From contig CAWVIV010000010.1 of assembly GCA_963929435.1 (NCBI GenBank), forward strand, positions 942 to 64,941: a DNA stretch of 64,000 bases, given 5' to 3'. Below, in pieces: positions 1 to 64,000 of the stretch. Made by a program: the position numbers and the translations under genes. The notes under the pieces are model-generated. The model did no database searches. It was not told the DNA's origin and saw only the letters and a program-made list of their open reading frames with translations. Each line of letters opens with the position of its first letter. Within the stretch, counting starts at the first letter, position 1. Source of the stretch: an uncultured Bacilli bacterium (GTDB lineage Bacteria > Bacillota_I > Bacilli_A > RF39 > UBA660).

Positions 1-616
1 CACATAGTTTACTTATATTAACTTTACCATTTGCTTCAGTTAAAACATCATCTATTAACTGATATCTTTCTTTTGAAGTAAGTTCTTTGATTTCTTTTGA
101 TTTACCAAAAATTCCATTTTTTTTAATAGTTCATTCTCTGCTTTTAGCATTAAATTTTCATGTTTTAAATTTTCTAATTGTTCTTCAATAGATAATTCTT
201 CTTCTTTAGTTTTCTTTGGACGACCAGTACTTTTTTTGCCACGATTATCATTAAATGAACCTTCATTTTTATATTTGTTTTTTATTCTTCGTGAAAAATC
301 CCTAATTCTGTTTGAACCTAGAATATATGGATTAATACCACTTTCAATAAATATTCTAGTTGGTCCTTTACCATTATTGCACTCTTTAATGAAATGCTCT
401 TTAAATTCTTTTGTAAAAGTTATTGTTTTACTAGTAACTTTATCCACATATGAATTTTTACTCAATTCATTAATTTGTTCTTCTGTAAAATAAACTTTAT
501 TCATTTATACCGCCTTCCTTTTACTAAAGGATAACATATAAAAAGGTATAAAAACACTTATTTTTATACCTTTATGTGGTTTTCTTTAAATTGTCCGAAT
601 TATGGGGTACAATTCA
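1..616 (-). mobile_element. IS3-family insertion sequence, partial (continues beyond the window start)
   Basis: OrfA-type ORF at 55-504. The reverse complement of 592-616 reads TGAATTGTACCCCATAATTCGGACA, which resembles IS3/IS150-group terminal repeats that start with TG. Confidence 0.6.
55..504 (-). CDS. IS3-family transposase OrfA (HTH plus leucine zipper)
   Basis: The 149-aa ORF has an N-terminal HTH region (YTKEFKEHFIKECNNGKGPTRIF) and a C-terminal heptad-leucine segment (LENLKHENLMLKAENELLKK), as in IS3 OrfA. OrfB would lie off-window. Confidence 0.7.
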   Translation of the reverse strand: MNKVYFTEEQINELSKNSYVDKVTSKTITFTKEFKEHFIKECNNGKGPTRIFIESGINPYILGSNRIRDFSRRIKNKYKNEGSFNDNRGKKSTGRPKKTKEEELSIEEQLENLKHENLMLKAENELLKKMEFLVNQKKSKNLLQKKDIS

Positions 617-1792
617 ATTAGAACTCTTATTTATGTAGATGTTATATCGTTTATTATTAGATAATAATTTAGTATGTTTCTTACCTTTCTCGTAATCATG
701 TAACCCTTTTTTAAATTTTTCGATAAGGGATAGACAATGTTTTTTCTCTTCTTTATTAAATTTATTTATTTGAAAGAAAGAATTATTATTTTCATCTAAT
801 AAGAAATAAATTTCATTAGTTGTTTTTTCTTCTTCTTTCTTTTCTTCTGTTAAAATTTTATCTAAGGATATAGCTTTGTTGTTATAAATCTTCTTTAAGC
901 ATATTAAAGTAATCCCTTATGTCTTCCAAAGTAGCGGTAGGATTGTTTAGTTGAGATTTCTAATTCTGCTTTTACTTCAAACATATCTAATATTAAAACT
1001 GTCATTGAAATATCTTTGTATTGAAATTCATCAATTCCTAATGTAGATAAATCTAAGTTATCTTTACTTTCCTGCTCTTTTATGGCTCTTGACATCTCTT
1101 TATTGTAATTTATGTACTTTTCATCTTTACCATTAATTAAATAATAATATTTGCTCATGATAGATTCTATATTGTTTTTAATTTTATAATATTCACCTTT
1201 TATATTATTAAGCTCTTCTTGATTTATATTTGGTGTTTCTTCTTCTGTGAATAACGATTCTATTTCTTCGTGAGGTGTTGGTATTTCATGAGATTTAAGT
1301 TTTTCTTCTTTTTCAGTGACACTTTTACAACTTTCATAGGCAATTTCTTTTAAAATGCTTATTTTTTCTTCATCTGTAATATTTGCATTTAAGATAAATG
1401 AGGCTTTGGCAGTAAGACTTTTTTCATCTAATTCTTTTATTTGTGACTCTAAACTTTTAACTTGTAATTGATATTTTTCTATATTGCTAAGACAATCTTT
1501 TACTATTTCATCCGTTAATATGTTATTTATAGCGATTTGAACCTGTTCTATTTCTAAAGCATCGTTATCATAAAAGAATTTAAGAATTTGAAAGTTAGAA
1601 GTAAGTTGAGGAAATAAAAGTAGGAACGTCTTTTGATGCTCTAACAAGTTTTTCTATATATGTTCTTGTATTAATTTTTGACATCCTTAAAATATTAGCA
1701 ATGTTTATCATTGTTTCATATTTATTTAGTTCTCTTTTTAACTTTTGTGATTGTTCTTCTAATAATTGTTCATATTTTTCTTTTGGTTCCAT
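614..1792 (-). pseudogene. Hypothetical HTH plus coiled-coil protein, split over three frames and probably 3'-truncated by the IS3 end
   Basis: ORFs 1595-1816 and 904-1647 and an unlisted frame at 614-903 read on from each other after 1-nt shifts. The likely start is MEPKEKYEQ with an AGGAGG RBS. The final stop TGA is formed by the IS3 terminal TGA. Confidence 0.35.
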
Positions 1793-1903
1793 AATATCCT
1801 CCTTTATTTTTAACATGGAAAAAGAACAGAATAAAGTTATCCTGTTCTTAAAGCATTATGAAAGAAAGTAATTGTATTATTACTTATAGTTTTATTTAAA
1901 CTG

Positions 1904-1930
1904 CCCCCCCCAGATAACATATTGTAAACA
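1904..1930 (+). repeat. Poly-C (C8) plus conserved AGATAACATATTGTAAA motif, copy 1
   Basis: C8 at 1904-1911 is followed by agataacatattgtaaa. A second copy at 7047-7075 has C12 and aggtaacatattgtaaa. Confidence 0.8.
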
Positions 1931-1998
1931 CGGATCTTAGCATTTTACTTTCCTTCTTTCTGTTTAATATTAACATATTATGTTATAAATTACAATTA

Positions 1999-2250
1999 TT
2001 ACTTTTGTTTTGATGACATAATTTTACTCTTTATTATATTTATAATAATATGGACAAAGTCTATGAATAATGGAATAACTATGATGAAATAGATAATATA
2101 TAATGCAATTCTTTTAGTTTTATTATATTTTTTTATTTTATTCCATAACAAATTATTATTTTTATGTTTAGATGTATACCATATTAAGGTAATTAAAGCG
2201 ATTATAAAGCATAAAAAACCTAGGTAACTATTTTCCTTCTTGATGCTCAT
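1999..2250 (-). CDS. Small membrane protein (two predicted TM segments), hypothetical
   Basis: 83-aa ORF with two hydrophobic stretches (LGFLCFIIALITLIWY and IALYIIYFIIVIPLFIDFV). No family recognised. Confidence 0.35.
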   Translation of the reverse strand: MSIKKENSYLGFLCFIIALITLIWYTSKHKNNNLLWNKIKKYNKTKRIALYIIYFIIVIPLFIDFVHIIINIIKSKIMSSKQK

Positions 2251-2260
2251 TAGTACCTCT

Positions 2261-2849
2261 TTAAATTATTTCATTAACTGGTTCTGTTATTACTTTTTCT
2301 TCTACCTTTTCTTTAGAGATAACGTTACCTTCACTATCTACTATAGTATTATAGGTTACCTCTTTTTTACCATTTTTCCCATTTTGTATTGTTTTTTGTG
2401 CTATCTTTAGTTAATTTCGCTATTATCTTTATAAGTAGTTTTATATTTAATACTTTCTTCTTCAGTTATTGTCTTTTGATATTGACAATGAATTGTCATC
2501 TGTATTAGCAGTGGCATCATAGTTAAGTGCAGATGAATCCATACAACCATTTTTTCTTGCTATACAACTACCATCATCTTTTGTAGCATTAGAATTATAA
2601 TTTATTGCATTACTATCTGTACAACCATAAAATATATGTTGGTTCTGGAACCGTTTCGTATGTTCTACTATTACTAATACTAGGAGTACAAGTACAAGAT
2701 GGACTTAAAGTACCATCAGGCAACACATCTGTCTACCATCTTCTGAACAACCAACTACTCCTCCATGCCAAGAACAACATCCTTTTTGAGCATTGACATT
2801 AATTGGCACTAAAAAAATTATCAAAATTAGTATTACTACCTTTTTTCAC
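2261..2849 (-). pseudogene. Secreted Cys-rich protein with repeated GC-x-D-x2-A-x-NY-x3-A-x2-DD-x-SC modules, multiply frameshifted
   Basis: Manual minus-strand translation gives a signal peptide (KKVVILILIIFLVPINVNA), then QKGCCSWHGGVVGCSEDGR, YGCTDSNAINYNSNATKDDGSC, NGCMDSSALNYDATANTDD and a C-terminal GKKEVTYNTIVDSEGNVISKEKVEEKVITEP. Several 1-nt shifts are needed. Confidence 0.45.
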
Positions 2850-2914
2850 TTCTCTCCACCCTTATTACTATTAACCGTTTGTTAATATCATTATATCATG
2901 AATAGTAATAAAGT

Positions 2915-3252
2915 CTACAGTTTTAAAGATATTTTTATGCCATTTTCTACCTTGCTATCTAGATTTAATAAAACTACACCATTATTAGTTACAACTCCTA
3001 ATACTAGAACTTCACTAGTTACTTCTGAGATGTGAATTGGTTTAAAGTTAAACAACTGCAATTATCTGTTTCCCCTATTAAATCTTCTTCTTTATATAAA
3101 TCTGTAATCTGGGCAGATGACTTTTTTATACCTAAGGGTCCAAAGTCTATTTTCAACTTATAGGCTTTTTTTCTTGCTCCTTTATTTATACTTGCATCTA
3201 TTATAGTTCCTACTCTTATATCTATTTTCTTAAAATCTTCTAATGTTATCAT
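2915..3252 (-). pseudogene. csaA: CsaA-like tRNA-binding (EMAP/OB-fold) domain protein, one frameshift
   Basis: N-terminus [20 protein letters not shown]...KLKIDFG...SSAQIT. After a shift near 3070 the frame continues [27 protein letters not shown], as in CsaA/MetG C-terminal domains. Confidence 0.6.
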
Positions 3253-3267
3253 ATTTCTCCTTTATAT

Positions 3268-3291
3268 TAAAAGCATAGGTTTTACCTATGC
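3268..3291 (-). terminator. Intrinsic terminator after the M23 peptidase gene
   Basis: Stem GCATAGGT / ACCTATGC (3273-3280 / 3284-3291) is followed by a T-run on the minus strand. Confidence 0.6.
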
Positions 3292-3296
3292 TATAA

Positions 3297-4461
3297 TTAT
3301 CTACCATTCCACCAAACTCTTAGTCCTGATGGGAATCCTATATACTGTCTTGGATTAATGGTACTTCTTTGATAAGTTGACCAAGTACAACCTCCTCCAG
3401 CATGCCAATCACAAGTTGTAAGTTCAAGATGAAGATGGGCACCAGTTGAGTTACCAGTATTACCCATTCTTCCGATTAATGTATCTGGTGTTACTGTCTG
3501 GCCTACATTTACATACCAGGGCAGAATAAATGAGCATATGTTGAATAAATATATCTTCCATTAACATTGTGTCTTATTTTTAAAACTAAAGCTCCCGCAT
3601 TATCATAGTATTTTGCAAAAACAACACCACTTGCTATTGGATAAACTTCAATTGTTTTATTTGTATTTGATAAATCTATTCCTAAGTGCCCAGCATTCAT
3701 CCAGTTTTGAGTAACATAACCACTTACCATAGGTCTATAAAATCCTGATGCTGAGGGAACTGAATTTCCATTTACTCTTATTTCACAAGAAGTTATATCT
3801 TCATTTTCTCCACATCCTAATTTTTTATAATAAGTAAGTTGTTTGTTTGCTTCATCTAGTTGTTGTTGTACACTTGGCATTGCCTCTTTTATAGAAGCTG
3901 TTTCAGCATTAATTTTGGATTGCTCTGCTTCTAGCTCAATCTGTTAATTTTTCTAGCTCTTCATTTTTTGTCAGCAAGTTCCTCTTTTCTTTTTTGATTA
4001 TCCTCAATTAACTGTGTAAGTTCATCCATCATTTGATCATTATACTCAGTTAATTGTTCGATAATAGCCATTCGATAAACCATGTCTGTTACATCAGTTG
4101 CTCCAAAGATATATTCTAAATAAGCATTCTCTCCCTCACTAACTTGAAGATATTGAAATAAAGATTTACTTTGCTCACTTTTTTCAGCGATTTCTTCATT
4201 AGATTCTTCTATTTCTTGTTCTAGAACTTGAGTCTCACTTTCTATTTCACTAATTTGATTTTCATAATCAGCTATTTTTTGTTTTATTTCGGCCACTTCA
4301 GCATTATTTGCAGCGATTTGATTATTTTTACTTTCTAAATCTGAGGTAAATTTATTTACCTCTTCTTCTAACTGTTTTAATTGTTTTGGGCATTTGTATT
4401 AACTGGAATTAAGAATACTGTTAATAGTATCAGTAATAATAACCGAACTTAATTTTTTCAT
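3297..4461 (-). pseudogene. Coiled-coil plus M23 (LytM) metallopeptidase, the FtsEX-partner type (PcsB/EnvC-like position), multiply frameshifted
   Basis: Fragments 3961-4296 (coiled coil) and 3509-3880 (HLGIDL) plus an unlisted C-terminus (GAHLHLEL...WWNGR). It sits directly downstream of ftsX. Signal-peptide region at 4400-4461. Confidence 0.7.
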
Positions 4462-4485
4462 TATAGCACCTCCTCATATTCTTTT

Positions 4486-5394
4486 TTATACTTTTAAATA
4501 TTTTCTAACAGCTGAAGCTGAACCTATCATACCAACGATAATACCTATTACTAAGACTATGCCTGATACCATATAAAATAAATGGTATCTGGTTCTATTA
4601 AAGTAATCATCTTGCTATATAAATAACCATCAAAATGATTGTATAAGGCAATATAACCAAAGCACACTATTAATATTGGAATGATTGAGCCAAGAATTCC
4701 TAAAACCATACCTTCTATTATTGAATGGAGTTTTTAATAGTAAAGTTAGATGCTCCTACTAATCTCATAATCGATATTTCTCTTTTTCTTGAGAAGATAG
4801 TTAGTTTAATTGTATTTATAATTAAGAATACTGTTACAAGTATTAAAGCAATAACCATACCATATGAAACATTTTGTGCTGCTTCGAAGGCTTCTATTAA
4901 ATTGTCTACCATTACCTTCTCCATATTTAACAGAACTTACTTTATCAATTTTCTCTATACTTTTGGCTGTATTCGATATTCTTTCAACTACTTTTACTTT
5001 TACTTGAAAAGTATCTTTTAAAGGATTATCTTCATCATCCCAAGTACTCATTACTTCATTAAATATTTCGTTTTCTTTACTCATTTCCTCTTTAACAGCA
5101 GATTTGCTCTGATATGTTAAAGATTCGACATTGCTCATGCTTTCTAACTTGTCCTTTATATCATTTACTTCTTCTTCAGTAGTATCTGTATCTAAAAAAA
5201 ACAACAATTGTTAAATCTTTTTCCATTTCTCTTGTAAAGTTTTGAACATTAAAGGTAACTATTATTGATATTGCTACTATAATTAAGGGTTATAGTAATA
5301 CAAGAGATAGAAGCTAGAGAAAGACTGAAGTTTCTAAAGACGCTTATTAAAGGCATCACGGATGCTTCTTCTTAACATTCTAAAAAAATTTCAT
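4486..5394 (-). pseudogene. ftsX: Cell-division ABC transporter permease FtsX, multiply frameshifted
   Basis: Fragments 4806-5207 and 4718-4924 (REISIMRLVGASNFTIK) plus a manually read N-terminus MKFFRMLRRSIRDAF.. and C-terminus ..SASAVRKYLKV. The start overlaps the ftsE stop (ATGA). Confidence 0.75.
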
Positions 5395-6085
5395 TCTTCA
5401 TAGCCTCCTTTCTCAAGATGTTTAATAAGGTCTACCATCTTTTAGGAGTACAACTTCTTTTTGCATTTTATTAACTATTTCTTTATCATGTGTAGCCATG
5501 ATAATTGTTGTACCACAAGTTTTTATTGATTTCTTCTAAGACTTTAACTATTTCCATACTACGGTCTGGGTCAAGATTTCCTGTTGGCTCATCACATAGT
5601 AATATTCTTGGTTCATTAACTATCGCTCTTGCTATGGCTACACGTTGTTGTTCTCCTCCTGATAATTGGTCAGGGTAATTATGAATTTTAGCTTTAAGAC
5701 CTACTAATTCTAAGGCTTTTAATACTTTCTTTCTTGTCTCTTGTTTAGTGGCACCAATTGACTCCATGGTGAAGGCAACATTTTCATAGACGGTTAGTTT
5801 GGGTAGCAATCGATAGTCTTGAAAGACAATACCTAGTTTTCTTCTTAATTTATAAACTTTACTATTTCTAAGTTTAGGCAACGTTAATACCACCGACTAT
5901 AATTTCTCCACTAGTTGGTTTTTCTTCACGATAAAGCATCTTGATAAAAGTACTTTTACCAGAACCTGAACCAACCTATTACAAAGACAAAAGAGCCCTT
6001 CTTTATATTAAGGGTTAAGTCATAGATAGCGGTAACCACCATTTTTATATTGTTTATTTACATTTTTAACTCTAATTAAATCCAT
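5391..6085 (-). pseudogene. ftsE: Cell-division ATP-binding protein FtsE, multiply frameshifted
   Basis: ORF 5486-5893 carries LSGGEQQRVAIARA and LLCDEPTGNLD. The upstream part reads MDLIRVKNVNKQYKNG..GSGSGKSTFIKMLYREEKPTSGEI only after at least 3 single-base corrections. Confidence 0.8.
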
Positions 6086-6155
6086 TAACATCATCCTATT
6101 CATAGACTAGTATAACATATTTCGACAAATTATGTATATAGCAATTATTGGTATT

Positions 6156-6969
6156 TATGTCAAATAAAAAGGAATATTATTTAATTTTTATTCCCATTTC
6201 ATCAAAAATAAGTTTTGCTTCTCTTAATATTGTGCTTTTAGCAGAATATTGTTTTTAAGGGTTTTACATCGGCATTTAATCTTAGAGTTATTTTTCCATC
6301 ATTATATTCTTGTACTCCTTTGTAATGTACTTCTTCTACTAAATCATCTATTTTTTCATTACATACTTTAATAACTTTATCAAGGGCTTTTTTCTACTTT
6401 CTTTAAATCTATATCACTAGGAGAAAGTAAAATCTACTGTTGTTTTAGGATGATACCTTTGAATAGTTAATTATGTCTCCAATATTTCTATTAGCATAAA
6501 CTCTTACATCACCTAAGTAATTTTTAACTTTTGTACTTTTTAGGCCTACACTACTAACAGTTCCTCTAAAGCCATCTATTTCAACAATATCACCTACATT
6601 ATATTGGTCATCTAATATTATGAACAATCCGGCAATTAAATCTTTTAACATATCTTGTAAAGCTAATCCCTACAACAACTGCAACTATTCCAAGTCCTGC
6701 TAAAAATGCGGTTACTTTAACGCCAAACATGCCTAGTATAATTATTGCATCTATTAAAACAAAGATATATTTTAGTAAACTCACCACACAATGTCATAAG
6801 TGTAAATTTTCTTTTTTGGATAGCTGAGGCTCGATGCTTTTTTCTTTCTATGTATTTTCTAGTCCATGATGATAGTAAATTATATATAAATATTGTTAAT
6901 ATAACTGTAATTAAAAATACCCCAAAACTGGATAGATAAAAAAACTTTTTTCAAATACTTCAAACACAT
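6156..6969 (-). pseudogene. mscS: Small-conductance mechanosensitive channel (MscS family), multiply frameshifted
   Basis: ORF 6445-6651 (LKDLIAGLFIILDDQYNVGDIVEIDGFRGTVSSVGLKSTKV) is the MscS beta-domain signature. Flanking TM and C-terminal parts lie in other frames. Confidence 0.65.
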
Positions 6970-7046
6970 TACCACTACCTTCTTTATATTTTTTTTTGAA
7001 TTATAGTTAGTGAAATGTGAATTATTCTAATAATTTATTATTAATG

Positions 7047-7075
7047 CCCCCCCCCCCCAGGTAACATATTGTAAA
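7047..7075 (+). repeat. Poly-C (C12) plus conserved AGGTAACATATTGTAAA motif, copy 2
   Basis: C12 at 7047-7058 is followed by aggtaacatattgtaaa, in the same orientation as copy 1. Confidence 0.8.
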
Positions 7076-7385
7076 TATTTCGTCATAAGTTATACACCTC
7101 AATCTTTAATAATAATTATAACAAATTATTAAAAAAAGAATGAAATAAATTTCATTCACCAACCGCTTTGCGGTTGTTTTCTTTTGTACTACAATATTAT
7201 TATGGTGGTAATATGATAATATGTACAGAAAAAGATAGGGAATTTGAACAATACAGAGATAAAGTTAAAAATAAAAAGGTAATATTTACAATTAAAAGAA
7301 ATTTTTAAAGATTGGTGGTATAAATTTCTAGAAACATATCCTAAAACTTAATATTAGAGATGTTGTATTTTCTAATGTTGAAAGA

Positions 7386-8381
7386 ATGTTAAAATGTAAA
7401 ACTTGGGATTTAGGTTATGCCGTTTATAAATGTCCTAATTGTGGTGAAGAAAAAATAGTTCCTCATACCTGTAAATCTCGTCTTTGTTCTTCTTGTGGAA
7501 ACAAATATAATAAACAAAGAGAATCTTCTATCTTTTCTAAACTATTTAGATGTAAACATCGCCATGTTGTTTTTACTATTCCAGATGAATTAAGAGTATA
7601 TTTTAGAGAAGATAGAAAAAGACTTAATTATCTTTTTAAAGCCGCTTCTATTACTGTTAATTCTTGGTTTGAAAACAAGTACAAAAAGAAAGAGCTTATT
7701 CCTGCTTATATTTCTATTCTTCATACTTTTGGCAGAAGTCTTATTTTTAATCCTCATATTCATATGATCTTAATGGATGGTGGTATATCTAATAAATGTA
7801 AAGAATTTGTTAAAGTTGATTACTTTGCTTATCCATCATTTCGTAAACGATTTATGAAAGTACTTTTGGATTTATTAGAAGAAGATATTGGTAAAGATGA
7901 ATTTAGAAAAATTAAAAATAAAATGTATTTTGAACACAAAGATGGTTTCTATGTTTATGCGCCTCCTTCTAAGTTTAAATCTTATATTGATTTAATTAAA
8001 TATGCTTGCAGATATGTCGCACGCCCTGTTATGGCTGAATCTAGAATTATTGATTATGATGGTACCTTTGTTATCTTTTGGTATCAAAGACATAATGATG
8101 ATTTAATCGTTATCGAAAAAGTACATGCTTATGAGTTTATTTCTAGAATCATTATCCATATTCCAGATTATAATTTTAAACAAATTAGATTTTATGGTGC
8201 TTATCATAATTCAACTAAAATAGATATTGAAGTTACAAAAATTATTTCTAAGGAAAAGAAAGAATTCTTTAGTAAACTTACTTCTTGGCGTACTCTTATT
8301 ATAACTAATTTTGAAATAGATCCACTTACTTGTCCTATTTGTAATAATATAATGTTATACTATAATAGTATCTATACTTAA
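7386..8381 (+). CDS. IS91-family transposase (zinc-binding N-domain plus Y2 transposase); true N-terminus 7213-7385 is broken by two frameshifts
   Basis: CPNCGEEKIVPHTCKSRLCSSCG zinc-finger region, HVVFTIPDELR, SILHTFGRSLIFNPHIHMIL, and YACRYVARPV..RIRFYGAYHN. The upstream text ..IFKDWWYKFLETYPK / LNIRDVVFSNVERMLKC lies in shifted frames. Confidence 0.75.
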   Translation: MLKCKTWDLGYAVYKCPNCGEEKIVPHTCKSRLCSSCGNKYNKQRESSIFSKLFRCKHRHVVFTIPDELRVYFREDRKRLNYLFKAASITVNSWFENKYKKKELIPAYISILHTFGRSLIFNPHIHMILMDGGISNKCKEFVKVDYFAYPSFRKRFMKVLLDLLEEDIGKDEFRKIKNKMYFEHKDGFYVYAPPSKFKSYIDLIKYACRYVARPVMAESRIIDYDGTFVIFWYQRHNDDLIVIEKVHAYEFISRIIIHIPDYNFKQIRFYGAYHNSTKIDIEVTKIISKEKKEFFSKLTSWRTLIITNFEIDPLTCPICNNIMLYYNSIYT

Positions 8382-8398
8382 GAAAGGATTATTATAGT

Positions 8399-8629
8399 AT
8401 GAAAAATGAAAACAAAGAAATAGAAAAATTATTAAATAGTGCCAAAAATTATTTTGGTAAAGATGAAAAAATATATATTTTCAAATGTAAGAAATGTGGC
8501 AAGTTAGATCCTGTTCCTGAGTTTATCGTTAACGAACAGATTGGATTTTTAAAATTTATCAAAAAGAAAGACATTCCTAAAATGGAATGTCCTTACTGCG
8601 GTTCTACTATGGAACAAATTAAAATTTAA
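8399..8629 (+). CDS. Small zinc-ribbon protein (CxxC...CxxC), passenger or accessory ORF of the IS91-like element
   Basis: 76-aa ORF with CKKCG and CPYCG pairs. It starts 18 nt after the transposase stop and is followed by a strong terminator. Confidence 0.5.
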   Translation: MKNENKEIEKLLNSAKNYFGKDEKIYIFKCKKCGKLDPVPEFIVNEQIGFLKFIKKKDIPKMECPYCGSTMEQIKI

Positions 8630-8653
8630 AGTTTTTGCTTTATTCTTTTTGTC

Positions 8654-8688
8654 GTGATACCAAATTACATTGGTATCACTTTTGTTTT
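8654..8688 (+). terminator. Intrinsic terminator
   Basis: Stem GTGATACCA / TGGTATCAC with an 8-nt loop, followed by TTTTGTTTT. Confidence 0.7.
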
Positions 8689-8756
8689 GAACGCTTTTAA
8701 ACGCACTTTCCTTATATATAAAAAAAATGCACATAAAATGCACTTAGTTAACTTAA

Positions 8757-9624
8757 TTAGACACCCCCTTTTACTTCATAGGCATCTGTTACGACAAAAA
8801 AAGGCTTTAGGGTCTATTTCTTTAATACCTTCTTTTAATCTAAAGTAATCTCGTGTAGGGACTACTGCTAATAAAACTCTTCTTTTCTTTTCTAAAAAGC
8901 CACCTTTAACATCAAAGATAGTTACAGTATGATGAAGATTATTTATTAAATACTCCCTTACTTTTTCTTCTTTACTTGTTGTTATATAAAAAGCTTTATT
9001 TTTAGATATGCCTAGTATTACTTTATCTATTACAACTCCACTGATATAGATAATTATAAAAGCATATAACATCATATTAAAGCCAAAGTAAACTCCGCCG
9101 ATTAGAACAACGATAAAGTTTATAACCATTGTGGTTTTAGCAAGGGAAATATGAAAGTATTTATAGGCTATTTGACTTATTATATTTAGTCCGCCATTAC
9201 TAAAACCTACTTTATACATGAGACCATTAGTTATTCCTAAAAGTATTCCTATTAAAATGCTCATTAATATTAAGTCACTGGTATCTATTACAATATATCT
9301 TGCTAGTGGTTCTGTTAAAGAGACAAATAAAGGATAAACTAAAGTCGCTACTAAAGAACCTCCTGTTTGGTCTAGACCTAGAAATAAATAACTAATACCT
9401 AGTAAAAGAATGGAACCTATTAAAATGATTAACGATGGAGAAATATCAAAGATATGATTTATAATGATTGCAACTCCATTCATTCCTCCTGTTACTAAGT
9501 CAGTTGGGTATAACAAAAGATTAAATACTAAAGATGAGATAAAAAGACTGAATATTAAAACTCCATATCTATACCACAATTTAGTTTTGTCTATTTTGAA
9601 TATTTTAGACACTTTAAGCACCAC
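8757..9624 (-). CDS. yitT: YitT-family membrane protein (DUF2179 C-terminal domain); C-terminus shifted at an A7/T7 run
   Basis: Paralogue of the next gene over its full length. Removing one base from the run at 8796-8802 restores ..DPKAFFVVTDAYEVKGGV, which matches the paralogue end FFVAMDSYEVKGGA. Confidence 0.75.
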
Positions 9625-10462
9625 CTTTTACTTCATAGGAGTCCATTGCAACAAAGAAAGCATCTTTATCAATATTATGAATTCCTTCCTTTAATTTATA
9701 ATACTCTCTTGTTGGTACAACACCCATTAGAACTGTTTGATTTTCACTATTATATCCGCCTCTCGCTTTAAACTCAGTAACACCATGTTTAAGTTCATTG
9801 ATAACAAAGTCTTTAACTTCTTTTTCTTTACTAGTAATAATATAGAAAGCTTTAGAATCAGATATACCTAAGACAACTTTATCTGTTATAGTAGAGATTA
9901 AATAAAGAATTATTAGGGAATACATTAGATGATTAAAGCCAAAGACAAAGGCTCCTATAACAATAATTGTTCCATCAGTAAAGAACATACTATTACCTAG
10001 GCTCATTTTAAATACTTTAGATATTATCATATTTAAAATATCTGTTCCCCCAGTTGAATATCCGGCTCTAAATATTAAACCTGCTCCTAGTCCTTGTAAG
10101 GCTCCACCAAAGACAGCGATTAGTATCATTTCACTTTCTTTAAAACTTATATAAGTAGATAAGTGTTCTGTTAAACTTACAAAAACGGGAAAAAGAATAG
10201 AGCCTAATATTGTCGCTTTAGTTTTTTCTTTTCCTAAGACTAGGAATGATAATATGATTAAGAAAACGTTAGCGATAGAGATAATTGTTGAAGGATTAAG
10301 TCCAAAGAAATGTTTTAATATTAAAGAAAAGCCACTTACTCCTCCTGCTACTAAGTTATTAGGAGACATGAAAAGATTAAAGGCTAATGCTACTAGGAAG
10401 CATCCTATAATGAATTCTATTAACTCTTTAATTTTAATCTTATGCTTTATCGCTTCTTTCAT
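9614..10462 (-). CDS. yitT: YitT-family membrane protein (DUF2179 C-terminal domain)
   Basis: 282-aa multi-TM ORF with a C-terminal soluble domain (..VTEFKARGGY..VLMGVVPTREYYKLKEGIHNIDKDAFF). Confidence 0.8.
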   Translation of the reverse strand: MKEAIKHKIKIKELIEFIIGCFLVALAFNLFMSPNNLVAGGVSGFSLILKHFFGLNPSTIISIANVFLIILSFLVLGKEKTKATILGSILFPVFVSLTEHLSTYISFKESEMILIAVFGGALQGLGAGLIFRAGYSTGGTDILNMIISKVFKMSLGNSMFFTDGTIIVIGAFVFGFNHLMYSLIILYLISTITDKVVLGISDSKAFYIITSKEKEVKDFVINELKHGVTEFKARGGYNSENQTVLMGVVPTREYYKLKEGIHNIDKDAFFVAMDSYEVKGGA

Positions 10463-11559
10463 TTAGTCCTCCTTTTAGACTACTTTCAATAAAATCATCT
10501 ATCTCTCCATCTAAGACTCCTTTGGTATCACTAGTTTCATAACCTGTACGATGGTCTTTAACTAGAGAATAGGGATGTAAAATGTAACTTCTTATTTGAC
10601 TGCCAAAGTCAATGTTTGATTGAATACCTTTTTCTTTAGCAAGTTCTTGTTCTTTTTTTTGTTCTTCTAATACATATAATTTACTTTTTAAGACTTGTAA
10701 AGCAGTCTCTTTATTTTGAATTTGACTTCTTTCATTTTGACAAGTTACAACTATTTTAGTAGGTAGATGGGTAATACGAACAGCACTATCGGTAGTGTTT
10801 ACTCCTTGACCTCCAGCTCCTGTTGAACGATAGACATCTATTTTTAAATCTTTTTCATTTATATCTATTTTAATATCTCTAGATATTTCTGGAGTTACAT
10901 CAATACTTGCAAAGGAAGTATGACGACGATTAGATGAATCAAATGGTGATAATCTAACTAGACGATGAACACCTTTTTCATTTTTTAAATAACCATAAGC
11001 ATATTCTCCTTTTACTTTAAAAGAAACACTCTTTATTCCTGCTTCTTCTCCAGGTTGATAGTCAAGTAATTCTATCTTAAAGTTCTTTTTCTCACAGTAC
11101 CTTGTATACATTCTATAAAGCATATTAGCCCAGTCACATGACTCAGTTCCTCCTGCTCCTGGATGTATTTCAACGATGCAGTTATTTTTATCATATGGTT
11201 TATTAAAGAGTAGATAGATGCTTAAACTCTTTAAATCTTCTTTGATATTTTTATTATCAGCTTCTAGAGTTTCTAATAAATCTTTATCACTTTCTTCATC
11301 TAACATTTCTAGTAATTCTATAGAGTCAAATATCTTTTTCTTTAAATCGATTAACTTAGATGTACTTTCTTTTAGACTCTTTAGTTCATTAATTACTGTT
11401 TCGGCTTTACTGGTATCATTCCAAAAACCTTCTTTAGTTGTCTCTTTTTCTAACTCCTCTTGTTTTTTTAGTTTATTATCGGTGTCAAAGTGACCTCCAT
11501 AAACTTAGTATTTCTTCTTTTTCATTTGTTAATTCTTTTAATAATTCATTCTTATTCAT
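10440..11559 (-). CDS. prfB: Peptide chain release factor 2, expressed through a programmed +1 frameshift
   Basis: Frame-0 ORF MNKNELLKELTNEKEEILSLWRSL stops at TGA (11485-11487). The +1 frame continues DTDNKLKKQ.. into ORF 10440-11306, which contains SPF and GGQ ([17 protein letters not shown]). Confidence 0.9.
11484..11498 (-). promoter_or_regulatory. prfB: RF2 autoregulatory +1 frameshift site (SD-like GGAGG, 3-nt spacer, CTT TGA C)
   Basis: The minus strand reads GGAGG TCA CTT TGA C, the canonical prfB recoding signal. Confidence 0.85.
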
Positions 11560-11721
11560 TCTTACCAACTCTCTTTATTAGTATTATACAAGATATTTAT
11601 TTTTATAACAAAATATTTTTTGTATATTTTTACTAAATTTACATATAGTATTAATGAGGAAGGTTCACTGATAAGTGTGAAGATCCTCATATATATAGAT
11701 TGAGGAGCCTAATTTGGCTCC

Positions 11722-12171
11722 TTATTTTTTTATTTTTTGTAATTTTTTATTATATAGGTATTCTTCTATATGAATTTGATGATAATTAGGGTCATATTCA
11801 CTTAAACCATTATACATATTCATAAAGGTAAAGTTATATGGATGATATCTACTCCCACTATTTCTAAAGCGAACACTATATGTAGGAAAATCATATTCTT
11901 CAGTGCCCCTAAAAAAAGTTATAGAATAAGTATCTTCTTGTTTTTTTATTTCTAAGCTACTAGCATTTTCTAACGGCATATCATCTGAGTACCATTTAAT
12001 AATGTCGTTTTGAAACAATTTTTCATAAGCATAATCTACCTTTTTAGACTCATTTGAATTTCTTGAGTTTAATTCTTCAAAAAGAAATGTATAATCATCT
12101 TTATCTGTTTTTGGATATGGACGATGTTCTTTAATATTTTTATAAAGTTCATCAATCTTTTGATATAAAAA
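11722..12171 (-). pseudogene. 3' portion of a disrupted ORF of about 210 aa (copy in direct repeat 1)
   Basis: ORF 11722-12018 extends upstream without stops (FLYQKIDELYKNIKEHRPYPK...) to the IS1595 end at 12172. Confidence 0.5.
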
Positions 12172-12232
12172 CGCTGTGTATTAGATTATAGGGGGTAAAG
12201 GTATTTTCAAATACAAGGTTATATAGTATAAT
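12172..12232 (+). mobile_element. 61-bp left-end fragment of the IS1595-like element (duplicated with the target)
   Basis: CGCTGTGTATTAGATTATAGGGGGTAAAGG...TATAAT is identical to 15044-15104. Confidence 0.8.
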
Positions 12233-14194
12233 CTGGTTTTAAACACTTTGAGCATATAAAAACTCTCTTATTTCTTTATATATCAAGGATTAAGAGAGCT
12301 TTCTATTGTCTTAAAAAACTGCGTACAATTTTTACTTTTTTATTTGAGTAAAAATTTTTTTGAATTTTTTTATATCAATGACTTCATAGTCAGTTCTAAA
12401 GTCAAATTTATCATGTAAATCATCCGTTAAGTCAGTTCTAGTATAATTTGGAATATATGAATCTTTATTTTCTAATTTCATATTCATTTCTTTTAATGTA
12501 TCTATTATTTCTGTAACAGTATATTTTTCATCTAATTCTTTTTCTAAATATCTATAAACAATTAAGGCTAAAAAACAAGTAGTAAAGTGAGCCTTAATCA
12601 TATCTTCTTTTCTATGAAATACTGGTCTAGATTTAAATTCACTTTTCATAATTCTAAATGACTCTTCAATTTCCCAACGACTATGATTTACTTTTACTAT
12701 TTCTTCAACTGGATCTTCTAAATTTGTACATACGGCATATAAACCATCATACATAGCCTCTTGGTTAATAATGTCTTGATTTATTTCAAAATGTTTTTCT
12801 TCTGCAACTTCACCATCTTTAGTAGTGTTAATAGTAGTAATAAATCTTTTAGAATCATTCTGTTTGGCTTTGCCTATTTTTTTAGGATTAGTTTCTATTA
12901 ATTTTAAGGCTCTTTGAATTTGCCCTTCTCTAATTTTTCTTTGATATTCTTGGTATTTTACTGAGTAGGTAACTATTAATCTTTGTTCTAGTCCATTTTC
13001 ATTAATCCATCTTTCTTTGTAGAAAGTATCATCATAAAAATTTTTCATTAATTCGTTGTCATCTCTTAATTTAGAAATATCATATACTTTATCACTACCT
13101 GGTAATTTCCAACCTTTAGTTAAATCCAATGACCACTCTTTTAAATGCTTTTTCATTTTTTTTAATGATTGAGTAGTTATAAAACATCTACCTTCTATGT
13201 TATTAAATTTTCTGTTTTCATTAGATGCAAGACCTGCATCTGTACAAACAACAAATTTTGCAAGATTAAAATCATCAAGAATTTTTTGTTCTAAAGGTTG
13301 TAGTGTTTCTTGTTCATTAGTATTTCCTGGAGTTATATTAAATGCTAGTGGAATTGCATCTCCATCCATAAATAGTCCCATTTGAACAAGTGGATTAGGT
13401 CTATTTTCTTTAGATTTACCATATTTTCTAAAGTCATCTTCTTCTTCAATTTCAAAGTAATAATTAGTACAGTCATAATATAAAATTTTGTTATTACGTT
13501 TACAATATTTTTGTGTATTTTTATAAAGTTCTGACTGTATAAAGCCCATTTCTTTACTAATGATAGGCAAGGCTCTTTCTATATGTTGATATTCAAAATT
13601 AGGCTGTTCAATAAAATTTTTAGATAATTCTAAAGTTTTAAGCTTAGAAGCAGGATAAATAATTCTAGAAAATATTAATTTAGACAAAATATCATTCAAA
13701 TCGAATTGGAATTTATATTTATCTTGAATTTTATTGGCGATTTTATTTAAACCTAATTTATAATAAATACATTCTAAAAAAAGATAACCAACATTAAATG
13801 AACAACGACAATTTTTATCAATTAAACGTGTTGGGTCTTTAGTAATAATAACTGGTAATTTTTCTTCTTTACTTTTCAAATTTAACTCTTTTACATAGTT
13901 ATCTAACCATTCTAAAGGGTCCATGTCACCGGCTCTTTGTTTAAGCTTGTCCATATTACCAATATTTTCATAAACGCAAGTTGTTCTTTTGCCATTGATG
14001 TTAGTAATATCTTTAATAATGGCATAATGGATTGAATTTTTAGATTTAATTTTTCTTACTCTCATATATCATCACAATGCAATTATATCATTGTACGTGT
14101 ATTGTACGCAAGATATAAATTAAAAATTTGACAAAAAAATAACCATTTTTCAATGGTTTCCGCAGTTTTTATATTTCGCAAGTGTTTAAAACCC
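12233..14194 (-). mobile_element. IS1634-family insertion sequence (element A)
   Basis: Imperfect terminal inverted repeats: GGTTTTAAACACTTTGAGCATATAAAAACT at 12235 onward and the reverse complement of the other end, GGTTTTAAACACTTGCGAAATATAAAAACT. It is flanked by the 910-bp direct repeat. Confidence 0.85.
12332..14065 (-). CDS. IS1634-family (IS4 superfamily) DDE transposase
   Basis: 577 aa with YYDCTNYYFE, VVCTDAGLAS and HSRWEIEESFRIMKSEF (YREK-type motif). It is clearly homologous, by eye, to the 575-aa transposase at 16714-18441. Confidence 0.9.
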   Translation of the reverse strand: MRVRKIKSKNSIHYAIIKDITNINGKRTTCVYENIGNMDKLKQRAGDMDPLEWLDNYVKELNLKSKEEKLPVIITKDPTRLIDKNCRCSFNVGYLFLECIYYKLGLNKIANKIQDKYKFQFDLNDILSKLIFSRIIYPASKLKTLELSKNFIEQPNFEYQHIERALPIISKEMGFIQSELYKNTQKYCKRNNKILYYDCTNYYFEIEEEDDFRKYGKSKENRPNPLVQMGLFMDGDAIPLAFNITPGNTNEQETLQPLEQKILDDFNLAKFVVCTDAGLASNENRKFNNIEGRCFITTQSLKKMKKHLKEWSLDLTKGWKLPGSDKVYDISKLRDDNELMKNFYDDTFYKERWINENGLEQRLIVTYSVKYQEYQRKIREGQIQRALKLIETNPKKIGKAKQNDSKRFITTINTTKDGEVAEEKHFEINQDIINQEAMYDGLYAVCTNLEDPVEEIVKVNHSRWEIEESFRIMKSEFKSRPVFHRKEDMIKAHFTTCFLALIVYRYLEKELDEKYTVTEIIDTLKEMNMKLENKDSYIPNYTRTDLTDDLHDKFDFRTDYEVIDIKKFKKIFTQIKK

Positions 14195-14431
14195 GAGTCA
14201 AATATCTTTTTCTTTAAATCGATTAACTTAGATGTACTTTCTTTTAGACTCTTTAGTTCATTAATTACTGTTTCGGCTTTACTGGTATCATTCCAAAAAC
14301 CTTCTTTAGTTGTCTCTTTTTCTAACTCCTCTTGTTTTTTTAGTTTATTATCGGTGTCAAAGTGACCTCCATAAACTTAGTATTTCTTCTTTTTCATTTG
14401 TTAATTCTTTTAATAATTCATTCTTATTCAT
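14195..14431 (-). pseudogene. prfB: Duplicated 5' fragment of prfB (promoter, start codon and frameshift site retained), fused to the IS1634 end
   Basis: Identical to 11323-11559. The recoding site is duplicated at 14356-14370, and the reading frame runs into the IS end (..IFDSGFKHLRNIKT..). Confidence 0.8.
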
Positions 14432-14593
14432 TCTTACCAACTCTCTTTATTAGTATTATACAAGATATTTATTTTTATAACAAAATATTTTTTGTATATT
14501 TTTACTAAATTTACATATAGTATTAATGAGGAAGGTTCACTGATAAGTGTGAAGATCCTCATATATATAGATTGAGGAGCCTAATTTGGCTCC

Positions 14594-15043
14594 TTATTTT
14601 TTTATTTTTTGTAATTTTTTATTATATAGGTATTCTTCTATATGAATTTGATGATAATTAGGGTCATATTCACTTAAACCATTATACATATTCATAAAGG
14701 TAAAGTTATATGGATGATATCTACTCCCACTATTTCTAAAGCGAACACTATATGTAGGAAAATCATATTCTTCAGTGCCCCTAAAAAAAGTTATAGAATA
14801 AGTATCTTCTTGTTTTTTTATTTCTAAGCTACTAGCATTTTCTAACGGCATATCATCTGAGTACCATTTAATAATGTCGTTTTGAAACAATTTTTCATAA
14901 GCATAATCTACCTTTTTAGACTCATTTGAATTTCTTGAGTTTAATTCTTCAAAAAGAAATGTATAATCATCTTTATCTGTTTTTGGATATGGACGATGTT
15001 CTTTAATATTTTTATAAAGTTCATCAATCTTTTGATATAAAAA
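14594..15043 (-). pseudogene. 3' portion of the disrupted ORF of about 210 aa (copy in direct repeat 2, abutting the IS1595 element)
   Basis: Same sequence as 11722-12171. It joins in frame to 16307-16497 when the IS1595 element and one TSD copy are removed. Confidence 0.55.
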
Positions 15044-15109
15044 CGCTGTGTATTAGATTATAGGGGGTAAAGGTATTTTCAAATACAAGGTTATATAGTA
15101 TAATGAATA

Positions 15110-15213
15110 TGTCGAAGATGAATATGGAAAGGAAATATCTCTAATTAGCCAGTCACTTCTGTATTCATCTTCGACAAATGAATATTTACTTGGCTGGCTA
15201 ATTAGAGATATTT
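15110..15213 (+). repeat. Two interleaved perfect inverted repeats (A-B-A'-B') in the IS1595 transposase leader
   Basis: A is TGTCGAAGATGAATA (15110-15124), pairing with 15162-15176. B is AAATATCTCTAATTAGCCAG (15133-15152), pairing with 15194-15213. B' ends 13 nt before the transposase ATG. Confidence 0.85.
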
Positions 15214-15226
15214 TTTTGGAAATGTT

Positions 15227-16297
15227 ATGGAACATATAGAAAATATTTATGATTTATTACCTGAAGAAATTGAAGAATTAATTAACAAAATAGTTGAAGC
15301 TTTAAATATTGTTAAAGATAGAAAGAACACAAATTCTAGATTTGTTGATAGTGAGAAAACTTTAATTTTATGTCCAAAATGTAATTCAGAACACGTAATT
15401 AAAAATGGGCATGATAAAAATAAAGTTCAATCTTATCAATGCAAAGATTGTAGTAAAAAATTTAATGCTTGTACTAATACTCTAGTATCACACCTAAAAT
15501 TAACATATGAACAATTATTGATTTTTTTCGAGTGTATGGATGATAAATTATCAATTAGAAAAACAGCAGCTAAAATGAATGTTAATAAGAATACAGTATT
15601 TTTGTTACGTCACAAAGTTTTAGATTGCATATCAATAATAAGAGAAAATATTAAATTAAGAGGTATTGCTGAAGGTGATGAAACATATGAATCTATAAAT
15701 TTAAAAGGTACAAAGAAAGAAAATATGCCACGTTTTTCTAAACCTCGTTCATCTAATAATGGAAATTCAAAAAGAGGTATAAATGACCATCAAGTATGTA
15801 TTGCTTCAGTTATTGACGAAGATGATAATTTCTTTTTAGAAATCGTTGGTACTGGTCCCATAACTTCATTAGAAGTAGAGAAAGCATTTTCTAATAGATT
15901 AAATGATGTAACTTGTTTAATTACAGATTGTAAGACTTCTTATGAAAAATTCGCTAAAGATAATTCTATAAGATTAGAACAAGTTAAATCAGGAACTTAC
16001 AAAAATATTAACGGATATAGTTTAGGAAATATTAATTCTTTACATTCAGAATGGGCTACGTTTATTTCTAGCTTTAGAGGTGTTTCAACAAAACATTTAC
16101 AACATTATTTAGATTGGTTTAGTTTTCAAAAAATTATTAGTTATACTACTGAAACATTAAAAAGGCCTTTAACTATGATGAAAAAGGCTACTATTAATAA
16201 ATGTAATATTAATTCAAATAATGTTTATGATAATTCTTCTGGTATTGACTTCAATGAAGTATATGCTGAGTATAACTATTCACCCCTTACAAACTAG
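15227..16297 (+). CDS. IS1595-family transposase (N-terminal zinc ribbon plus ISXO2-like DDE domain)
   Basis: 356 aa with CPKCNSEHVIKNGHDKNKVQSYQCKDCSKKF and GIAEGDETY...CIASVIDEDD...LITDCKTSY. Confidence 0.9.
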   Translation: MEHIENIYDLLPEEIEELINKIVEALNIVKDRKNTNSRFVDSEKTLILCPKCNSEHVIKNGHDKNKVQSYQCKDCSKKFNACTNTLVSHLKLTYEQLLIFFECMDDKLSIRKTAAKMNVNKNTVFLLRHKVLDCISIIRENIKLRGIAEGDETYESINLKGTKKENMPRFSKPRSSNNGNSKRGINDHQVCIASVIDEDDNFFLEIVGTGPITSLEVEKAFSNRLNDVTCLITDCKTSYEKFAKDNSIRLEQVKSGTYKNINGYSLGNINSLHSEWATFISSFRGVSTKHLQHYLDWFSFQKIISYTTETLKRPLTMMKKATINKCNINSNNVYDNSSGIDFNEVYAEYNYSPLTN

Positions 16298-16306
16298 TAC
16301 ACAGCG

Positions 16307-16497
16307 TATAAAAAATAATTTTCTTTGGTAATAGTAAAAGTTTTCGATAAAGGCCAATCTTCGAAGTCCTCTTCTGGCCAATAAGACCAATACAAATCTA
16401 GATTTCCTCCAAACATTATATCAAAACTTCCATTTTCAGTTGTTATCTTAAATCTATCATAACCATCTGCATCTTTTGTTTTATTTATTTCAACCAT
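16307..16497 (-). pseudogene. 5' portion of the disrupted ORF of about 210 aa
   Basis: ORF 16294-16497 (MVEINKTKDADGYDRFKITTENGS...TKENYFLY) runs into the IS1595 right end. AGGAGG RBS upstream of the ATG. Confidence 0.55.
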
Positions 16498-16520
16498 AAT
16501 TTACCTCCTGCTTTTATATT

Positions 16521-16588
16521 AGTATAACACACTTATTTGCTATTTGTAGTAGATTTAGGTGCTTCGTGTACAACTAGTGTATCTTCTC
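16521..16588. repeat. 68-bp direct repeat, copy 1 (target duplication of IS1634-family element B)
   Basis: AGTATAACACACTTATTTGCTATTTGTAGTAGATTTAGGTGCTTCGTGTACAACTAGTGTATCTTCTC is identical to 18545-18612. Confidence 0.9.
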
Positions 16589-18544
16589 CCTAGTTTGACA
16601 GTTTTGATATAAAAATCCTTGCAACCCTAGATAAAATCTAGTTTTTTTATATTTTAGTACTTGCGTATGTATTCGTATGTATGATAAAATAGTAATAGTA
16701 AGGTGGGATTTAGATGAGACTAAACATTAGAAAGATAAATAATTATTCCTATTATTCTATTATTCAAGACTATACAAATTTAAAAGGAAAACGAACTACT
16801 AGAATATTTGAAAAATTAGGAAATCAACAACAAGTTGAAGAAAGATTTGGTAAAACAGATACAATTAATGAAATAAAAAAATATATTTCTAAACTTAATA
16901 ATATTGATAAAGAAGAGATAATAAAAAAAGAGTTTAATCCTAATAAAAAAATATTACCTGGCATAAAAAGAGAATTTAATGTTGGATATCTATTTTTAGA
17001 AAAAATATATAATGAATTAAATATTAAAAATATATGTGAGAATATAAAAAGTAAATATCAATTTCATTTTGACTTAAACGAAATATTGTCTTATTTAGTC
17101 TATGCTAGAATTATTTATCCATCATCTAAATTGGAAACCTTTAAACAATGTCAAAACTTTATTGAACAGCCTAACTTTAAACTTCATGATGAATATAGAG
17201 CCTTAAGTTATATTGCCGATAACATGGACTATATCCAAGAGAATTTATTTAACAATAGTAAAAAAGTAATAGATCGAAATTCTAGAGTTATATATTATGA
17301 TTGTACTAATTATTTTTTTGAAATTGATGATGAAGATGACATTAGAAAATATGGTATTAACAAACAACATCAACCAAAACCTCAAGTTGGCATGGGATTA
17401 TTCATGGATGGTGATGGTCTACCTTTATCTTGTAATATATATCCTGGAAATATGAATGAACAAAAGACTTTAATTCCAGAAGAAAACAAAATTGTTAATA
17501 ACTTTAAGTTAGATAATACTAAAATTATTTTATGTACTGATGCAGGTCTTGCATCTGATGAAATAAAAAGTTTTAATATTAAGAATGGACGTGGTTTTGT
17601 TATTACCCAATCCTTAAAAAAACTAAAAGAAAGTTATAAAGAAAAAATATTTGATAAAAATGGATGGAGAATGCCAAATGATTTAAGAAATGTTTATAAC
17701 TTAGAAACTATAGAAAACGATGAAGTATTAAGAGAAAAATATTATGAAACTTTATTTTATAAAATTATAGAAACTGAAACTAAGTCTGTTAAACAAGATT
17801 TAATAGTTACTTTCTGTTTTAAATACTTTGACTATAACAGAAGTATTAGAAATAATCAAATAGAAAGAGCGAAAAAAAGTATTGAAACTAATCAAGTTAC
17901 TAGGAAAGGTAAAAATCAAAATGATTATAGAAGATTTATTAATTCTTTAAACTCTACTGATAATGGTGAAGTTGCAGAAAATATAACCTATTCTATTAAT
18001 CAAGATGTTATAGATGAAGAAGAAAAATATGATGGTTATTATGCACTTACAACAAACCTAATTGGTGATATTAATGAAATACTTAAAATAGTTAAAGGTA
18101 GATGGGAAATTGAAGAATCTTTTAGAATTATGAAAAGTGACTTTCTTGCAAGACCTGTTAATCTATCTAGAGAAGATCGAATAAAAGCACACTTTATGAC
18201 TTGCTTCATATCACTATTTATTTACAGACTATTAGAAAAGAAACTTAACTACAAATATACTACATCACAAATTTTAGAAACTTTAAGAAATATGAATATG
18301 GTTGAACATAAAGGCTGCGGCTATGAACCAGTTTATGAGAGAACTATAATAACTGATGATTTACACAACACATTTAAATTTAATACCGATTTTGAAATAT
18401 TAAGTTATAAAAAAATCAAAAAAATTTTAAATAACAAATAATAAGCATCAACGTACGCATTTTTTTGCAACAAAAAAATCTCTCTAAATCCTTATAAAAT
18501 AAGGGTTGGAGAGATTTTGACTTTATAAAACTGTCAAAGTCAGG
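16589..18544 (+). mobile_element. IS1634-family insertion sequence (element B, a different member from element A)
   Basis: Terminal repeats CCTAGTTTGACAGTTTTGATATAAA (left) and reverse-complement right CCTGACTTTGACAGTTTTATAAAG. It is flanked by the 68-bp direct repeat. Confidence 0.85.
16714..18441 (+). CDS. IS1634-family DDE transposase
   Basis: 575 aa with YYDCTNYFFE, ILCTDAGLAS and GRWEIEESFRIMKSDF. Confidence 0.9.
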   Translation: MRLNIRKINNYSYYSIIQDYTNLKGKRTTRIFEKLGNQQQVEERFGKTDTINEIKKYISKLNNIDKEEIIKKEFNPNKKILPGIKREFNVGYLFLEKIYNELNIKNICENIKSKYQFHFDLNEILSYLVYARIIYPSSKLETFKQCQNFIEQPNFKLHDEYRALSYIADNMDYIQENLFNNSKKVIDRNSRVIYYDCTNYFFEIDDEDDIRKYGINKQHQPKPQVGMGLFMDGDGLPLSCNIYPGNMNEQKTLIPEENKIVNNFKLDNTKIILCTDAGLASDEIKSFNIKNGRGFVITQSLKKLKESYKEKIFDKNGWRMPNDLRNVYNLETIENDEVLREKYYETLFYKIIETETKSVKQDLIVTFCFKYFDYNRSIRNNQIERAKKSIETNQVTRKGKNQNDYRRFINSLNSTDNGEVAENITYSINQDVIDEEEKYDGYYALTTNLIGDINEILKIVKGRWEIEESFRIMKSDFLARPVNLSREDRIKAHFMTCFISLFIYRLLEKKLNYKYTTSQILETLRNMNMVEHKGCGYEPVYERTIITDDLHNTFKFNTDFEILSYKKIKKILNNK

Positions 18545-18612
18545 AGTATAACACACTTATTTGCTATTTGTAGTAGATTTAGGTGCTTCGTGTACAACTA
18601 GTGTATCTTCTC
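18545..18612. repeat. 68-bp direct repeat, copy 2
   Basis: Covers the last 56 nt of the 575-aa ORF (track coordinates) plus 12 nt downstream. Confidence 0.9.
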
Positions 18613-20275
18613 TTTGTACAATATCTTCTGTATCTTCTTTCATAGACTTTTGTAACTCTTCTACTTTTTTACCGTCTTTTAATATGTTAGACTTCTCTAT
18701 TGCTTCTAAAGTTTTAGTTAATTTAGTCATATCTTCTTTTATCCAATTGATAAGATCTAATGTGTTTTTTTCATATTCAATTATATCCCTTTGATAGTAA
18801 TAATCCATTTCTCTTATATCATCAGGAACATAATCAAATTGAGTAATACTTTTAAATTCTGTTTCTATAGAATTAATTTCTTTAGTTAGGGTATCTATTT
18901 TATCTGGTATACTTTGATTATTTTTCTTTAACAACTGCATTTTATTTATTGATTCTTGTAAATCATGCTTATATTGTTTAATTCTTTTTCTAAATATTAT
19001 TCTTTTAATGAAATTGCTAGAGCTTTCTTTAATCAAGTTATTAATATTTTCTTGATATTTTACTTCCTTATCAATTTTATTATTGTTATTTATTAATTCA
19101 GAATTATATTCATTTTGTTTTCGATATTTTTCTTTTCTATCATTAATTAATTCGTTAAGTTGGCCTTTTGATGCAATTATATTTTTGGTTATTTCTATTT
19201 TTTCTAACCTTTTATTATAATTATTTAATTGTTTTTCCTTTTCTAGTAATTCTTTTTTATTTTTATAATAAGTAAAACTTGTAATTACTTTAAGAATATC
19301 ATCATAAGATGTACATTTTTCTAATTTTATATCAAGTTCATTTTTATCCATATACATAATATCTTTACAACAGTTTAATAATAAATCATGATTGGGAAAT
19401 AATTCATTTGTTAATGTTTTATCTAAATATCTAATTATATATAAATGGTTAAGTATATCATCAAATGTTTTCTTATTATTAAAACTATTTTTTAAAAGAT
19501 TATATAATTTTCCTTCTAAATTGTCTAAAGTTATATTTTCTAATTTCTCACTTTGCATATATAGTTTTACTAATATAGTATATAGTCTCTCTATATTCTT
19601 ATAATTTGGCATAAGTTCTTTAAATATATCTTTGTAATAATCATCATTTATATAAGATTTACATTTACCAAGAAATAATGATAACTCATCAACATTTCTA
19701 TAAGGGGCATTTAAGTTTGATATTATATTATTTATTACTTCTTCTTTAGGTAAAGTTGTACCTATAATTTTTTCTTCTTCAATGTCTATATTATGAGTAA
19801 TTTCTTTTTGTAGTTTATCTTTTAATAGTTTTATATCTTCTATAGCAGTTACGTCATATTTGCTTTCCTTACTAGGTGGCTCATATAGATTTATTTTTAT
19901 TTTTCTAGAGTTTTCCTCATTACTATTAAACTTTTCTACAATATTTAGAGCATCTGTTATAAACTTAGCTTGACTATAACTTAACTTTCCATTATCTGGC
20001 ATAAAGATATTTAATTCAGAAGCAGCCGAAGCGATATAAGCATGGGATGGTCTAATAGCACCCCAGCCCTCTATTTGGTTATTAGGGTGAATTTCATTTT
20101 CTATATCTATTTGTATATTATCATGTGTCCTAATATCATCTCTAAGTACTTGGCTATAAAAAATAGACTGTTTATCTGTTATTACCCATAAGCCTCTTAT
20201 GCTTCTATTATTTTCACAATAATCAAAATAATCCTCTGCTTTTAATTTTAAACTTCTTTCATCTATTTTTTGCAT
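18557..20275 (-). CDS. Large hypothetical protein: N-terminal globular region of about 130 aa plus a long K/E/N-rich coiled-coil region
   Basis: A 575-aa uninterrupted ORF. The likely start is the fourth codon (ATG 20275), preceded by AAGGATGA. No catalytic motif recognised. Confidence 0.6.
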   Translation of the reverse strand: MQKIDERSLKLKAEDYFDYCENNRSIRGLWVITDKQSIFYSQVLRDDIRTHDNIQIDIENEIHPNNQIEGWGAIRPSHAYIASAASELNIFMPDNGKLSYSQAKFITDALNIVEKFNSNEENSRKIKINLYEPPSKESKYDVTAIEDIKLLKDKLQKEITHNIDIEEEKIIGTTLPKEEVINNIISNLNAPYRNVDELSLFLGKCKSYINDDYYKDIFKELMPNYKNIERLYTILVKLYMQSEKLENITLDNLEGKLYNLLKNSFNNKKTFDDILNHLYIIRYLDKTLTNELFPNHDLLLNCCKDIMYMDKNELDIKLEKCTSYDDILKVITSFTYYKNKKELLEKEKQLNNYNKRLEKIEITKNIIASKGQLNELINDRKEKYRKQNEYNSELINNNNKIDKEVKYQENINNLIKESSSNFIKRIIFRKRIKQYKHDLQESINKMQLLKKNNQSIPDKIDTLTKEINSIETEFKSITQFDYVPDDIREMDYYYQRDIIEYEKNTLDLINWIKEDMTKLTKTLEAIEKSNILKDGKKVEELQKSMKEDTEDIVQREDTLVVHEAPKSTTNSK

Positions 20276-20346
20276 AACTTTCATCCTTTATTTTTCTTAT
20301 CTTTAAGATATCATAAATATATTGTTATTTCAATTGTAAAGATAAC

Positions 20347-20373
20347 TAAAAAGACTCCATGTCCCGAGTCTTT
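20347..20373 (-). terminator. Intrinsic terminator after proS
   Basis: On the minus strand, stem AAAGACTC / GAGTCTTT is followed by TTTTAG. The upstream arm overlaps the proS stop codon. Confidence 0.55.
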
Positions 20374-21647
20374 TATAAATTCTTAAAGTAATCAACTATT
20401 TCAGATACCTTAACTGGATTAGTTGAATTATCTTTTATATCTTCAATAGAATAGTTTTCTCCGTCAAATTTATTTCCTAGTATAATCATTTTAGGAGTAC
20501 CTAGGACATATACATCATTAATTCTATTACCAATTGTTAGGTTTTCTCTATCATCAATAATAGCATTAATATTATTATCTGTTAATTCTTTATAAAGTTT
20601 TTCTGCTTTATCTTTATTGTTTTCATTGTAGATAATTTGTACTTTATAAGGAGCGATTTTATATGGTAGAGCGAAACCTTTAACTTTTTCATCTTTTCTA
20701 ATAACATTATTTTCTATTATACAGGCGATTATTCTACCTAATCCTATTCCATAACATCCCATATAATAAGGTTTATTATTACCATTTTCATCAGTATAGA
20801 ATAACTTCATACTTTCTGAATATTTTGTTCCTAATTGGAAGTTATTACCTAATTCTACTGCTTGATATTCTTTTAATTTACTAGTATCAGTAATATTTAA
20901 TTGTTTTAAGTATTCATCTTTATTATCAAATTCTAATACTTCTTTATTAATACCTAGGTTTTGTTCTTCATCATATAGGACGGTATCCTCTCCAAGTTTA
21001 GTTGCTACTTGAAACTCTTCAGCAACACTTCCCCCTATGACACCATTATCACTTACTGTAGGCATAATTTTAATACCTAGTCTTTTAAAGATATTTAGAT
21101 AAGCTTCATGCATTAGGTCATATGTTTTCTTCATATCTTCTTCTGTTTTATCAAAAGAATAAGCATCCATCATGACAAATGTTCTTGGTCTAAATAGATA
21201 ACCTCTTGTTCTAATTTCTTTTCTAAACTTTTCGCCTATTTGATAATATATAGCAGGTAAGTTTTTATATGAAGGAAGTCTATTGGCACCAAATAAAGTT
21301 GCACACTCTTCTGCTGTTGGGGCAAGGCCGTATTCTCCTAGATTATTATCTAAGGTGAACATAATATCTCCTTCTTTAGTATACATATCCCATCTATTAG
21401 ATTGTTCCCATATTTTCTTTGGTTGTAGTTTTGGGAACTCTACTTGAACACAACCTACTTTATCTAATTCTTCAATAATAATATTTTCAACAATTCGCTC
21501 TAATTTAGTCCAAAGATTTCCATATCCATAAATACCACTTTCATATTGGTATAGTTCTCCTAATTTCATTAAGATATCTTGGCCTGAATAATTTTTATCA
21601 ATATCATTTAAGTTAATCTTTTTAATATTTAATCTACTAAGTCTCAT
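20373..21647 (-). CDS. proS: Prolyl-tRNA synthetase, bacterial-type catalytic core without the INS editing domain
   Basis: 424 aa from ATG 21647 (GAGGAAAG RBS). It has class II motifs (FRKEIRTRGYLFRPRTFVMMDAYSF; GCYGIGLGRI) and a C-terminal anticodon-binding domain. The segment between EFQV and the motif 3 region is only about 60 aa. Confidence 0.8.
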   Translation of the reverse strand: MRLSRLNIKKINLNDIDKNYSGQDILMKLGELYQYESGIYGYGNLWTKLERIVENIIIEELDKVGCVQVEFPKLQPKKIWEQSNRWDMYTKEGDIMFTLDNNLGEYGLAPTAEECATLFGANRLPSYKNLPAIYYQIGEKFRKEIRTRGYLFRPRTFVMMDAYSFDKTEEDMKKTYDLMHEAYLNIFKRLGIKIMPTVSDNGVIGGSVAEEFQVATKLGEDTVLYDEEQNLGINKEVLEFDNKDEYLKQLNITDTSKLKEYQAVELGNNFQLGTKYSESMKLFYTDENGNNKPYYMGCYGIGLGRIIACIIENNVIRKDEKVKGFALPYKIAPYKVQIIYNENNKDKAEKLYKELTDNNINAIIDDRENLTIGNRINDVYVLGTPKMIILGNKFDGENYSIEDIKDNSTNPVKVSEIVDYFKNL

Positions 21648-21767
21648 ACTCTTTCCTCTTTTCTTTAATGATATTATATGTGTATTTTCCTTGTACGTCA
21701 AATTAAAGTTTAAAAGATGCTAGCATAAACTAACATCTTTAGCTTTTTCCACAGAGCCTGTGGATTT

Positions 21768-22838
21768 CTAGTTATTAGATTCTTTAATGTATTTTAACTC
21801 TCCCATACGAGATGTTGGAATAAAGCCAGCTTCACTTGCAATTACATCAGGAATTCTATTAACAATAGCAGAACAAGTTAATCTTACAGTATCTGGTTTT
21901 TCAATTACTAAAGTTGTATCTGGTTCACCATAGATTGTCCAAACATTCTTATCAAACTCATCTTTATTGTAAACTTTACCAATACATTCTGTCTCTAAAG
22001 TAATTCCTTCTTTTGTTTCTGTTGTAACAACGGCACTCATTCCTGTAGCCATACCTGCTTTAACTGTCATTCCTAAAGTAGATGATTCAATATCATAATC
22101 ATTAAACTGAGGAACACATTTTTGTCTTTGACTTACTACGGTTAAACCTAGTTTGTCACAAAGCCAACCGTTAACGTTCCACATATATGATGGAGAGTAA
22201 GTTCCACTTTCTATTACTTTTCTTCTTTCTTCATCACTTATCTCATCGGCACTTGCTACTTGTTGTTCAAACTCTTCTTTTGTAAGTCCTGCTCCATGGG
22301 CTTTAGCAAGAGCAATACCATAGTCTTCTACATTATAAGAAGAGCTTCCTTTTATCTTAGTGATATTATGACTTGAACCTATTAGAGTAGTAATTAAATT
22401 ACCCCAGAAAGCATCTTGATAACCGCTACCTGTAATTGTACAATTATTTTCTTTAGCAAGTTTATCAATCTTTTCGGTTAAAGTAGGGTTAGAGTTCATT
22501 GGATAAAATGCTTCTTCACAAGTAGTAATAGCATTAATTCCACATTTTGCACATAGCATTAAAGGCTCTTCTAAATCTGATAGTAGGCTCATAGTAGTAA
22601 CAATGACACAGTCAGGTTTTAATTCTGTTAATAACTTTTCCGCATTTTTAGCATCTTCAACAACAACACCAGTATTAGCTGTTCCCATGATTTCACCGAT
22701 ATCTTTTCCTATAACTGCAGGATTGATATCAACTGAACCTACAATTGTACCTCCATTATCTATGACATATTTCATAGTATAAACACTCATTTTTCCACAA
22801 CCATATTGGAATATTCTTAATCCTTTCATTTTTGCCAT
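21768..22838 (-). CDS. DapB-N-like NAD(P)-binding oxidoreductase (2,4-diaminopentanoate/amine dehydrogenase-like family)
   Basis: 356 aa. The N-terminal Rossmann motif is RIFQYGCGKMSVYTMKY. The family assignment is from memory of similar clostridial proteins and is not verified. Confidence 0.45.
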   Translation of the reverse strand: MAKMKGLRIFQYGCGKMSVYTMKYVIDNGGTIVGSVDINPAVIGKDIGEIMGTANTGVVVEDAKNAEKLLTELKPDCVIVTTMSLLSDLEEPLMLCAKCGINAITTCEEAFYPMNSNPTLTEKIDKLAKENNCTITGSGYQDAFWGNLITTLIGSSHNITKIKGSSSYNVEDYGIALAKAHGAGLTKEEFEQQVASADEISDEERRKVIESGTYSPSYMWNVNGWLCDKLGLTVVSQRQKCVPQFNDYDIESSTLGMTVKAGMATGMSAVVTTETKEGITLETECIGKVYNKDEFDKNVWTIYGEPDTTLVIEKPDTVRLTCSAIVNRIPDVIASEAGFIPTSRMGELKYIKESNN

Positions 22839-22991
22839 CCTTTCTATATATTCATTATAACATTTTAACTATACTTAAATATGTAATTTACAAAAAAAGT
22901 TATACTTTTTAGCATAACTTTACAGTTTTGTTAATATATATCACTAGTCATTCTTTGCTTTAGCATCTATTGTTCTTAATATGTTTTTTAG

Positions 22992-23684
22992 TTATCTAAT
23001 TATTTTATATTTTAACCATATATAAGAGTCTTCTAATTTATTACACTCAATTAATTGTAAGGCTTTCAACTTATTTAATTCATTTACTGTACTAATAGCA
23101 TCGCCATCTATTAATGTCGAAGTATCTCTACCTCCTACTAATAATGGAGCAATTACAACATTAACATAGTCAATTAAATCTTCTCGTAAGAATTTTCCAT
23201 TTAAATTTCCACCAGATTGGATTGTTATTTTTTCAGCATTATATTTTTGTTTCATATCAGTTAATAAAGTTTTTAAATCTAAAACTTCATAATAAAGAAT
23301 ATCTAAGTTTTCATACTTTTCTTTTAAGGAAAAAGCTATATGATTTTTATTTGTAGTTACTAATATTAACTTTTCTACCCAATTACATAGATAATCAATC
23401 CCATGCTCATTTAAATGAGGTTTGTTGTCAATAATTATAAAACTGACATCTACTTTCTCGTGATATTCTTTTCTATCATTAACGCCAATTTTAGCCATTA
23501 CTCTACCAGTGTTTAAAGAATAATAATCTGTTGTTGCTTCTATTTCATAATATTGATGTAGTCCTTCTTTTACACCTTCAATTTGACACCAATCTTTATC
23601 AGCATCTAAATTATCACTATTTCCACTATTTATTTTTCCATCTAATGATTCTAGCATAAATAGCGTAGTTATTGGTCTTTCCAT
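22992..23684 (-). CDS. RibD C-terminal domain / dihydrofolate-reductase-like protein
   Basis: 230 aa. FMLESLDGKINSG near the N-terminus and the C-terminal IQSGGNLNGKFLREDLIDYVNVVIAPLLVGG pattern fit this fold. Confidence 0.55.
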   Translation of the reverse strand: MERPITTLFMLESLDGKINSGNSDNLDADKDWCQIEGVKEGLHQYYEIEATTDYYSLNTGRVMAKIGVNDRKEYHEKVDVSFIIIDNKPHLNEHGIDYLCNWVEKLILVTTNKNHIAFSLKEKYENLDILYYEVLDLKTLLTDMKQKYNAEKITIQSGGNLNGKFLREDLIDYVNVVIAPLLVGGRDTSTLIDGDAISTVNELNKLKALQLIECNKLEDSYIWLKYKIIR

Positions 23685-23730
23685 TTTTCTCCTTTAATGT
23701 AATTTTACAAAATACTTATAGAATAAAGCT

Positions 23731-26229
23731 TTATTTATTTTTTCCACAACATTGTTTATATTTCTTACCACTTCCACAAGGACAAGGGTCATTTCTACCT
23801 ACTTTTTTAACTTTCTTAGGTGTTTTCTTTGTATCTTTAACATCATTAGTCTGCCCGTTTTTAGCAACTTGTTTTCTTTCAATATTTTGTCTAATTTCTG
23901 CTTTTAGTAAGAATACTGTTATATCTCTATCTATTTTTTGAAGCATATCATCAAATAGTCCATAACCTTCTGTAGTATAAGCTCTTAGAGGGTCATCTTG
24001 TCCATACTGACGAAGGTAAATTCCTTCTCTTAAATGAGACATAACATTAATTTGTTCCATCCAGTAATTATCTATAACTTGTAGAGATAAAGCTTTTTCA
24101 AACTCATTACTAATTTCTACTGGTACTTCTTTAATCTTAGCTTCATATTCACCTTTAGCTTTTTCATAAAGATACTCTATAATATCATCTGCATCTCTAT
24201 TTTCAAGTTCTACTTTACTTATGTCATTTTTAAGTAGGTTCTCATTAGCAAAGTCGGTAATACTTTGTAACTCTTCATCTGTTATATGACTATCAGCATT
24301 TCTAGATTTAACTAAATCTGTAATATGATTATGAATAGAGTTTAATACTGTTTCATGAATAGACTCACTATCTAAGATTTCATTACGTTTGCCATACATT
24401 ATTTCTCTTTGAGTATTCATAACATCATCATATTGTAGCAAATGCTTTCTGGCATCAAAGTTATTTCCTTCTACACGTTTTTGAGCAGTACTTATAGCTT
24501 TTGTAAAGGTCTTACTTTGAATAGCTTGGTCTCCAAAGCCAAAGCTCTTCATCATTTCTCTAATATGTTCACTACCAAATCTAATCATTAAGTCATCTTC
24601 CATAGAGACAAAGAATTGGGTATAACCTGGGTCTCCTTGACGTCCAGAACGACCTCTTAACTGGTTATCGATACGACGTGATTCATGACGTTCTGTACCT
24701 ATTACACAAAGACCACCTAATTCTCTTATTTCATCTGATAATTTGATATCAGTACCACGACCGGCCATGTTAGTAGCGATAGTTACAGAACGATGTTCAC
24801 CAATCTTAGAGATAATTTCAGCTTCACGAGCATGGTTCTTAGCATTTAATATTTCATGAGGTATATGTGCTTTCTTTAATAAGTCACTGATTAATTCACT
24901 TGTTTCAATAGCAATAGTACCAATTAAGACAGGTTGTCCTTTATCATAACGAGATTTTACCTCATTTATAATTGCTTTATATTTAGCACTACGTGTTGCA
25001 AAAACTAAATCTGGAGCATCTACTCTTATAACAGGTTTATTAGTAGGTATTTCAATAACATACATATTATAGATATCTCTAAACTCTTCTTCTTCTGTTT
25101 TAGCAGTACCAGTCATACCTGCTAGTTTCTTATACATTCTGAATAAGTTTTGGAATGTAATAGTAGCAAGTGTTTTAGTTTCTTGATTAATATGAACTCC
25201 TTCTTTAGCTTCTATTGCTTGATGTAATCCATCACTATAAGCTCTTCCTTTCATTAAACGTCCCGTAAATTGGTCTACTATTACGATTTCATCATCTTGA
25301 ACAACGTAGTCTACATCTTTTTTCATAGCATAGTTAGCACGTAAAGCTTGATTAATATAATGTAGTAAAGTGGCATTTTCTATTTCATATAGATTTTTAA
25401 TCTTAAACATTTTCTCTGCTTTTTCACTACCAGCATCTGTTAGGGAAACACTAATTGTACTTTTACCTGTTTCATCGCAGATATAATCTTCTTCCTCTTT
25501 TAAAGACTTTGCAAATTTATCAGCATCTATATATAGGTTGGCACTATGCTGTGCTCCTCCTGATATGATTAATGGAGTTCTTGCTTCATCGATTAGAATA
25601 GAGTCAACCTCATCGACAATAGCAAAGTTTAGAGGGCGTTGTACCCTATTTTCTTTTCTAATTACCATGTTATCTCTTAAGTAATCAAAACCAATTTCAT
25701 TATTAGTAGAGTATAGAATATCACAGTTATAAGCTTCTTGTTTTTCTTTTGGAGACATATCTCTTGTATTAACACCTACAGTTAAACCAAGAAAACGATG
25801 TATTCCTCCCATCCATTCAGCATCACGAGTTGCAAGATATTCATTGACTGTAATTATATGAACTCCTTTACCTTCTAAGGCATTAAGATAAGCAGGTAAT
25901 ACACAAGTTAGGGTTTTACCTTCACCTGTTTTCATCTCGGCAATATTACCATAATGAATTGCTAAAGCACCTAATACTTGAACATAGAAAGGTTTCTCTC
26001 CTATTACACGATATGCTGCTTCTCTTGCAACAGCGAAGGCTTCAACTAAAATGTCTTCTAAAGTTTCTCCATTAGCTAGTCTTTCTTTAAATTCTTCTGT
26101 TTTATGTTTTAATTCGTCATCAGATAGTTTAGTCATCTCTTCATCAAGAGCGACAATTTTATCTGCTTGTACTGTAAACTTTTTTAATTCTTTATATTCA
26201 TGATCAAATAGTTTTCTAAATAATCCCAT
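23731..26229 (-). CDS. secA: Preprotein translocase ATPase SecA
   Basis: Has MKTGEGKTL, DEVDSILIDEARTPLIISG, TNMAGRGTDIKL and the C-terminal zinc motif CPCGSGKKYKQCCG. The start was chosen at ATG 26229 from AAGGAG spacing. Confidence 0.95.
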   Translation of the reverse strand: MGLFRKLFDHEYKELKKFTVQADKIVALDEEMTKLSDDELKHKTEEFKERLANGETLEDILVEAFAVAREAAYRVIGEKPFYVQVLGALAIHYGNIAEMKTGEGKTLTCVLPAYLNALEGKGVHIITVNEYLATRDAEWMGGIHRFLGLTVGVNTRDMSPKEKQEAYNCDILYSTNNEIGFDYLRDNMVIRKENRVQRPLNFAIVDEVDSILIDEARTPLIISGGAQHSANLYIDADKFAKSLKEEEDYICDETGKSTISVSLTDAGSEKAEKMFKIKNLYEIENATLLHYINQALRANYAMKKDVDYVVQDDEIVIVDQFTGRLMKGRAYSDGLHQAIEAKEGVHINQETKTLATITFQNLFRMYKKLAGMTGTAKTEEEEFRDIYNMYVIEIPTNKPVIRVDAPDLVFATRSAKYKAIINEVKSRYDKGQPVLIGTIAIETSELISDLLKKAHIPHEILNAKNHAREAEIISKIGEHRSVTIATNMAGRGTDIKLSDEIRELGGLCVIGTERHESRRIDNQLRGRSGRQGDPGYTQFFVSMEDDLMIRFGSEHIREMMKSFGFGDQAIQSKTFTKAISTAQKRVEGNNFDARKHLLQYDDVMNTQREIMYGKRNEILDSESIHETVLNSIHNHITDLVKSRNADSHITDEELQSITDFANENLLKNDISKVELENRDADDIIEYLYEKAKGEYEAKIKEVPVEISNEFEKALSLQVIDNYWMEQINVMSHLREGIYLRQYGQDDPLRAYTTEGYGLFDDMLQKIDRDITVFLLKAEIRQNIERKQVAKNGQTNDVKDTKKTPKKVKKVGRNDPCPCGSGKKYKQCCGKNK

Positions 26230-26302
26230 TATAAACATCTCCTTGCATAATGTATTTTATCAGAAAATTAAGATAATAAAAAGGTTTTAGGGGTATTTTG
26301 TC

Positions 26303-26335
26303 AAAAAAAGAATGATATTTTTCATATCATCCTCA
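26303..26335 (-). terminator. Intrinsic terminator after hpf
   Basis: On the minus strand, stem GATGATAT / ATATCATT(C) is followed by T7. Confidence 0.6.
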
Positions 26336-26345
26336 TTTTTTATCT

Positions 26346-26873
26346 TTACTCGGCTTCTATTATACCGTAGCCACCATTTTTTCTTTTATATACCACTGCT
26401 TCTTTATCAGTGTCAACGTTTTTAAATAAATAAAATTCATGACCTAGTAATTCTAATTGAAGAATAGCTTCTTCTTCATCCATTGGTTTTACTTCTATTT
26501 TTTTGTGTTTAATAGTATTGTTTTCTTCATGCTCTTCTTCTTCAATATCTACAATACTAAAGTCAATTCTAGTTTTAGCTTCTTTAGCTTTTATCTTAGT
26601 CTTATTCTTTCTTATTTGACGCTCTATAACATCTATAGCTTTATCAACAGATGCATAGAAGTCATCTTGAGTCTCTTCAGACCTAATAATAAAATTGTGA
26701 AGTGGAATAGTAATTTCGACAGTTTGCATGTGTCCTTTAACTTTTACTACTACGTTAGCACGTACACTATCACTATTTTCTAGATATTTCTCTAGTCTTT
26801 TCAATTTCTCATTAATGTAGTCTTTCATAGCAGCAGTTACTTCAATTTTGTCACCACGAATAATTATTTCCAT
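26346..26873 (-). CDS. hpf: Ribosome hibernation promoting factor (long form)
   Basis: MEIIIRGDKIEVTAAMKDYINEKL... plus a C-terminal dimerisation domain (..KPMDEEEAILQLELLGHEFYLFKN). It sits upstream of secA, as in many Firmicutes. Confidence 0.85.
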   Translation of the reverse strand: MEIIIRGDKIEVTAAMKDYINEKLKRLEKYLENSDSVRANVVVKVKGHMQTVEITIPLHNFIIRSEETQDDFYASVDKAIDVIERQIRKNKTKIKAKEAKTRIDFSIVDIEEEEHEENNTIKHKKIEVKPMDEEEAILQLELLGHEFYLFKNVDTDKEAVVYKRKNGGYGIIEAE

Positions 26874-26923
26874 ATTATCACCTTCCTTAATATTAATATA
26901 CCATAAAAGGAGCAAAAAACCAA

Positions 26924-27142
26924 CTATTTTGCTAAAGCTGGTTCTTTTATTGGTGTAACATCGACTGCTTGATATCCCTTGCTAGTTTCAAGTAATGTAA
27001 ATTCTACATATTGACCTTCAGACAAAGTTTTATAACCGTCACAATTAATAGTTGAATAATGAACGAAAATATCTTCGTTTTCTTTGTACTCGATAAATCC
27101 GTAGCCTTTTTCATTATTAAACCACTTTACTTTTCCAATCAC
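26924..27142 (-). CDS. Cold-shock protein (CspA family)
   Basis: (V)IGKVKWFNNEKGYGFI and DIFVHYS are the RNP1 and RNP2 motifs. A GTG start follows a GGAGGTGA RBS. Confidence 0.85.
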   Translation of the reverse strand: MIGKVKWFNNEKGYGFIEYKENEDIFVHYSTINCDGYKTLSEGQYVEFTLLETSKGYQAVDVTPIKEPALAK

Positions 27143-27395
27143 TAGGCTCACCTCCACATCTTTCTATTCCTTCTTAGATGGCTACTTCTTTTTCAAACGA
27201 TGTGAGTCCATTATAGCAACTGTTATAAGAATATTTAGAAAATTGCCGTCAATTGTTATTATGAGGCCTTAAATTGTATTTTTAATGAAAAAGTATGTCG
27301 AAATATATTTAAAAAGCTCATATTATGTATTTTATGGAAAATTTATATTTAAAAATATTATAGAGATATAATATTTATAGCATAGGAGGAATGGT

Positions 27396-27989
27396 ATGAA
27401 AGAAGCATTTTTAAATCATACTATGAACTTTATTGCTAGTAATCAAGAAAACTTAAACGAAGAAGAAAGAGAAAAATTACAATATGGTTTAGAAGGGTTA
27501 TATATGACTATAACTAAGCTTGTAGTAATCTTTCTGATAGCTTTCCTTCTGGGGTTTATTAAAGAATTTATTATTGCCTTGATACTCTTTAATATTCTAA
27601 GGTTTCCTGGTTTTGGATTCCATGCAAGTAAGTCTATAGTTTGTTTAATAACAAGTACACTTTTAATTTTAGGATTACCTTATTTATTTACCAATATTGA
27701 GGTCGGTCTTACTATTAAAATAGTTCTATGTATAATTTCAGTTATAACATTTATAATTTGTGCTCCTGCTGACACCTGGAAAAGACCTTTAACTAATAAG
27801 AAAAAAAGAATAATTAGAAAGGTATCTGCTTGTAGTTTGGCAATTATATACAGCATACTTATTATAGTGTTTAATGGTATGGAAATTAGTAATTTATTAA
27901 TGGCAGCTTTACTTATTGAAACAATATTAATATCTCCTATTATGTATTTAATATTTAAAGAATCATATAGAAATTATAAGAGGGTTTAA
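27396..27989 (+). CDS. agrB: AgrB-type accessory gene regulator B (AIP-processing membrane peptidase)
   Basis: 197-aa multi-TM protein with FPGFGFHASKSIVC, giving His and Cys 7 residues apart as in the AgrB catalytic dyad. AGGAGG RBS. Confidence 0.8.
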   Translation: MKEAFLNHTMNFIASNQENLNEEEREKLQYGLEGLYMTITKLVVIFLIAFLLGFIKEFIIALILFNILRFPGFGFHASKSIVCLITSTLLILGLPYLFTNIEVGLTIKIVLCIISVITFIICAPADTWKRPLTNKKKRIIRKVSACSLAIIYSILIIVFNGMEISNLLMAALLIETILISPIMYLIFKESYRNYKRV

Positions 27990-28039
27990 ACATGTATAAT
28001 GTTTAAATAAATAGTAGTAAAGAAAGGAATGAAAAGGGA

Positions 28040-28159
28040 ATGAAAAAAAGAATGGCTAAAGTTCTAGCAGCTGTTGCTATGTTAGCTACTGCAAGTGCTA
28101 GTATGGGATGTGTTTGGTTCTGTGCAGCTGAACCAAAAGCATTAAAAAATATGGATTAA
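28040..28159 (+). CDS. agrD: AgrD-like autoinducing peptide precursor (39 aa, not in the ORF track)
   Basis: MKKRMAKVLAAVAMLATASASMGCVWFCAAEPKALKNMD has an amphipathic leader, a Cys-containing core and a charged E-P tail. It starts 50 nt after agrB and is followed by a terminator. Confidence 0.65.
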   Translation: MKKRMAKVLAAVAMLATASASMGCVWFCAAEPKALKNMD

Positions 28160-28160
28160 A

Positions 28161-28186
28161 AATTCGTTGAAAGACGAATTTTTTAT
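28161..28186. terminator. Bidirectional hairpin between agrD and the convergent kinase gene
   Basis: Stem AATTCGT / ACGAATT with loop TGAAAG, with T-runs on both strands. Confidence 0.65.
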
Positions 28187-29472
28187 TTTATATATATTTT
28201 TTGTATAAAATAATCATTTAAAAAGTTTTGTTCAGATTTTAACCATTTTGTTTTTGATAATACTTTATTTGCATAATATAAGCCTTTACCATGTTCTCCT
28301 ACTTTGGTAGTAAACCCTATTTTTTTCATATTTTTAATAGGAATAAAATCTTTATATGTATTCGATATTGTAAATATTATTACTTTATTTATTTCATAAA
28401 TTTCTAATGTTACAGTTTTTTTCTTAGACTCTTCAGCAGAATCTAACGCATTATCAATATATATTCCTAAAACGATACATAATTGTCGCAATTGATCTTC
28501 TGTTAGTTGTTTTAATAGTGTATTAACTTTGTGGCTTATTTCTATTATCATTTTAACTTTCTTATTTTTAGCTAATGCTATCTTATAGTATAATAATCCT
28601 TTAAGTCCTCCTTTGGGAATATATTTTAGTAACTCTATATATTCATCATCGATATTTATATTCATACTTAACATATCATCTATTTTATTAATTATTTTCT
28701 TATTATTTGTCATATTTCTGATAATTGATAAGTTATTTTTTAATTCATGTCTATACATTTGTTCATTATCTATCCAATTTTCAAATGTTTGGACATAATC
28801 AAACAATACATCATACTTATCTTTTAATCTACCGTAATTATTTAATTCTGATATATAAAAATAATACAAAATAAAAAGAAAGAAAATACTCAAAATAGTT
28901 ATTATATAATATGTATTTAATTTAAATATTTCTGTAATATTAAAAAATGCTATTATGATTGTAAATAAGCATATTACTACAAAAGTAATAATATTATAAT
29001 TAGGAGTTTTTTCTATTTTTTTGTATAAATAATTAATCTTATTTTTGATACCTGGTATCATTGAAATTAAAAAGGCTATACATCCTATTAAAATAGTATT
29101 TATAATAACTATATAGTTAATTGTTCTTAATTCTTCATAGGTTAAAAATAATGAATTTATAGTTGCAATTATTATGTCTACAACTCCTATTAAAATCATT
29201 CCATAACTGCAAATATAAATAGATGATAATAAACTAATTTTAAAGTAGTTTCTAAATAGCATAATTGCTAAAATATAGGTTATTAAAGAAGTGAACATGT
29301 TGTACTTTGTTCTGTAAAAAAACAAAGTTGGAATGGATAAAACCAAAACTATTAAAACTGTTTGTATTGTTATTTTATGTTTTAATTTCAGACTTTTTTG
29401 CACAATAAGTAATAAAACTATTTCTAAAAATATTGTCCCTATAAATTTAGCTATTATTAGTGACATACTCAA
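28183..29472 (-). CDS. AgrC-like sensor histidine kinase (multi-TM sensor plus GHKL ATPase)
   Basis: 429 aa, of which about 200 aa is a polytopic N-terminus. It then has YRHELKNNLSIIRNM (H-box region) and a C-terminal ATPase with GFTTKVGEHGKGLYYA. It overlaps the LytTR regulator gene. Confidence 0.8.
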   Translation of the reverse strand: MSMSLIIAKFIGTIFLEIVLLLIVQKSLKLKHKITIQTVLIVLVLSIPTLFFYRTKYNMFTSLITYILAIMLFRNYFKISLLSSIYICSYGMILIGVVDIIIATINSLFLTYEELRTINYIVIINTILIGCIAFLISMIPGIKNKINYLYKKIEKTPNYNIITFVVICLFTIIIAFFNITEIFKLNTYYIITILSIFFLFILYYFYISELNNYGRLKDKYDVLFDYVQTFENWIDNEQMYRHELKNNLSIIRNMTNNKKIINKIDDMLSMNINIDDEYIELLKYIPKGGLKGLLYYKIALAKNKKVKMIIEISHKVNTLLKQLTEDQLRQLCIVLGIYIDNALDSAEESKKKTVTLEIYEINKVIIFTISNTYKDFIPIKNMKKIGFTTKVGEHGKGLYYANKVLSKTKWLKSEQNFLNDYFIQKIYIK

Positions 29473-30178
29473 TCAACTCCTTCTTACCTGCTCTTGATAT
29501 TAGGTTAGTAGTAACACCATTATCAAATAGCACTTCATTTTCTTTAATATCATAACTTCTTATTTTATCGGTATTTAAAATTAGACTCTTATGTACTTTT
29601 AAGAATCTCTTATCTAATTCTTTTGATATTGCACTTAATGTATATGGAGCTTTAAATGTTCCATAATCTGTATGAATTATACATCTTTTACTATCTTGTT
29701 CTTTTTCAATATAGATAATATTCTTTAATGCTATCTTATATAAAGTATAGTTATACTCATAACTAAGACACTTTTCTCTACTGCTAAATTGTTTGTAAAT
29801 TATCTTTAGAGTTTCATTTAACTTTGTTTTACAATTATCAAATTTACTTATAAAGTCTAATAGATATAACCTATTAGATAATGCTTCATATCTATATTCG
29901 GCAAAAGCAGTTACGATTATGATAATAGAATTCCAATCATCTAGTTCTTCTCTTATAAATCTAGCAGCATCTAGACCAGAACCATTCTTCGTCTTAATAT
30001 CAAAGAAATAGACTTTAAAGCCCATCTCTTTTCTAGCAAGAGCTTCAAAATCTTCTTCATAACTCTCACATTCATATTTCTTATAATCGATATCATAGTT
30101 CATCATAAACTTATCAATCTCACCTTTGATTAAATCTCTAAATTCCTTTTCATCATCACATATAATAAAATTTAACAC
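29447..30178 (-). CDS. LytTR-family response regulator (AgrA-like)
   Basis: Receiver domain (MLNFIICDDE..) plus a C-terminal LytTR-type domain (..IIYIEKEQDSKRCIIHTDYGTFKAPYTLSAISKEL..FLKVHKSLILN). Confidence 0.8.
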   Translation of the reverse strand: MLNFIICDDEKEFRDLIKGEIDKFMMNYDIDYKKYECESYEEDFEALARKEMGFKVYFFDIKTKNGSGLDAARFIREELDDWNSIIIIVTAFAEYRYEALSNRLYLLDFISKFDNCKTKLNETLKIIYKQFSSREKCLSYEYNYTLYKIALKNIIYIEKEQDSKRCIIHTDYGTFKAPYTLSAISKELDKRFLKVHKSLILNTDKIRSYDIKENEVLFDNGVTTNLISRAGKKELIEYVTNNS

Positions 30179-30264
30179 TACTACCTCCTCCTTTTATACT
30201 GCACACCTTTAAATTTTACCATATATTTCCAGTTTATAGGAATTTTGTCAAAAAAAAATAGTAG

Positions 30265-31389
30265 CTATTTAGCCCTATTTTTATTTTTTTTAGATTTAGG
30301 TTCTTTTTTAATAACTTCGCCTACTTTTTCGATTATATTATCTGTTACTTCTTTGTTCTTTTTAGAGATAACTGTTGTTCTTAAAACGAACCATACAACG
30401 ATGATAAATATTATTATATATAATATTTTACCCATGAAAGGGTCTTTTAGGGAATAGAAAATTGAAGCAAAGGCGAATAAGATATTAAAACCATAGATAA
30501 TTAAGACTGTAGTTCTTTGTGAAAAGTTCATTCCCAATAATTGATGATGGATATGTTCTTTATCAGGAGAGAATGGTGCTTGATGTTTTAATAGTCTTCT
30601 AATGATGGCGAATAGTGTATCTAGTATAGGTATTCCTAAAATCATTAAGGGAACAAATAAACTAGTTAAAGCTGGTCCTTTAAACTCTAAAAGAGTAATT
30701 ACTGCTATCATAAAGCCTAAGTACATGGCACAGTCACCACAGAATATTTTAGCAGGATAGAAGTTATGAAGTAAAAATCCTAATGTTGCTCCTAACATTA
30801 TAAATGTTAATATCATAACTAAACTACCACTACGTCCTTGGAAAAATCCTATAATACCTATTGTTAAGAAGAAGATGCTACTAATTCCTCCACTTAAGCC
30901 ATCTAAGCCATCGATTAAGTTTATTATATTTACACATGCTACTACAAAGAGAATTGTTAAAGGATAGGAGAACCATCCAAAGTTAATAGTATAACCAAAG
31001 GCCGTTATGTTATTTAATAGGAATCCTCCATAAAATACTAGGATAGAGGCTGCTATTATTTGGCCAATTAATTTTGTCCTTGCACGAATAGATTTTATAT
31101 CATCGGCAATACCAGTTAATATTATGATAAAACTTCCTATTAAGATAGAATTCATCTGAACACTTTCTGTTCCAAATAACATATAACCTATTAGGAAAGC
31201 TAAAAATATGCCAACTCCTCCTAATTTAGGGGTAGCTTTAGTATGAATATGTCTATGTCCTTCATCACTTCTTGGTATATCCATTGCTCCTATATGTTTG
31301 GCTATTCTTTTCATAAAGGGCATTATTAAAGCAGAGCATAAAAACGTTGTTATAACTATTTTTAGAGTCTCTATTATTTGTTGATTCAT
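30265..31389 (-). CDS. tagO: Glycosyltransferase family 4 (MraY/WecA/TagO-like undecaprenyl-phosphate sugar-1-phosphate transferase)
   Basis: 374-aa polytopic protein with NLIDGLDGLSGG and DIPRSDEGHRHIHTKATPKLGG. Confidence 0.75.
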   Translation of the reverse strand: MNQQIIETLKIVITTFLCSALIMPFMKRIAKHIGAMDIPRSDEGHRHIHTKATPKLGGVGIFLAFLIGYMLFGTESVQMNSILIGSFIIILTGIADDIKSIRARTKLIGQIIAASILVFYGGFLLNNITAFGYTINFGWFSYPLTILFVVACVNIINLIDGLDGLSGGISSIFFLTIGIIGFFQGRSGSLVMILTFIMLGATLGFLLHNFYPAKIFCGDCAMYLGFMIAVITLLEFKGPALTSLFVPLMILGIPILDTLFAIIRRLLKHQAPFSPDKEHIHHQLLGMNFSQRTTVLIIYGFNILFAFASIFYSLKDPFMGKILYIIIFIIVVWFVLRTTVISKKNKEVTDNIIEKVGEVIKKEPKSKKNKNRAK

Positions 31390-31465
31390 AGTTTTTCCTC
31401 TTTTCTAAAATAATTATAACAAGTGGAATAGATTTTTACAATAAAAGAAAAACAACTTAATATTT

Positions 31466-32461
31466 TTAGTTGCTATCTTCTAATAATCTAATGTTATCTA
31501 AAAGCACTCCTGTCCCTTCTACTACACAAGTTAGAGGACTATCTGCAATTAGAACTGGAACTTTTAATTCTTTCTTTAAGACTTCATTAAGTCCTTTAAG
31601 CATAGAACCTCCTCCAGTTAATATTATACCTTTATCCACAATATCTGCGGATAACTCTGGTGGTGTTTGTTCTAAGACATTAGTCGCTGCTTTAACAATT
31701 TTATAAATAGATTCATGTAAAGCTTCTTCTGTTTCTTGTTCATTTATTTCAATAGTATTAGGTAAACCTGTTACTAAGTCTCTTCCTCTTACTTCAATTT
31801 TGTTCTTTTTATCAGGTTCATATAGGTTTGCAAATTCTATTTTTATATCTTCTGCTGTTCTTTCTCCTATTAATAATTTATATTTTTCTTTAATGTATTT
31901 AACAATATCTTGGTCAAAAACGTTACCTGCTATGCGAACTGAGGCACTATTTACGATATCATTTAATGAAAGTATGGCAATATCAGTAGTACCTCCTCCA
32001 ATATCTATTACCATGTTAGCACTAGGCTTAGATATATCCATACCTGCTCCTATAGCTGCTACTTTAGGCTCTTCTTCTAAAAATACTTTTCTAGCACCAG
32101 TTCTCTCAGCTGCTTCTTTAATAGCATTTTTTTCAACAGGAGTTACATTAGTAGGACAACATATCAATATTCTAGGTCTTGATAAAAAGTTCCTAGCATG
32201 GATTTTTCTTATAAAATAGTCTAACATTATTTCGGTAATCTCAAAATCAGCGATTACGCCATCTTTCATAGGCTTAATAGCTTTTACTTTCTCAGGAGTT
32301 CTACCTAGCATTTCACTTGCTTCTTTACCTACTGCTACTACTTTTTTATTATCAGTATCAATAGCGACTACACTAGGTTCATTTAAAACTATTCCTTGTC
32401 CTTTAATATAAATTAATACATTTGCAGTTCCTAAATCTATACCAATATCTTTTGATAACAT
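31466..32461 (-). CDS. mreB: Rod-shape determining actin homologue MreB/Mbl
   Basis: Has DIGIDLGTANVLIY, VIDIGGGTTDIA and ILTGGGSMLKGL. Confidence 0.9.
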   Translation of the reverse strand: MLSKDIGIDLGTANVLIYIKGQGIVLNEPSVVAIDTDNKKVVAVGKEASEMLGRTPEKVKAIKPMKDGVIADFEITEIMLDYFIRKIHARNFLSRPRILICCPTNVTPVEKNAIKEAAERTGARKVFLEEEPKVAAIGAGMDISKPSANMVIDIGGGTTDIAILSLNDIVNSASVRIAGNVFDQDIVKYIKEKYKLLIGERTAEDIKIEFANLYEPDKKNKIEVRGRDLVTGLPNTIEINEQETEEALHESIYKIVKAATNVLEQTPPELSADIVDKGIILTGGGSMLKGLNEVLKKELKVPVLIADSPLTCVVEGTGVLLDNIRLLEDSN

Positions 32462-32541
32462 TCTATCACGTCCTTTTACTGTTAATATTTTAGCAGAAAT
32501 ATATTATAATGTAAATTATTTTCTTAGAAAAAAAACGGCAT

Positions 32542-33255
32542 TTACTCCGTTTCTTCATTAGTGTTACTATTATCGCTTGTATCTTCAGTAGTGGTATTAT
32601 CAGAAGTACTTTTTTCAGTAGTATCACTAATTACTTGATCAAAGTATTTGCTAGGGTCTACTACTTCACCTGATTTGTAAAGTTCAAAATGTAAATGGTT
32701 TCCTAAATCTTGATCAATTGTATTTGTTCCACTTTTACCTATTACTTGTCCTTGTTTAACTGTATCGTTCTTTTTAACTGATACTTCACTTAGACTTTGA
32801 TAACTACTAATGAAGTCATTATCATGCTTTATTTCTACAACTGTTCCAAGAAGTTCATCTTCTCTTACATCTACTACTGTTCCATCTAAAACTGATACTA
32901 CATCAAAGGTATTTTCTAGTCCAAAGTCCATACCAGAGTTTTGAATGTAAGTGTTTTCGTGATAAAGAATTGATTTTTCTTGGCTGTCGGCATTAGCTTG
33001 ATAATCATAGAAGTATTTAAGAACTTGGACATTTTCATCTGTATATGGCTTTACCATTTTAACGTCCTCTTTAATTACTTCTCTATCCTTTTCATCATCA
33101 TCAATTATAGATGAATTAACATATTCTATGTCTTCTTCAGTAGGATTATTCGCTTGCATATTTTGACTTACATAGAAAGCACTCATTCCTGTTAGTGAGA
33201 AAGCAATTAGGTATGCTCCGATAATAGCTCCTTTTTTTAATCTTAATTTTTTCAT
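32542..33255 (-). CDS. Membrane-anchored LytM/M23-domain protein with a partly degenerate active site (SpoIIQ-like)
   Basis: N-terminal TM segment. The HxxxD motif is replaced by NSGMDF, while HLHFE is retained. It lies in the murA/mreB/spoIIR neighbourhood. Confidence 0.5.
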   Translation of the reverse strand: MKKLRLKKGAIIGAYLIAFSLTGMSAFYVSQNMQANNPTEEDIEYVNSSIIDDDEKDREVIKEDVKMVKPYTDENVQVLKYFYDYQANADSQEKSILYHENTYIQNSGMDFGLENTFDVVSVLDGTVVDVREDELLGTVVEIKHDNDFISSYQSLSEVSVKKNDTVKQGQVIGKSGTNTIDQDLGNHLHFELYKSGEVVDPSKYFDQVISDTTEKSTSDNTTTEDTSDNSNTNEETE

Positions 33256-33316
33256 TAACATCACCTCATTAAGAGTTTTAACGAAAATCTTAAAATTATA
33301 CTTTAAATTTTAATTT

Positions 33317-33514
33317 TTAAACAATTATAGCAGATTCATATAAGTCATAGATACAGTTTGTTACTAGGTAGATTAAGGAAATTGCTAAAAAGAAATAAAA
33401 TACTCTTGCTTGCCAAATTTTATTTTTTTTTAAAATAGCATTTATGTTAATGGAATCTAAACTCCAAATAACAATAATTGTTACGATAAAATATAAAAAG
33501 TATTTAACGCTCAT
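33317..33514 (-). CDS. Small two-TM membrane protein (DUF1146/YwzB-like)
   Basis: 65 aa. Both the pattern and the genomic position fit DUF1146. Confidence 0.45.
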   Translation of the reverse strand: MSVKYFLYFIVTIIVIWSLDSININAILKKNKIWQARVFYFFLAISLIYLVTNCIYDLYESAIIV

Positions 33515-33950
33515 TTCCTACCTCGTATTCTTTTATTTCATTTATTCTTCTAATATGTCTTTCTTGATTTGAAAATGGAGTTGTTATAAAGGTAATAATT
33601 AGGTTATATGCTGTATCTACTGACATATTTTCATTTAAGCAGATGATATTAGCATCATTATCTCCTCTTGTTTCTATTACATCTTCTAGTGATAAAACTC
33701 TAGCGGCACGCACTCCTTTTACTTTATTGCAGGCAATAGATATTCCGATACCGCTACCACAGATAGCAATACCAAAATCTATTTCTTTATTAGCAAGAGC
33801 TTCTCCTAATTTAAATGCATATAAAGGATAATCTACATTTTCTGTTCCTTTAGCGCCATAATCTATTACTTCGTAATCTTTTTTTAATTTTTCTAAAAGT
33901 TCTACTTTTAATTTATAACCTCTATGGTCATTAGTTATTCCTAATCTCAT
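33504..33950 (-). CDS. rpiB: Ribose-5-phosphate isomerase B
   Basis: Has GIAICGSGIGISIACNKVKGVRAA and RHIRRI. Confidence 0.85.
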   Translation of the reverse strand: MRLGITNDHRGYKLKVELLEKLKKDYEVIDYGAKGTENVDYPLYAFKLGEALANKEIDFGIAICGSGIGISIACNKVKGVRAARVLSLEDVIETRGDNDANIICLNENMSVDTAYNLIITFITTPFSNQERHIRRINEIKEYEVGNER

Positions 33951-34002
33951 ATTCTCCTCTTTTCTATTATTGTGGATTTAAACACTTATATTATAACATA
34001 AC

Positions 34003-34031
34003 ATAAAAGAAAAAAGCAGTAGGCACTGCTT
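34003..34031 (-). terminator. Intrinsic terminator after rpmE
   Basis: On the minus strand, stem AAGCAGT / ACTGCTT is followed by TTTTTTCTTTT. Confidence 0.65.
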
Positions 34032-34036
34032 ATTCT

Positions 34037-34246
34037 CTAATCTTTTTTATTAAAACCATATTTCTTATTAAACTTCTCTACTTGTCCTGCTTTAGATGCT
34101 CTTCCTTGTTTTCCTGTATAGAATGGATGACAATTTGAACATACTTCAACATTTATTTCATCTTTATTAGACATTACTTCAAATGTTGCACCACAAGCAC
34201 ATGTTACTTTACATGGTCTATAGTTTGCTGGATTATTTTTTGCCAT
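34037..34246 (-). CDS. rpmE: 50S ribosomal protein L31 (zinc-binding type)
   Basis: MAKNNPANYRPCKVTCACGATFEV...CSNCHPFYTGKQ. The start at ATG 34246 follows an AGGAGAG RBS. Confidence 0.9.
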   Translation of the reverse strand: MAKNNPANYRPCKVTCACGATFEVMSNKDEINVEVCSNCHPFYTGKQGRASKAGQVEKFNKKYGFNKKD

Positions 34247-34320
34247 TTTTCTTCTCTCCTTTCGCCATGATAATTTATTTATCATAGAAATTATCCCCTT
34301 AAGGAACTAATTCGCTACTT

Positions 34321-34349
34321 AATATATCAAATTATTTAAGATTTGACAA
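34321..34349 (-). promoter_or_regulatory. Putative rpmE promoter (TTGTCA - 17 nt - TGaTATATT)
   Basis: Read on the minus strand. It has an extended -10. Confidence 0.4.
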
Positions 34350-34433
34350 GGTTTTTAACAGATTTTCATACCTAAAAATCAAATCTAAAGTAGTATTTAC
34401 GAAAATTCGTAACTAATTTATTACATTTTTATC

Positions 34434-34462
34434 TTGCTATCTAGAAGTCAATATGATACTAT
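34434..34462 (+). promoter_or_regulatory. Putative promoter of the small-peptide (toxin-like) transcript (TTGCTA - 17 nt - TGaTACTAT)
   Basis: Hexamers at 34434-34439 and 34457-34462, with TG at -15/-14. Confidence 0.45.
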
Positions 34463-34491
34463 TAACTTAGGAACATTTGATGTGAGTGTCG

Positions 34492-34516
34492 CCTCCATTC
34501 CATTAAGGAAAGGAGG
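34492..34516 (+). promoter_or_regulatory. Shine-Dalgarno-sequestering hairpin in the leader of the small ORF
   Basis: CCTCCATTCC (34492-34501) pairs 9/10 with GGAAAGGAGG (34507-34516) across a 5-nt loop. The second arm is the RBS of the ATG at 34524. Confidence 0.5.
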
Positions 34517-34523
34517 AAAAGGT

Positions 34524-34619
34524 ATGAAGACAAAGACTTTTATCTTCAAAGTACTGAGGCTCATCCCTTCTATTTTGATTAGCCTTGCCTTCTTGGTACT
34601 AGTTTTAAAAATAGATTAG
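34524..34619 (+). CDS. 31-aa hydrophobic peptide, candidate type I toxin
   Basis: MKTKTFIFKVLRLIPSILISLAFLVLVLKID, with an AAGGAGG RBS 7 nt upstream. It has one predicted TM helix, a basic N-terminus and a short polar tail. Confidence 0.45.
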   Translation: MKTKTFIFKVLRLIPSILISLAFLVLVLKID

Positions 34620-34721
34620 ACACTCTGCATAAGAGTGTCAACTATTCATTAATTATGAGGTGACATTCACTTGCAAAATCGAATGTTCCTCATTTTTTAT
34701 TGTATGTAAATTTCTTTTTAC
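34600..34721 (-). ncRNA. Candidate cis-antisense sRNA (antitoxin) overlapping the 3' end of the small-peptide mRNA; ends approximate
   Basis: It would start about 7 nt downstream of the minus-strand promoter, pass through both hairpins and reach GACACTCTTATGCAGAGTGTC followed by TAATCTATTTTT. Confidence 0.35.
34657..34699 (+). terminator. Intrinsic terminator of the small-peptide transcript
   Basis: GAGGTGACATTC ... GAATGTTCCTC (10 bp with an internal mismatch) is followed by ATTTTTTATT. Confidence 0.6.
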
Positions 34722-34727
34722 ATATAC

Positions 34728-34756
34728 ATCTTATCACATAAGTATCTTTTTAGCAA
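34728..34756 (-). promoter_or_regulatory. Putative antisense promoter (TTGCTA - 17 nt - TGaTAAGAT)
   Basis: Minus-strand hexamers at 34756-34751 and 34733-34728. The architecture matches that of the sense promoter. Confidence 0.4.
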
Positions 34757-34830
34757 GAGTGTTTTTATATTACAAATACTACCTTAAATAATATTAAAAT
34801 ATAGGAACAAAATTATAGTTCCTATATTTA

Positions 34831-35571
34831 TTATTTAAAAGATTTTTGAGTATCAGATTCATAAGAAATAGATTCTTTTAATGATTCTGGTAAAACGGCT
34901 AATCTTTCTTTAATAAGCTTTTCTCTTTCTATTTTTCTTTCCTGCATAGCAGTTTCATATCTTCTTTCTTCTTCTAATGTTTCATCAAAGTTAACACCAT
35001 GAATTACACCCGTTGCTTCATATCTTTCTGCTTCTTCATAAGTTAATCCACAAAAACTAGCAAAGCTTTCATCATCAAGTAATGAATGTTCTCTAGAAGA
35101 TAAAAGTGGTAATTCATTAGGACTTATTGTTCCTTTGCTATTAGTTTCAAGGCTTGTTGATAAGTCACCTGTAGTTAAACTTTCTACGAATGTACCATAA
35201 TGATTAAATTTTACACTCTTATTTAAATATGGAGACACACAAGTTATTGTCATGTCACTTTTTTCTCCATTAATAGCACATAATAACTCTTTGTCTTTAC
35301 GATACATAAGTGAAAATTTATCATTACTATGTGTTTTTGGCAAGTTTAATTTTCTGAAGCTTAATGCAGTTACCATACTAGCTATAGCTTCGTCATGACT
35401 TAACTTACCAAGCTCATAATTTACTCCCTCTTTTATTTGCTTTAAATATTGGCTTAAAAGAAAAAATTCTCTTTCTTTTTCTGATAAGCTTTTGTAATGA
35501 GCTGCAAGCCCCTTACTTTTTAAATCGGCAACTATTTCTTTTGTAAATGTTTCAAAATATCCATTATTCAT
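34831..35571 (-). CDS. Hypothetical protein
   Basis: Uninterrupted ORF with start ATG 35571 after GGGGGA. A terminator hairpin ATAGGAAC/GTTCCTAT lies at about 34801-34826. No family recognised. Confidence 0.55.
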   Translation of the reverse strand: MNNGYFETFTKEIVADLKSKGLAAHYKSLSEKEREFFLLSQYLKQIKEGVNYELGKLSHDEAIASMVTALSFRKLNLPKTHSNDKFSLMYRKDKELLCAINGEKSDMTITCVSPYLNKSVKFNHYGTFVESLTTGDLSTSLETNSKGTISPNELPLLSSREHSLLDDESFASFCGLTYEEAERYEATGVIHGVNFDETLEEERRYETAMQERKIEREKLIKERLAVLPESLKESISYESDTQKSFK

Positions 35572-35646
35572 TTTTAATTCCCCCTTCAATGAATATGAGC
35601 ATATTATATCATTTTTTTATTATTTGTCAAGCTTTCTCAAATTTTC

Positions 35647-36369
35647 CTATAGATAATTATCTATTATTTTTGTTGCAATCATTTGATAAGCTTCTGTTGT
35701 TGGATATATGTTAGTAGGATTATTTATATAGTCTTTATTTCTCTTAAATAGATTATAGATATCTAAATATTCTATATCATAAGTTTTACAAAGACTTTTA
35801 GTTTTTGTTATTAAATAAGTATAGAGTCTTTCTGTTGTTAATGTTTCCTCTTCTAGAGGATTATAAAATCCTATAAAGATTATATCTTCTTTAGCATATT
35901 TTCTTAACTCTTTAAAAAGAGCAGCTAACTCTTCAATAGTTTTATCTACTATAGTAGTTATTTCTTTGTTAGAGAGGTTTTCCACACTAACTGTGGATAA
36001 AGTTAAATTTGTTAGAATATCATCCATTCCTACTGATAAGGTTACTAAATCAGCTTCACGGAGACATTTTTTTAAAGATAAAGATTTACCATCTTTTTTT
36101 ATAGTCCAATTTGTTTCTAATTTATTTTTTAAATCTACTATTCTTGTGCCACTTGTAGAAAAATAGTTATTATAGCTTTTTAGTAAGTCTTTATCTTTAA
36201 GATAATTAGATAGATAGTTACTATAACCATAGTTAGTGTTACCATTGGAGTCTATTCCAACACTTAAAGAATCTCCTATCGATATATATGTTATCTTATC
36301 AGTATGATTAAAGTAATAGATTGTATATACTAAAAGGCAGATGATTAAAAGACAAAGTATTTTTTTCAT
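35647..36369 (-). CDS. Secreted or membrane-anchored SGNH/GDSL hydrolase
   Basis: N-terminal hydrophobic signal, then YISIGDSLSVG (GDSL block I) and later GMDD and YPTTEAYQ blocks. Confidence 0.7.
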   Translation of the reverse strand: MKKILCLLIICLLVYTIYYFNHTDKITYISIGDSLSVGIDSNGNTNYGYSNYLSNYLKDKDLLKSYNNYFSTSGTRIVDLKNKLETNWTIKKDGKSLSLKKCLREADLVTLSVGMDDILTNLTLSTVSVENLSNKEITTIVDKTIEELAALFKELRKYAKEDIIFIGFYNPLEEETLTTERLYTYLITKTKSLCKTYDIEYLDIYNLFKRNKDYINNPTNIYPTTEAYQMIATKIIDNYL

Positions 36370-36437
36370 TTTTACCTCCCAAAAAAGACTAGAGTCATAT
36401 ATTATAATTATATTTCTCTAGTCTCTTTTTAATGCTT

Positions 36438-37691
36438 CTATATGTCTTTTAATTCAAGATTTGCTCCTACTCCTAGGAGTTTTTCAACAATATTTTCATA
36501 ACCTCTTAAAATGTGTTCAACATTAGTTATCTTTGTAGTACCACTTGCCATTAAGCCAGCGATTACTAAAGATGCTCCGGCTCTAAGGTCAGTTGCAACT
36601 ACATCTGTTCCTGTTAATTTGGTTGGACCAATGATAGTTGAAGTTTGATTTTTTACTCTTATATCGGCACCCATTTGATTTAAATATGGTATGTGCATAA
36701 ATCTATTTTCATAAATTGTTTCTTCTATTTTACTTCTACCATTACACATAGTAAGAAGTGGTGTTAGGGGTTGTTGAAGGTCTGTAGCAAAACCTGGATA
36801 AGTTTGGGTTTTGACATTTACTGGTTTATAGTTTTTTCCACTACTTACAATTATATAATCGGCTCCTATATCTAGAAATACTCCCATTTCTTCTAATTTA
36901 CTAGTTAAAGCTTCGATATGTTCTGGGATGATATTAGATATTTTTAAATTATTACCAATGGCAGCGCCAAGGATTACATATGTTCCGGCTTCTATTCTAT
37001 CAGGAATTACTTCGTGGAAACATTTGCCTAACTTTTCAACACCAATAATTTCAATACTACTTGTTCCTGCTCCTCTTATTTTAGCACCCATATTGTTTAG
37101 TAGGGTTGCGACATTAACAATTTCTGGTTCTTTTGCAGCATTATCAATAATAGTTGTTCCTTTAGCAAGAACTGCTGCTAGCATGATATTAATTGTGGCA
37201 CCAACGCTTGCAAAGTCTAGATAGATATTAGCACCCTTTAACTCTTTTGCTTCTACGGTATAAATATTTTCTTTGTTAGTAACTGTAGCACCTAAGGCTT
37301 CAAAACCTTTAAGATGAAGATTAATTGGTCTTGCTCCTATTGAACAGCCTCCAGGTAAGGCCATCGTTACTTTTTTAAATTTACCAAGCATGGCTCCCAT
37401 AAAGTAGTATGATGCTCTTAGTTTCTTAGTGTACATACTAGGTATTTCTTTGTTTACCATATCCTTTGGATTAATAACAAGACTTTCTGTCGCTCTTTTT
37501 ACACCAACATTTAAAAACTCTAATATCTCACATAAAGCAGCGGTATCTGTAATATCAGGGACATTGCAGATAGTTACTTCTTCACTCGATAAAATTGCTG
37601 CTGGTATTAATGCTACTACACTATTTTTAGCCCCACTTATTCTTATTGTTCCAGAAAGAGGATTGCCTCCTTTTATTTCAAGCATTTTCAT
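36438..37691 (-). CDS. murA: UDP-N-acetylglucosamine 1-carboxyvinyltransferase
   Basis: 417 aa with ISGAKNS, LPGGCSIGARPINLH and full-length MurA architecture. Confidence 0.92.
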   Translation of the reverse strand: MKMLEIKGGNPLSGTIRISGAKNSVVALIPAAILSSEEVTICNVPDITDTAALCEILEFLNVGVKRATESLVINPKDMVNKEIPSMYTKKLRASYYFMGAMLGKFKKVTMALPGGCSIGARPINLHLKGFEALGATVTNKENIYTVEAKELKGANIYLDFASVGATINIMLAAVLAKGTTIIDNAAKEPEIVNVATLLNNMGAKIRGAGTSSIEIIGVEKLGKCFHEVIPDRIEAGTYVILGAAIGNNLKISNIIPEHIEALTSKLEEMGVFLDIGADYIIVSSGKNYKPVNVKTQTYPGFATDLQQPLTPLLTMCNGRSKIEETIYENRFMHIPYLNQMGADIRVKNQTSTIIGPTKLTGTDVVATDLRAGASLVIAGLMASGTTKITNVEHILRGYENIVEKLLGVGANLELKDI

Positions 37692-37729
37692 AGTTAATCA
37701 CACACTTTCTACTATATTATATTATTAAT

Positions 37730-38587
37730 TTAATTTTTGGAACTAATATGATTTGGGTTAAAAACATCTACAAGTTCACTTATTTTATCTTTCATAGCAG
37801 ATTCACCACTACCTATAACTTTTCTTGGGTCATAAATGCTAGGATTTGTATTAATAAAATCTACTACGGCCTTATGCCAAGTTACTTGTAATTCTGTATT
37901 TATATTAATTTTACTAATTCCACAGCTTATTGCCTTTTTTATCATATCATAAGGAATTCCTGTTCCACCATGTAATACTAATGGAATAGATAAAGCCTCA
38001 TTTATCTCTTTCATTCTATCAAAGTCAAGATTAGGTTCTCCTTTATATAATCCATGAACTGAACCTAAAGCAGGAGCGATAGAGTCTATTCCTGTTTTAG
38101 CAAGTTCAATGCAGTCTTCTAGAGTTGCTCTAAAGACATCACCATAAACATTATCTTCAGTACCACCAACATGGCCTACTTCTGCTTCTACGGATACTCC
38201 TTTAGGATGAGCATAATCTACTACTTCTTTAGTTATTTTTTTATTAGTTTCTAAGTCATATTTACTAGCATCTATCATAACACTAGAAAATCCAGCATCT
38301 ATCGCTTCTTTACAACTTTCAAAACTACTTCCATGGTCTAGATGTAGGCAGACAGGAATAGTTATATTTAAATCTTTAATTAATCCTTCTACCATACATC
38401 TTACAGCATAAAAACCTCCCATATACTTTTTAGCACCTTCACTAACACCTAATATTACGGGAAGATTTTCTTCTTGCATTTTCTCTAAAATATATTTTGT
38501 CCACTCTAAATTATTTATATTAAAATGTGGAACGGCATATTTCTTTTCTTTGGCATCTTTTAACATTTCATTAAAATTTACTAACAC
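37730..38587 (-). CDS. fba: Class II fructose-1,6-bisphosphate aldolase
   Basis: Has [17 protein letters not shown] and [14 protein letters not shown] start follows GAAGGTGA. Confidence 0.9.
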
Positions 38588-38697
38588 TATTATCACCTTC
38601 ATATATATAATAATGCATGTATCTAGTGTTTGTCAAAAGAAAAAGAAAGTTGTTTCTTCCTTTTAATTGCTTATTATTTATTATATTTAATATAAAA

Positions 38698-38775
38698 ATC
38701 ACACTTTTGCAGGTATTTTGAACCAATTTATCACACTTTTGCAACGTTTTTTAGACTCTTTATCACATTTTTGTA
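38698..38775. repeat. Three direct repeats ATCACA(C/T)TTTTG(C/T)A with a 32-bp period
   Basis: Copies at 38698-38711, 38730-38743 and 38762-38775. The third forms the last codons and stop of the upstream gene. The array lies upstream of the fba promoter region. Confidence 0.8.
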
Positions 38776-39524
38776 ATGCTTTCTAAATAATAATTATAAT
38801 TATCTTCATCATAGATAAAAGTGTATTGATATTTATTTATTTTGTCATAGTCATTATCAATATTGAAAGTCTGTGCAGTTAGGCCATCTATAACTTCTCC
38901 TGTTGGTTGATAAACTCCATTTTCATCTGTTAATGCAACTGCAACATTAATTAGTATTTTATTATCTTTTTTAGTTGCTTCAATTACTTTTTGATTTAAA
39001 ACCTTTTGACCTGTTCCTAGTCCGGCATGTTCAAAAACATCTGTATATCTATAATATTTTTCTCCAGTAGCATACTCTGTTAATTCCATTACTTGCATTG
39101 TTGGATTGGTTATACCTGGATAATTTATACTCTCATCTGCAATATTTAAATTAGGACCATATAGTTCTTTTGTTTTATCTCTAAAGTCTTCAATATCAAT
39201 GGTATCAGTATAGACATTTCCTAAATTCATAGAAACAGTATATCTAATAAAATTATCATCTAAATTGGTTGTAGTTACTGGGCTATCATTATATAAAAAT
39301 TGATATGCATAAATTCCACCATTATATCTTTCTATTAAATTTTTGATATATAGACTATTGACTTTTAAGTTTTCTTCATTAGTTATAGGTTCTTGACTAG
39401 TATTTTCATTAGCAGTTTGCTTTTGTTCTTTATTTTCATCTTGTAGAAAATTATCATACACAATATATCCACTAGTTCCAACTAACCCTAATAATAAAAT
39501 TATTATTATAATATTTTTCTTCAT
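38763..39524 (-). CDS. Membrane-anchored hypothetical protein
   Basis: Start MKKNIIIIILLLGLVGTSGY (ATG 39524) after GAGGTGA. No family recognised. Confidence 0.55.
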   Translation of the reverse strand: MKKNIIIIILLLGLVGTSGYIVYDNFLQDENKEQKQTANENTSQEPITNEENLKVNSLYIKNLIERYNGGIYAYQFLYNDSPVTTTNLDDNFIRYTVSMNLGNVYTDTIDIEDFRDKTKELYGPNLNIADESINYPGITNPTMQVMELTEYATGEKYYRYTDVFEHAGLGTGQKVLNQKVIEATKKDNKILINVAVALTDENGVYQPTGEVIDGLTAQTFNIDNDYDKINKYQYTFIYDEDNYNYYLESITKM

Positions 39525-39585
39525 ATGCTTCACCTCTAGTTCAATATTATCATATTGGTTATATAACCGCAAAGAAAAAGAAGTA

Positions 39586-39693
39586 TTATTTAACTTCTTT
39601 TACAAGTGGGTTTACAATATGAAATCTTAATGGAAGTATTTCTTTTTTCATAATCTCTTCCATTTCTTCATCTGTAATTATTCTTTTTCTCAT
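39586..39693 (-). CDS. Possible small protein (35 aa), hypothetical
   Basis: MRKRIITDEEMEEIMKKEILPLRFHIVNPLVKEVK, with GGGTGAAG upstream. The stop is embedded in hairpin AAAGAAGT/ACTTCTTT followed by a T-run. It is below the ORF-track cutoff. Confidence 0.3.
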   Translation of the reverse strand: MRKRIITDEEMEEIMKKEILPLRFHIVNPLVKEVK

Positions 39694-39733
39694 AATACTT
39701 CACCCAAGTTTAGTTTTTACAATATTTTTCTTT

Positions 39734-40279
39734 TTATTCAAAGAAATAAGTAAGTGCTAGTATAAATAGTAAAATACTTCCAATTATATTGGCGACTTTA
39801 CCAAATTTTAAAGTTAAAAACTTACCGATATTAAGTCCTAAAAAGGTAAAGATAAAACTTGTTATTGCAAAGACTGCTCCTGCTAAATAGATATTTTCAT
39901 TGTGTGTTCCTAGGGCAATTCCCACTGAGAAACTATCGATACTTACACTAAAACCGAATAGGAAAGCATTCGCTAAACTTTTAAAATCTTTTTTCTCTTC
40001 GCCTAAGTCTTTTATATTAAGTAACATCTCAACACTTAGAATAGTAAAGATTATTCCTACTAAAACATCGGGATTACTTATTATATGATGAACAATAAAT
40101 AGTCCTAATATACTTCCTAAAAGGGGCATAAAAAAGTGAAATACTCCTACTGTTATACTTAAAAAGTTTTTAATTTTATTAGATAGATTTAATGTTCCAT
40201 AGACAATAGATAAAGAAAAGGCATCCATACTTAGACCTATCGCTAGTATTATTAACTCTAAAATATCCAAAGTAATCAC
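39734..40279 (-). CDS. mntP: Manganese efflux pump MntP (DUF204)
   Basis: The duplicated motif LSMDAFSLS / VSIDSFSVG in a 6-TM, 181-aa protein. Confidence 0.8.
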   Translation of the reverse strand: MITLDILELIILAIGLSMDAFSLSIVYGTLNLSNKIKNFLSITVGVFHFFMPLLGSILGLFIVHHIISNPDVLVGIIFTILSVEMLLNIKDLGEEKKDFKSLANAFLFGFSVSIDSFSVGIALGTHNENIYLAGAVFAITSFIFTFLGLNIGKFLTLKFGKVANIIGSILLFILALTYFFE

Positions 40280-40312
40280 CTATCAAATTTTATTCAGATA
40301 GGTAGATATTTA

Positions 40313-40840
40313 TTATAAGTATTTATCTATCATTTCTTTAACAAATGATTTATATTCTACTTCATCAGTATTATTATTCTCGCCTTCCATTAAACATAAA
40401 GGAGGAAATAAAACACACCACCAATTTTCACCATTTCCACTTCCAAGAGTTACGACTAGTGACTCATAATAACCTTCTTCATAGATAACTCCTTTATAGT
40501 TTTTCTCTGGAAAATAATTGATACCGTAGTTTACTTTGTAGCTTGTGTTTATCTTATTAGTTAGAAGTGTTCTTTCTACTAAAGATTCAAAATGACTTTG
40601 ATTTTCTTTTAAAATAGTTCTTGTTTCATCAATTGAAGTACTGTTTTTTAAAAGAGTATCTAAATCATCTTCTAAAGCATCTTTAACAATAGTTTTCGCT
40701 TCTTGGTCTTCTTTAGTGTTTGATTCTGCTATTACTCTAAATCTTATCGCTTCATCAGGTATTACTATCTCATCACTTTCTTTATTTAAATTAGGAATAA
40801 ATACTAAGATTAAACTTGCTAAGATTAAATATTTTTTCAT
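40313..40840 (-). CDS. spoIIR: Stage II sporulation protein R
   Basis: Signal peptide, IRFRVIAESNTKEDQEAK and GENWWCVLFPPLC. Confidence 0.85.
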   Translation of the reverse strand: MKKYLILASLILVFIPNLNKESDEIVIPDEAIRFRVIAESNTKEDQEAKTIVKDALEDDLDTLLKNSTSIDETRTILKENQSHFESLVERTLLTNKINTSYKVNYGINYFPEKNYKGVIYEEGYYESLVVTLGSGNGENWWCVLFPPLCLMEGENNNTDEVEYKSFVKEMIDKYL

Positions 40841-40891
40841 ATAAAAATATCACCCTTTCTACACTTAATTAATGAGTGATATTTTATATTT

Positions 40892-41719
40892 TTAATCAAT
40901 ATTTTTTTCGACAAAAAGCATTCTATCTTTAGCACTTAAATCTTTTTTGATAGTTACTCTACTATTAGGAATAGTCTCTTTGATTAATTCTTTTAATTTT
41001 TCTCCTTCAAGATATCCTATTTCAAAGGCAATTAAATAATCATCTTTTAGGTAGTTATTAATATCTTTTAAAATGCTTCTATAACAGTCCAGTCCATCGC
41101 TTCCTCCATATAAGGCAATGGCTGGCTCATTATTCTTAACTATCTCTTCTATTTCTTCATCAGTCATAATATACGGGGGATTTGATACTATAACATCATA
41201 TTTATCTACAGGAACATTACTAAACCAGTCACTTTTTATAAAGTTAACATCTAGTCCTAGACTTTTAGCATTAGATTCTGCTACTTTCAAAGCTTCTTCA
41301 CTAATATCAACTAAAGTTACTAAAGAATCAGGAAAGAAGTGTTTTAAAGTTAGGCCTATAACACCACTACCACAGCCTAAATCCAATATTTTAGGACTAG
41401 TTATTTTTTTCTTTTCAAGATAGTTTTTAATATTTTCAACTAACTCTTCTGTCTCAAAACGGGGTATTAAAACATTTTCATTAACTTTAAATTTCAAGCC
41501 ATAGAAATTAACATGACCTATTACGTATTGAATAGGTCTATTTTCACTTAAAGCTTTTAAAGATTCTTTATAAAGATTAACCTTATCTTCTTCAACTATT
41601 TTATCTAATATAGTTAATAGTTCTAGAGGATTAACTTCTAAAAGTATTGCAAGTAACATTTTGGCATGAGTACTACTGGTATATTTTTTTCCTAGGACTA
41701 TTAACTCTTCAACTGTCAT
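40892..41719 (-). CDS. prmC: Release-factor glutamine methyltransferase PrmC/HemK
   Basis: Has LDLGCGSG and VSNPPYI. It overlaps the prfA stop. Confidence 0.9.
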
Positions 41720-42777
41720 TCTTCTTCTCCTGCTAGTTTTCTTCTTTGGTCTTCCATAGTTAAAGCTTCTATTATCTCATCTAAATCTCCATTCATAACT
41801 CTATCTAAGTTATTAGTAGTAAAGCCAATTCTATGGTCTGTTACTCTATTTTGTGGATAGTTATATGTTCTTATTTTTTCGGCTCTATCTCCTGTACCTA
41901 TTTTATTACGACGAGATTCACCTAATTCTTCTTCTTGATGCCTTAATTCTTGTTCATAAAGTCTTGCTTTTAATACTTTCATGGCCTGCTCTTTATTTTG
42001 AATTTGACTTCTTTCATTTTGACAAGTTACAACTGTATTTGTTGGTAAGTGAGTAATACGAACAGCACTATCTGTAGTATTTACCCCTTGTCCACCACAA
42101 CCAGATGAACGATAAATATCTATTCTAAGGTCTTGAGGATTTATTTCAATATTAACATCTTCTGCTTCTGGCATTACAAGTACTGTTGCAGTTGAAGTTT
42201 GAATTCTTCCATTACTCTCAGTAACAGGTATTCTTTGAACTCTATGAGAACCACTTTCATACTTAAGCTTTGAGTAAGCACCATTACCTTTAACCATAAA
42301 TTCTACTTGACTAAAGCCTCCTGCTGTTCCTTCTTCAGCATTGATTAATTCTGTTTTAAAACCTACTTTATCTGCATATTTAGAATACATTCTATAAAGG
42401 TCACCTGCGAAGATATTAGCTTCATCTCCTCCAGCTGCTCCTCTTATTTCGACAATAACGTTTTTATTATCGTTAGGGTCTTTTGGTATTAATAGTATCT
42501 CTAAATCATGTTCTAACTTTTCTTTCTTTGCTTCTAAGTCTTTTAACTCTTCTTTAGCGATATCTTTTAACTCATCATCTTTTAACATTTCTTTAGTCTC
42601 AGGAATAGCTTCAAGTACTTTCTTATATTCACGATACACATTAACTGTTTCTTCTAAATCAGACATCTCTTTTGATAATTCTCTTGTTTTATTAATATCT
42701 TTTAAGACTTCTTCACTCATTAGTTCTTGTTGTAAGTCCATATATTTCTTTTCAGTAGCTTCAAGACGTTCTATCAT
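41716..42777 (-). CDS. prfA: Peptide chain release factor 1
   Basis: Has PVTE(S) in the PxT-region context, [20 protein letters not shown] (GGQ), and start [12 protein letters not shown]. Confidence 0.92.
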
Positions 42778-42805
42778 TATAACCAGTCCTTTCTTTTTCT
42801 TTGTA

Positions 42806-42834
42806 ATTATAGCATAGCTTCCCTTTAAATACAA
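42806..42834 (-). promoter_or_regulatory. Putative prfA promoter (TTGTAT - 17 nt - TATAAT)
   Basis: Minus-strand hexamers at 42834-42829 and 42811-42806. The IS4-like target duplication begins only 3 bp upstream of the -35. Confidence 0.45.
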
Positions 42835-42845
42835 TGTTTGTTTTA

Positions 42846-44458
42846 TTTGAGTTTCGGTTTTTTATGAAAAATTTAAATTACTTAAATCTCTTTTTTATTA
42901 AGACACACAAAAACAATGTAATTATTGATTTACATTTTGTTTACTAAAATTATATTTAAGTTGACACTATATATAGTCTAAGATTTATGTTTGTTTTTTA
43001 AATTGCTAATTTAAATGATAACTGTTTATCTTTTTCTTTATGCTTTATATGTTTCCATTCAGATATACCATTTCTAGCATATTTTAATATGTTATAAATT
43101 CCTTTAGATATTATTCCAAACATAATAATTAAATCTTCCTTTAGTGCCATTGCTCTTTCTACAATAATATTGCAAAAATAATTAGTATCAAGTTTTTCTA
43201 CTATTGTAGCCATATAAAACATTACTAGTGTTAAAAACATATTAAAATTATTCATTGATTTTAATGTTCTAAGTAATGAATTTTCCCAACCAAATTCTTC
43301 TTTTTTAGTTTTAAAATATTCCTCTATTCTCCATCTCAAAAAATATAACTTTGCTATTTTTCTCGCAGTATTTGCATCTTCTATTTCTATATTAGTTAAC
43401 AACATCATTGGTAAGTCATCGTCAGTATTAAGACCATGTATTGTTAATAATGTTAATTGTTTCTCTTTCATACAAGGAAGAGATACTTTAGTATAACTAA
43501 TATAACACTCTCTATTTTCTCCTTTATACATTAACGTTGTTAAAACTTTTCCTTTTCTTTCTAATGCTACTTCTTTTACGAGTCTCAATTTATCTTTAAA
43601 TCTCAAATTTCTATTACCTTTTAATCTAGTTACAAACTTATTATCTTCTTTTATATCTTTCTTAAAAAACTCATTTGCATCATAGCCTCTATCTCTTATA
43701 AAAATAGGTGTTTTATTATTTTCGTTTAATAAGTTGACAACATAATCTTCACCATTAATAGTCTCATCATTCTCACTTTTAAACTCATCACTCTTTGTAG
43801 AATAAATTTTTGAATACAAACTTATTGGAGTTTTACTTTTTCTACTTAATGCTGTGTATTCACATACTTTATAGCCATTAACATATTTTTCTGTTTGACT
43901 ACTTGCATCTCTAACAGTGCAAAGATCTTCAAGCTTTTTACTATATTCTTTATTTAAGTCTGTATCATCATTTAAAACTATTACTTCATTATCTGGTAAT
44001 AATTTCATTATTTCTTTTTGGCAATTTTGAATTAGCATTCTTTTCATGTAATCATCTAAATCTGCTAAGCCACTAGATAATCTATCTATTGTATATGGTA
44101 ATTTAGTATTTTCTTTTAATGTTCTTGCTATCTCACTCAAATGAGAACTTCTACTGGCAGATATTCCATAAATAACATCTTTACATAAATTTTTAACAGA
44201 TTTACACGTTCCTTCTGAAATTTTTTCTGAAAATTTTAAAATATCTCTTTTCATACTATATGTTTCTGTAGTAAAATAACTCATAGGAAAACACCTCCAA
44301 TTGTTGTTTAGTAATATTTCATTACTATGGTTATTTTATTAATATTATTATACTACAATTCTTGAGGATTTTCCTTATTTTATGCCTAAAAAAGTGAATC
44401 TGTGGATAACACATTTTCACTTTTTTCTTGTCAACTATTTTTTTCACCGAAACTCAAA
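42846..44458 (-). mobile_element. IS4-superfamily insertion sequence
   Basis: Terminal inverted repeats TTTGAGTTTCGGT (42846-42858) and ACCGAAACTCAAA (44446-44458). The 8-bp target duplication TTGTTTTA is at 42838-42845 and 44459-44466. Confidence 0.85.
42998..44284 (-). CDS. IS4-like DDE transposase
   Basis: 428 aa with the YFLRWRIEEYFKTKK (Y-2-R-3-E-6-K) motif and IFIRDRGYD. Confidence 0.85.
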   Translation of the reverse strand: MSYFTTETYSMKRDILKFSEKISEGTCKSVKNLCKDVIYGISASRSSHLSEIARTLKENTKLPYTIDRLSSGLADLDDYMKRMLIQNCQKEIMKLLPDNEVIVLNDDTDLNKEYSKKLEDLCTVRDASSQTEKYVNGYKVCEYTALSRKSKTPISLYSKIYSTKSDEFKSENDETINGEDYVVNLLNENNKTPIFIRDRGYDANEFFKKDIKEDNKFVTRLKGNRNLRFKDKLRLVKEVALERKGKVLTTLMYKGENRECYISYTKVSLPCMKEKQLTLLTIHGLNTDDDLPMMLLTNIEIEDANTARKIAKLYFLRWRIEEYFKTKKEEFGWENSLLRTLKSMNNFNMFLTLVMFYMATIVEKLDTNYFCNIIVERAMALKEDLIIMFGIISKGIYNILKYARNGISEWKHIKHKEKDKQLSFKLAI

Positions 44459-44635
44459 TTGTTTTACTATCCATAATTATACTCTGGTCGGTCCAAATTA
44501 CTCCTATCAATTCTTTTGGCTATTCTTCTTTTGAAACAAAAGAAATTTCATATTAGTTTTTATACTATATTGTAAAAATTACTGATATATACATTTTTAT
44601 TATTTTCTATTAATATTAATTTAGATAAAAATTAA

Positions 44636-45437
44636 TTATTTTGATAAATGCATCAAGTTCTCATAAATAAATTTAAACAATCTTCCTATTAATATAGAGG
44701 CATCTTCTTTAGAAGTCATTTGCTCCATAAAAAATCCAAAATAATATGCTTTATAATTCAATACAAAATATCCACAGTCATTTCTTAAATTTAAACTATT
44801 TAATCCTCCAGTTTTATGATACACTTCTATATCTTCATAAATATATCTTTGACTTGCATCTTTTAACCTTTGCTTGTGTAATATATTTTTTGCAATATCA
44901 CATAATTCTTTATTTAGAATCTTTTCTTGGAATAATTGTTTATATAAATAATACATATCTTCATTACTTGTATAATTTTCTTTTCCTGAGTCATATATTC
45001 CCATAAATCTATTAAGTTCTGTATTTAATAATCCAATTTCTTTAAAAAAATCATTATAATATTGAAAGCCAAATAATTCTATTAGTGCATCTGTTGCTAA
45101 ATTGTCACTATTAATTATCATAAAAGTTAATAATTCTAATATTGTCGCTTTTCTTTCAATTTCATTATATATTCCATCTTCATCATCTAAATCTAAATTT
45201 CTAAAATCTATTAATCTATCAAATTCTAATTCATTAATTTGGACTTTTTTTAATACTGCTATCATGATAGCTACTTTTATACAACTAGCAGAATTTACTT
45301 TTATATTTGGATTATGTTCTATCATTATATTCCCATCAAAGTCTTTAATTTCAATTGATATTTTACTTTTTTTCTGTGGTGTATTTATTTATTATTTCTT
45401 CCAAATCTTCGAATTTTAACTTGTTATTCATATTCAT
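44636..45437 (-). pseudogene. Class A beta-lactamase-like serine hydrolase (no signal peptide), one frameshift in a 7-nt homopolymer
   Basis: Has SCIK (SxxK), SDN (INSDNLA) and HKTGG (KTG). The N-terminal 24 codons (MNMNNKLKFEDLEEIINKYTTEKK) are in another frame, with the shift at the T7 run at 45367-45373. Confidence 0.6.
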
Positions 45438-45482
45438 TACTTCATCCTCCTCTACAAATTATATTATAAACAGTGAATAGAA

Positions 45483-46673
45483 CTATTGTAAATCATTATT
45501 TTTCCTAAGATATACAAGATATAGAGCGAGGGCAATTTGAAAATATCCGATTAGTGCTGCTACTCCAAATATATATTTAGAACCAAAGATAAATAATATA
45601 CCTGTTAAATATAAGCCTATGGCATTTCCTATATTACCTACTAGCTTTCTGATATTAGAGAATAATAATTGATATTTCGTATCTATTCTATTCAAATATA
45701 CGGCATCTGTTTTATTTTCATAAGCAGTTGTTAAGAATAGGGATATTGTGATAGCGATTAAGGTCATCGCTTTTGATGGGAAGATAAAAACTAAAGTATA
45801 GCCTAACATTCTAGGACCAAATTTAAGTAAAATAGTTAGATAATCATTTTTAGGGGTTAGTTTCTTTAAAGCTAACACTCCAAAGATATCTGCTATTATT
45901 CCCATTAATAGAAAATAGAAGGTAGCATTTTTAGATGATATATCTAAAATATTAGTTAATATTAACATCTGCATACCTAAAGCACAGTTATAAGAAAGGT
46001 CTGAGATAAAAATATATAATAAATAGATATTAGAGATTTTATCTTTTTTAAATACTTTTAAATAGTCTTTAGCTTTTATCTCTTTATATTTTATTTTATT
46101 ATTAAGTTTTACTTTACTTAAAGAGAATAATGCTATTATTAAACAAATTAGGGCAATTAAAAGAAAACTATTATAGTCAAAAATATAATTTCCTATAGTA
46201 AAGCCAAGTAATAGTCCTCCTATTAAAACTCCTAAATCTTGGCATATATAGGTTGTTAGTTGTCTATAACTATAGACTTTATCATCTTTAATAACTCTTG
46301 TGATTAAGGGATATATGGCTAAGTATCCTACTGTGTAACTTGCAATATCAAAGATAAATAGTATCGCTATCAATCTAGTAGATAAATGCTGATACCCTAT
46401 AAAAAGAATAATATAAGAAACTATTCTTATTAAAAGAGTTGCACTTAATAACTTCTTTATGTTGGTCATACTTATTTTTAGGGAAATAAATATTATAGAT
46501 ATGGCTCCAAAGAAAGTTGAAAGACTCATTACTCTACTTATTTCACTTGGGTCAAGACTATTTTCTTCTAACCATAGGAGTCTAAAGTTATTCCATAAAC
46601 CAAAAGAAATACTAAAGAAAATAATCATTAAAAATATGTATTTTAAGTTTTTGTTCTTAATTAATTCTTTCAT
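45483..46673 (-). CDS. MFS-type transporter (about 12 TM)
   Basis: 396-aa polytopic protein. The family was inferred from length and topology only. Confidence 0.55.
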   Translation of the reverse strand: MKELIKNKNLKYIFLMIIFFSISFGLWNNFRLLWLEENSLDPSEISRVMSLSTFFGAISIIFISLKISMTNIKKLLSATLLIRIVSYIILFIGYQHLSTRLIAILFIFDIASYTVGYLAIYPLITRVIKDDKVYSYRQLTTYICQDLGVLIGGLLLGFTIGNYIFDYNSFLLIALICLIIALFSLSKVKLNNKIKYKEIKAKDYLKVFKKDKISNIYLLYIFISDLSYNCALGMQMLILTNILDISSKNATFYFLLMGIIADIFGVLALKKLTPKNDYLTILLKFGPRMLGYTLVFIFPSKAMTLIAITISLFLTTAYENKTDAVYLNRIDTKYQLLFSNIRKLVGNIGNAIGLYLTGILFIFGSKYIFGVAALIGYFQIALALYLVYLRKNNDLQ

Positions 46674-46683
46674 GTTATACTCC

Positions 46684-48414
46684 TTATATGTTATTATTAC
46701 TTACACTACTACTATCTCTTAAGTTTAAATAGTATTTATTATCTTCTAAAGACTTAGGTGAGCCATCGGCAACTTTCTTTCCTTTATCAATAATAATTAA
46801 ATGGTCGGCTTTATTCATTACATCTTTTTTATGAGTAATAATGATAACAGTATGAGTTTTAGATAACTCTTTAAAAACTTTAACTACTTTTCTAGTATTA
46901 GTAGAGTCTAGTGATGAAGTGACTTCATCAAAAAGTAATATTTCAGAGTTTGTTAAGATACTTCTTGTAATAGATAGAAGTTGTTTTAAGCTTGTAGATA
47001 TATTAGTACTATTTTCGGCAATAATAGTATTATAGCCTTTAGGCAATCTTAATATCTCATCATGTATACCTAGACTCTCGCATACTTCTTGACATCTTTT
47101 AAAGTTAGGTTCTACTAAAGTCAAATTATCTTTTATACTCATATTAAAGAGAATACTTTTTTGAGTTACAACACTGACATTAGTCTTATAAACATCTTTA
47201 GTATAATTATAAATATCTTCTTTATCAATTAATACTTTACCACTATCAGGTTTTATTAATCTTAAAATTATATTTAATATCGTGCTTTTCCCACTACCAC
47301 TACGTCCTACTATAGCGGTTAATTCATTAGGTTTAACTTTAAATGTTACATCTTTTAAGACTTGTTTATCTTGATATGAGGAATAAACATGACTAAATTC
47401 TAGACTGCCTTTAATATTATCTTCATCAACTGTATTTGTTATTTTATTATTTTTAGGACGATAATTTAAAAGGGAATAAATTCTTTCAACAGATACTCTA
47501 CAGTCTACGACATTTTTTACACAGGTTTGTAAGACATATTTTAGTTCTTGGTTTAACATAGTAAAGTATCCTATTACTAATACTATCTTATCAACAGAGT
47601 AGGCATTTTGAAATAATAGAAATAATGTAACTGCATAAATACTTACTTCTCCTAAATCTAATATTAATTGTAAAAAGTTTACCTGGATATCACTATATCT
47701 TCTTTTTAATCTATAGTTATGACAAAACTTTTTGTTTATAGTATTAAAATAATTATAGTACTTATCTTTTATGTCATATACTTTCATTTCCTCTAATGAT
47801 GATAATTCTTCTAGAAAGACACCAGCGATTTTATCTTGATATTTCCTTTGTTTATTTAAGTATTTCACGATTTTTTCATTAAATATCATCATAAAGATTA
47901 CATAAAGACTTGAGAATAAGAATACTACTAATCCTACTAAAGGAGAGGTTAGGGCCGTTAATATTACAATTACAACTATTCTAATAAAACCAATAATAAT
48001 ATCACTTAGGTTATCATTAATAGAAACTACTTTCCAGATATCACTAGATGAGCCTTGTAATACTTCATCTATATTTTTGTGTTTAGAAAACTCTAAGTCA
48101 TAGGTTGCCAGTTTATTAAAGACTTTTTCTTTTAATTTTACATAACAGTAATTTGAGTCTAAGGCTCCACCTTTATAATTCCAGTAGTAAAATATTACCT
48201 TGGCTGTTGCTGCGGCAAAGAAGTAAAATATCCATTTTAAGGCTTCATGATAGTCTCCTAATGTTAAATATTTAACAATACCTGAAGCGGTTAAAGGTAA
48301 AAGAATACTGGCGATGACTGCTAGAGCTTTTGATATAAAAATCATTGTATAATAGCCTTTATGAGGTTTAACACAAGACCAATATTTTTTATAAGTATCT
48401 ATCATTAATCTCAT
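46684..48414 (-). CDS. ABC exporter half-transporter (TMD-NBD) with a degenerate signature motif
   Basis: Walker A GRSGSGKST and Walker B LLFDEVTSSLD (catalytic E present). The signature region reads ISTSLKQ instead of LSGGQ. Confidence 0.85.
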   Translation of the reverse strand: MRLMIDTYKKYWSCVKPHKGYYTMIFISKALAVIASILLPLTASGIVKYLTLGDYHEALKWIFYFFAAATAKVIFYYWNYKGGALDSNYCYVKLKEKVFNKLATYDLEFSKHKNIDEVLQGSSSDIWKVVSINDNLSDIIIGFIRIVVIVILTALTSPLVGLVVFLFSSLYVIFMMIFNEKIVKYLNKQRKYQDKIAGVFLEELSSLEEMKVYDIKDKYYNYFNTINKKFCHNYRLKRRYSDIQVNFLQLILDLGEVSIYAVTLFLLFQNAYSVDKIVLVIGYFTMLNQELKYVLQTCVKNVVDCRVSVERIYSLLNYRPKNNKITNTVDEDNIKGSLEFSHVYSSYQDKQVLKDVTFKVKPNELTAIVGRSGSGKSTILNIILRLIKPDSGKVLIDKEDIYNYTKDVYKTNVSVVTQKSILFNMSIKDNLTLVEPNFKRCQEVCESLGIHDEILRLPKGYNTIIAENSTNISTSLKQLLSITRSILTNSEILLFDEVTSSLDSTNTRKVVKVFKELSKTHTVIIITHKKDVMNKADHLIIIDKGKKVADGSPKSLEDNKYYLNLRDSSSVSNNNI

Positions 48415-50087
48415 ATTAACACCTCACTTTCAGAGTCTATTTTTGATTTTAACTCTTCTAAAGACTTATAACTCTTTACTTTTCCTTTGTTTAAGTAAAA
48501 TATTTTATCGGCTTTATTTATTAAATCTTCTCTATTAGTTATAACTAAAATAGTATGGTCGGTTTTAAGTCTTACTAAAAGGTCTATAATTTCGTTAGTT
48601 GTTTTAGGGTCAAGGGATGCAGTTATATCATCCATGAGAAGAATTTCCGCATCTGTTAAAAGACTTCTAGCGATTGATAAGAGTTGTTTTTGTCCTCCTG
48701 AAAGGTTTGAGGCATTCCCAGTTAAAACAGTACTATAACCTTTAGGTAGGCTCATGATATGTTCATGTAATCCTACTTCTTTGATTACTTCTTCCTGTCT
48801 TTTTTTATTACTATTAACAAGGCGAAGATTATCTCTTATACTCATGTTGTAGATAAAAGGATTTTGTTTAACTAAGGTTATATTAGAAGCATAAATACTA
48901 TCACTATATTCATAAATATTAACACCATCTAAAAATATTTCACCATTATCTACTTTATAAAATCTTAATAATAAGTCAAAAAGAGTTGTTTTACCACTAC
49001 CAGATGGTCCAATAAAGACATTTAAAGTGTTAGGTTTTATCTTTAGATTAACATTATCTAAAACATATTTAGAATTATATTTATAACTTACATTTTTAAA
49101 GACAATAGAACCATATATTTCATCATTTTCATATTTGCCAAAAAGATTTGATAAATCATCCTCATAGGTTAAGGCTTCATTTACTCTTTTAACAGAGACA
49201 TGATATTCTTTTATTTCACGATAAGATGATACTAATTCTGTTAAGTTCTCTATTAACTGGTCATAGTAACCAATAATTAAGATTACTAGGTCAATAGTAG
49301 CATTAAATTTGACCATAAAGATTAATAAAACAAGATATAAAATAAACTTTGTATATTGAGGTATTAAAGTACTAGTATTTTCATTTCTTGCAAAGTATTT
49401 ACGTTTTTTAAAGTAGGCTTTAGTATATCTATTTAGTTTAGTTTGTAACTTTTTATAAAGATTATCTTTTATAGGAAGTGTCTTTATTTCTTTTAAGGCA
49501 TTTAACTCTTCTACATAAGTAGAATTAATAGTATCATTATGTTTTTTTTGTTCTTTTAAATATCTAGAGTACTTATCCATATTTTTGGTCATGAAGATAA
49601 TATATATTATTAAGGAAATAACTGTGATAATGGCAAAGATAAAATGGGCTTTAAAGATTAATATTACGGTTAAGATAATCATAAAGATTGTAGAAATATA
49701 TACGGTTATAGAATCCAATAGATAACAGAAGCTTGGAATATCATCTCCTACTAAGCTTAACATTTTACCATTATCTAGAGTCTTAGATATTTTTCTTGAT
49801 GAAGTACATATTTTATTAAATAGTTTTTTATGAATAGTATCACTGTAATAAGCTTGAAGAAAACTATAGATATAGTAGTTAAAATACCAGATAACTTCAT
49901 AAGCAATGTAGGCAATTGCTAGATAAAGGGTATAAGTATATGCTAGGGTATTACCATCGGTTGCATACTTTATTATTTGACTGGCAAAATAAGGAAATAG
50001 TGCCATAACTACATAACCTAAGATACATGATAAAAAGAAAAGAAAGGTCATAAACTTCTTAAAAGGTACTACTTTAAAATCAATCAA
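48411..50087 (-). CDS. ABC exporter half-transporter (TMD-NBD) lacking the catalytic Glu; 5' end separated by the IS200/IS605 element
   Basis: Walker A GPSGSGKTT, signature LSGGQKQ and Walker B LLMDDITASLD (D instead of E). It overlaps the downstream partner by 4 nt. The track start is a TTG abutting the IS. Confidence 0.8.
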   Translation of the reverse strand: MIDFKVVPFKKFMTFLFFLSCILGYVVMALFPYFASQIIKYATDGNTLAYTYTLYLAIAYIAYEVIWYFNYYIYSFLQAYYSDTIHKKLFNKICTSSRKISKTLDNGKMLSLVGDDIPSFCYLLDSITVYISTIFMIILTVILIFKAHFIFAIITVISLIIYIIFMTKNMDKYSRYLKEQKKHNDTINSTYVEELNALKEIKTLPIKDNLYKKLQTKLNRYTKAYFKKRKYFARNENTSTLIPQYTKFILYLVLLIFMVKFNATIDLVILIIGYYDQLIENLTELVSSYREIKEYHVSVKRVNEALTYEDDLSNLFGKYENDEIYGSIVFKNVSYKYNSKYVLDNVNLKIKPNTLNVFIGPSGSGKTTLFDLLLRFYKVDNGEIFLDGVNIYEYSDSIYASNITLVKQNPFIYNMSIRDNLRLVNSNKKRQEEVIKEVGLHEHIMSLPKGYSTVLTGNASNLSGGQKQLLSIARSLLTDAEILLMDDITASLDPKTTNEIIDLLVRLKTDHTILVITNREDLINKADKIFYLNKGKVKSYKSLEELKSKIDSESEVLI

Positions 50088-50672
50088 CCACCCTGCACTG
50101 AAAGTACAGGGTTTGATGTGAGGACTGGAACTCCTTCTATGCTAAAGCATACTATTGCCATCATTTACAAATATATCTTCTATTCCATTCTTTTGATTTT
50201 CAATATATTCTTCTATAGTTTGTCTAGTTACTTGCCCTACACTTCTACAAAAATATCCTGTCGCCCACATATGTTGTCCCCAAAATTGCTTCCTTAATTT
50301 TGGAAATTCCTCTTGTAACTTTTTAGAGCTTCTTCCTTTTAGATATTGCATTACTTGTGCTACTGACAAGGTTGGTGGAATACTTAACAACAAATGCACA
50401 TGTTCTGGTTGTATATTACCTCTTATTATTGTTATTCCTTTTGCCGAACAACCTTGCATCAGTAGCTCTTTTAATCTATACGCAATTTTGTATGTTAATA
50501 TTTTCTTTCTATATTTTGTTATCCATACTACATGTATTTGCACATCATACTGTGTGTGGGCTCCTTTTTGCATCTTTCTCACCTCTGTTTTATCTTACTA
50601 CTTTTTATTTACAAAGGCTAGTCCTCAAAGGATTTATGTGACTGAAAGTCAATGGATATTATCCGCCAGTGC
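50081..50672 (-). mobile_element. IS200/IS605-family element (TnpA only); exact ends uncertain
   Basis: Y1 transposase gene flanked by related subterminal hairpins CCCTGCACT-GAA-AGTACAGGG (50091-50111) and TGACT-GAA-AGTCA (50639-50651). Confidence 0.7.
50142..50582 (-). CDS. tnpA: IS200/IS605-family Y1 (HUH) transposase TnpA
   Basis: 146 aa with YDVQIHVVWITKYRKKIL, EHVHLLLSIPP (HUH) and WATGYFCRSVG (catalytic Tyr region). Confidence 0.9.
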   Translation of the reverse strand: MRKMQKGAHTQYDVQIHVVWITKYRKKILTYKIAYRLKELLMQGCSAKGITIIRGNIQPEHVHLLLSIPPTLSVAQVMQYLKGRSSKKLQEEFPKLRKQFWGQHMWATGYFCRSVGQVTRQTIEEYIENQKNGIEDIFVNDGNSML

Positions 50673-50771
50673 CTAGCATATTATATACTTCTTTTAAATA
50701 CTTCATAACTACACTCCTATACTTATAGGATAATTATAACAAAAAAATAAAAAGAACTAAATATTTTAGTT

Positions 50772-51221
50772 TTAGTTCTCTTCTAATTCATCTTCATCGA
50801 CAACAACTAAATCTTTTAAATCTTCATTAGCATCATCATAGTCATCATCTTCATCTGTATCACCAGAGTCATAATTATCTTCCTCTTCTTCATCTGGTAA
50901 GATAGTATCTTCTTTAATTTCTTCTTCCTCATCTTCTTCGTCTTCATCTTCTGTTACTTTAACGATTTTATCAGAGGTATGACGACTTCTTAGGTCCCAA
51001 CAACCATCTTCTAGTAAGATAAATCTCTTATCAGTTGTAAGAAGGGTATAATAGTCACCTATTTTTTCTTCAAAAGTTTTATCAGGAAGTTCTAGTAATG
51101 TTACTACTTTTTTGAAAAGGTCAGCAGTATTCATTTTACCTTCTTCTTCTAATATATAATATGTTATATCCTTATGTGACAGTAGTTCTAAATCTTCTTT
51201 TTTCATTTTAGCTAACTTCAT
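50772..51221 (-). CDS. rpoE: RNA polymerase delta subunit
   Basis: N-terminal HARE-HTH-like domain (..DITYYILEEEGKMNTADLF..YYTLLTTDKRFILLEDGCWDLR) plus a long poly-D/E tail. Confidence 0.85.
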   Translation of the reverse strand: MKLAKMKKEDLELLSHKDITYYILEEEGKMNTADLFKKVVTLLELPDKTFEEKIGDYYTLLTTDKRFILLEDGCWDLRSRHTSDKIVKVTEDEDEEDEEEEIKEDTILPDEEEEDNYDSGDTDEDDDYDDANEDLKDLVVVDEDELEEN

Positions 51222-51342
51222 AAAAATTCCTCCTATAGCTAAGACATTATATGTAATAATTTTTTATTTGTGTATTAAATCAGATAAAGTTATAGCATGA
51301 ATTTATATAAAAGGCAATACTTTTTTATACATTTATATTTTT

Positions 51343-53085
51343 TTACATTTTCTCTGGTACTTCAATTGCTAGTATATCAAGCAATTCTTCATTAGTTTCT
51401 TTAACTAGTTTTGTTAATGTAAGCCAGCTTTCTCTTACCTTTTCATCACTTTCAGTTAAGATGTGGTTCTCCTCATAAAACCTACTGTATAAACTTGTCA
51501 AGTTATATAGATAATCTGCTATAGAACTTAAATCTTTATTATTATAAGCTTTATGTAAAATATTATTCTTCTCCATTAATAAAAGTATTATTTCTTTTTC
51601 AGTATCTGTTGGTTTATTATAGTAGTTACTATAGTTTATACCTTGTGCTTCTGCTTTATTCAAGATAGATTTCATTCTGATAGTATTATATAAAATGTAT
51701 GGACCAGTTTTTCCTTCTACATCGATGAATTTACTAGGTTCAAAGATATAATCTGTTGTTCTATTAGGTAAGAAGTCAGCATATTTAATGGCTGCGATAG
51801 CGATTTTTTCAGCAGTTTCTTCTTTATTATCCATATCTTTATTCATGTGAGTAAGTATTTCTTCTTTAACACTCTTGATAAGCCCTTTTAATGTGGCTGC
51901 ATTACCATCTCTTGTTTTAAATGGTTTACCATCTGTTCCATTCATTGTGCCAAAGCCATAATACTCTAAAACTGTATCTTTAGGGACAAGACCTGTTTTA
52001 TATGATGCCCTAAAAACTTGTTCAAAATATAATCCTTGACGCATATCTACTACATACCATATTTCTTTAGGATTAAATCTTTTCATACGAGAAGTGATAG
52101 TTGCTAGTTCCCTTGTAGCATAAAGAGTTGCACCATTACTTTTAATAACAACAAGGGGTGGCATAGGTGCTTTATCATCATCTTCTATTACTTCAACTAT
52201 TTTTGCACCTTCACTATCGATTAAATAACCTGATTTTTCCATGATATCAATAGTTTCTTTAATGTAAGGAAAAGCATCACTTTCTCCTTCCCATAAATCA
52301 AAGTCGGCATTTAATTCTTTATAAATGCTTTTTATATCTTCTATTGATAAGGATTTTATCTTATCCCAAAGAGCAACATAACCTTTATTTTTACCTGATT
52401 CTAACTCAGCGGTTATTTCTCTTACTTCATTCATTATATCTTCATTTTCTTTAGCTTTATTGCTTGCAGTAGGATAGATTTCTTCTAAGTCTTTTCCTGT
52501 TATAGGTAATTCATCCCAAGTAGTTTCCTCTTTTCCACTAAAGTAATTAAGATTAGGATATCTTTGTTTTAGTTCATAGATTACCATTCCAGACTGACGA
52601 CCAATATCGCCAAAGTGAACATCTGATATTACTTCTTTACCAAGGTGTCTTGCTAACCTTTTTATAGCTTCCCCAATATTTGCACTTCTTAAGTGTCCTA
52701 CATGAAGAGTTTTAGCGATATTCGCACCACCATAGTCGATGATAATTCTTTCTTCATTAAGTTTTTCCACATCTTTTGTGGAACTCATAATAACTTTTTC
52801 CACATATTCTGTTAATAACTCATCTTTAAAGCTTAAGTTAATAAAACCGGCACCTGCGATATTTATATTTTTGAAGTATCCTGTTTCTTCTAGACATTTA
52901 ACTAAGTCTTCGGCAATATCTCTTGGTGACTTATGCATGATTTTAGCAAGTTTCATAGCATCATTAATTTGATAGTCACCTAACTCTTTTTTACTACTTG
53001 TTATTAATTGTACTTCATCAAGGGGAATACCCTTTTCCTTAAATTTATCTAATATATCTTTTTCCACAGTATTTAAAAAATTCAT
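51343..53085 (-). CDS. argS: Arginyl-tRNA synthetase
   Basis: 580 aa with the HVGHLRS (HIGH) motif, a DALR anticodon-binding end and the C-terminal ..VPEKM. Confidence 0.92.
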   Translation of the reverse strand: MNFLNTVEKDILDKFKEKGIPLDEVQLITSSKKELGDYQINDAMKLAKIMHKSPRDIAEDLVKCLEETGYFKNINIAGAGFINLSFKDELLTEYVEKVIMSSTKDVEKLNEERIIIDYGGANIAKTLHVGHLRSANIGEAIKRLARHLGKEVISDVHFGDIGRQSGMVIYELKQRYPNLNYFSGKEETTWDELPITGKDLEEIYPTASNKAKENEDIMNEVREITAELESGKNKGYVALWDKIKSLSIEDIKSIYKELNADFDLWEGESDAFPYIKETIDIMEKSGYLIDSEGAKIVEVIEDDDKAPMPPLVVIKSNGATLYATRELATITSRMKRFNPKEIWYVVDMRQGLYFEQVFRASYKTGLVPKDTVLEYYGFGTMNGTDGKPFKTRDGNAATLKGLIKSVKEEILTHMNKDMDNKEETAEKIAIAAIKYADFLPNRTTDYIFEPSKFIDVEGKTGPYILYNTIRMKSILNKAEAQGINYSNYYNKPTDTEKEIILLLMEKNNILHKAYNNKDLSSIADYLYNLTSLYSRFYEENHILTESDEKVRESWLTLTKLVKETNEELLDILAIEVPEKM

Positions 53086-53097
53086 AATATCCTCCTT

Positions 53098-54081
53098 CTA
53101 TAAATCTTTATAATAAATCATTTTTGTCTTTATGTCACTTAAATTATTTTCAGCAAGTTCTATTAAGACTCCACCTTTTAATTCTTCTTTACCGTAAGCA
53201 CTATATCCTGCACTACCTGTCATTTGAAATTTAATATTACAGAATGTACCAGAGAATGTATCTTCATGGCTATGTGATGATATAATTGCTTTTACATCTC
53301 CACGTTCTAAAATACTTGTGAATAGTCCTGAGTTTAAAGCACCTATACGTAGTCTTTCACCACTTTCTCCTATTAAATTTGTTTCTTTGGGATTTTTTTT
53401 GATATTGTCTGTTTCCCATAAAGAAATATGTGTAAAAAGAATAGCAGGTACTTTTTTATTATTATATTTTTCTAAATTTTCACTTGTCTCATAATACCAT
53501 TTAATTTGACTAAAATGAATGAAATCCCATTCTGCTGATAGACTACTAACATTAGGAAGATTTGTTTTTTCTCTCATATTTGGAAATGAATCATCTATTC
53601 TATTATTGCAGTCTAAAGCGAATAGATTAAAGATAATCTTTTTACCTTTAGAATCTTTTATAGGTAAAACAAAGTTGGTAGTTCCTTTAACTGTACTATC
53701 AGTATGTTTAGAAAGACAATAATCATAACTCTCATATATTTCCTGTTTTATATCATCATCTATTTTTAAATCGTGTTCATGATTACCAAAAACATGAGCC
53801 CAAGGAATTTGTCTTTTTTCCATTGGTTCTGTGAAGATATCTAAATACTTCTTTAATTCTTCTTTATCCTTTATAATAGTTCCATCAAATATATCTCCAT
53901 TTAACATAATAAAATCAGGCTTTATTTTATCTATTAGTTTTTTCATATCTTCTAGTGTCTTTCTATTATAATTTAAGCTTTCTTGAATATCTGATAAAAC
54001 TAAAATTTTAAATTTCTTATCTTGATTAAACTTTAATTCTTTTTTTGTCTTTAAATTATACCTAAAACTTCTATTTATCAT
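53098..54081 (-). CDS. Calcineurin-like metallophosphoesterase
   Basis: Has LVLSDIQ, LNGDIFDG, GNHEHD, FTHISL and SSHSHED. It overlaps the upstream P-loop gene. Confidence 0.75.
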   Translation of the reverse strand: MINRSFRYNLKTKKELKFNQDKKFKILVLSDIQESLNYNRKTLEDMKKLIDKIKPDFIMLNGDIFDGTIIKDKEELKKYLDIFTEPMEKRQIPWAHVFGNHEHDLKIDDDIKQEIYESYDYCLSKHTDSTVKGTTNFVLPIKDSKGKKIIFNLFALDCNNRIDDSFPNMREKTNLPNVSSLSAEWDFIHFSQIKWYYETSENLEKYNNKKVPAILFTHISLWETDNIKKNPKETNLIGESGERLRIGALNSGLFTSILERGDVKAIISSHSHEDTFSGTFCNIKFQMTGSAGYSAYGKEELKGGVLIELAENNLSDIKTKMIYYKDL

Positions 54082-54571
54082 CTATTAATCCTTCTTCCTT
54101 AAGATAATCTTCTAGATATTTATCTTTATCTAAAATAACTAAAGGACAGTTATAATCTTCTTCTTTATAACTCCATGTATCAAAATACCCCATAACTAGA
54201 TTAATTAATTCTTGACTATTACGACGACTTTTATATCTTTCTAACAGTATTTCTTTAGAATCTTTACTTGGTAAGATAAAAGTATAATCTATATCATTTT
54301 TCTCTAATAGTTCTCTAATATCAGGTGAAGATGCTACTAAAATAATATCATACTTATTAGAAGTTTCTTTTATTGTATTTATAAAATTATTAGGCCAGTT
54401 AGGATTAACTTTTCTATTAGGTGTTTCTTTTAGTTTCTCATAATCTTCTTTTTTTATATTAGTATAATCATAGCGATAAGGATTACTTTGTAAATCTAGA
54501 ACATTTGAATATTTCTTTCCAACATATGTCTTTCCTAATCCTGCAAAAACACTAAATACTTTCGCTCTCAT
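54071..54571 (-). CDS. Small P-loop NTPase/kinase-like protein
   Basis: 166 aa. N-terminal VFSVFAGLGKTYVGKK (Walker A-like) and a later IILVASS (Walker B-like hydrophobic strand). Confidence 0.45.
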   Translation of the reverse strand: MRAKVFSVFAGLGKTYVGKKYSNVLDLQSNPYRYDYTNIKKEDYEKLKETPNRKVNPNWPNNFINTIKETSNKYDIILVASSPDIRELLEKNDIDYTFILPSKDSKEILLERYKSRRNSQELINLVMGYFDTWSYKEEDYNCPLVILDKDKYLEDYLKEEGLIDDK

Positions 54572-54600
54572 AATACTCTCCTTTCATTTTTATGGATTTT

Positions 54601-55605
54601 TTAATCTAATACTTTCTCTACTTCGCTTATTAACTGTTCTTTATTTGGAATATAATATGTATATGTTGAAGCGAAAATATTATTTGATAGCCCCCCTAAA
54701 GCATATTCCATATCAATTTCTTTTTTACCTTTACAAAGTATTATACCTATTGGTTTATTATCATAATCATCATTTATTTCAGAATCATAATAATTTAAGT
54801 ACATATTCATTTGACCTGCATATTCTGGTTTCATTTTTCCTATTTTTAAATCAATTAGAACATAACATTTTAATATCTTATTGTAAAAAACCATATCAAC
54901 ATAATAGTGAGTATTTCCAAGAGTTATTCTTTGTTGTGTACCCACAAACATAAAACCTTTACCAAGTTCAAGCAAAAAATCTTCCATATGTTTCACTAGT
55001 TTTCTTTCTAAATCTTTTTCTAAAATAGGCTTTGGCTCTTTAATATCTAAAAATTCAAATACGTATGGTTCTTTCAAAATATCCTCTGGTGTTGTTAAAG
55101 TTTGCCCTTCTTTTGATAGAGCATATACTTTTTCTTTATTATTCTTGCCTTCAGATAATAATAATCTTTCAAATAATGAAGTATCTATTTGTCTTTTAAG
55201 TTCCCTAACACTCCAGTTAGAGTTTATACATTCCTTTTCATAAAAATTTCTTTCATCTTCATTTTCAATGCTTAATAGTTCACAATAGTGTGACCAACTT
55301 AATTTTCCAGACAGTGTCTGGAATTTTGGATATGTTATATAAAATCTACGCATATTAAATAAATTACTAACTGAAAAACCAGAACCTAATATTTTTCTTA
55401 ATTCTTTTGATAGTTCTTTCATTACTTGTTTCCCATATTCGGCTTTTATATTACCATTTTGTTCGTTTTCTACTATTATTTTTCCAACGTTCCAATATGC
55501 TAGTAACATTGTATTATTTACTTCATAAGCAACTTTTTGCCTGCTACTAACAATTACTTCTTTTATATCTTCTATTATTTTTTTATCAAATGTTAAACTT
55601 TGCAT
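54601..55605 (-). CDS. YhcG/DUF1016-family PD-(D/E)XK nuclease-like protein
   Basis: Has LLAYWNVGKII..EYGKQVMKELSKEL..GFSVSNLFNMRRFY..LSWSHY and a C-terminal YYVDMVFYN...VLIDLKIGK (D..(D/E)xK). Confidence 0.7.
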   Translation of the reverse strand: MQSLTFDKKIIEDIKEVIVSSRQKVAYEVNNTMLLAYWNVGKIIVENEQNGNIKAEYGKQVMKELSKELRKILGSGFSVSNLFNMRRFYITYPKFQTLSGKLSWSHYCELLSIENEDERNFYEKECINSNWSVRELKRQIDTSLFERLLLSEGKNNKEKVYALSKEGQTLTTPEDILKEPYVFEFLDIKEPKPILEKDLERKLVKHMEDFLLELGKGFMFVGTQQRITLGNTHYYVDMVFYNKILKCYVLIDLKIGKMKPEYAGQMNMYLNYYDSEINDDYDNKPIGIILCKGKKEIDMEYALGGLSNNIFASTYTYYIPNKEQLISEVEKVLD

Positions 55606-55632
55606 AAGTAGTTCCTCCTAGTCTTAAAAATA

Positions 55633-55995
55633 TTACAATATCCTCCATTCTACTTTAAACTCATGTTTAAAGTCATTACCATCTATTTGATATATAACTT
55701 CATACGTAGTATTATCTTTATTTATATTAAAGGTTTTCATAGGAACAAAACCTGTTTGTTTTAAATCTTTTAAAAACACTTCAAAATTAGTTTTTTCATT
55801 TTCCACAAATTTATAACTTAATATAGTATCTTCTGTTTCTCGTAGCATAATATTATCATCAAGAAAGATAGTTAAAACAGCTTTGTTATCTTGATACTGT
55901 ATTAAGTTTTTCTTTTCATCAAATGTTCCTTTACCTTCAAAAGGTAATTCTTCATCTTTGTTTTTTATTTTCGCTTTTATAAATACATCTTTCAT
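55633..55995 (-). CDS. DUF1934 (YwiB-like) beta-barrel protein
   Basis: Start MKDVFIKAKIKNKD after AAAGGAG. This family usually sits immediately upstream of argS in Firmicutes. Confidence 0.6.
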   Translation of the reverse strand: MKDVFIKAKIKNKDEELPFEGKGTFDEKKNLIQYQDNKAVLTIFLDDNIMLRETEDTILSYKFVENEKTNFEVFLKDLKQTGFVPMKTFNINKDNTTYEVIYQIDGNDFKHEFKVEWRIL

Positions 55996-56111
55996 AGATA
56001 ATCTCCTTTTTCTGCTAAGATTATAACAAAAAAGTGTTAAAGTTACAACTTTTTTGGTGTGAATGATAGTTTTTTTGGACATGATAAATAAAGAAAGGGA
56101 TTTGATATGTT

Positions 56112-58095
56112 ATGAAAGTTTTAAAGAAGTGTTTTAAAAATATTTATAATTCTTATAGGACTTTTTTATTCTTGGGAATATTGGTGTTTATACTTATGCT
56201 AAGTTAAGTCCTAAAAATTGAGATAAAGAATGCTAATAGTTTTATATGTTGTTTGATAGTGATAATGAGGTTTTCTTTCAAGGAAGTGGTTCTAGGGAAT
56301 GGATTTAGTCTTGATGATATTTCTCCATACTTGATAGAAGCGACTATAAATACTGAAGATAAAAACTTTTATAAACATATTGGATTTGATTACTTAAGTA
56401 GGATACTAAAGGCGATGGTTGTTAATATAACTAGTGGTACTACTACTAGTCAAGGTGCTAGTACTATTACCCAACAGTATGCTAAAAACTTATTTTTAGA
56501 TTTTGATAAGACGTGGAAAAGAAAATGGGATGAGATGTGGTATACGATAGAAATAGAGTCTCATTATAGTAAAGATGAGATACTTGAGGGTTATTTAAAT
56601 ACAATAAACTATGGTCATGGTAAATATGGAATAGAAACTGCTAGTAAATATATTACTTTGGGAAGAGTGCTAAAGATTTGACTTTGGCAGAAGCAGCTAT
56701 GCTTACGGGTATTTCCTAAGTCACCTAGTAATTATTCTCCTTTTGTTAATTTAAAAAAAGCGACACAAAGGCAACAGATGATTTTAAAGAGTATGTATGA
56801 TGATGGTGTTATTAGTGAAGCGGAATATAATAAGGCTCTTGATGAAGAGTTGAAGTTTGTAGGTGAAGAAGAAGAGGATGAACTAGAGAGTGTTATGTAT
56901 TATCAAGATGCTTGTTATAGAGGAGTTAAAAAGTTTAAAGGAAATACGCGGAATCTTTTCTTGAGACGGGAGGGTCTTAAAAGTCTATACTAGTCTTGAT
57001 ATGGAGGCACAGAAACAGTTAGAAGAGACTGTTAAAAATACAATGCCAGATAGTGACTTAGAGACTGCTAGTGTTATGGTTAATCCTAATAATGGAAGAG
57101 TTATCGCTTTGGTGGGCGGAAAAGACTATAGTAAGTCAGAATTTAATAGAGCGACTGATGCTAAAAGACAGGTAGGTTCTACGATGAAAGCTTTTTCTAT
57201 ATTATGCTGCCTTAGAAAATGGTTTTACGGCTTCTACTACTTTTACGAGTGAAGAGACTACTTTTACTTTTAATAATAATCAATCATATTCACTCCCAGA
57301 ATTATAATGGGTACTTATGGTAATAAACCTATTTCCATGGCTACGGCAATCGCTTACTCTGAAAATATTTATGCTGTTAAGACACATATGTTTTTAGGTG
57401 AAGATACACTTATTGATATGGCAAAAAGACTTGGTATTACTTCTAAACTTGATGAAGTGCCTTCTCTTGCTCTTGGTACTAGTGAGATTGGTATGTTAGA
57501 AATGACTGGTGCCTACTCTGCTTTTGCCAATGAAGGATATAAAGTAACACCTCATTTTATTACTAAAGTTGTTGATAAAGAAGGAAATGTTTTATATGAA
57601 GCGGATGAAGAGAAAGACCTTATTCTTAATTCTAGTTTAACTTTTATTTTAAGTAATTTGTTAACCGCTACTTATGATGCTAATTTTATTGATTATAACT
57701 ATCCTACCGCTGTTAATCTTGCTAGTAGAATGACTCATAAATATGCTTTAAAAAGTGGTACTACTAATACCGATAACTGGTATATTGGCTATAATAAAGA
57801 TATTGTTACGGCAGTATGGTGTGGTTATGATGATGCTAGGGACTTAAAATCTAGTGAATATAAATATGCACAAAATATTTGGCTTAATACAATGGAAGAC
57901 TATATGAAAGATAAAGATGATGAATGGTATAGTCAGCCTGATAATGTTGTTGGTGTCTTAGTTAATCCTATTACGGGAAAACCTGCAACTGATAGTGATG
58001 AGAAGAAAATTATTGAGTATTATGTTAAAGGAACTGAACCGAGCGTTGATGACCCTGTCTTTGATGAGATAAGTGGAAATACTAGTAGTAATTAG
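56112..58095 (+). pseudogene. Class A penicillin-binding protein (GT51 transglycosylase plus transpeptidase), at least 5 frameshifts
   Basis: Fragments 56253-56681 (EDKNFYKHIGFD, GASTITQQYAKN, RKWDEMW), 56778-56993, 57001-57252 (STMK) and 57307-58095 (SEN, KSGTT). All catalytic motifs are intact. Confidence 0.8.
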
Positions 58096-58142
58096 TATAT
58101 TTTAAAAATAGACACATACAATTACTTTGAGAGGATGATTTG

Positions 58143-58494
58143 ATGAATAATAATTTTGAAACTTATCCTAATCAAAGTACTGACCCCCCCTTATCAAAAC
58201 TTTGATTATGATTACACTCCTAATATGAATAATGTTCCTAATAATAATACTGTTCCAATTAGTGGAGATATGGCCTATGCTGAAAATATTTTAGAGTTAA
58301 ATGTAGGGAAAGAAGCAAGTTTCTATATGTCATATTCAGATTCACTAGAGTGGCGTGATAGAGTATTTACAGGAACAATTGTTGGGGCAGGTAGAGACTA
58401 TGCAGTTGTTAGAGATAGTAATAACCATAACTTTCTACTTTGGACAGTTTACCTTAATTATGTAGAGTTTAGAGAAGATATTACTTTAAGATAA
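58143..58494 (+). pseudogene. gerQ: Spore coat protein GerQ, N-terminus shifted at a C7 tract
   Basis: ATG 58143 gives MNNNFETYPNQSTDPP, and one fewer C at 58184-58190 joins it to ..YQNFDYDY...ENILELNVGKEASFYMSY..WRDRVFTGTIVGAGRDYAVV..LLWTVYLNYVEF. Confidence 0.7.
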
Positions 58495-58559
58495 TTTACT
58501 CTTCTCTTTTTCTTTGCTATAATATGGTTATATAATAAGATAGAAAGAGGTGTTTTGAG

Positions 58560-59168
58560 ATGAAAAAAAGATACTTTGTTATTATGGTTATAATTTTTAT
58601 GACAATAATTATTGCAATGGGGGTTAAAATTAAATTTATGAGTGTAGATTACAGCAATTTAGAAGATAAGTTAAAGGAAAAAAATGATTATATTAATGTA
58701 TTGCAAGAAAATAAGGAAGATTCTAATATTGAAGTATTATCAATTATGGATGATGAGGTTCAGACTCTTTCAAATATAATAAGTAGTGGTTTTGATCCAA
58801 GCAATGGAGAAAATTATTATTTTAATAATCATAACATTACTATAAATGATATTAAAGATAAATTAGATAGTATAGAAATTTATCATACGGCTGGGCCAAG
58901 TCCTTTATTTATGATAATGAAAGCAATTAAAGAAAATAATCAGTATATATTAACAGTTAAGGTTATATTTCCAGATTATAATGCAACTACAGCTTTAAGA
59001 GAGCCTTTTCCATATTATATAGATTATGATAAGACCACAGCTATTTCTAATCCACAAGTTGATGCTAACTATTTTCCTGTTTCAACATACAATAATTTAA
59101 AACAGGGAACTACATATACTATTGTATTTGATAATAATAATAACTTTATTTCATCATCTTTAGATTAA
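58560..59168 (+). CDS. Membrane-anchored hypothetical protein
   Basis: 202-aa ORF with an N-terminal TM segment and a GAGGTG RBS. No family recognised. Confidence 0.55.
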   Translation: MKKRYFVIMVIIFMTIIIAMGVKIKFMSVDYSNLEDKLKEKNDYINVLQENKEDSNIEVLSIMDDEVQTLSNIISSGFDPSNGENYYFNNHNITINDIKDKLDSIEIYHTAGPSPLFMIMKAIKENNQYILTVKVIFPDYNATTALREPFPYYIDYDKTTAISNPQVDANYFPVSTYNNLKQGTTYTIVFDNNNNFISSSLD

Positions 59169-59316
59169 CTTAATATAATATTATTTAATAAGCTAGAGAT
59201 ATAATGTTTTGACTTTAATTAAAATATTCTATTTTTCTCTTGCTGTCTATTTTGTATTCTTTCTTATAGATTTTAAGCTTTTCATTTGCTATAATACTAT
59301 TAAGGATGTGATACTA

Positions 59317-59847
59317 ATGATTTATGCTATTATTGTTGGGGTTATTTTATTAATTATTTTAATTTGTGTAATAATGGTTTTAGTTTATAAAAATAAATAT
59401 AACTTTTTATATATTAAGGTGAAGGAAGCCGATAATAATTTAGATATTTTATTACAAAAAAAAGAAGAGATACTTTTAAAGATTATTCCTATTTTAGAAG
59501 AGGCTAAAATAAAAGATATTCCTGAAGTTATTAAATTAAAATCTAAAAGACTTAATCATCATGAGTTATATCAAGAATTAATGGATATGACTACTGAGAT
59601 TCTAAAGATAATAGATGACTATGAGGATAAACTTGATTTTAAGAAACTAGATGCTTTAGTAGATAAATTAAATGAAAATGAAAATGATTTAAGAGCAGCT
59701 TTAAAATATTATAATGATAATGGCGAAGAGATTATTTATCTTTCTCATAAGTTCCCAACTAATTTAATTAAAACCTTTTCTCATTATCAAGATATAGAGA
59801 CTTATAAATTAGAGAAAAGAGAAGCTTTTGAAATATTAAAACATTGA
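59317..59847 (+). CDS. LemA-like membrane-anchored protein
   Basis: Start MIYAIIVGVILLIILICVI after AGGATGTGA. The TM-plus-helical-repeat layout and ..LRAALKYYNDNGEEIIYLSHKFPTNL resemble LemA. Confidence 0.45.
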   Translation: MIYAIIVGVILLIILICVIMVLVYKNKYNFLYIKVKEADNNLDILLQKKEEILLKIIPILEEAKIKDIPEVIKLKSKRLNHHELYQELMDMTTEILKIIDDYEDKLDFKKLDALVDKLNENENDLRAALKYYNDNGEEIIYLSHKFPTNLIKTFSHYQDIETYKLEKREAFEILKH

Positions 59848-59848
59848 C

Positions 59849-60394
59849 CTAATTGCCAATGTTTTTTTTAAATGTTTTACTAGATTCATAGTCTTTTCTT
59901 AACTCTTCTAATGTTATAGCATCGTCTCCTATATTAGTTACGATAGTACCATTATCACAGTAAATAATTGATTCAGGAACTTCTAGATTTAAGTAATTAA
60001 CATAAGGTATTAATCTAACATCACTTTTACTTTTTTCTATTAGTTCTTCATGACTTATTCTTTTTCCTAAATATATCTTTTTGGATATACTATGCTTTTT
60101 AATGTTATATCTTTCTCCATCTATTTCTACTTCTTTAGTATCATAATATTGAAAGGCAATAACATCACTAGTAAATTGTTCTTCTAATGGAGATACTTTA
60201 TCTACACTCCTAAACCTAGAATCACAACTGTTTAATCTTATTCCATTGGGAACAAATTCTTTTAGATATGTATCTACTATTATATCTATTTTGATATTAT
60301 CTTTTTCAGAATGATAATAATTATTATTATGAAAAACTTTAGATAAGCTTTCTATTATTTCTGTTAATTCTTTTGTTTTTTCTACTTCTTCCAT
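59849..60394 (-). CDS. Hypothetical protein
   Basis: 181-aa uninterrupted ORF. No family recognised. Confidence 0.5.
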   Translation of the reverse strand: MEEVEKTKELTEIIESLSKVFHNNNYYHSEKDNIKIDIIVDTYLKEFVPNGIRLNSCDSRFRSVDKVSPLEEQFTSDVIAFQYYDTKEVEIDGERYNIKKHSISKKIYLGKRISHEELIEKSKSDVRLIPYVNYLNLEVPESIIYCDNGTIVTNIGDDAITLEELRKDYESSKTFKKNIGN

Positions 60395-60534
60395 TTTTTT
60401 ACTTCTCCTTTGAACTTATTTTAGTTGTTTTTAAGGATTATAAGATATTTTGATTTAATTGTGTCATAAATAACGATATTTTTCCATTTATTTCCAGTTG
60501 TTAGGAAAAGAAAAACTAGTAGGATTAGTACTAG

Positions 60535-61197
60535 TTAATCTATTTTCCAATCTATTGGTTTTAGACCTTTAGAGATTAGGAAGTTATTAGTCTTAGAGAA
60601 TGGTTTACTACCAAAGAAGCCATTGTAGGCAGATAGAGGCGAAGGATGGGCTGACTCTACTATATAGTGATTTTTATTAGTTATTAGTTTCTTTTTATTT
60701 CTTGCAAAAGAACCCCAAAGAATAAAGACTACTGGCTCTTCTTTTTTATCTAATAATTCTATTATTTTATCAGTAAATATTTCCCAACCTTTATCTTTAT
60801 GAGATGCTGCCATATTCGCTTGTACTGTTAAAACGGCATTTAGAAGTAATACTCCTTGGTCTGCCCAAGGAATTAGACTACTAGTTTTAGGAAAAGGTAT
60901 TCCTAAGTCATCATTTAACTCCTTAAAGATATTTTGTAATGATGGGGGCTTTTTAATACCATTTTTAACAGAGAAAGACAGTCCTTCTGCTTGATGTTCT
61001 CCATGATATGGGTCTTGTCCTAGTATTACGACTTTTACATCTTTATATGGAGTATGTCTTAAGGCATTAAATATCTCATTTTTAGGTGGATAAATAGTCT
61101 TTTCTTTATATTCCTTATTAACAAAATCTATTAATTTCTTAAAATAGTCTTTATTATATTCATCTTTTAAATAAATATCCCAATCGTTTCCAATCAT
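60535..61197 (-). CDS. ung: Uracil-DNA glycosylase (family 1)
   Basis: Has VVILGQDPYHG, GLSFSV, GVLLLNAVLTV and HPSPLSA. Confidence 0.92.
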   Translation of the reverse strand: MIGNDWDIYLKDEYNKDYFKKLIDFVNKEYKEKTIYPPKNEIFNALRHTPYKDVKVVILGQDPYHGEHQAEGLSFSVKNGIKKPPSLQNIFKELNDDLGIPFPKTSSLIPWADQGVLLLNAVLTVQANMAASHKDKGWEIFTDKIIELLDKKEEPVVFILWGSFARNKKKLITNKNHYIVESAHPSPLSAYNGFFGSKPFSKTNNFLISKGLKPIDWKID

Positions 61198-61208
61198 ACT
61201 TCTCACTC

Positions 61209-61664
61209 CTACTTATGATAGTTTTCATTATTTCTTATTTTATATGTTCTATAAAGTTGTTCTAGTAATATAACTCTAAATAGTTGATGAGGAAAAGTTA
61301 ATTTAGAAAAAGATATACTATAATTCGCTCTTTTCTTTACTTCTTCACTTAAGCCGTAACTTCCTCCTATTATAAAGGTTATATTACTATTCATCGCTTC
61401 TAAGGAACATAATTTAGTAGTTAATTCTACTGATGATAACTCGTGTCCATTTATGTCAAGAATAATAACATTATCAGTTTCTTTTATGTGCTTTAAAATG
61501 AGTTTACCTTCCTCTTTTTTTACTTTATCTATTTCATTGTAACTACTATCAGGTAGTTCTACTATGTCTAATTTTGTATATTTAGATAGTCTCTTTTTAT
61601 ATTCATCTATCGCCTCATTTAAGTATTTTTCTTTTATTTTACCTACACATATTAACTTTATCAT
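61209..61664 (-). CDS. rlmH: 23S rRNA (pseudouridine1915-N3)-methyltransferase RlmH
   Basis: SPOUT fold with MIKLICVGKIKEKYL, FIIGGSYGLSEEV and LSFSKLTFPHQL. Confidence 0.85.
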   Translation of the reverse strand: MIKLICVGKIKEKYLNEAIDEYKKRLSKYTKLDIVELPDSSYNEIDKVKKEEGKLILKHIKETDNVIILDINGHELSSVELTTKLCSLEAMNSNITFIIGGSYGLSEEVKKRANYSISFSKLTFPHQLFRVILLEQLYRTYKIRNNENYHK

Positions 61665-62424
61665 ATATTACCTCTATTTCTTCTAAAGCCTCGTTTTGTT
61701 TGGCTACTAATATTTTAATATCATCTCTATCTTGTAGAGCAACTCTAGTTGTTGTATAAGCAAGTTCTTCTTTATTGTTATGTTCACTTAAATGAGCGAG
61801 TATTATGTACTTAGTACTATCTCCTACTAATTTCTTTAGATATTTTGAAGTTGTCTCATTAGACAGATGCCCTTCATCACTAAGTATTCTTTGTTTTAAG
61901 TAATAAGGATAAGGTCCATCCATAAGCATTTTTTCATCATGATTACTTTCTATATAATAAATATTTCTGTTTGTTAGTAATTTAAAATACTTACGATTTA
62001 GGTATCCCGTATCTGTTATATATACTAAGGAACTTCCATCATCTATTATTAAGAAACCAACTGAGCCTTTGGCATCATGACTTGTCTTAAAGATGGTTAG
62101 TTCTGTACTATTTAAGTGCATAATACTATCATAAAGTTCTATTCTTTCTTTGTCTATATCTACTGTTAGTTCTTTTATAATATCTTTATTTGCATAAATC
62201 TTAAAGTTGGTGTGTTTTAAAAGAACTTTAAGACCACTTGTATGGTCATTATGAGCATGGGTTAAAAGGAGGGCATCTATATCATCTAAGTTTAAGTTCA
62301 TCTTCTCTAATTCTTTTTTTAATCTTTGATAGGTAATTCCTATATCAATAAGAAAGCGAGCAGATGCTGTTTCTATTAAGGAACAGTTTCCTTTAGATCC
62401 ACTCGCTAGTACTTTTATTTTCAT
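61639..62424 (-). CDS. yycJ: MBL-fold metallo-hydrolase (YycJ/WalJ-like)
   Basis: Has LASGSKGNC and LLTHAHNDHTSGL (HxHxDH). It lies upstream of rlmH, as in Bacillus. Confidence 0.75.
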   Translation of the reverse strand: MKIKVLASGSKGNCSLIETASARFLIDIGITYQRLKKELEKMNLNLDDIDALLLTHAHNDHTSGLKVLLKHTNFKIYANKDIIKELTVDIDKERIELYDSIMHLNSTELTIFKTSHDAKGSVGFLIIDDGSSLVYITDTGYLNRKYFKLLTNRNIYYIESNHDEKMLMDGPYPYYLKQRILSDEGHLSNETTSKYLKKLVGDSTKYIILAHLSEHNNKEELAYTTTRVALQDRDDIKILVAKQNEALEEIEVIYDKVNMCR

Positions 62425-63941
62425 TAGAATAGACTCATCGGATTCATAGAAGATGAACCACGGCTATATGGAAAGCCTCGCCATAAACCAAAGTGTAAGT
62501 GAACTCCTGTGGCAAATCCAGTTTGTCCCATCGCTCCAATAGTGTCTCCTTGAGAAACTTCTTGTCCTACACTAACATAACGTTCGGCAAGATGAGCATA
62601 GATTGTATAATAACCATTATTATGATTAATAACAATATATTCACCATTATCCCATTTATAAGAAGATGCTACTACTATACCATTATTAGAAGCATAAATT
62701 GGTGAACCAAAACCTGCTCCTGCTATATCCAAACCATCATGAAGTGTTCCCCAACGATAAGCATATGGACTACTGATGTAATAAGGTGTTCTAGTTGGCC
62801 ATAACCAGTATCCTTCAATTTTAGTATTACTGCTTAATCCACTATTAACTCCACCACTGCCACCTCTTTGTTTAGTACCTTTAACGATTATTCTTTTAAC
62901 AGGTTCTTTTAAAACTTGAGTAGCATTATTATCAATAACAGCGCTTTCTACTTGACCATTAACTTTCTCTACTTTAGATGTTACTAGTTGTGAACCAACT
63001 TGTCCTTCTTGAATTGTTTCTTCGTAAGTATTATACTGGGTATTATCATATCTTGTCTCTGTTTCATAAGGTATATCTTGAGTGGATACTTGGTGGTCTA
63101 TTTCTACTAATCTAAATTGTGGTTTAATAATACTTATCGTAACATTTTGTCCTTCATATAGAAGGTTATTAGCATCAGTAAACTCTGGATTAGCGATTAA
63201 GAACTCTTCATTAGATAGTTTATTATTGAAAGCGACATCGCTGATTGTATCTCCTGCTTGAACGGTATATTTTTGTTGTTCATCTAGAGTTCCAAATAGT
63301 AAGTATTTACTTAAATCATCAACATTTTCATAAATAGTTTCATCTGATGGAATATTTGTTTCTTTTATAGTTACTTTGTTTTCTATATAAATATTTTCTA
63401 TAACTGTTCCTGTTTTGCCACTTTCAATTTCTTTTTGGTCATTATTTAGATATTTATCATAACTATCACTATCTACAAATGACCTTATCGTATTATCCAT
63501 CGCTTCTTCAAAGACTTTTTTATCTAAAACATAGATAGTTTGGTCTTTTCCTTTTATAGTTTCTCCTTGTTCATTAGTACTATCAAGACCTTCTATTGTT
63601 ATAGCATATCCTTTAATAGTAAATGGCTCGATGTCCTTAATTTTATTGTATATTTCTTCTGTTGTAGATATGTTTTCATTATAGGTTACATCTTTTACTA
63701 CTTCTAAGTCTTCTGGGGCATAGACTTTGTCAGCTTTGTATTTATCTTTTAAAGTCTGTTGTTCTTTATCTATATACTCGTCTAGTGAGTCTTTATCATC
63801 TATTAATCCTACTGATTTACCGGCTAGATAGACACGATAAACGTTTTTAGGGGTTAATGTTTCTTCTTTGGGAGTTATAAATATTATAATGAGACTTACC
63901 ATTAAGGCAACTATGATTGTAATTATAGTTTTTATATTCAT
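62424..63941 (-). CDS. Membrane-anchored LysM plus G5-like plus M23 metallopeptidase
   Basis: N-terminal TM, LysM (YTVQAGDTISDVAFNNKLSNEEFLIANP), a G5-like segment (..QVGSQLVTSKVEKVNGQV..RIIVKGTK), and intact M23 motifs HDGLDIAG and HLHFGLW. Confidence 0.8.
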   Translation of the reverse strand: MNIKTIITIIVALMVSLIIIFITPKEETLTPKNVYRVYLAGKSVGLIDDKDSLDEYIDKEQQTLKDKYKADKVYAPEDLEVVKDVTYNENISTTEEIYNKIKDIEPFTIKGYAITIEGLDSTNEQGETIKGKDQTIYVLDKKVFEEAMDNTIRSFVDSDSYDKYLNNDQKEIESGKTGTVIENIYIENKVTIKETNIPSDETIYENVDDLSKYLLFGTLDEQQKYTVQAGDTISDVAFNNKLSNEEFLIANPEFTDANNLLYEGQNVTISIIKPQFRLVEIDHQVSTQDIPYETETRYDNTQYNTYEETIQEGQVGSQLVTSKVEKVNGQVESAVIDNNATQVLKEPVKRIIVKGTKQRGGSGGVNSGLSSNTKIEGYWLWPTRTPYYISSPYAYRWGTLHDGLDIAGAGFGSPIYASNNGIVVASSYKWDNGEYIVINHNNGYYTIYAHLAERYVSVGQEVSQGDTIGAMGQTGFATGVHLHFGLWRGFPYSRGSSSMNPMSLF

Positions 63942-64000
63942 CTTATTCCTCCTCTATTTCGTTTTTGCTCATATTTAAGAATGTAGATGTATCTTTTTTA

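What the first reader, a model, noticed from the sequence alone, without database searches (positions are those of the whole stretch)
11323..15104. IS1634-family element flanked by a 910-bp direct repeat and nested inside an IS1595 element
Segments 11323-12232 and 14195-15104 look identical by eye at a constant offset of 2872 bp. They directly abut the two imperfect terminal inverted repeats (GGTTTTAAACACTT...) of a 1.96-kb element encoding a 577-aa IS1634-type transposase. The repeat runs from inside prfB (about codon 80, counting after the frameshift) through a hypothetical ORF and ends 61 bp into the left end of an IS1595-family element, exactly after that element's TATAAT box. The simplest history is that IS1595 inserted first (8-bp TSD TATAAAAA), and the IS1634-family element then inserted with a 910-bp target duplication. 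One copy keeps prfB intact and the other keeps the IS1595 intact. The founding IS1634 of Mycoplasma mycoides is known for unusually long, variable target duplications of tens to hundreds of bp. To my knowledge 910 bp would be at or beyond the upper end of that range.
Basis: partly seen in the sequence, partly recalled or inferred. Interest (0 to 1): 0.62.

Follow-up and report, generated by a model that had tools for sequence, protein, structure and literature searches.

The report
IS1634-type element with 910-bp target duplication
A 2-kb jumping gene of the IS1634 family copied 910 bp of its target when it inserted, so prfB survives intact on one side and a neighbouring IS1595 element on the other; all eleven copies of this element and its sister in the genome, and about two dozen relatives, place one end right after a promoter -10 box.

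Summary
Window 11323-12232 and 14195-15104 are identical (910 bp, 0 mismatches) and abut a 1,962-bp IS with imperfect terminal inverted repeats. Its 577-aa transposase scores 365 bits on the NCBIfam IS1634 model and folds like Tn5 transposase.

- All 11 copies of this IS and a 70%-identical sister IS in the genome carry flanking repeats of 68-910 bp.
- Three differently named long-read assemblies carry the same repeat-IS-repeat structure.
- IS-free strains (97-98% identical) hold one copy of the region and an empty IS1595 site.
- Sister copies with 742-bp and 126-bp repeats have true empty-site contigs.

The published range for this family is 8-514 bp, so 910 and 742 bp exceed it.

New here: target choice is asymmetric. 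In 29 of 34 insertions (11 here, 23 in other Bacillota genomes), the end next to the transposase stop codon joins immediately after a TAnnnT -10 hexamer, often TGnTATAAT, with better -35 boxes than chance. The other end joins 55-910 bp upstream. Here the -10 box is the IS1595 transposase promoter and the upstream cut is in prfB codon 79.

The element is a new member of a known family. The promoter rule gives a handle on an unexplained mechanism.

The parts
11323..12232 (.). Left copy of the 910-bp target duplication. Together with the left flank it keeps prfB and its promoter intact, and it ends with a 61-bp IS1595 left-end fragment.
   Evidence: Identical to 14195-15104 with 0 mismatches.
12233..14194 (-). 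IS1634-family insertion sequence 'ISa', 1,962 bp (1,963 if G14195 is its terminal base). The genome holds seven copies, five of them 100% identical.
   Evidence: The inverted repeats are CTGGTTTTAAACACTT / C?GGGTTTTAAACACTT.
12332..14065 (-). Transposase gene, 577 aa. Catalytic residues are D198, D276 and E467, with a motif N460-x2-R463-x3-E467-x6-K474.
   Evidence: NCBIfam NF033559 at 365 bits. Pfam DDE_Tnp_1. Invariant columns in a 24-sequence alignment. AlphaFold model with pLDDT 82.8, best fold match Tn5 transposase at E 5e-6.
12262..12303 (-). Hairpin followed by a U-run just after the transposase stop codon. It is a likely terminator of the transposase transcript. It also lies in the path of transcripts entering from the captured -10 box.
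   Evidence: Fold z-score about -2.9 on both strands. The function is inferred.
14195..15104 (.). Right copy of the 910-bp target duplication. It carries the prfB promoter plus codons 1-79, a copy of the hypothetical gene's 3' part, and the first 61 bp of the intact IS1595.
10440..11559 (-). prfB (release factor 2), intact, with a programmed +1 frameshift at CTT TGA C (11490). The upstream cut falls after the second base of codon 79.
   Evidence: TIGR00020 at 465 bits. Translation with the frameshift gives 373 aa.
14195..14431 (-). Truncated duplicate of prfB (promoter plus the first 79 codons). It reads into the IS end in the same direction as the transposase gene. The predicted product is a 115-aa fusion.
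15076..15104 (+). IS1595 transposase promoter, TTTTCA-17-TATAAT. The right-hand cut lies immediately after its -10 hexamer. A copy at 12204-12232 now points into ISa, antisense to the transposase.
   Evidence: The uninterrupted sequence in the second IS1595 copy on contig C14 is shown.
15044..16306 (+). Intact IS1595-family element with CGCTGTGT... inverted repeats. Its transposase is 15227-16297 (356 aa). The 8-bp target duplication TATAAAAA is at 15036-15043 and 16307-16314. It splits a 210-aa hypothetical gene.
   Evidence: NF033547 at 124 bits against a cutoff of 75.. The empty site in IS-free strains and in G017 is shown.
12172..12232 (+). 61-bp IS1595 left-end fragment carried in the left repeat copy, preceded by a copy of TATAAAAA at 12164-12171.
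16589..18544 (+). Second IS1634-family element 'ISb', 1,956 bp, about 70% nucleotide identity to ISa. Its transposase is 16714-18441 (575 aa).
16521..16588 (.). 68-bp target duplication of ISb, with the other copy at 18545-18612. Its boundary is TGTTATACT|, the -10 box of the hypothetical gene's promoter.

Best explanation
The 910-bp repeat is a genuine target-site duplication made in one transposition event by an IS1634-family element (ISa).

How the duplication arose:
- The IS end next to the transposase stop codon (window 12233) was joined to the template strand immediately after the -10 hexamer of the IS1595 transposase promoter (...TAGTATAAT|).
- The other IS end (14194) was joined to the opposite strand 910 bp upstream of that promoter, inside prfB codon 79 (...TATA|GAG...).
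- The two strands of the intervening 910 bp then each went with one flank.
- Repair synthesis filled both gaps, so the whole stretch is present on both sides.
- As a result nothing was broken: prfB stays intact on the left and IS1595 stays intact on the right.

What is shown: the duplication itself, its recurrence at every copy, the empty sites, the -10 rule, and the fixed orientation.

What is inferred: the chemistry. The transposase has a Tn5-like DDE fold, so 3'-OH strand transfer is expected. The two end-joinings must be uncoupled in space or time, because the distance between them varies from 55 to 910 bp.

My preferred, untested version is as follows. The first end joins at the -10 box. 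The 3'-OH left in the target primes strand-displacement synthesis upstream. The second end is captured at the moving branch point, which sets the repeat length.
For: - Exact 910-bp repeat abutting the inverted repeats.
- IS1634 family model hit and Tn5-like fold.
- 11 of 11 copies of ISa and ISb in this genome have adjacent direct repeats of 68-910 bp.
- 23 related elements in other Bacillota genomes have repeats of 55-831 bp, including isolates such as Lactimicrobium massiliense (831 bp) and Bacillus kwashiorkori (271 bp).
- The same repeat-IS-repeat structure is present in three separately named long-read assemblies.
- IS-free strains carry one copy.
- True empty-site contigs exist for the 742-bp copy (L105, which differs by 8 SNPs, so it is another strain) and the 126-bp copy (L109).
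- A 744-bp short-read contig equals exactly the 742-bp repeat node.
- Target rule: TAnnnT ends exactly at the cut in 27 of 32 events against a background of 2.6-4.4% (P about 4e-32). TGnTAnnnT ends there in 13 of 32 (P about 2e-25). With the two imperfect-repeat copies the count is 29 of 34.
- The -35 matches at 16-18 nt spacing are better than at random TAnnnT sites (Mann-Whitney P 5e-7).
- Most sites in this genome are non-coding, with an RBS and gene start or a tRNA-like sequence downstream. Only 9% of all TATAAT sites and 33% of TGnTATAAT sites have such a context.
- The window repeat obeys both boundary rules (a|GAG ... TAGTATAAT|), which an artefact would not.
Against: - The three concordant assemblies may share one read set.
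- No strain was found that has IS1595 at this site without ISa. The exact pre-insertion state of this copy is therefore reconstructed, not observed.
- The IS-free strains also differ by an 821-bp radical-SAM gene inside the region.
- About ten related loci with full flanks showed no adjacent long repeat.
- The survey could only detect repeats of roughly 50 bp or more, so the length distribution is cut off on the short side.
- Enrichment for real promoters could partly reflect which insertions survive.
- The strand-displacement step has no direct evidence.
Confidence: 0.9

Rival explanations
1. The duplication arose by homologous recombination. Two ISa copies would have inserted independently, one in prfB and one in IS1595, on sister chromosomes. 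Unequal crossing-over between them would leave repeat-IS-repeat.
For: ISa copies are 100% identical, so they are good recombination substrates. One short-read contig (L104) shows the order IS end, repeat, IS end, which recombination between repeats could produce.
Against: - It needs two insertions plus a crossover at each of 11 loci here and 23 elsewhere.
- It predicts short target duplications split between the outer junctions, and none are seen.
- It does not explain why one boundary is always a -10 box facing the same IS end.
- No flanking IS copies remain.
Confidence: 0.04
2. The repeat is an assembly artefact. A single 910-bp region would have been wrongly written on both sides of the IS by a metagenome assembler.
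For: The genome is a 23-contig MAG at 87.6% completeness. No reads could be inspected.
Against: - Contigs from three assemblies with different naming styles (contig_5396, s1385.ctg001655l, tig00004487) agree at 99.99-100% over 9.3 kb, including both repeat copies.
- Ten other copies show repeats of ten different lengths.
- Isolate genomes of relatives show the same structure.
- The repeat ends obey the family's sequence rule.
Confidence: 0.02
3. The tandem duplication of the 910 bp existed first, and the IS later inserted precisely at its junction.
For: None specific. It is formally compatible with the final sequence.
Against: - IS-free strains and three congeners have one copy.
- It would need the IS to hit the junction to the base with no target duplication of its own, at every copy.
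- Zero divergence between the repeat copies.
Confidence: 0.02
4. The -10 preference is plain sequence specificity of the transposase for T-A-n-n-n-T in easily melted AT-rich DNA. Promoter function or RNA polymerase would play no part.
For: - The hexamer itself is the strongest signal.
- A few sites lie next to rather than at the best promoter-like hexamer (L018, L042, ISa on C21).
- In an open complex the template strand at -7/-6 sits inside RNA polymerase, which argues against direct attack there. This is my own reasoning.
Against: Targeted sites also carry TGn and better -35 boxes than random TAnnnT sites. They sit upstream of genes far more often than random TATAAT sites. These extras could, however, arise from survivorship or from a wider recognition motif.
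Confidence: 0.45

Closest known systems
IS1634 of Mycoplasma mycoides subsp. mycoides SC (Vilei, Nicolet & Frey 1999) and IS1549 of Mycobacterium smegmatis (Plikaytis et al. 1998), as summarised in PMC2266710
   Same: Same transposase family (NCBIfam IS1634 model). Size about 1.9-2.0 kb, with imperfect terminal inverted repeats starting with C. Long, copy-specific direct repeats. [quoted passage not shown]
   Different: - Repeats here reach 742 and 910 bp, beyond the quoted 514 bp.
- The host is an uncultured low-G+C gut Bacilli bacterium that uses the standard code.
- A defined asymmetric target rule is shown: a -10 box at the end next to the transposase stop codon, always in one orientation.
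- I found no mention of such a rule in the papers I could search. The two founding papers are not held, so I cannot say whether they looked for it.
Typical IS1634-family members such as ISGka5 of Geobacillus kaustophilus
   Same: Same family assignment and a DDE transposase.
   Different: Those members make 5-6-bp AT-rich duplications (PMC2266710). ISGka5 made 6 bp in an observed transposition (PMC8024623). The clade studied here makes 55-910 bp.
Tn5 / IS50 transposase (PDB 1MUH, 3ECP)
   Same: Best structural match of the predicted transposase (Foldseek E 5e-6, probability 1.0, TM 0.35-0.42). It has a DDE triad and an R-x3-E-x6-K motif.
   Different: - No detectable sequence similarity to any PDB chain.
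- The D-to-E spacer is 191 residues.
- Tyrosine of the YREK motif is replaced by asparagine.
- Tn5 makes a fixed 9-bp duplication (my own knowledge) from a rigid two-site complex, whereas here the two joinings lie 55-910 bp apart.

Membership tests
IS1634 family (insertion sequences) | Transposase matches the family's curated model above its cutoff. | tested here: met
   NF033559 transpos_IS1634: E 7e-109, 365 bits against a cutoff of 100, covering residues 36-553. ISb scores 344 bits.
IS1634 family (insertion sequences) | DDE catalytic domain of the IS4 superfamily with a long spacer between the second D and the E, and an incomplete YREK motif (PMC2266710). | tested here: met
   Pfam DDE_Tnp_1. 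D198, D276 and E467 are invariant or nearly invariant, with a 191-residue spacer. The motif reads N460-x2-R463-x3-E467-x6-K474, with no Y. The fold matches Tn5 transposase.
IS1634 family (insertion sequences) | Length 1,500-2,000 bp with terminal inverted repeats of consensus C-----YT (PMC2266710, table quoted). | tested here: met
   1,962-1,963 bp. The ends are CTGGTTTT... and, if G14195 is included, CGGGTTTT....
IS1634 family (insertion sequences) | Target duplication: 5-6 bp AT-rich in most members, long and variable (8-514 bp) in IS1634 and IS1549. | tested here: met
   The long, variable type: 68-910 bp at 11 of 11 copies. The upper values exceed the published range.
IS1634 family (insertion sequences) | Mobility: the same element at several loci, with empty sites in other strains. 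| tested here: met
   Seven ISa copies. Empty-site contigs L105 and L109. IS-free strains at the window locus. Transposition itself was not observed.
IS1595 family (the neighbouring element 15044-16306) | Transposase matches the family model, has an N-terminal zinc-binding domain, and the element makes an 8-bp target duplication (8 bp as the family's typical length is from my own knowledge). | tested here: met
   NF033547 at 124 bits against a cutoff of 75. NF050000 zinc domain. TATAAAAA on both sides, and single in IS-free strains.

The most novel reading that the evidence does not exclude
This Bacillota clade of IS1634-family elements may be guided to working sigma-A promoters rather than to a bare hexamer.

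- One IS end would be joined at the -7/-6 step of the template strand of a promoter that RNA polymerase has melted or marked.
- The nick would then prime strand-displacement synthesis upstream.
- The second end would be captured at the moving branch, which would explain the variable 55-910-bp duplications that have had no model since 1998.

A consequence is that each insertion copies a promoter and sometimes whole genes. The 742-bp repeat on contig C21 duplicates an intact dihydrofolate reductase gene. Each insertion also places a host promoter antisense to the transposase.
Probability: 0.25. Interest if true: 0.8.

Novelty: new member of a known kind. Interest (0 to 1): 0.55.

Why it matters
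Long target duplications by IS1634-type elements have been known since 1998-1999 without any mechanism (PMC2266710).

This locus and its ten sister copies give clean, recent, error-free examples up to 910 bp, with empty sites in other strains. They also show a simple rule: one end lands just after a -10 box in a fixed orientation, and the other lands at a variable distance upstream. That turns an unexplained oddity into something testable with a marked mini-element in a laboratory strain.

It also matters for genome annotation. Such insertions disrupt nothing. They duplicate promoters, gene starts and sometimes whole genes, and they break short-read assemblies exactly at the repeat ends.

Tried and rejected
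- I first listed ORFs with code 4 on the assumption of a mycoplasma. I rejected this because the organism has prfB with a TGA frameshift site and open frames under code 11.
- The founding papers PMC93511 and PMC106989 are not held. Their content is known to me only through PMC2266710.
- My first exact-match test reported two copies 'without repeats'. A gapped alignment showed a 126/127-bp repeat with a 1-nt homopolymer difference and an 81-bp repeat offset by one C. The idea that these were deletion-type outcomes was dropped.
- I searched for a strain with IS1595 but no ISa at this locus and found none.
- The cut next to the transposase start looked like a |GAG motif in this genome. Across 32 events only the G holds (28 of 32), and it is confounded with the IS terminal base. 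I make no claim beyond a one-base preference or microhomology.
- The promoter-pattern scan of the window is not enriched over shuffles in this AT-rich DNA (45 found against 55.5 expected). Pattern hits alone are not used as evidence.
- A sequence search of the PDB found nothing. Only the fold search was informative.
- Loci from the genome search in other genomes were not readable in Python. Those comparisons were done with DNA alignment and the genome search instead.


Full report
**1. The observation**

Window 11323-12232 and 14195-15104 are identical over 910 bp with no mismatch, and the identity stops at both ends. Between them lies a 1,962-bp element (12233-14194). Its ends form imperfect inverted repeats (pair I7). 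It holds one ORF, 12332-14065 on the minus strand, of 577 aa.

If the G at 14195 is counted as part of the element, the repeats read CTGGTTTTAAACACTT and CGGGTTTTAAACACTT. The duplication is then 909 bp, so there is a one-base ambiguity.

**2. What the parts are**

- The ORF matches the NCBIfam IS1634 transposase model at 365 bits (cutoff 100) and Pfam DDE_Tnp_1.
- An AlphaFold model built on 24 homologues (pLDDT 82.8) has Tn5 transposase as its best structural match (E 5e-6). No PDB chain is similar by sequence.
- D198, D276 and E467 are conserved, 191 residues separate the last two, and the YREK motif lacks its tyrosine. This fits the description of the family in PMC2266710.
- Left of the repeat lies prfB (11559-10440, minus strand), with the classic CTT TGA C +1 frameshift site at 11490. 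The organism therefore reads TGA as stop. My first ORF list under code 4 was wrong and was replaced.
- The repeat begins after the second base of prfB codon 79.
- Right of the repeat is an IS1595-family element (15044-16306). It has CGCTGTGT inverted repeats, a 356-aa transposase and an 8-bp TATAAAAA duplication.
- The repeat ends 61 bp inside that element, directly after TATAAT. This hexamer, with TTTTCA 17 bp upstream, is the likely promoter of its transposase gene, whose start codon lies 123 bp downstream.
- A second IS1634-family element, ISb (16589-18544, about 70% identical to ISa), sits 280 bp further right and has its own 68-bp duplication.

**3. Is the repeat a target duplication?**

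- The genome holding the window has 1.5 Mb in 23 contigs. The closest named record is an uncultured Bacilli MAG.
- The genome has seven ISa copies, five of them identical. Their adjacent direct repeats are 742, 172, 910, 189, 330 and 194 bp and 126/127 bp with a 1-nt homopolymer difference.
- The four ISb copies have repeats of 68, 231, 86 and 81 bp. Every copy therefore has a long repeat, each of a different length.
- Contigs from three assemblies with different naming styles (ERZ21549404 contig_5396, ERZ21549424 s1385.ctg001655l, ERZ21549405 tig00004487) match the window at 99.99-100% over 9.3 kb. They include both 910-bp copies.
- Five other contigs encode an identical RF2 fragment and are 97-98% identical in DNA. 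They come from IS-free strains. They hold one copy of the region, an uninterrupted 210-aa hypothetical gene with a single TATAAAAA, and neither IS1595 nor ISa. They also carry an 821-bp radical-SAM gene that the window's strain lacks.
- Congeners G006, G017 and G030 likewise hold one copy, ending exactly at the IS1595 boundary.
- No strain with IS1595 but without ISa was found.
- For the 742-bp sister copy, a short-read contig (L105) from another strain, differing by 8 SNPs, runs left flank, one repeat copy, right flank. Another contig (L106, 744 bp) is exactly the repeat node.
- For the 126-bp copy, L109 is the empty site.
- Recombination, a pre-existing duplication and assembly error are each very unlikely explanations for this whole pattern.

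**4. Relatives**

- A scan of species-representative genomes found 79 loci encoding transposases 45-95% identical to ISa, nearly all in gut Bacillota.
- In 23 loci with clear IS ends and enough flank, exact or near-exact adjacent repeats of 55-831 bp are present. Examples are 831 bp in Lactimicrobium massiliense, 442 bp in a Lachnoanaerobaculum MAG and 271 bp in Bacillus kwashiorkori.
- Many short-read contigs start exactly at an IS end, as expected if the repeat breaks the assembly graph.
- About ten loci with full flanks showed no adjacent long repeat. Repeats shorter than about 50 bp were not searched systematically.

**5. The target rule**

When every event is oriented by the transposase gene, the repeat begins with ATTATA-like sequence next to the IS end that lies beyond the transposase stop codon. 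It ends with C next to the other IS end. Read on the other strand, the first boundary is TAnnnT| with consensus T-g-n-T-A-T-A-A-T.

- The hexamer ends exactly at the cut in 27 of 32 events, against 2.6-4.4% of background positions (P about 4e-32).
- The extended form TGnTAnnnT is there in 13 of 32 events (P about 2e-25).
- With the two imperfect-repeat copies the count is 29 of 34, and one more event has the hexamer ending 2 nt before the cut.
- The -10-like box always faces into the IS from the same end.
- Targeted hexamers have better -35 matches at 16-18 nt spacing than random TAnnnT sites (Mann-Whitney P 5e-7; 37% against 14% with at least 4 of 6 matches).
- In this genome most sites are non-coding, with a ribosome-binding site and start codon, or a tRNA-like sequence, shortly downstream. 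Only 9% of all TATAAT sites and 33% of TGnTATAAT sites have that context.
- The other boundary shows only a G (C on the transposase strand) in 28 of 32 events. This cannot be separated from the terminal base of the IS.
- The window's own repeat obeys both rules: TATA|GAG in prfB and TAGTATAAT| in IS1595.

**6. How it most likely works**

Shown: one insertion event duplicates everything between a -10 box and a point 55-910 bp upstream of it.

Inferred from the Tn5-like DDE fold: the 3'-OH of the end beyond the transposase stop codon is joined to the template strand at the -7/-6 step. The 3'-OH of the other end is joined to the non-template strand upstream. The strands between the two points separate, and repair synthesis completes both copies.

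Because the distance varies more than 15-fold, the two joinings cannot come from a rigid two-site complex like that of Tn5. I favour a sequential model:
- the first end joins at the -10 box;
- strand-displacement synthesis runs upstream from the nick;
- the second end is captured at the branch.

This model is untested. Whether the -10 box is read as bare sequence or through RNA polymerase is open; I put the bare-sequence reading at about 45%.

Consequences at this locus:
- prfB and IS1595 both stay intact.
- A copy of the IS1595 promoter now fires into ISa antisense to its transposase, toward a hairpin-plus-U-run just inside the IS end.
- A copy of the prfB promoter with 79 codons reads into the other end in the sense direction.

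**7. Comparison with what is known**

PMC2266710 states that IS1549 and IS1634 make long variable repeats of 8-514 bp, that the rest of the family makes 5-6 bp, and that no model exists. ISGka5 made 6 bp in an observed jump (PMC8024623). I found no paper describing promoter targeting in this family, but the two founding papers are not held.

Earlier notes of this scan, read after I had derived the rule, report the same -10 preference in other genomes and repeats up to 1,743 bp in planctomycete relatives. They are unchecked AI notes. My data agree with the first point and do not test the second.

**8. Verdict**

The element passes every membership test for the IS1634 family and is a new member of that family. 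Its 910-bp duplication is longer than any published value I could find, though not exceptional within the clade. The added value is the asymmetric promoter-box rule and the set of clean empty sites.

Noticed in passing
Own genome contig C21:27914-28655 and 30618-31359 (outside the window); loci L102, L103: The 742-bp duplication of a sister ISa copy contains a whole dihydrofolate reductase gene (161 aa as called, or 169 aa from an upstream GTG; Pfam DHFR_1). The insertion therefore left two intact copies of the gene. An IS-free strain (L105) has one.
   Followed up: partly
L104 (ERZ21563861 k87_2992426, 2,409 bp): This short-read contig has the order IS right part, 742-bp repeat, IS left end. 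It could be a circle or tandem amplification made by recombination between the two repeat copies, or a chimeric walk through the assembly graph. The IS part is only 98.2% identical.
   Followed up: no
window 16521-18612: The second IS1634-family element, ISb, has a 68-bp duplication bounded by the TGTTATACT -10 box of the hypothetical gene that IS1595 later or earlier split. Three IS insertions lie within 7 kb.
   Followed up: yes
window 11611-11615 and 16555 onward, compared with L094, L095, L097, L099 and L100: IS-free strains carry an 821-bp radical-SAM gene between prfB and the hypothetical gene, which is absent here. Beyond ISb, the DFP and LysR genes of those strains are replaced here by a hypothetical gene (572 aa as called in the matching contigs; 18557-20284, a 575-aa ORF in the window). 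This suggests an IS-associated rearrangement.
   Followed up: no
window 7386-8381: A 331-aa ORF with CxxC motifs; in near-identical contigs the neighbouring 205-aa gene call at about this position carries Pfam Y2_Tnp (IS91-type transposase). This is one more mobile element close to the locus.
   Followed up: no
window 11701-11724 and its copy at 14573-14596: A G+C-rich hairpin followed by a T-run lies between prfB's upstream region and the hypothetical gene. It is a likely terminator and is duplicated with the repeat.
   Followed up: no
L009:2906-5498 (OZ006970.1): In the closest complete genome, one ISa-like copy has a 169-bp repeat that abuts the end beyond the transposase stop codon. At the other end it is separated from the IS by about 290 bp of extra DNA. 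This is unexplained.
   Followed up: no
IS ends of relatives (L030, L033, L055, L073 and others) and ISb 16589-16605: The terminal inverted repeats of most relatives contain TTGACA, the -35 consensus, while the target is a -10 box. This may be coincidence. ISa itself has TTTAAACA instead.
   Followed up: no

Follow-up and report, generated by a model that had tools for sequence, protein, structure and literature searches.

A candidate type I toxin-antitoxin-like module, of a family not described before, in uncultured low-GC gut Bacilli

The 64,000 nucleotides of DNA from an uncultured Bacilli bacterium that were analysed here (the window) carry, between rpmE and the next gene, a compact cassette that is probably a type I toxin-antitoxin-like module on the chromosome, from a family that has not been described before and is found in uncultured gut Bacilli of low GC content. 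A 31-residue membrane peptide is encoded on a predicted mRNA of about 231 nt, as is characteristic of type I systems, and a convergent antisense RNA is predicted to overlap the 3' end of that mRNA; judged from the sequences, the architecture is closest to that of bsrG/SR4, although the two are not homologous in sequence. About 25 cassettes with five peptide classes were found in at least eight genomic contexts in Candidatus Onthousia genomes and gut metagenomes, all of them metagenome assemblies. A module of type I had been proposed from the window sequence alone, and the computational tests able to count against that proposal all came out in its favour; it is supported, and the module is still a candidate. 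No described system of this kind is known from this group of uncultured Bacilli of the gut.

rpmE (34037-34246) and the next ORF (34831-35589), both on the minus strand, are separated by 584 bp (34247-34830), in agreement with the sequence-only reading, and all five elements described in that reading (a promoter, a leader with a sequestered RBS, a small ORF, a hairpin followed by a terminator, and an opposing promoter) are in place. The predicted toxin-mRNA promoter is on the plus strand at 34434-34462, with a -35 box TTGCTA (34434-34439), a 17 nt spacer, the dinucleotide TG (34454-34455) and a -10 box TACTAT (34457-34462). The mRNA of about 231 nt is predicted to extend from 34469 to 34699 on the same strand, its start being placed by inference 7 nt past the -10 box and its end at the T-tract. 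It begins with the 5' arm of a terminal 5'-3' helix (34469-34490, extendable to about 34495, into the anti-SD) and continues into an RBS-occluding hairpin (34492-34516) formed by the anti-SD CCTCCATTCC (34492-34501) and the SD GGAAAGGAGG (34507-34516). The candidate-toxin ORF of 31 codons, MKTKTFIFKVLRLIPSILISLAFLVLVLKID, is at 34524-34619, with its stop codon TAG at 34617-34619, and a perfect 8 bp hairpin (34619-34639) begins inside the stop codon. The toxin-mRNA terminator hairpin with T6 follows at 34657-34699 on the plus strand and includes the two parts of the 3' arm of the terminal helix (34662-34670 and 34678-34690), the loop between them (34671-34677) being bulged out. On the minus strand, the predicted antitoxin promoter is at 34756-34728 (-35 box TTGCTA at 34756-34751, a 17 nt spacer, TG, and -10 box TAAGAT at 34733-34728), and an antisense RNA of about 110-114 nt, its ends inferred from promoter and terminator, would cover 34608-34721.

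These two convergent promoters, noted earlier as near-identical, are the sole matches in the 64 kb window to their shared pattern TTGCTA-N14-TGnTAnnAT, for which shuffled sequences give an expectation of 0.04. They tie in their fit to consensus (9/13 each) and both are below the threshold of a generic promoter scanner, with 8/12 hexamer positions plus TG against a cut-off of 9/12. No second copy of the cassette was detected in the window by tblastn or blastn.

It is scarcely credible that the region regulates rpmE as a riboswitch, an upstream promoter or an extended leader, or that its motifs were brought together by chance. The antisense promoter is indeed aimed at rpmE and the cassette abuts the rpmE -35 box, but rpmE has a promoter of its own (TTGTCA-17-TATATT with TG, 34349-34321, minus strand) and an L31-Firmicutes leader (RF03156, 34256-34287, minus strand, 36 bits, at least 140 bp from the cassette), and both are downstream of the cassette. 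Sister species in which the cassette is absent retain the rpmE promoter and leader, and homologous cassettes with their own convergent promoter are present at loci unrelated to rpmE. The cassette is thus neither the rpmE leader nor a riboswitch, a match to either having been named beforehand among the findings that would refute the proposal, and Rfam gave no match to the window cassette at E <= 10 and none to the four other cassette classes at E <= 1. A chance constellation is rejected on the expectation of 0.04 for the promoter pair and on the fixed position of the antisense promoter across cassettes.

Relatives of the locus were collected with an exact look-up of the L31 protein, which returned ten metagenomic loci, and with a murA-anchored scan of GTDB representative genomes, which gave 80 loci; the best of these belongs to Candidatus Onthousia excrementipullorum, and its MurA is 99% identical. 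The gap between the lipase gene and rpmE is in a variety of states in these genomes. Class A1, with peptides of the form MKTKTFI[FL]KVL[RK]LIPSILI[SG]LAFLVLVLKID, comprises the window and 11 cassettes in 11 loci; class A2 (MNKKDFLIFSLVIIIFLLLFLLFIVLI) is present in several loci, class A2b (MNKKDCLIFSLVIMLFLQDILLLFAILALK) in L023 and class A3 (MRKIDFLVLALFIVIFLLIALLFVK) in L015, and in L017 an A1 and an A2 cassette adjoin one another in tandem. Decayed forms include an A2 cassette frameshifted by a 1 nt deletion in a T-run (L022), a precise deletion of the ORF with both promoters remaining (L005), a deletion of the toxin side with the antisense promoter region remaining (L025) and a deletion of the whole cassette between short repeats (L018). 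In L014, L024, L027 and L029 the site is empty, and the rpmE -35 box abuts the lipase-side flank. Comparison of A1 with A2 shows nearly identical promoters and proximal parts of the arms, and a central region of about 200 bp that cannot be aligned, a pattern that looks like core swapping by recombination.

Further cassettes are found outside this gap. L062, a MAG of a different genus, contains an A3-like cassette (MHKKDFLILSLIIIIFLLIALLFTFVK) that adjoins murA instead of rpmE, with a convergent extended -10 promoter of its own 28 nt beyond the T-tract; the cassette is split by an IS fragment, so that an apparently intact ORF is separated from the antisense promoter. Among the 48 matches of a metagenome scan with the A3 5'-arm pattern, ten are genuine cassettes of low GC content, which encode peptides of 24-30 aa with the form M-x-K-K-D-[LF]-L-I...K(K). 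The eight compared for context, which exclude the Onthousia-context loci L112 and L133, occupy at least seven contexts, L116 and L118 having the same downstream neighbour. An nhmmer profile of the A3-pattern sequences detects A2 and A2b over their full length (E values of 1e-15 and 1e-9) and also exposed a second, tandem cassette in L123, which is a distant A1 homologue with an antisense promoter of its own. The search for paralogous copies, advised because type I toxins are often multicopy, was thereby answered by the tandems in L017 and L123. On these sequence comparisons, the tandem copies, the empty sites in sister species and the decay of the toxin side suggest behaviour typical of toxin-antitoxin modules.

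The pattern of substitutions indicates that the peptide ORF is under purifying selection. Among 11 pairs dN/dS is 0.10-0.30 and the lowest pN/pS is always in frame 0, and differences at the three codon positions number 30, 13 and 44 (chi-square p = 2.5e-4); a comparison with the distant homologue MKTKTFVIKVLRLIAIILLLSTLLVLAIKK of L123 gives a dN/dS of 0.21. Conservation of the ORF, which had been put forward as a check on the toxin reading, is therefore of the coding kind. Within class A1, 5-7% of sites in the transcribed region vary, as against 30% in the adjoining spacer, and five of the seven ORF changes are at third codon positions, four of the seven being synonymous and three conservative.

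The window peptide has a basic N-terminus and a single membrane-spanning segment with a hydrophobic core at residues 13-28, and its best 17-residue Kyte-Doolittle mean is 2.5 (residues 14-30). All cassette peptides, of 24-31 aa, are basic at the N-terminus, and their hydrophobic core consists of 12-22 uncharged residues (16-22 in every peptide except A2b); their best 17-residue means are 2.5-3.9. The peptide had been described as belonging to no named family, and this description holds: no Pfam or NCBIfam family matches the cassette peptides, a HokA match being weak and not significant (E = 0.2), and an exact-protein look-up and a phmmer search of the 31 aa peptide against 1.84 billion representatives returned nothing. 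Nor was there a match to the 61 aa TTG-extended ORF in a word-index search of a collection of 5.8 billion clusters, or to the peptide strings in a literature search. Scans of viral contigs gave nothing, or only high-GC chance matches, and there is no sign of phage carriage.

A short peptide with a basic N-terminus and an otherwise hydrophobic sequence superficially resembles a signal peptide, and the ORF could be read as encoding a signalling peptide, for example the precursor of an SHP-type pheromone, or a bacteriocin-like one, in either case secreted or processed. We consider this very unlikely, as no Rgg-type regulator, transporter or immunity gene was recognised when the translations of the flanking ORFs were judged by eye, and these ORFs vary between contexts. 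A closed mRNA with a convergent antisense RNA is not known as a feature of pheromone loci.

The candidate toxin mRNA is predicted to be highly structured. The transcript from 34469 to about 34699-34705 has a minimum free energy of -76.9 kcal/mol (z = -7.0), and none of 200 shuffled sequences folds as well. In this fold the SD is closed by CCUCC/GGAGG, with formation of the nine base pairs out of ten that had been claimed for the RBS region, and the 8 bp hairpin at 34619-34639 also forms. The local terminator (34657-34699) has a folding energy of -13.6 kcal/mol (z = -3.65), and the main 5'-3' contact, between 34469-34490 and 34662-34690, amounts to -39.5 kcal/mol, a value that none of 500 shuffles equals. 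The mRNA is closed into a terminal helix, its initial 22-27 nt pairing with both strands of its own terminator hairpin, the loop of which is bulged. The long-range pairing suggested earlier, GAGTGTC with GACACTC, exists as an alternative partner of 34484-34490, but it is not the dominant one. The 5' strand of the post-stop hairpin is a further possible partner for the distal part (about half) of the 5' arm in each class, as read off the sequences: GAGUGUC/GACACUC in A1, GUUGGGUGA/UCACCUAAC in A2 and UUGAGUAC/GUACUCAA in A3.

The same organization recurs when A1, A2, A2b and A3 are folded independently, each fold having the terminal 5'-3' helix and the hairpin after the stop codon, with the SD paired. 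The terminal helix is 26-30 bp long, and the arm duplexes of the different classes have energies of -31 to -40 kcal/mol, with none of 500 shuffles as good. Three classes build this helix from different sequences, and in a cross-class matrix every arm, 5' or 3', pairs best with its cognate. In the A3-type alignment RNAalifold shows little covariation for the distal helix, and these metagenome sequences were selected by a pattern that fixes the arm, which makes covariation within the set uninformative; the covariation argument therefore rests on the comparison between classes.

The arms also constitute an inverted repeat of 26-30 bp in DNA, and with the varied intergenic contexts, the occasional tandems and the presence/absence polymorphism this recalls a MITE-like mobile element, with the arms as terminal inverted repeats and the ORF incidental. 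We regard this as highly improbable. The helix contains 1-5 G.U pairs and the sense strand is stronger by 2-11 kcal/mol in 13 of 13 cassettes, and this points to selection acting on the toxin-sense RNA and not on an inverted repeat of the DNA. In addition, both conserved promoters are outside the repeats and inside the unit that is inserted or deleted, purifying selection on the ORF is specific to its frame, and no target-site duplication was seen beside the arms.

The antisense side is equally constant in its layout. A convergent promoter of the form TTGnnn-17-TGnTAnnnT follows the toxin T-tract at a distance of 28-32 nt in 20 of the 21 cassettes (29 nt in the window), against a background of one such motif per 9570 nt; the spacer is always 17 nt with TG in the 20, and the exception, L006, has CG for TG. 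Spacer sequences are unrelated across genera, whereas position and defining bases are kept, which strengthens the original claim of a convergent antisense promoter. The toxin promoter is likewise kept in Onthousia A1 and A2, and every other cassette has a promoter in the corresponding position. The antisense promoter fits the consensus no worse than the toxin promoter in 13 of 15 cassettes, with means of 10.0 and 8.8 out of 13, respectively.

On the minus strand, the hairpin at 34619-34639 is followed by UAAUCUAUUUUU, and a terminator scan predicts that together they form the intrinsic terminator of the antisense RNA. A post-stop hairpin with a U-run on the antisense strand is present in every class, and outside A1, in the classes whose peptides end in Lys, the U-run is the complement of the terminal Lys codons. 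The predicted antisense RNAs are of 105-120 nt across classes, and that of the window has a fold z-score of -4.9. It would be fully complementary to the toxin 3' UTR, the stop codon and the last three codons, an overlap of about 92 nt; this 3' overlap and the sequestered SD, both of which had been noted in the window, recur in every class. The antisense RNA would open with a small 5' hairpin, from which an A-rich linker leads to a second hairpin and then to the terminator; the second hairpin is the complement of the toxin 3' arm and for that reason resembles the toxin 5' arm.

A plausible scenario is that the minus strand is transcribed into an antisense RNA about 110 nt long, that this RNA matches about 92 nt at the end of the ORF and in the 3' UTR of the toxin mRNA with perfect complementarity, and that RNase III probably cleaves the long duplex formed by the two RNAs, the fate described for bsrG/SR4 and txpA/RatA. 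Such pairing would displace the 5' arm of the mRNA, expose its 5' end and remove the protective closure, and the exposed toxin mRNA would then be degraded by exonucleases acting on the opened ends. The SD hairpin would be a separate and independent brake on translation, and peptide that accumulated would insert into the membrane and be harmful. Partition functions are consistent with this outline. The probability that the SD is unpaired is 0.25 in the window and 0.01-0.41 across 13 cassettes, and masking of the 3' UTR barely changes it (0.01-0.43), whereas the same masking raises the probability that the 5' end is unpaired from 0.03-0.19 to 0.33-0.94. Since SD accessibility is unchanged and the 5' end is freed, decay triggered by the duplex is favoured, and a translational effect of the antisense RNA like that in bsrG is not supported by these models. 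The SD is predicted to be paired with or without the antisense RNA, which is hard to square with synthesis of the peptide.

A more specific form of this proposal is offered tentatively, and we hold it to be possible though doubtful: the antitoxin would act mainly by mimicking the mRNA 5' arm and un-circularising the mRNA through strand displacement, not by blocking translation, and the cores would be alleles exchangeable between promoter 'sockets'. Both the antisense RNA and the 5' arm are complementary to the terminator region, and the antisense RNA would therefore win the displacement. If this is true, swappable cores consisting of a peptide and its matched arms would give orthogonal specificities and permit tandem coexistence without cross-talk. 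An SD-mimic switch, in which GAGG at 34657-34660 competes with the SD for the anti-SD and antisense binding would re-close the SD as reported for SR4, was also considered and set aside, as partition functions show almost no change at the SD; it stays speculation.

The likeness to the bsrG/SR4 and txpA/RatA systems of Firmicutes, drawn originally on the window sequence, is apt. Type I toxins are peptides of 20-60 aa encoded on mRNAs of 150-400 nt, and an antisense RNA overlapping on the 3' side is the Gram-positive layout according to T1TAdb (PMC8594479). In the bsrG mRNA, nucleotides 1-35 are joined to nucleotides 232-262 in helix P1, the SD is within a stem, SR4 is complementary to the 3' end, and of the two promoters that of the antitoxin is reported as the stronger (PMC3834814). 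The cassette shares with bsrG/SR4, and with the related bsrE/SR5 and yonT/SR6, an mRNA for a small hydrophobic peptide and a convergent antisense RNA complementary to its 3' end, here predicted, and it has the 5'-3' helix and the SD in a stem. It differs in that the terminator hairpin itself is absorbed into the terminal helix, while in bsrG SL4 is separate; that the antisense RNA is of about 110 nt, compared to about 180 nt for SR4; that no tightening of the SD is predicted upon antisense binding; and that it is not on a prophage. The peptide gave no BLASTP alignment to the BsrG sequence used. With txpA/RatA of Bacillus subtilis the cassette shares the convergent layout, the overlap of 3' ends and, as the expected mode of action, RNase III-dependent decay (PMC3531473), but TxpA has 59 aa and is unrelated in sequence, and the cassette matches no Rfam antitoxin family.

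The fst/RNAII system (par of pAD1) and SprA1/SprA1as are also Gram-positive; their toxins have about 30 aa, the antisense RNA converges from the 3' side, and the RBS is sequestered intramolecularly (PMC8594479). Their functional pairing, however, is at the 5' translation-initiation region outside the overlap, and duplexes between the antisense RNA and that region of the cassette mRNA are no better than those of shuffled sequences in A1 and A3; contact of this type is not supported, apart from weak support in A2. The peptide, in contrast to the Fst toxin if Pfam holds a family for it, matches no Pfam family. A parallel for the mRNA is found among Gram-negative systems, as the full-length mRNAs of hok/Sok and AapA1/IsoA1 are closed by a 5'-3' long-distance interaction and have alternative or metastable pairings of the 5' segment (PMC6733600, PMC9841398). 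There the antisense RNA acts on the 5' part of an mRNA that has been processed at its 3' end, whereas here the predicted target is the 3' arm.

The same sense/antisense module could also control a peptide that is not toxic, for instance a small membrane protein that regulates or chaperones a complex and whose level is tuned by the cis-antisense RNA. The RNA architecture and the coding signal fit this equally well, the SD is always occluded, and the ORF of L062 persists though separated from its antisense promoter. We nevertheless judge it unlikely, because the patchy distribution, the tandems and the loss of the toxin side are typical of a selfish toxin-antitoxin system and not of a housekeeping membrane factor. 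The swappable alleles and the unrelated contexts, the deletions of the toxin side in which the antisense promoter is kept, and the lack of a conserved partner gene beside the cassette also speak against it, and a type I toxin-antitoxin-like module is the reading that we prefer.

[quoted passage not shown] Their small ORFs are absent from protein databases of billions of sequences, and modules of this sort escape annotation completely. The cassettes also form a natural allelic series, which could be a model for how type I toxin mRNAs stay inert and how antisense specificity evolves; it offers three sequence solutions for one 5'-3' helix, a stretch with the dual use of Lys codons and antisense terminator U-tract, and cores that are swappable between conserved promoters.

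Among other features of the cassettes, we note that L062 retains an apparently intact ORF away from its antisense promoter, which would be hard to reconcile with strong toxicity of the peptide. The local terminator hairpin is poor in A2 and A2b, at about -5 kcal/mol with a z-score near 0. The looser promoter pattern TTG-N17-TGnTAnnAT has seven matches in the 64 kb window, compared to 1.43 expected.

Rearranged copies of the cassette, classed by its peptide (A1, the class of the window, A2, A2b and A3), are found at several related loci, and two of these carry cassettes in tandem. In L017, A1 and A2 cassettes lie side by side (3032-3841), such that two classes are present in tandem, and in L123, where the cassettes occupy a different genomic context, an MKKKDLLI-type cassette is paired with an A1-type cassette (3309-3922). 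Every cassette in both tandems has its own promoter pair.

Other copies are disrupted or decayed. At L062, also in a different context, the loop of the post-stop hairpin, the predicted terminator of the antisense RNA, is interrupted by an IS3-like fragment (about 880 bp; approximately 4210-5100 in locus coordinates). The fragment has the ends TGAACCCC...GGTTCA and encodes a transposase C-terminus on the opposite strand; the candidate toxin ORF is apparently intact and is split by it from the 3' arm and the antisense promoter. In L005 (2548-2849) the ORF has been deleted precisely, leaving ATG AAA GAA ACC GCC TAA with both promoters intact, and in L025 (approximately 8000-8327) the toxin side is gone and the antisense promoter region is retained. 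The entire cassette is missing upstream of position 6840 in L018, in a deletion bounded by ACAT(A)TTTTTAT repeats. In L022 (approximately 8032-8422) one nucleotide is deleted from a T-run; this may be an error of the assembly.

In the window the ORF ends in the A-rich stretch AAAAAUAGAUUAG (34607-34619), which corresponds on the opposite strand to the U-tract of the predicted antisense terminator. Equivalent A-rich ORF ends are present in all classes, and in most other cassettes they consist of AAA/AAG lysine codons followed by the stop codon. This U-tract role may account for the conserved C-terminal lysine residues. In the A2 and A2b cassettes (e.g., L011 8131-8180, and L023) a convincing local terminator hairpin for the toxin mRNA is absent (folding energy about -5 kcal/mol, z close to 0), and the tail consists only of CCUUUUACUAUU; these transcripts may rely on the long-range 5'-3' helix to terminate.

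The cassette directly adjoins the -35 box of the rpmE promoter, TTGTCA-17-TATATT with a TG motif (34349-34321, minus strand), and the junction in the empty-site genomes, which lack the cassette, is exactly at this box. The -35 box of the antisense promoter (TTGCTA) is similar to it. A ribosomal-protein leader of the L31-Firmicutes family (RF03156, 36 bits) is at 34256-34287 on the minus strand.

Among the Onthousia loci, a 252-aa ORF (34831-35589, minus strand) is found only in the window, in L008, where the called gene is 246 aa long, and probably in L013, and the remaining loci lack it; it is thus a variable insertion separating the lipase gene from the cassette. It has no Pfam or PHROG matches and no exact copies in the gene index. 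Close relatives carry variable insertions elsewhere around rpmE: a 178-aa ORF without Pfam matches between rpmE and rpiB (L005/L006, 3275-3812), and, in L010 (3233-4861), a DDE transposase on the downstream side of rpmE.

Elsewhere in the window, the two copies of a direct repeat (11323-11622 and 14195-14494, spaced by 2872 bp) are 100% identical over at least 300 nt; the repeat also surfaced as duplicated tblastn and blastn matches.
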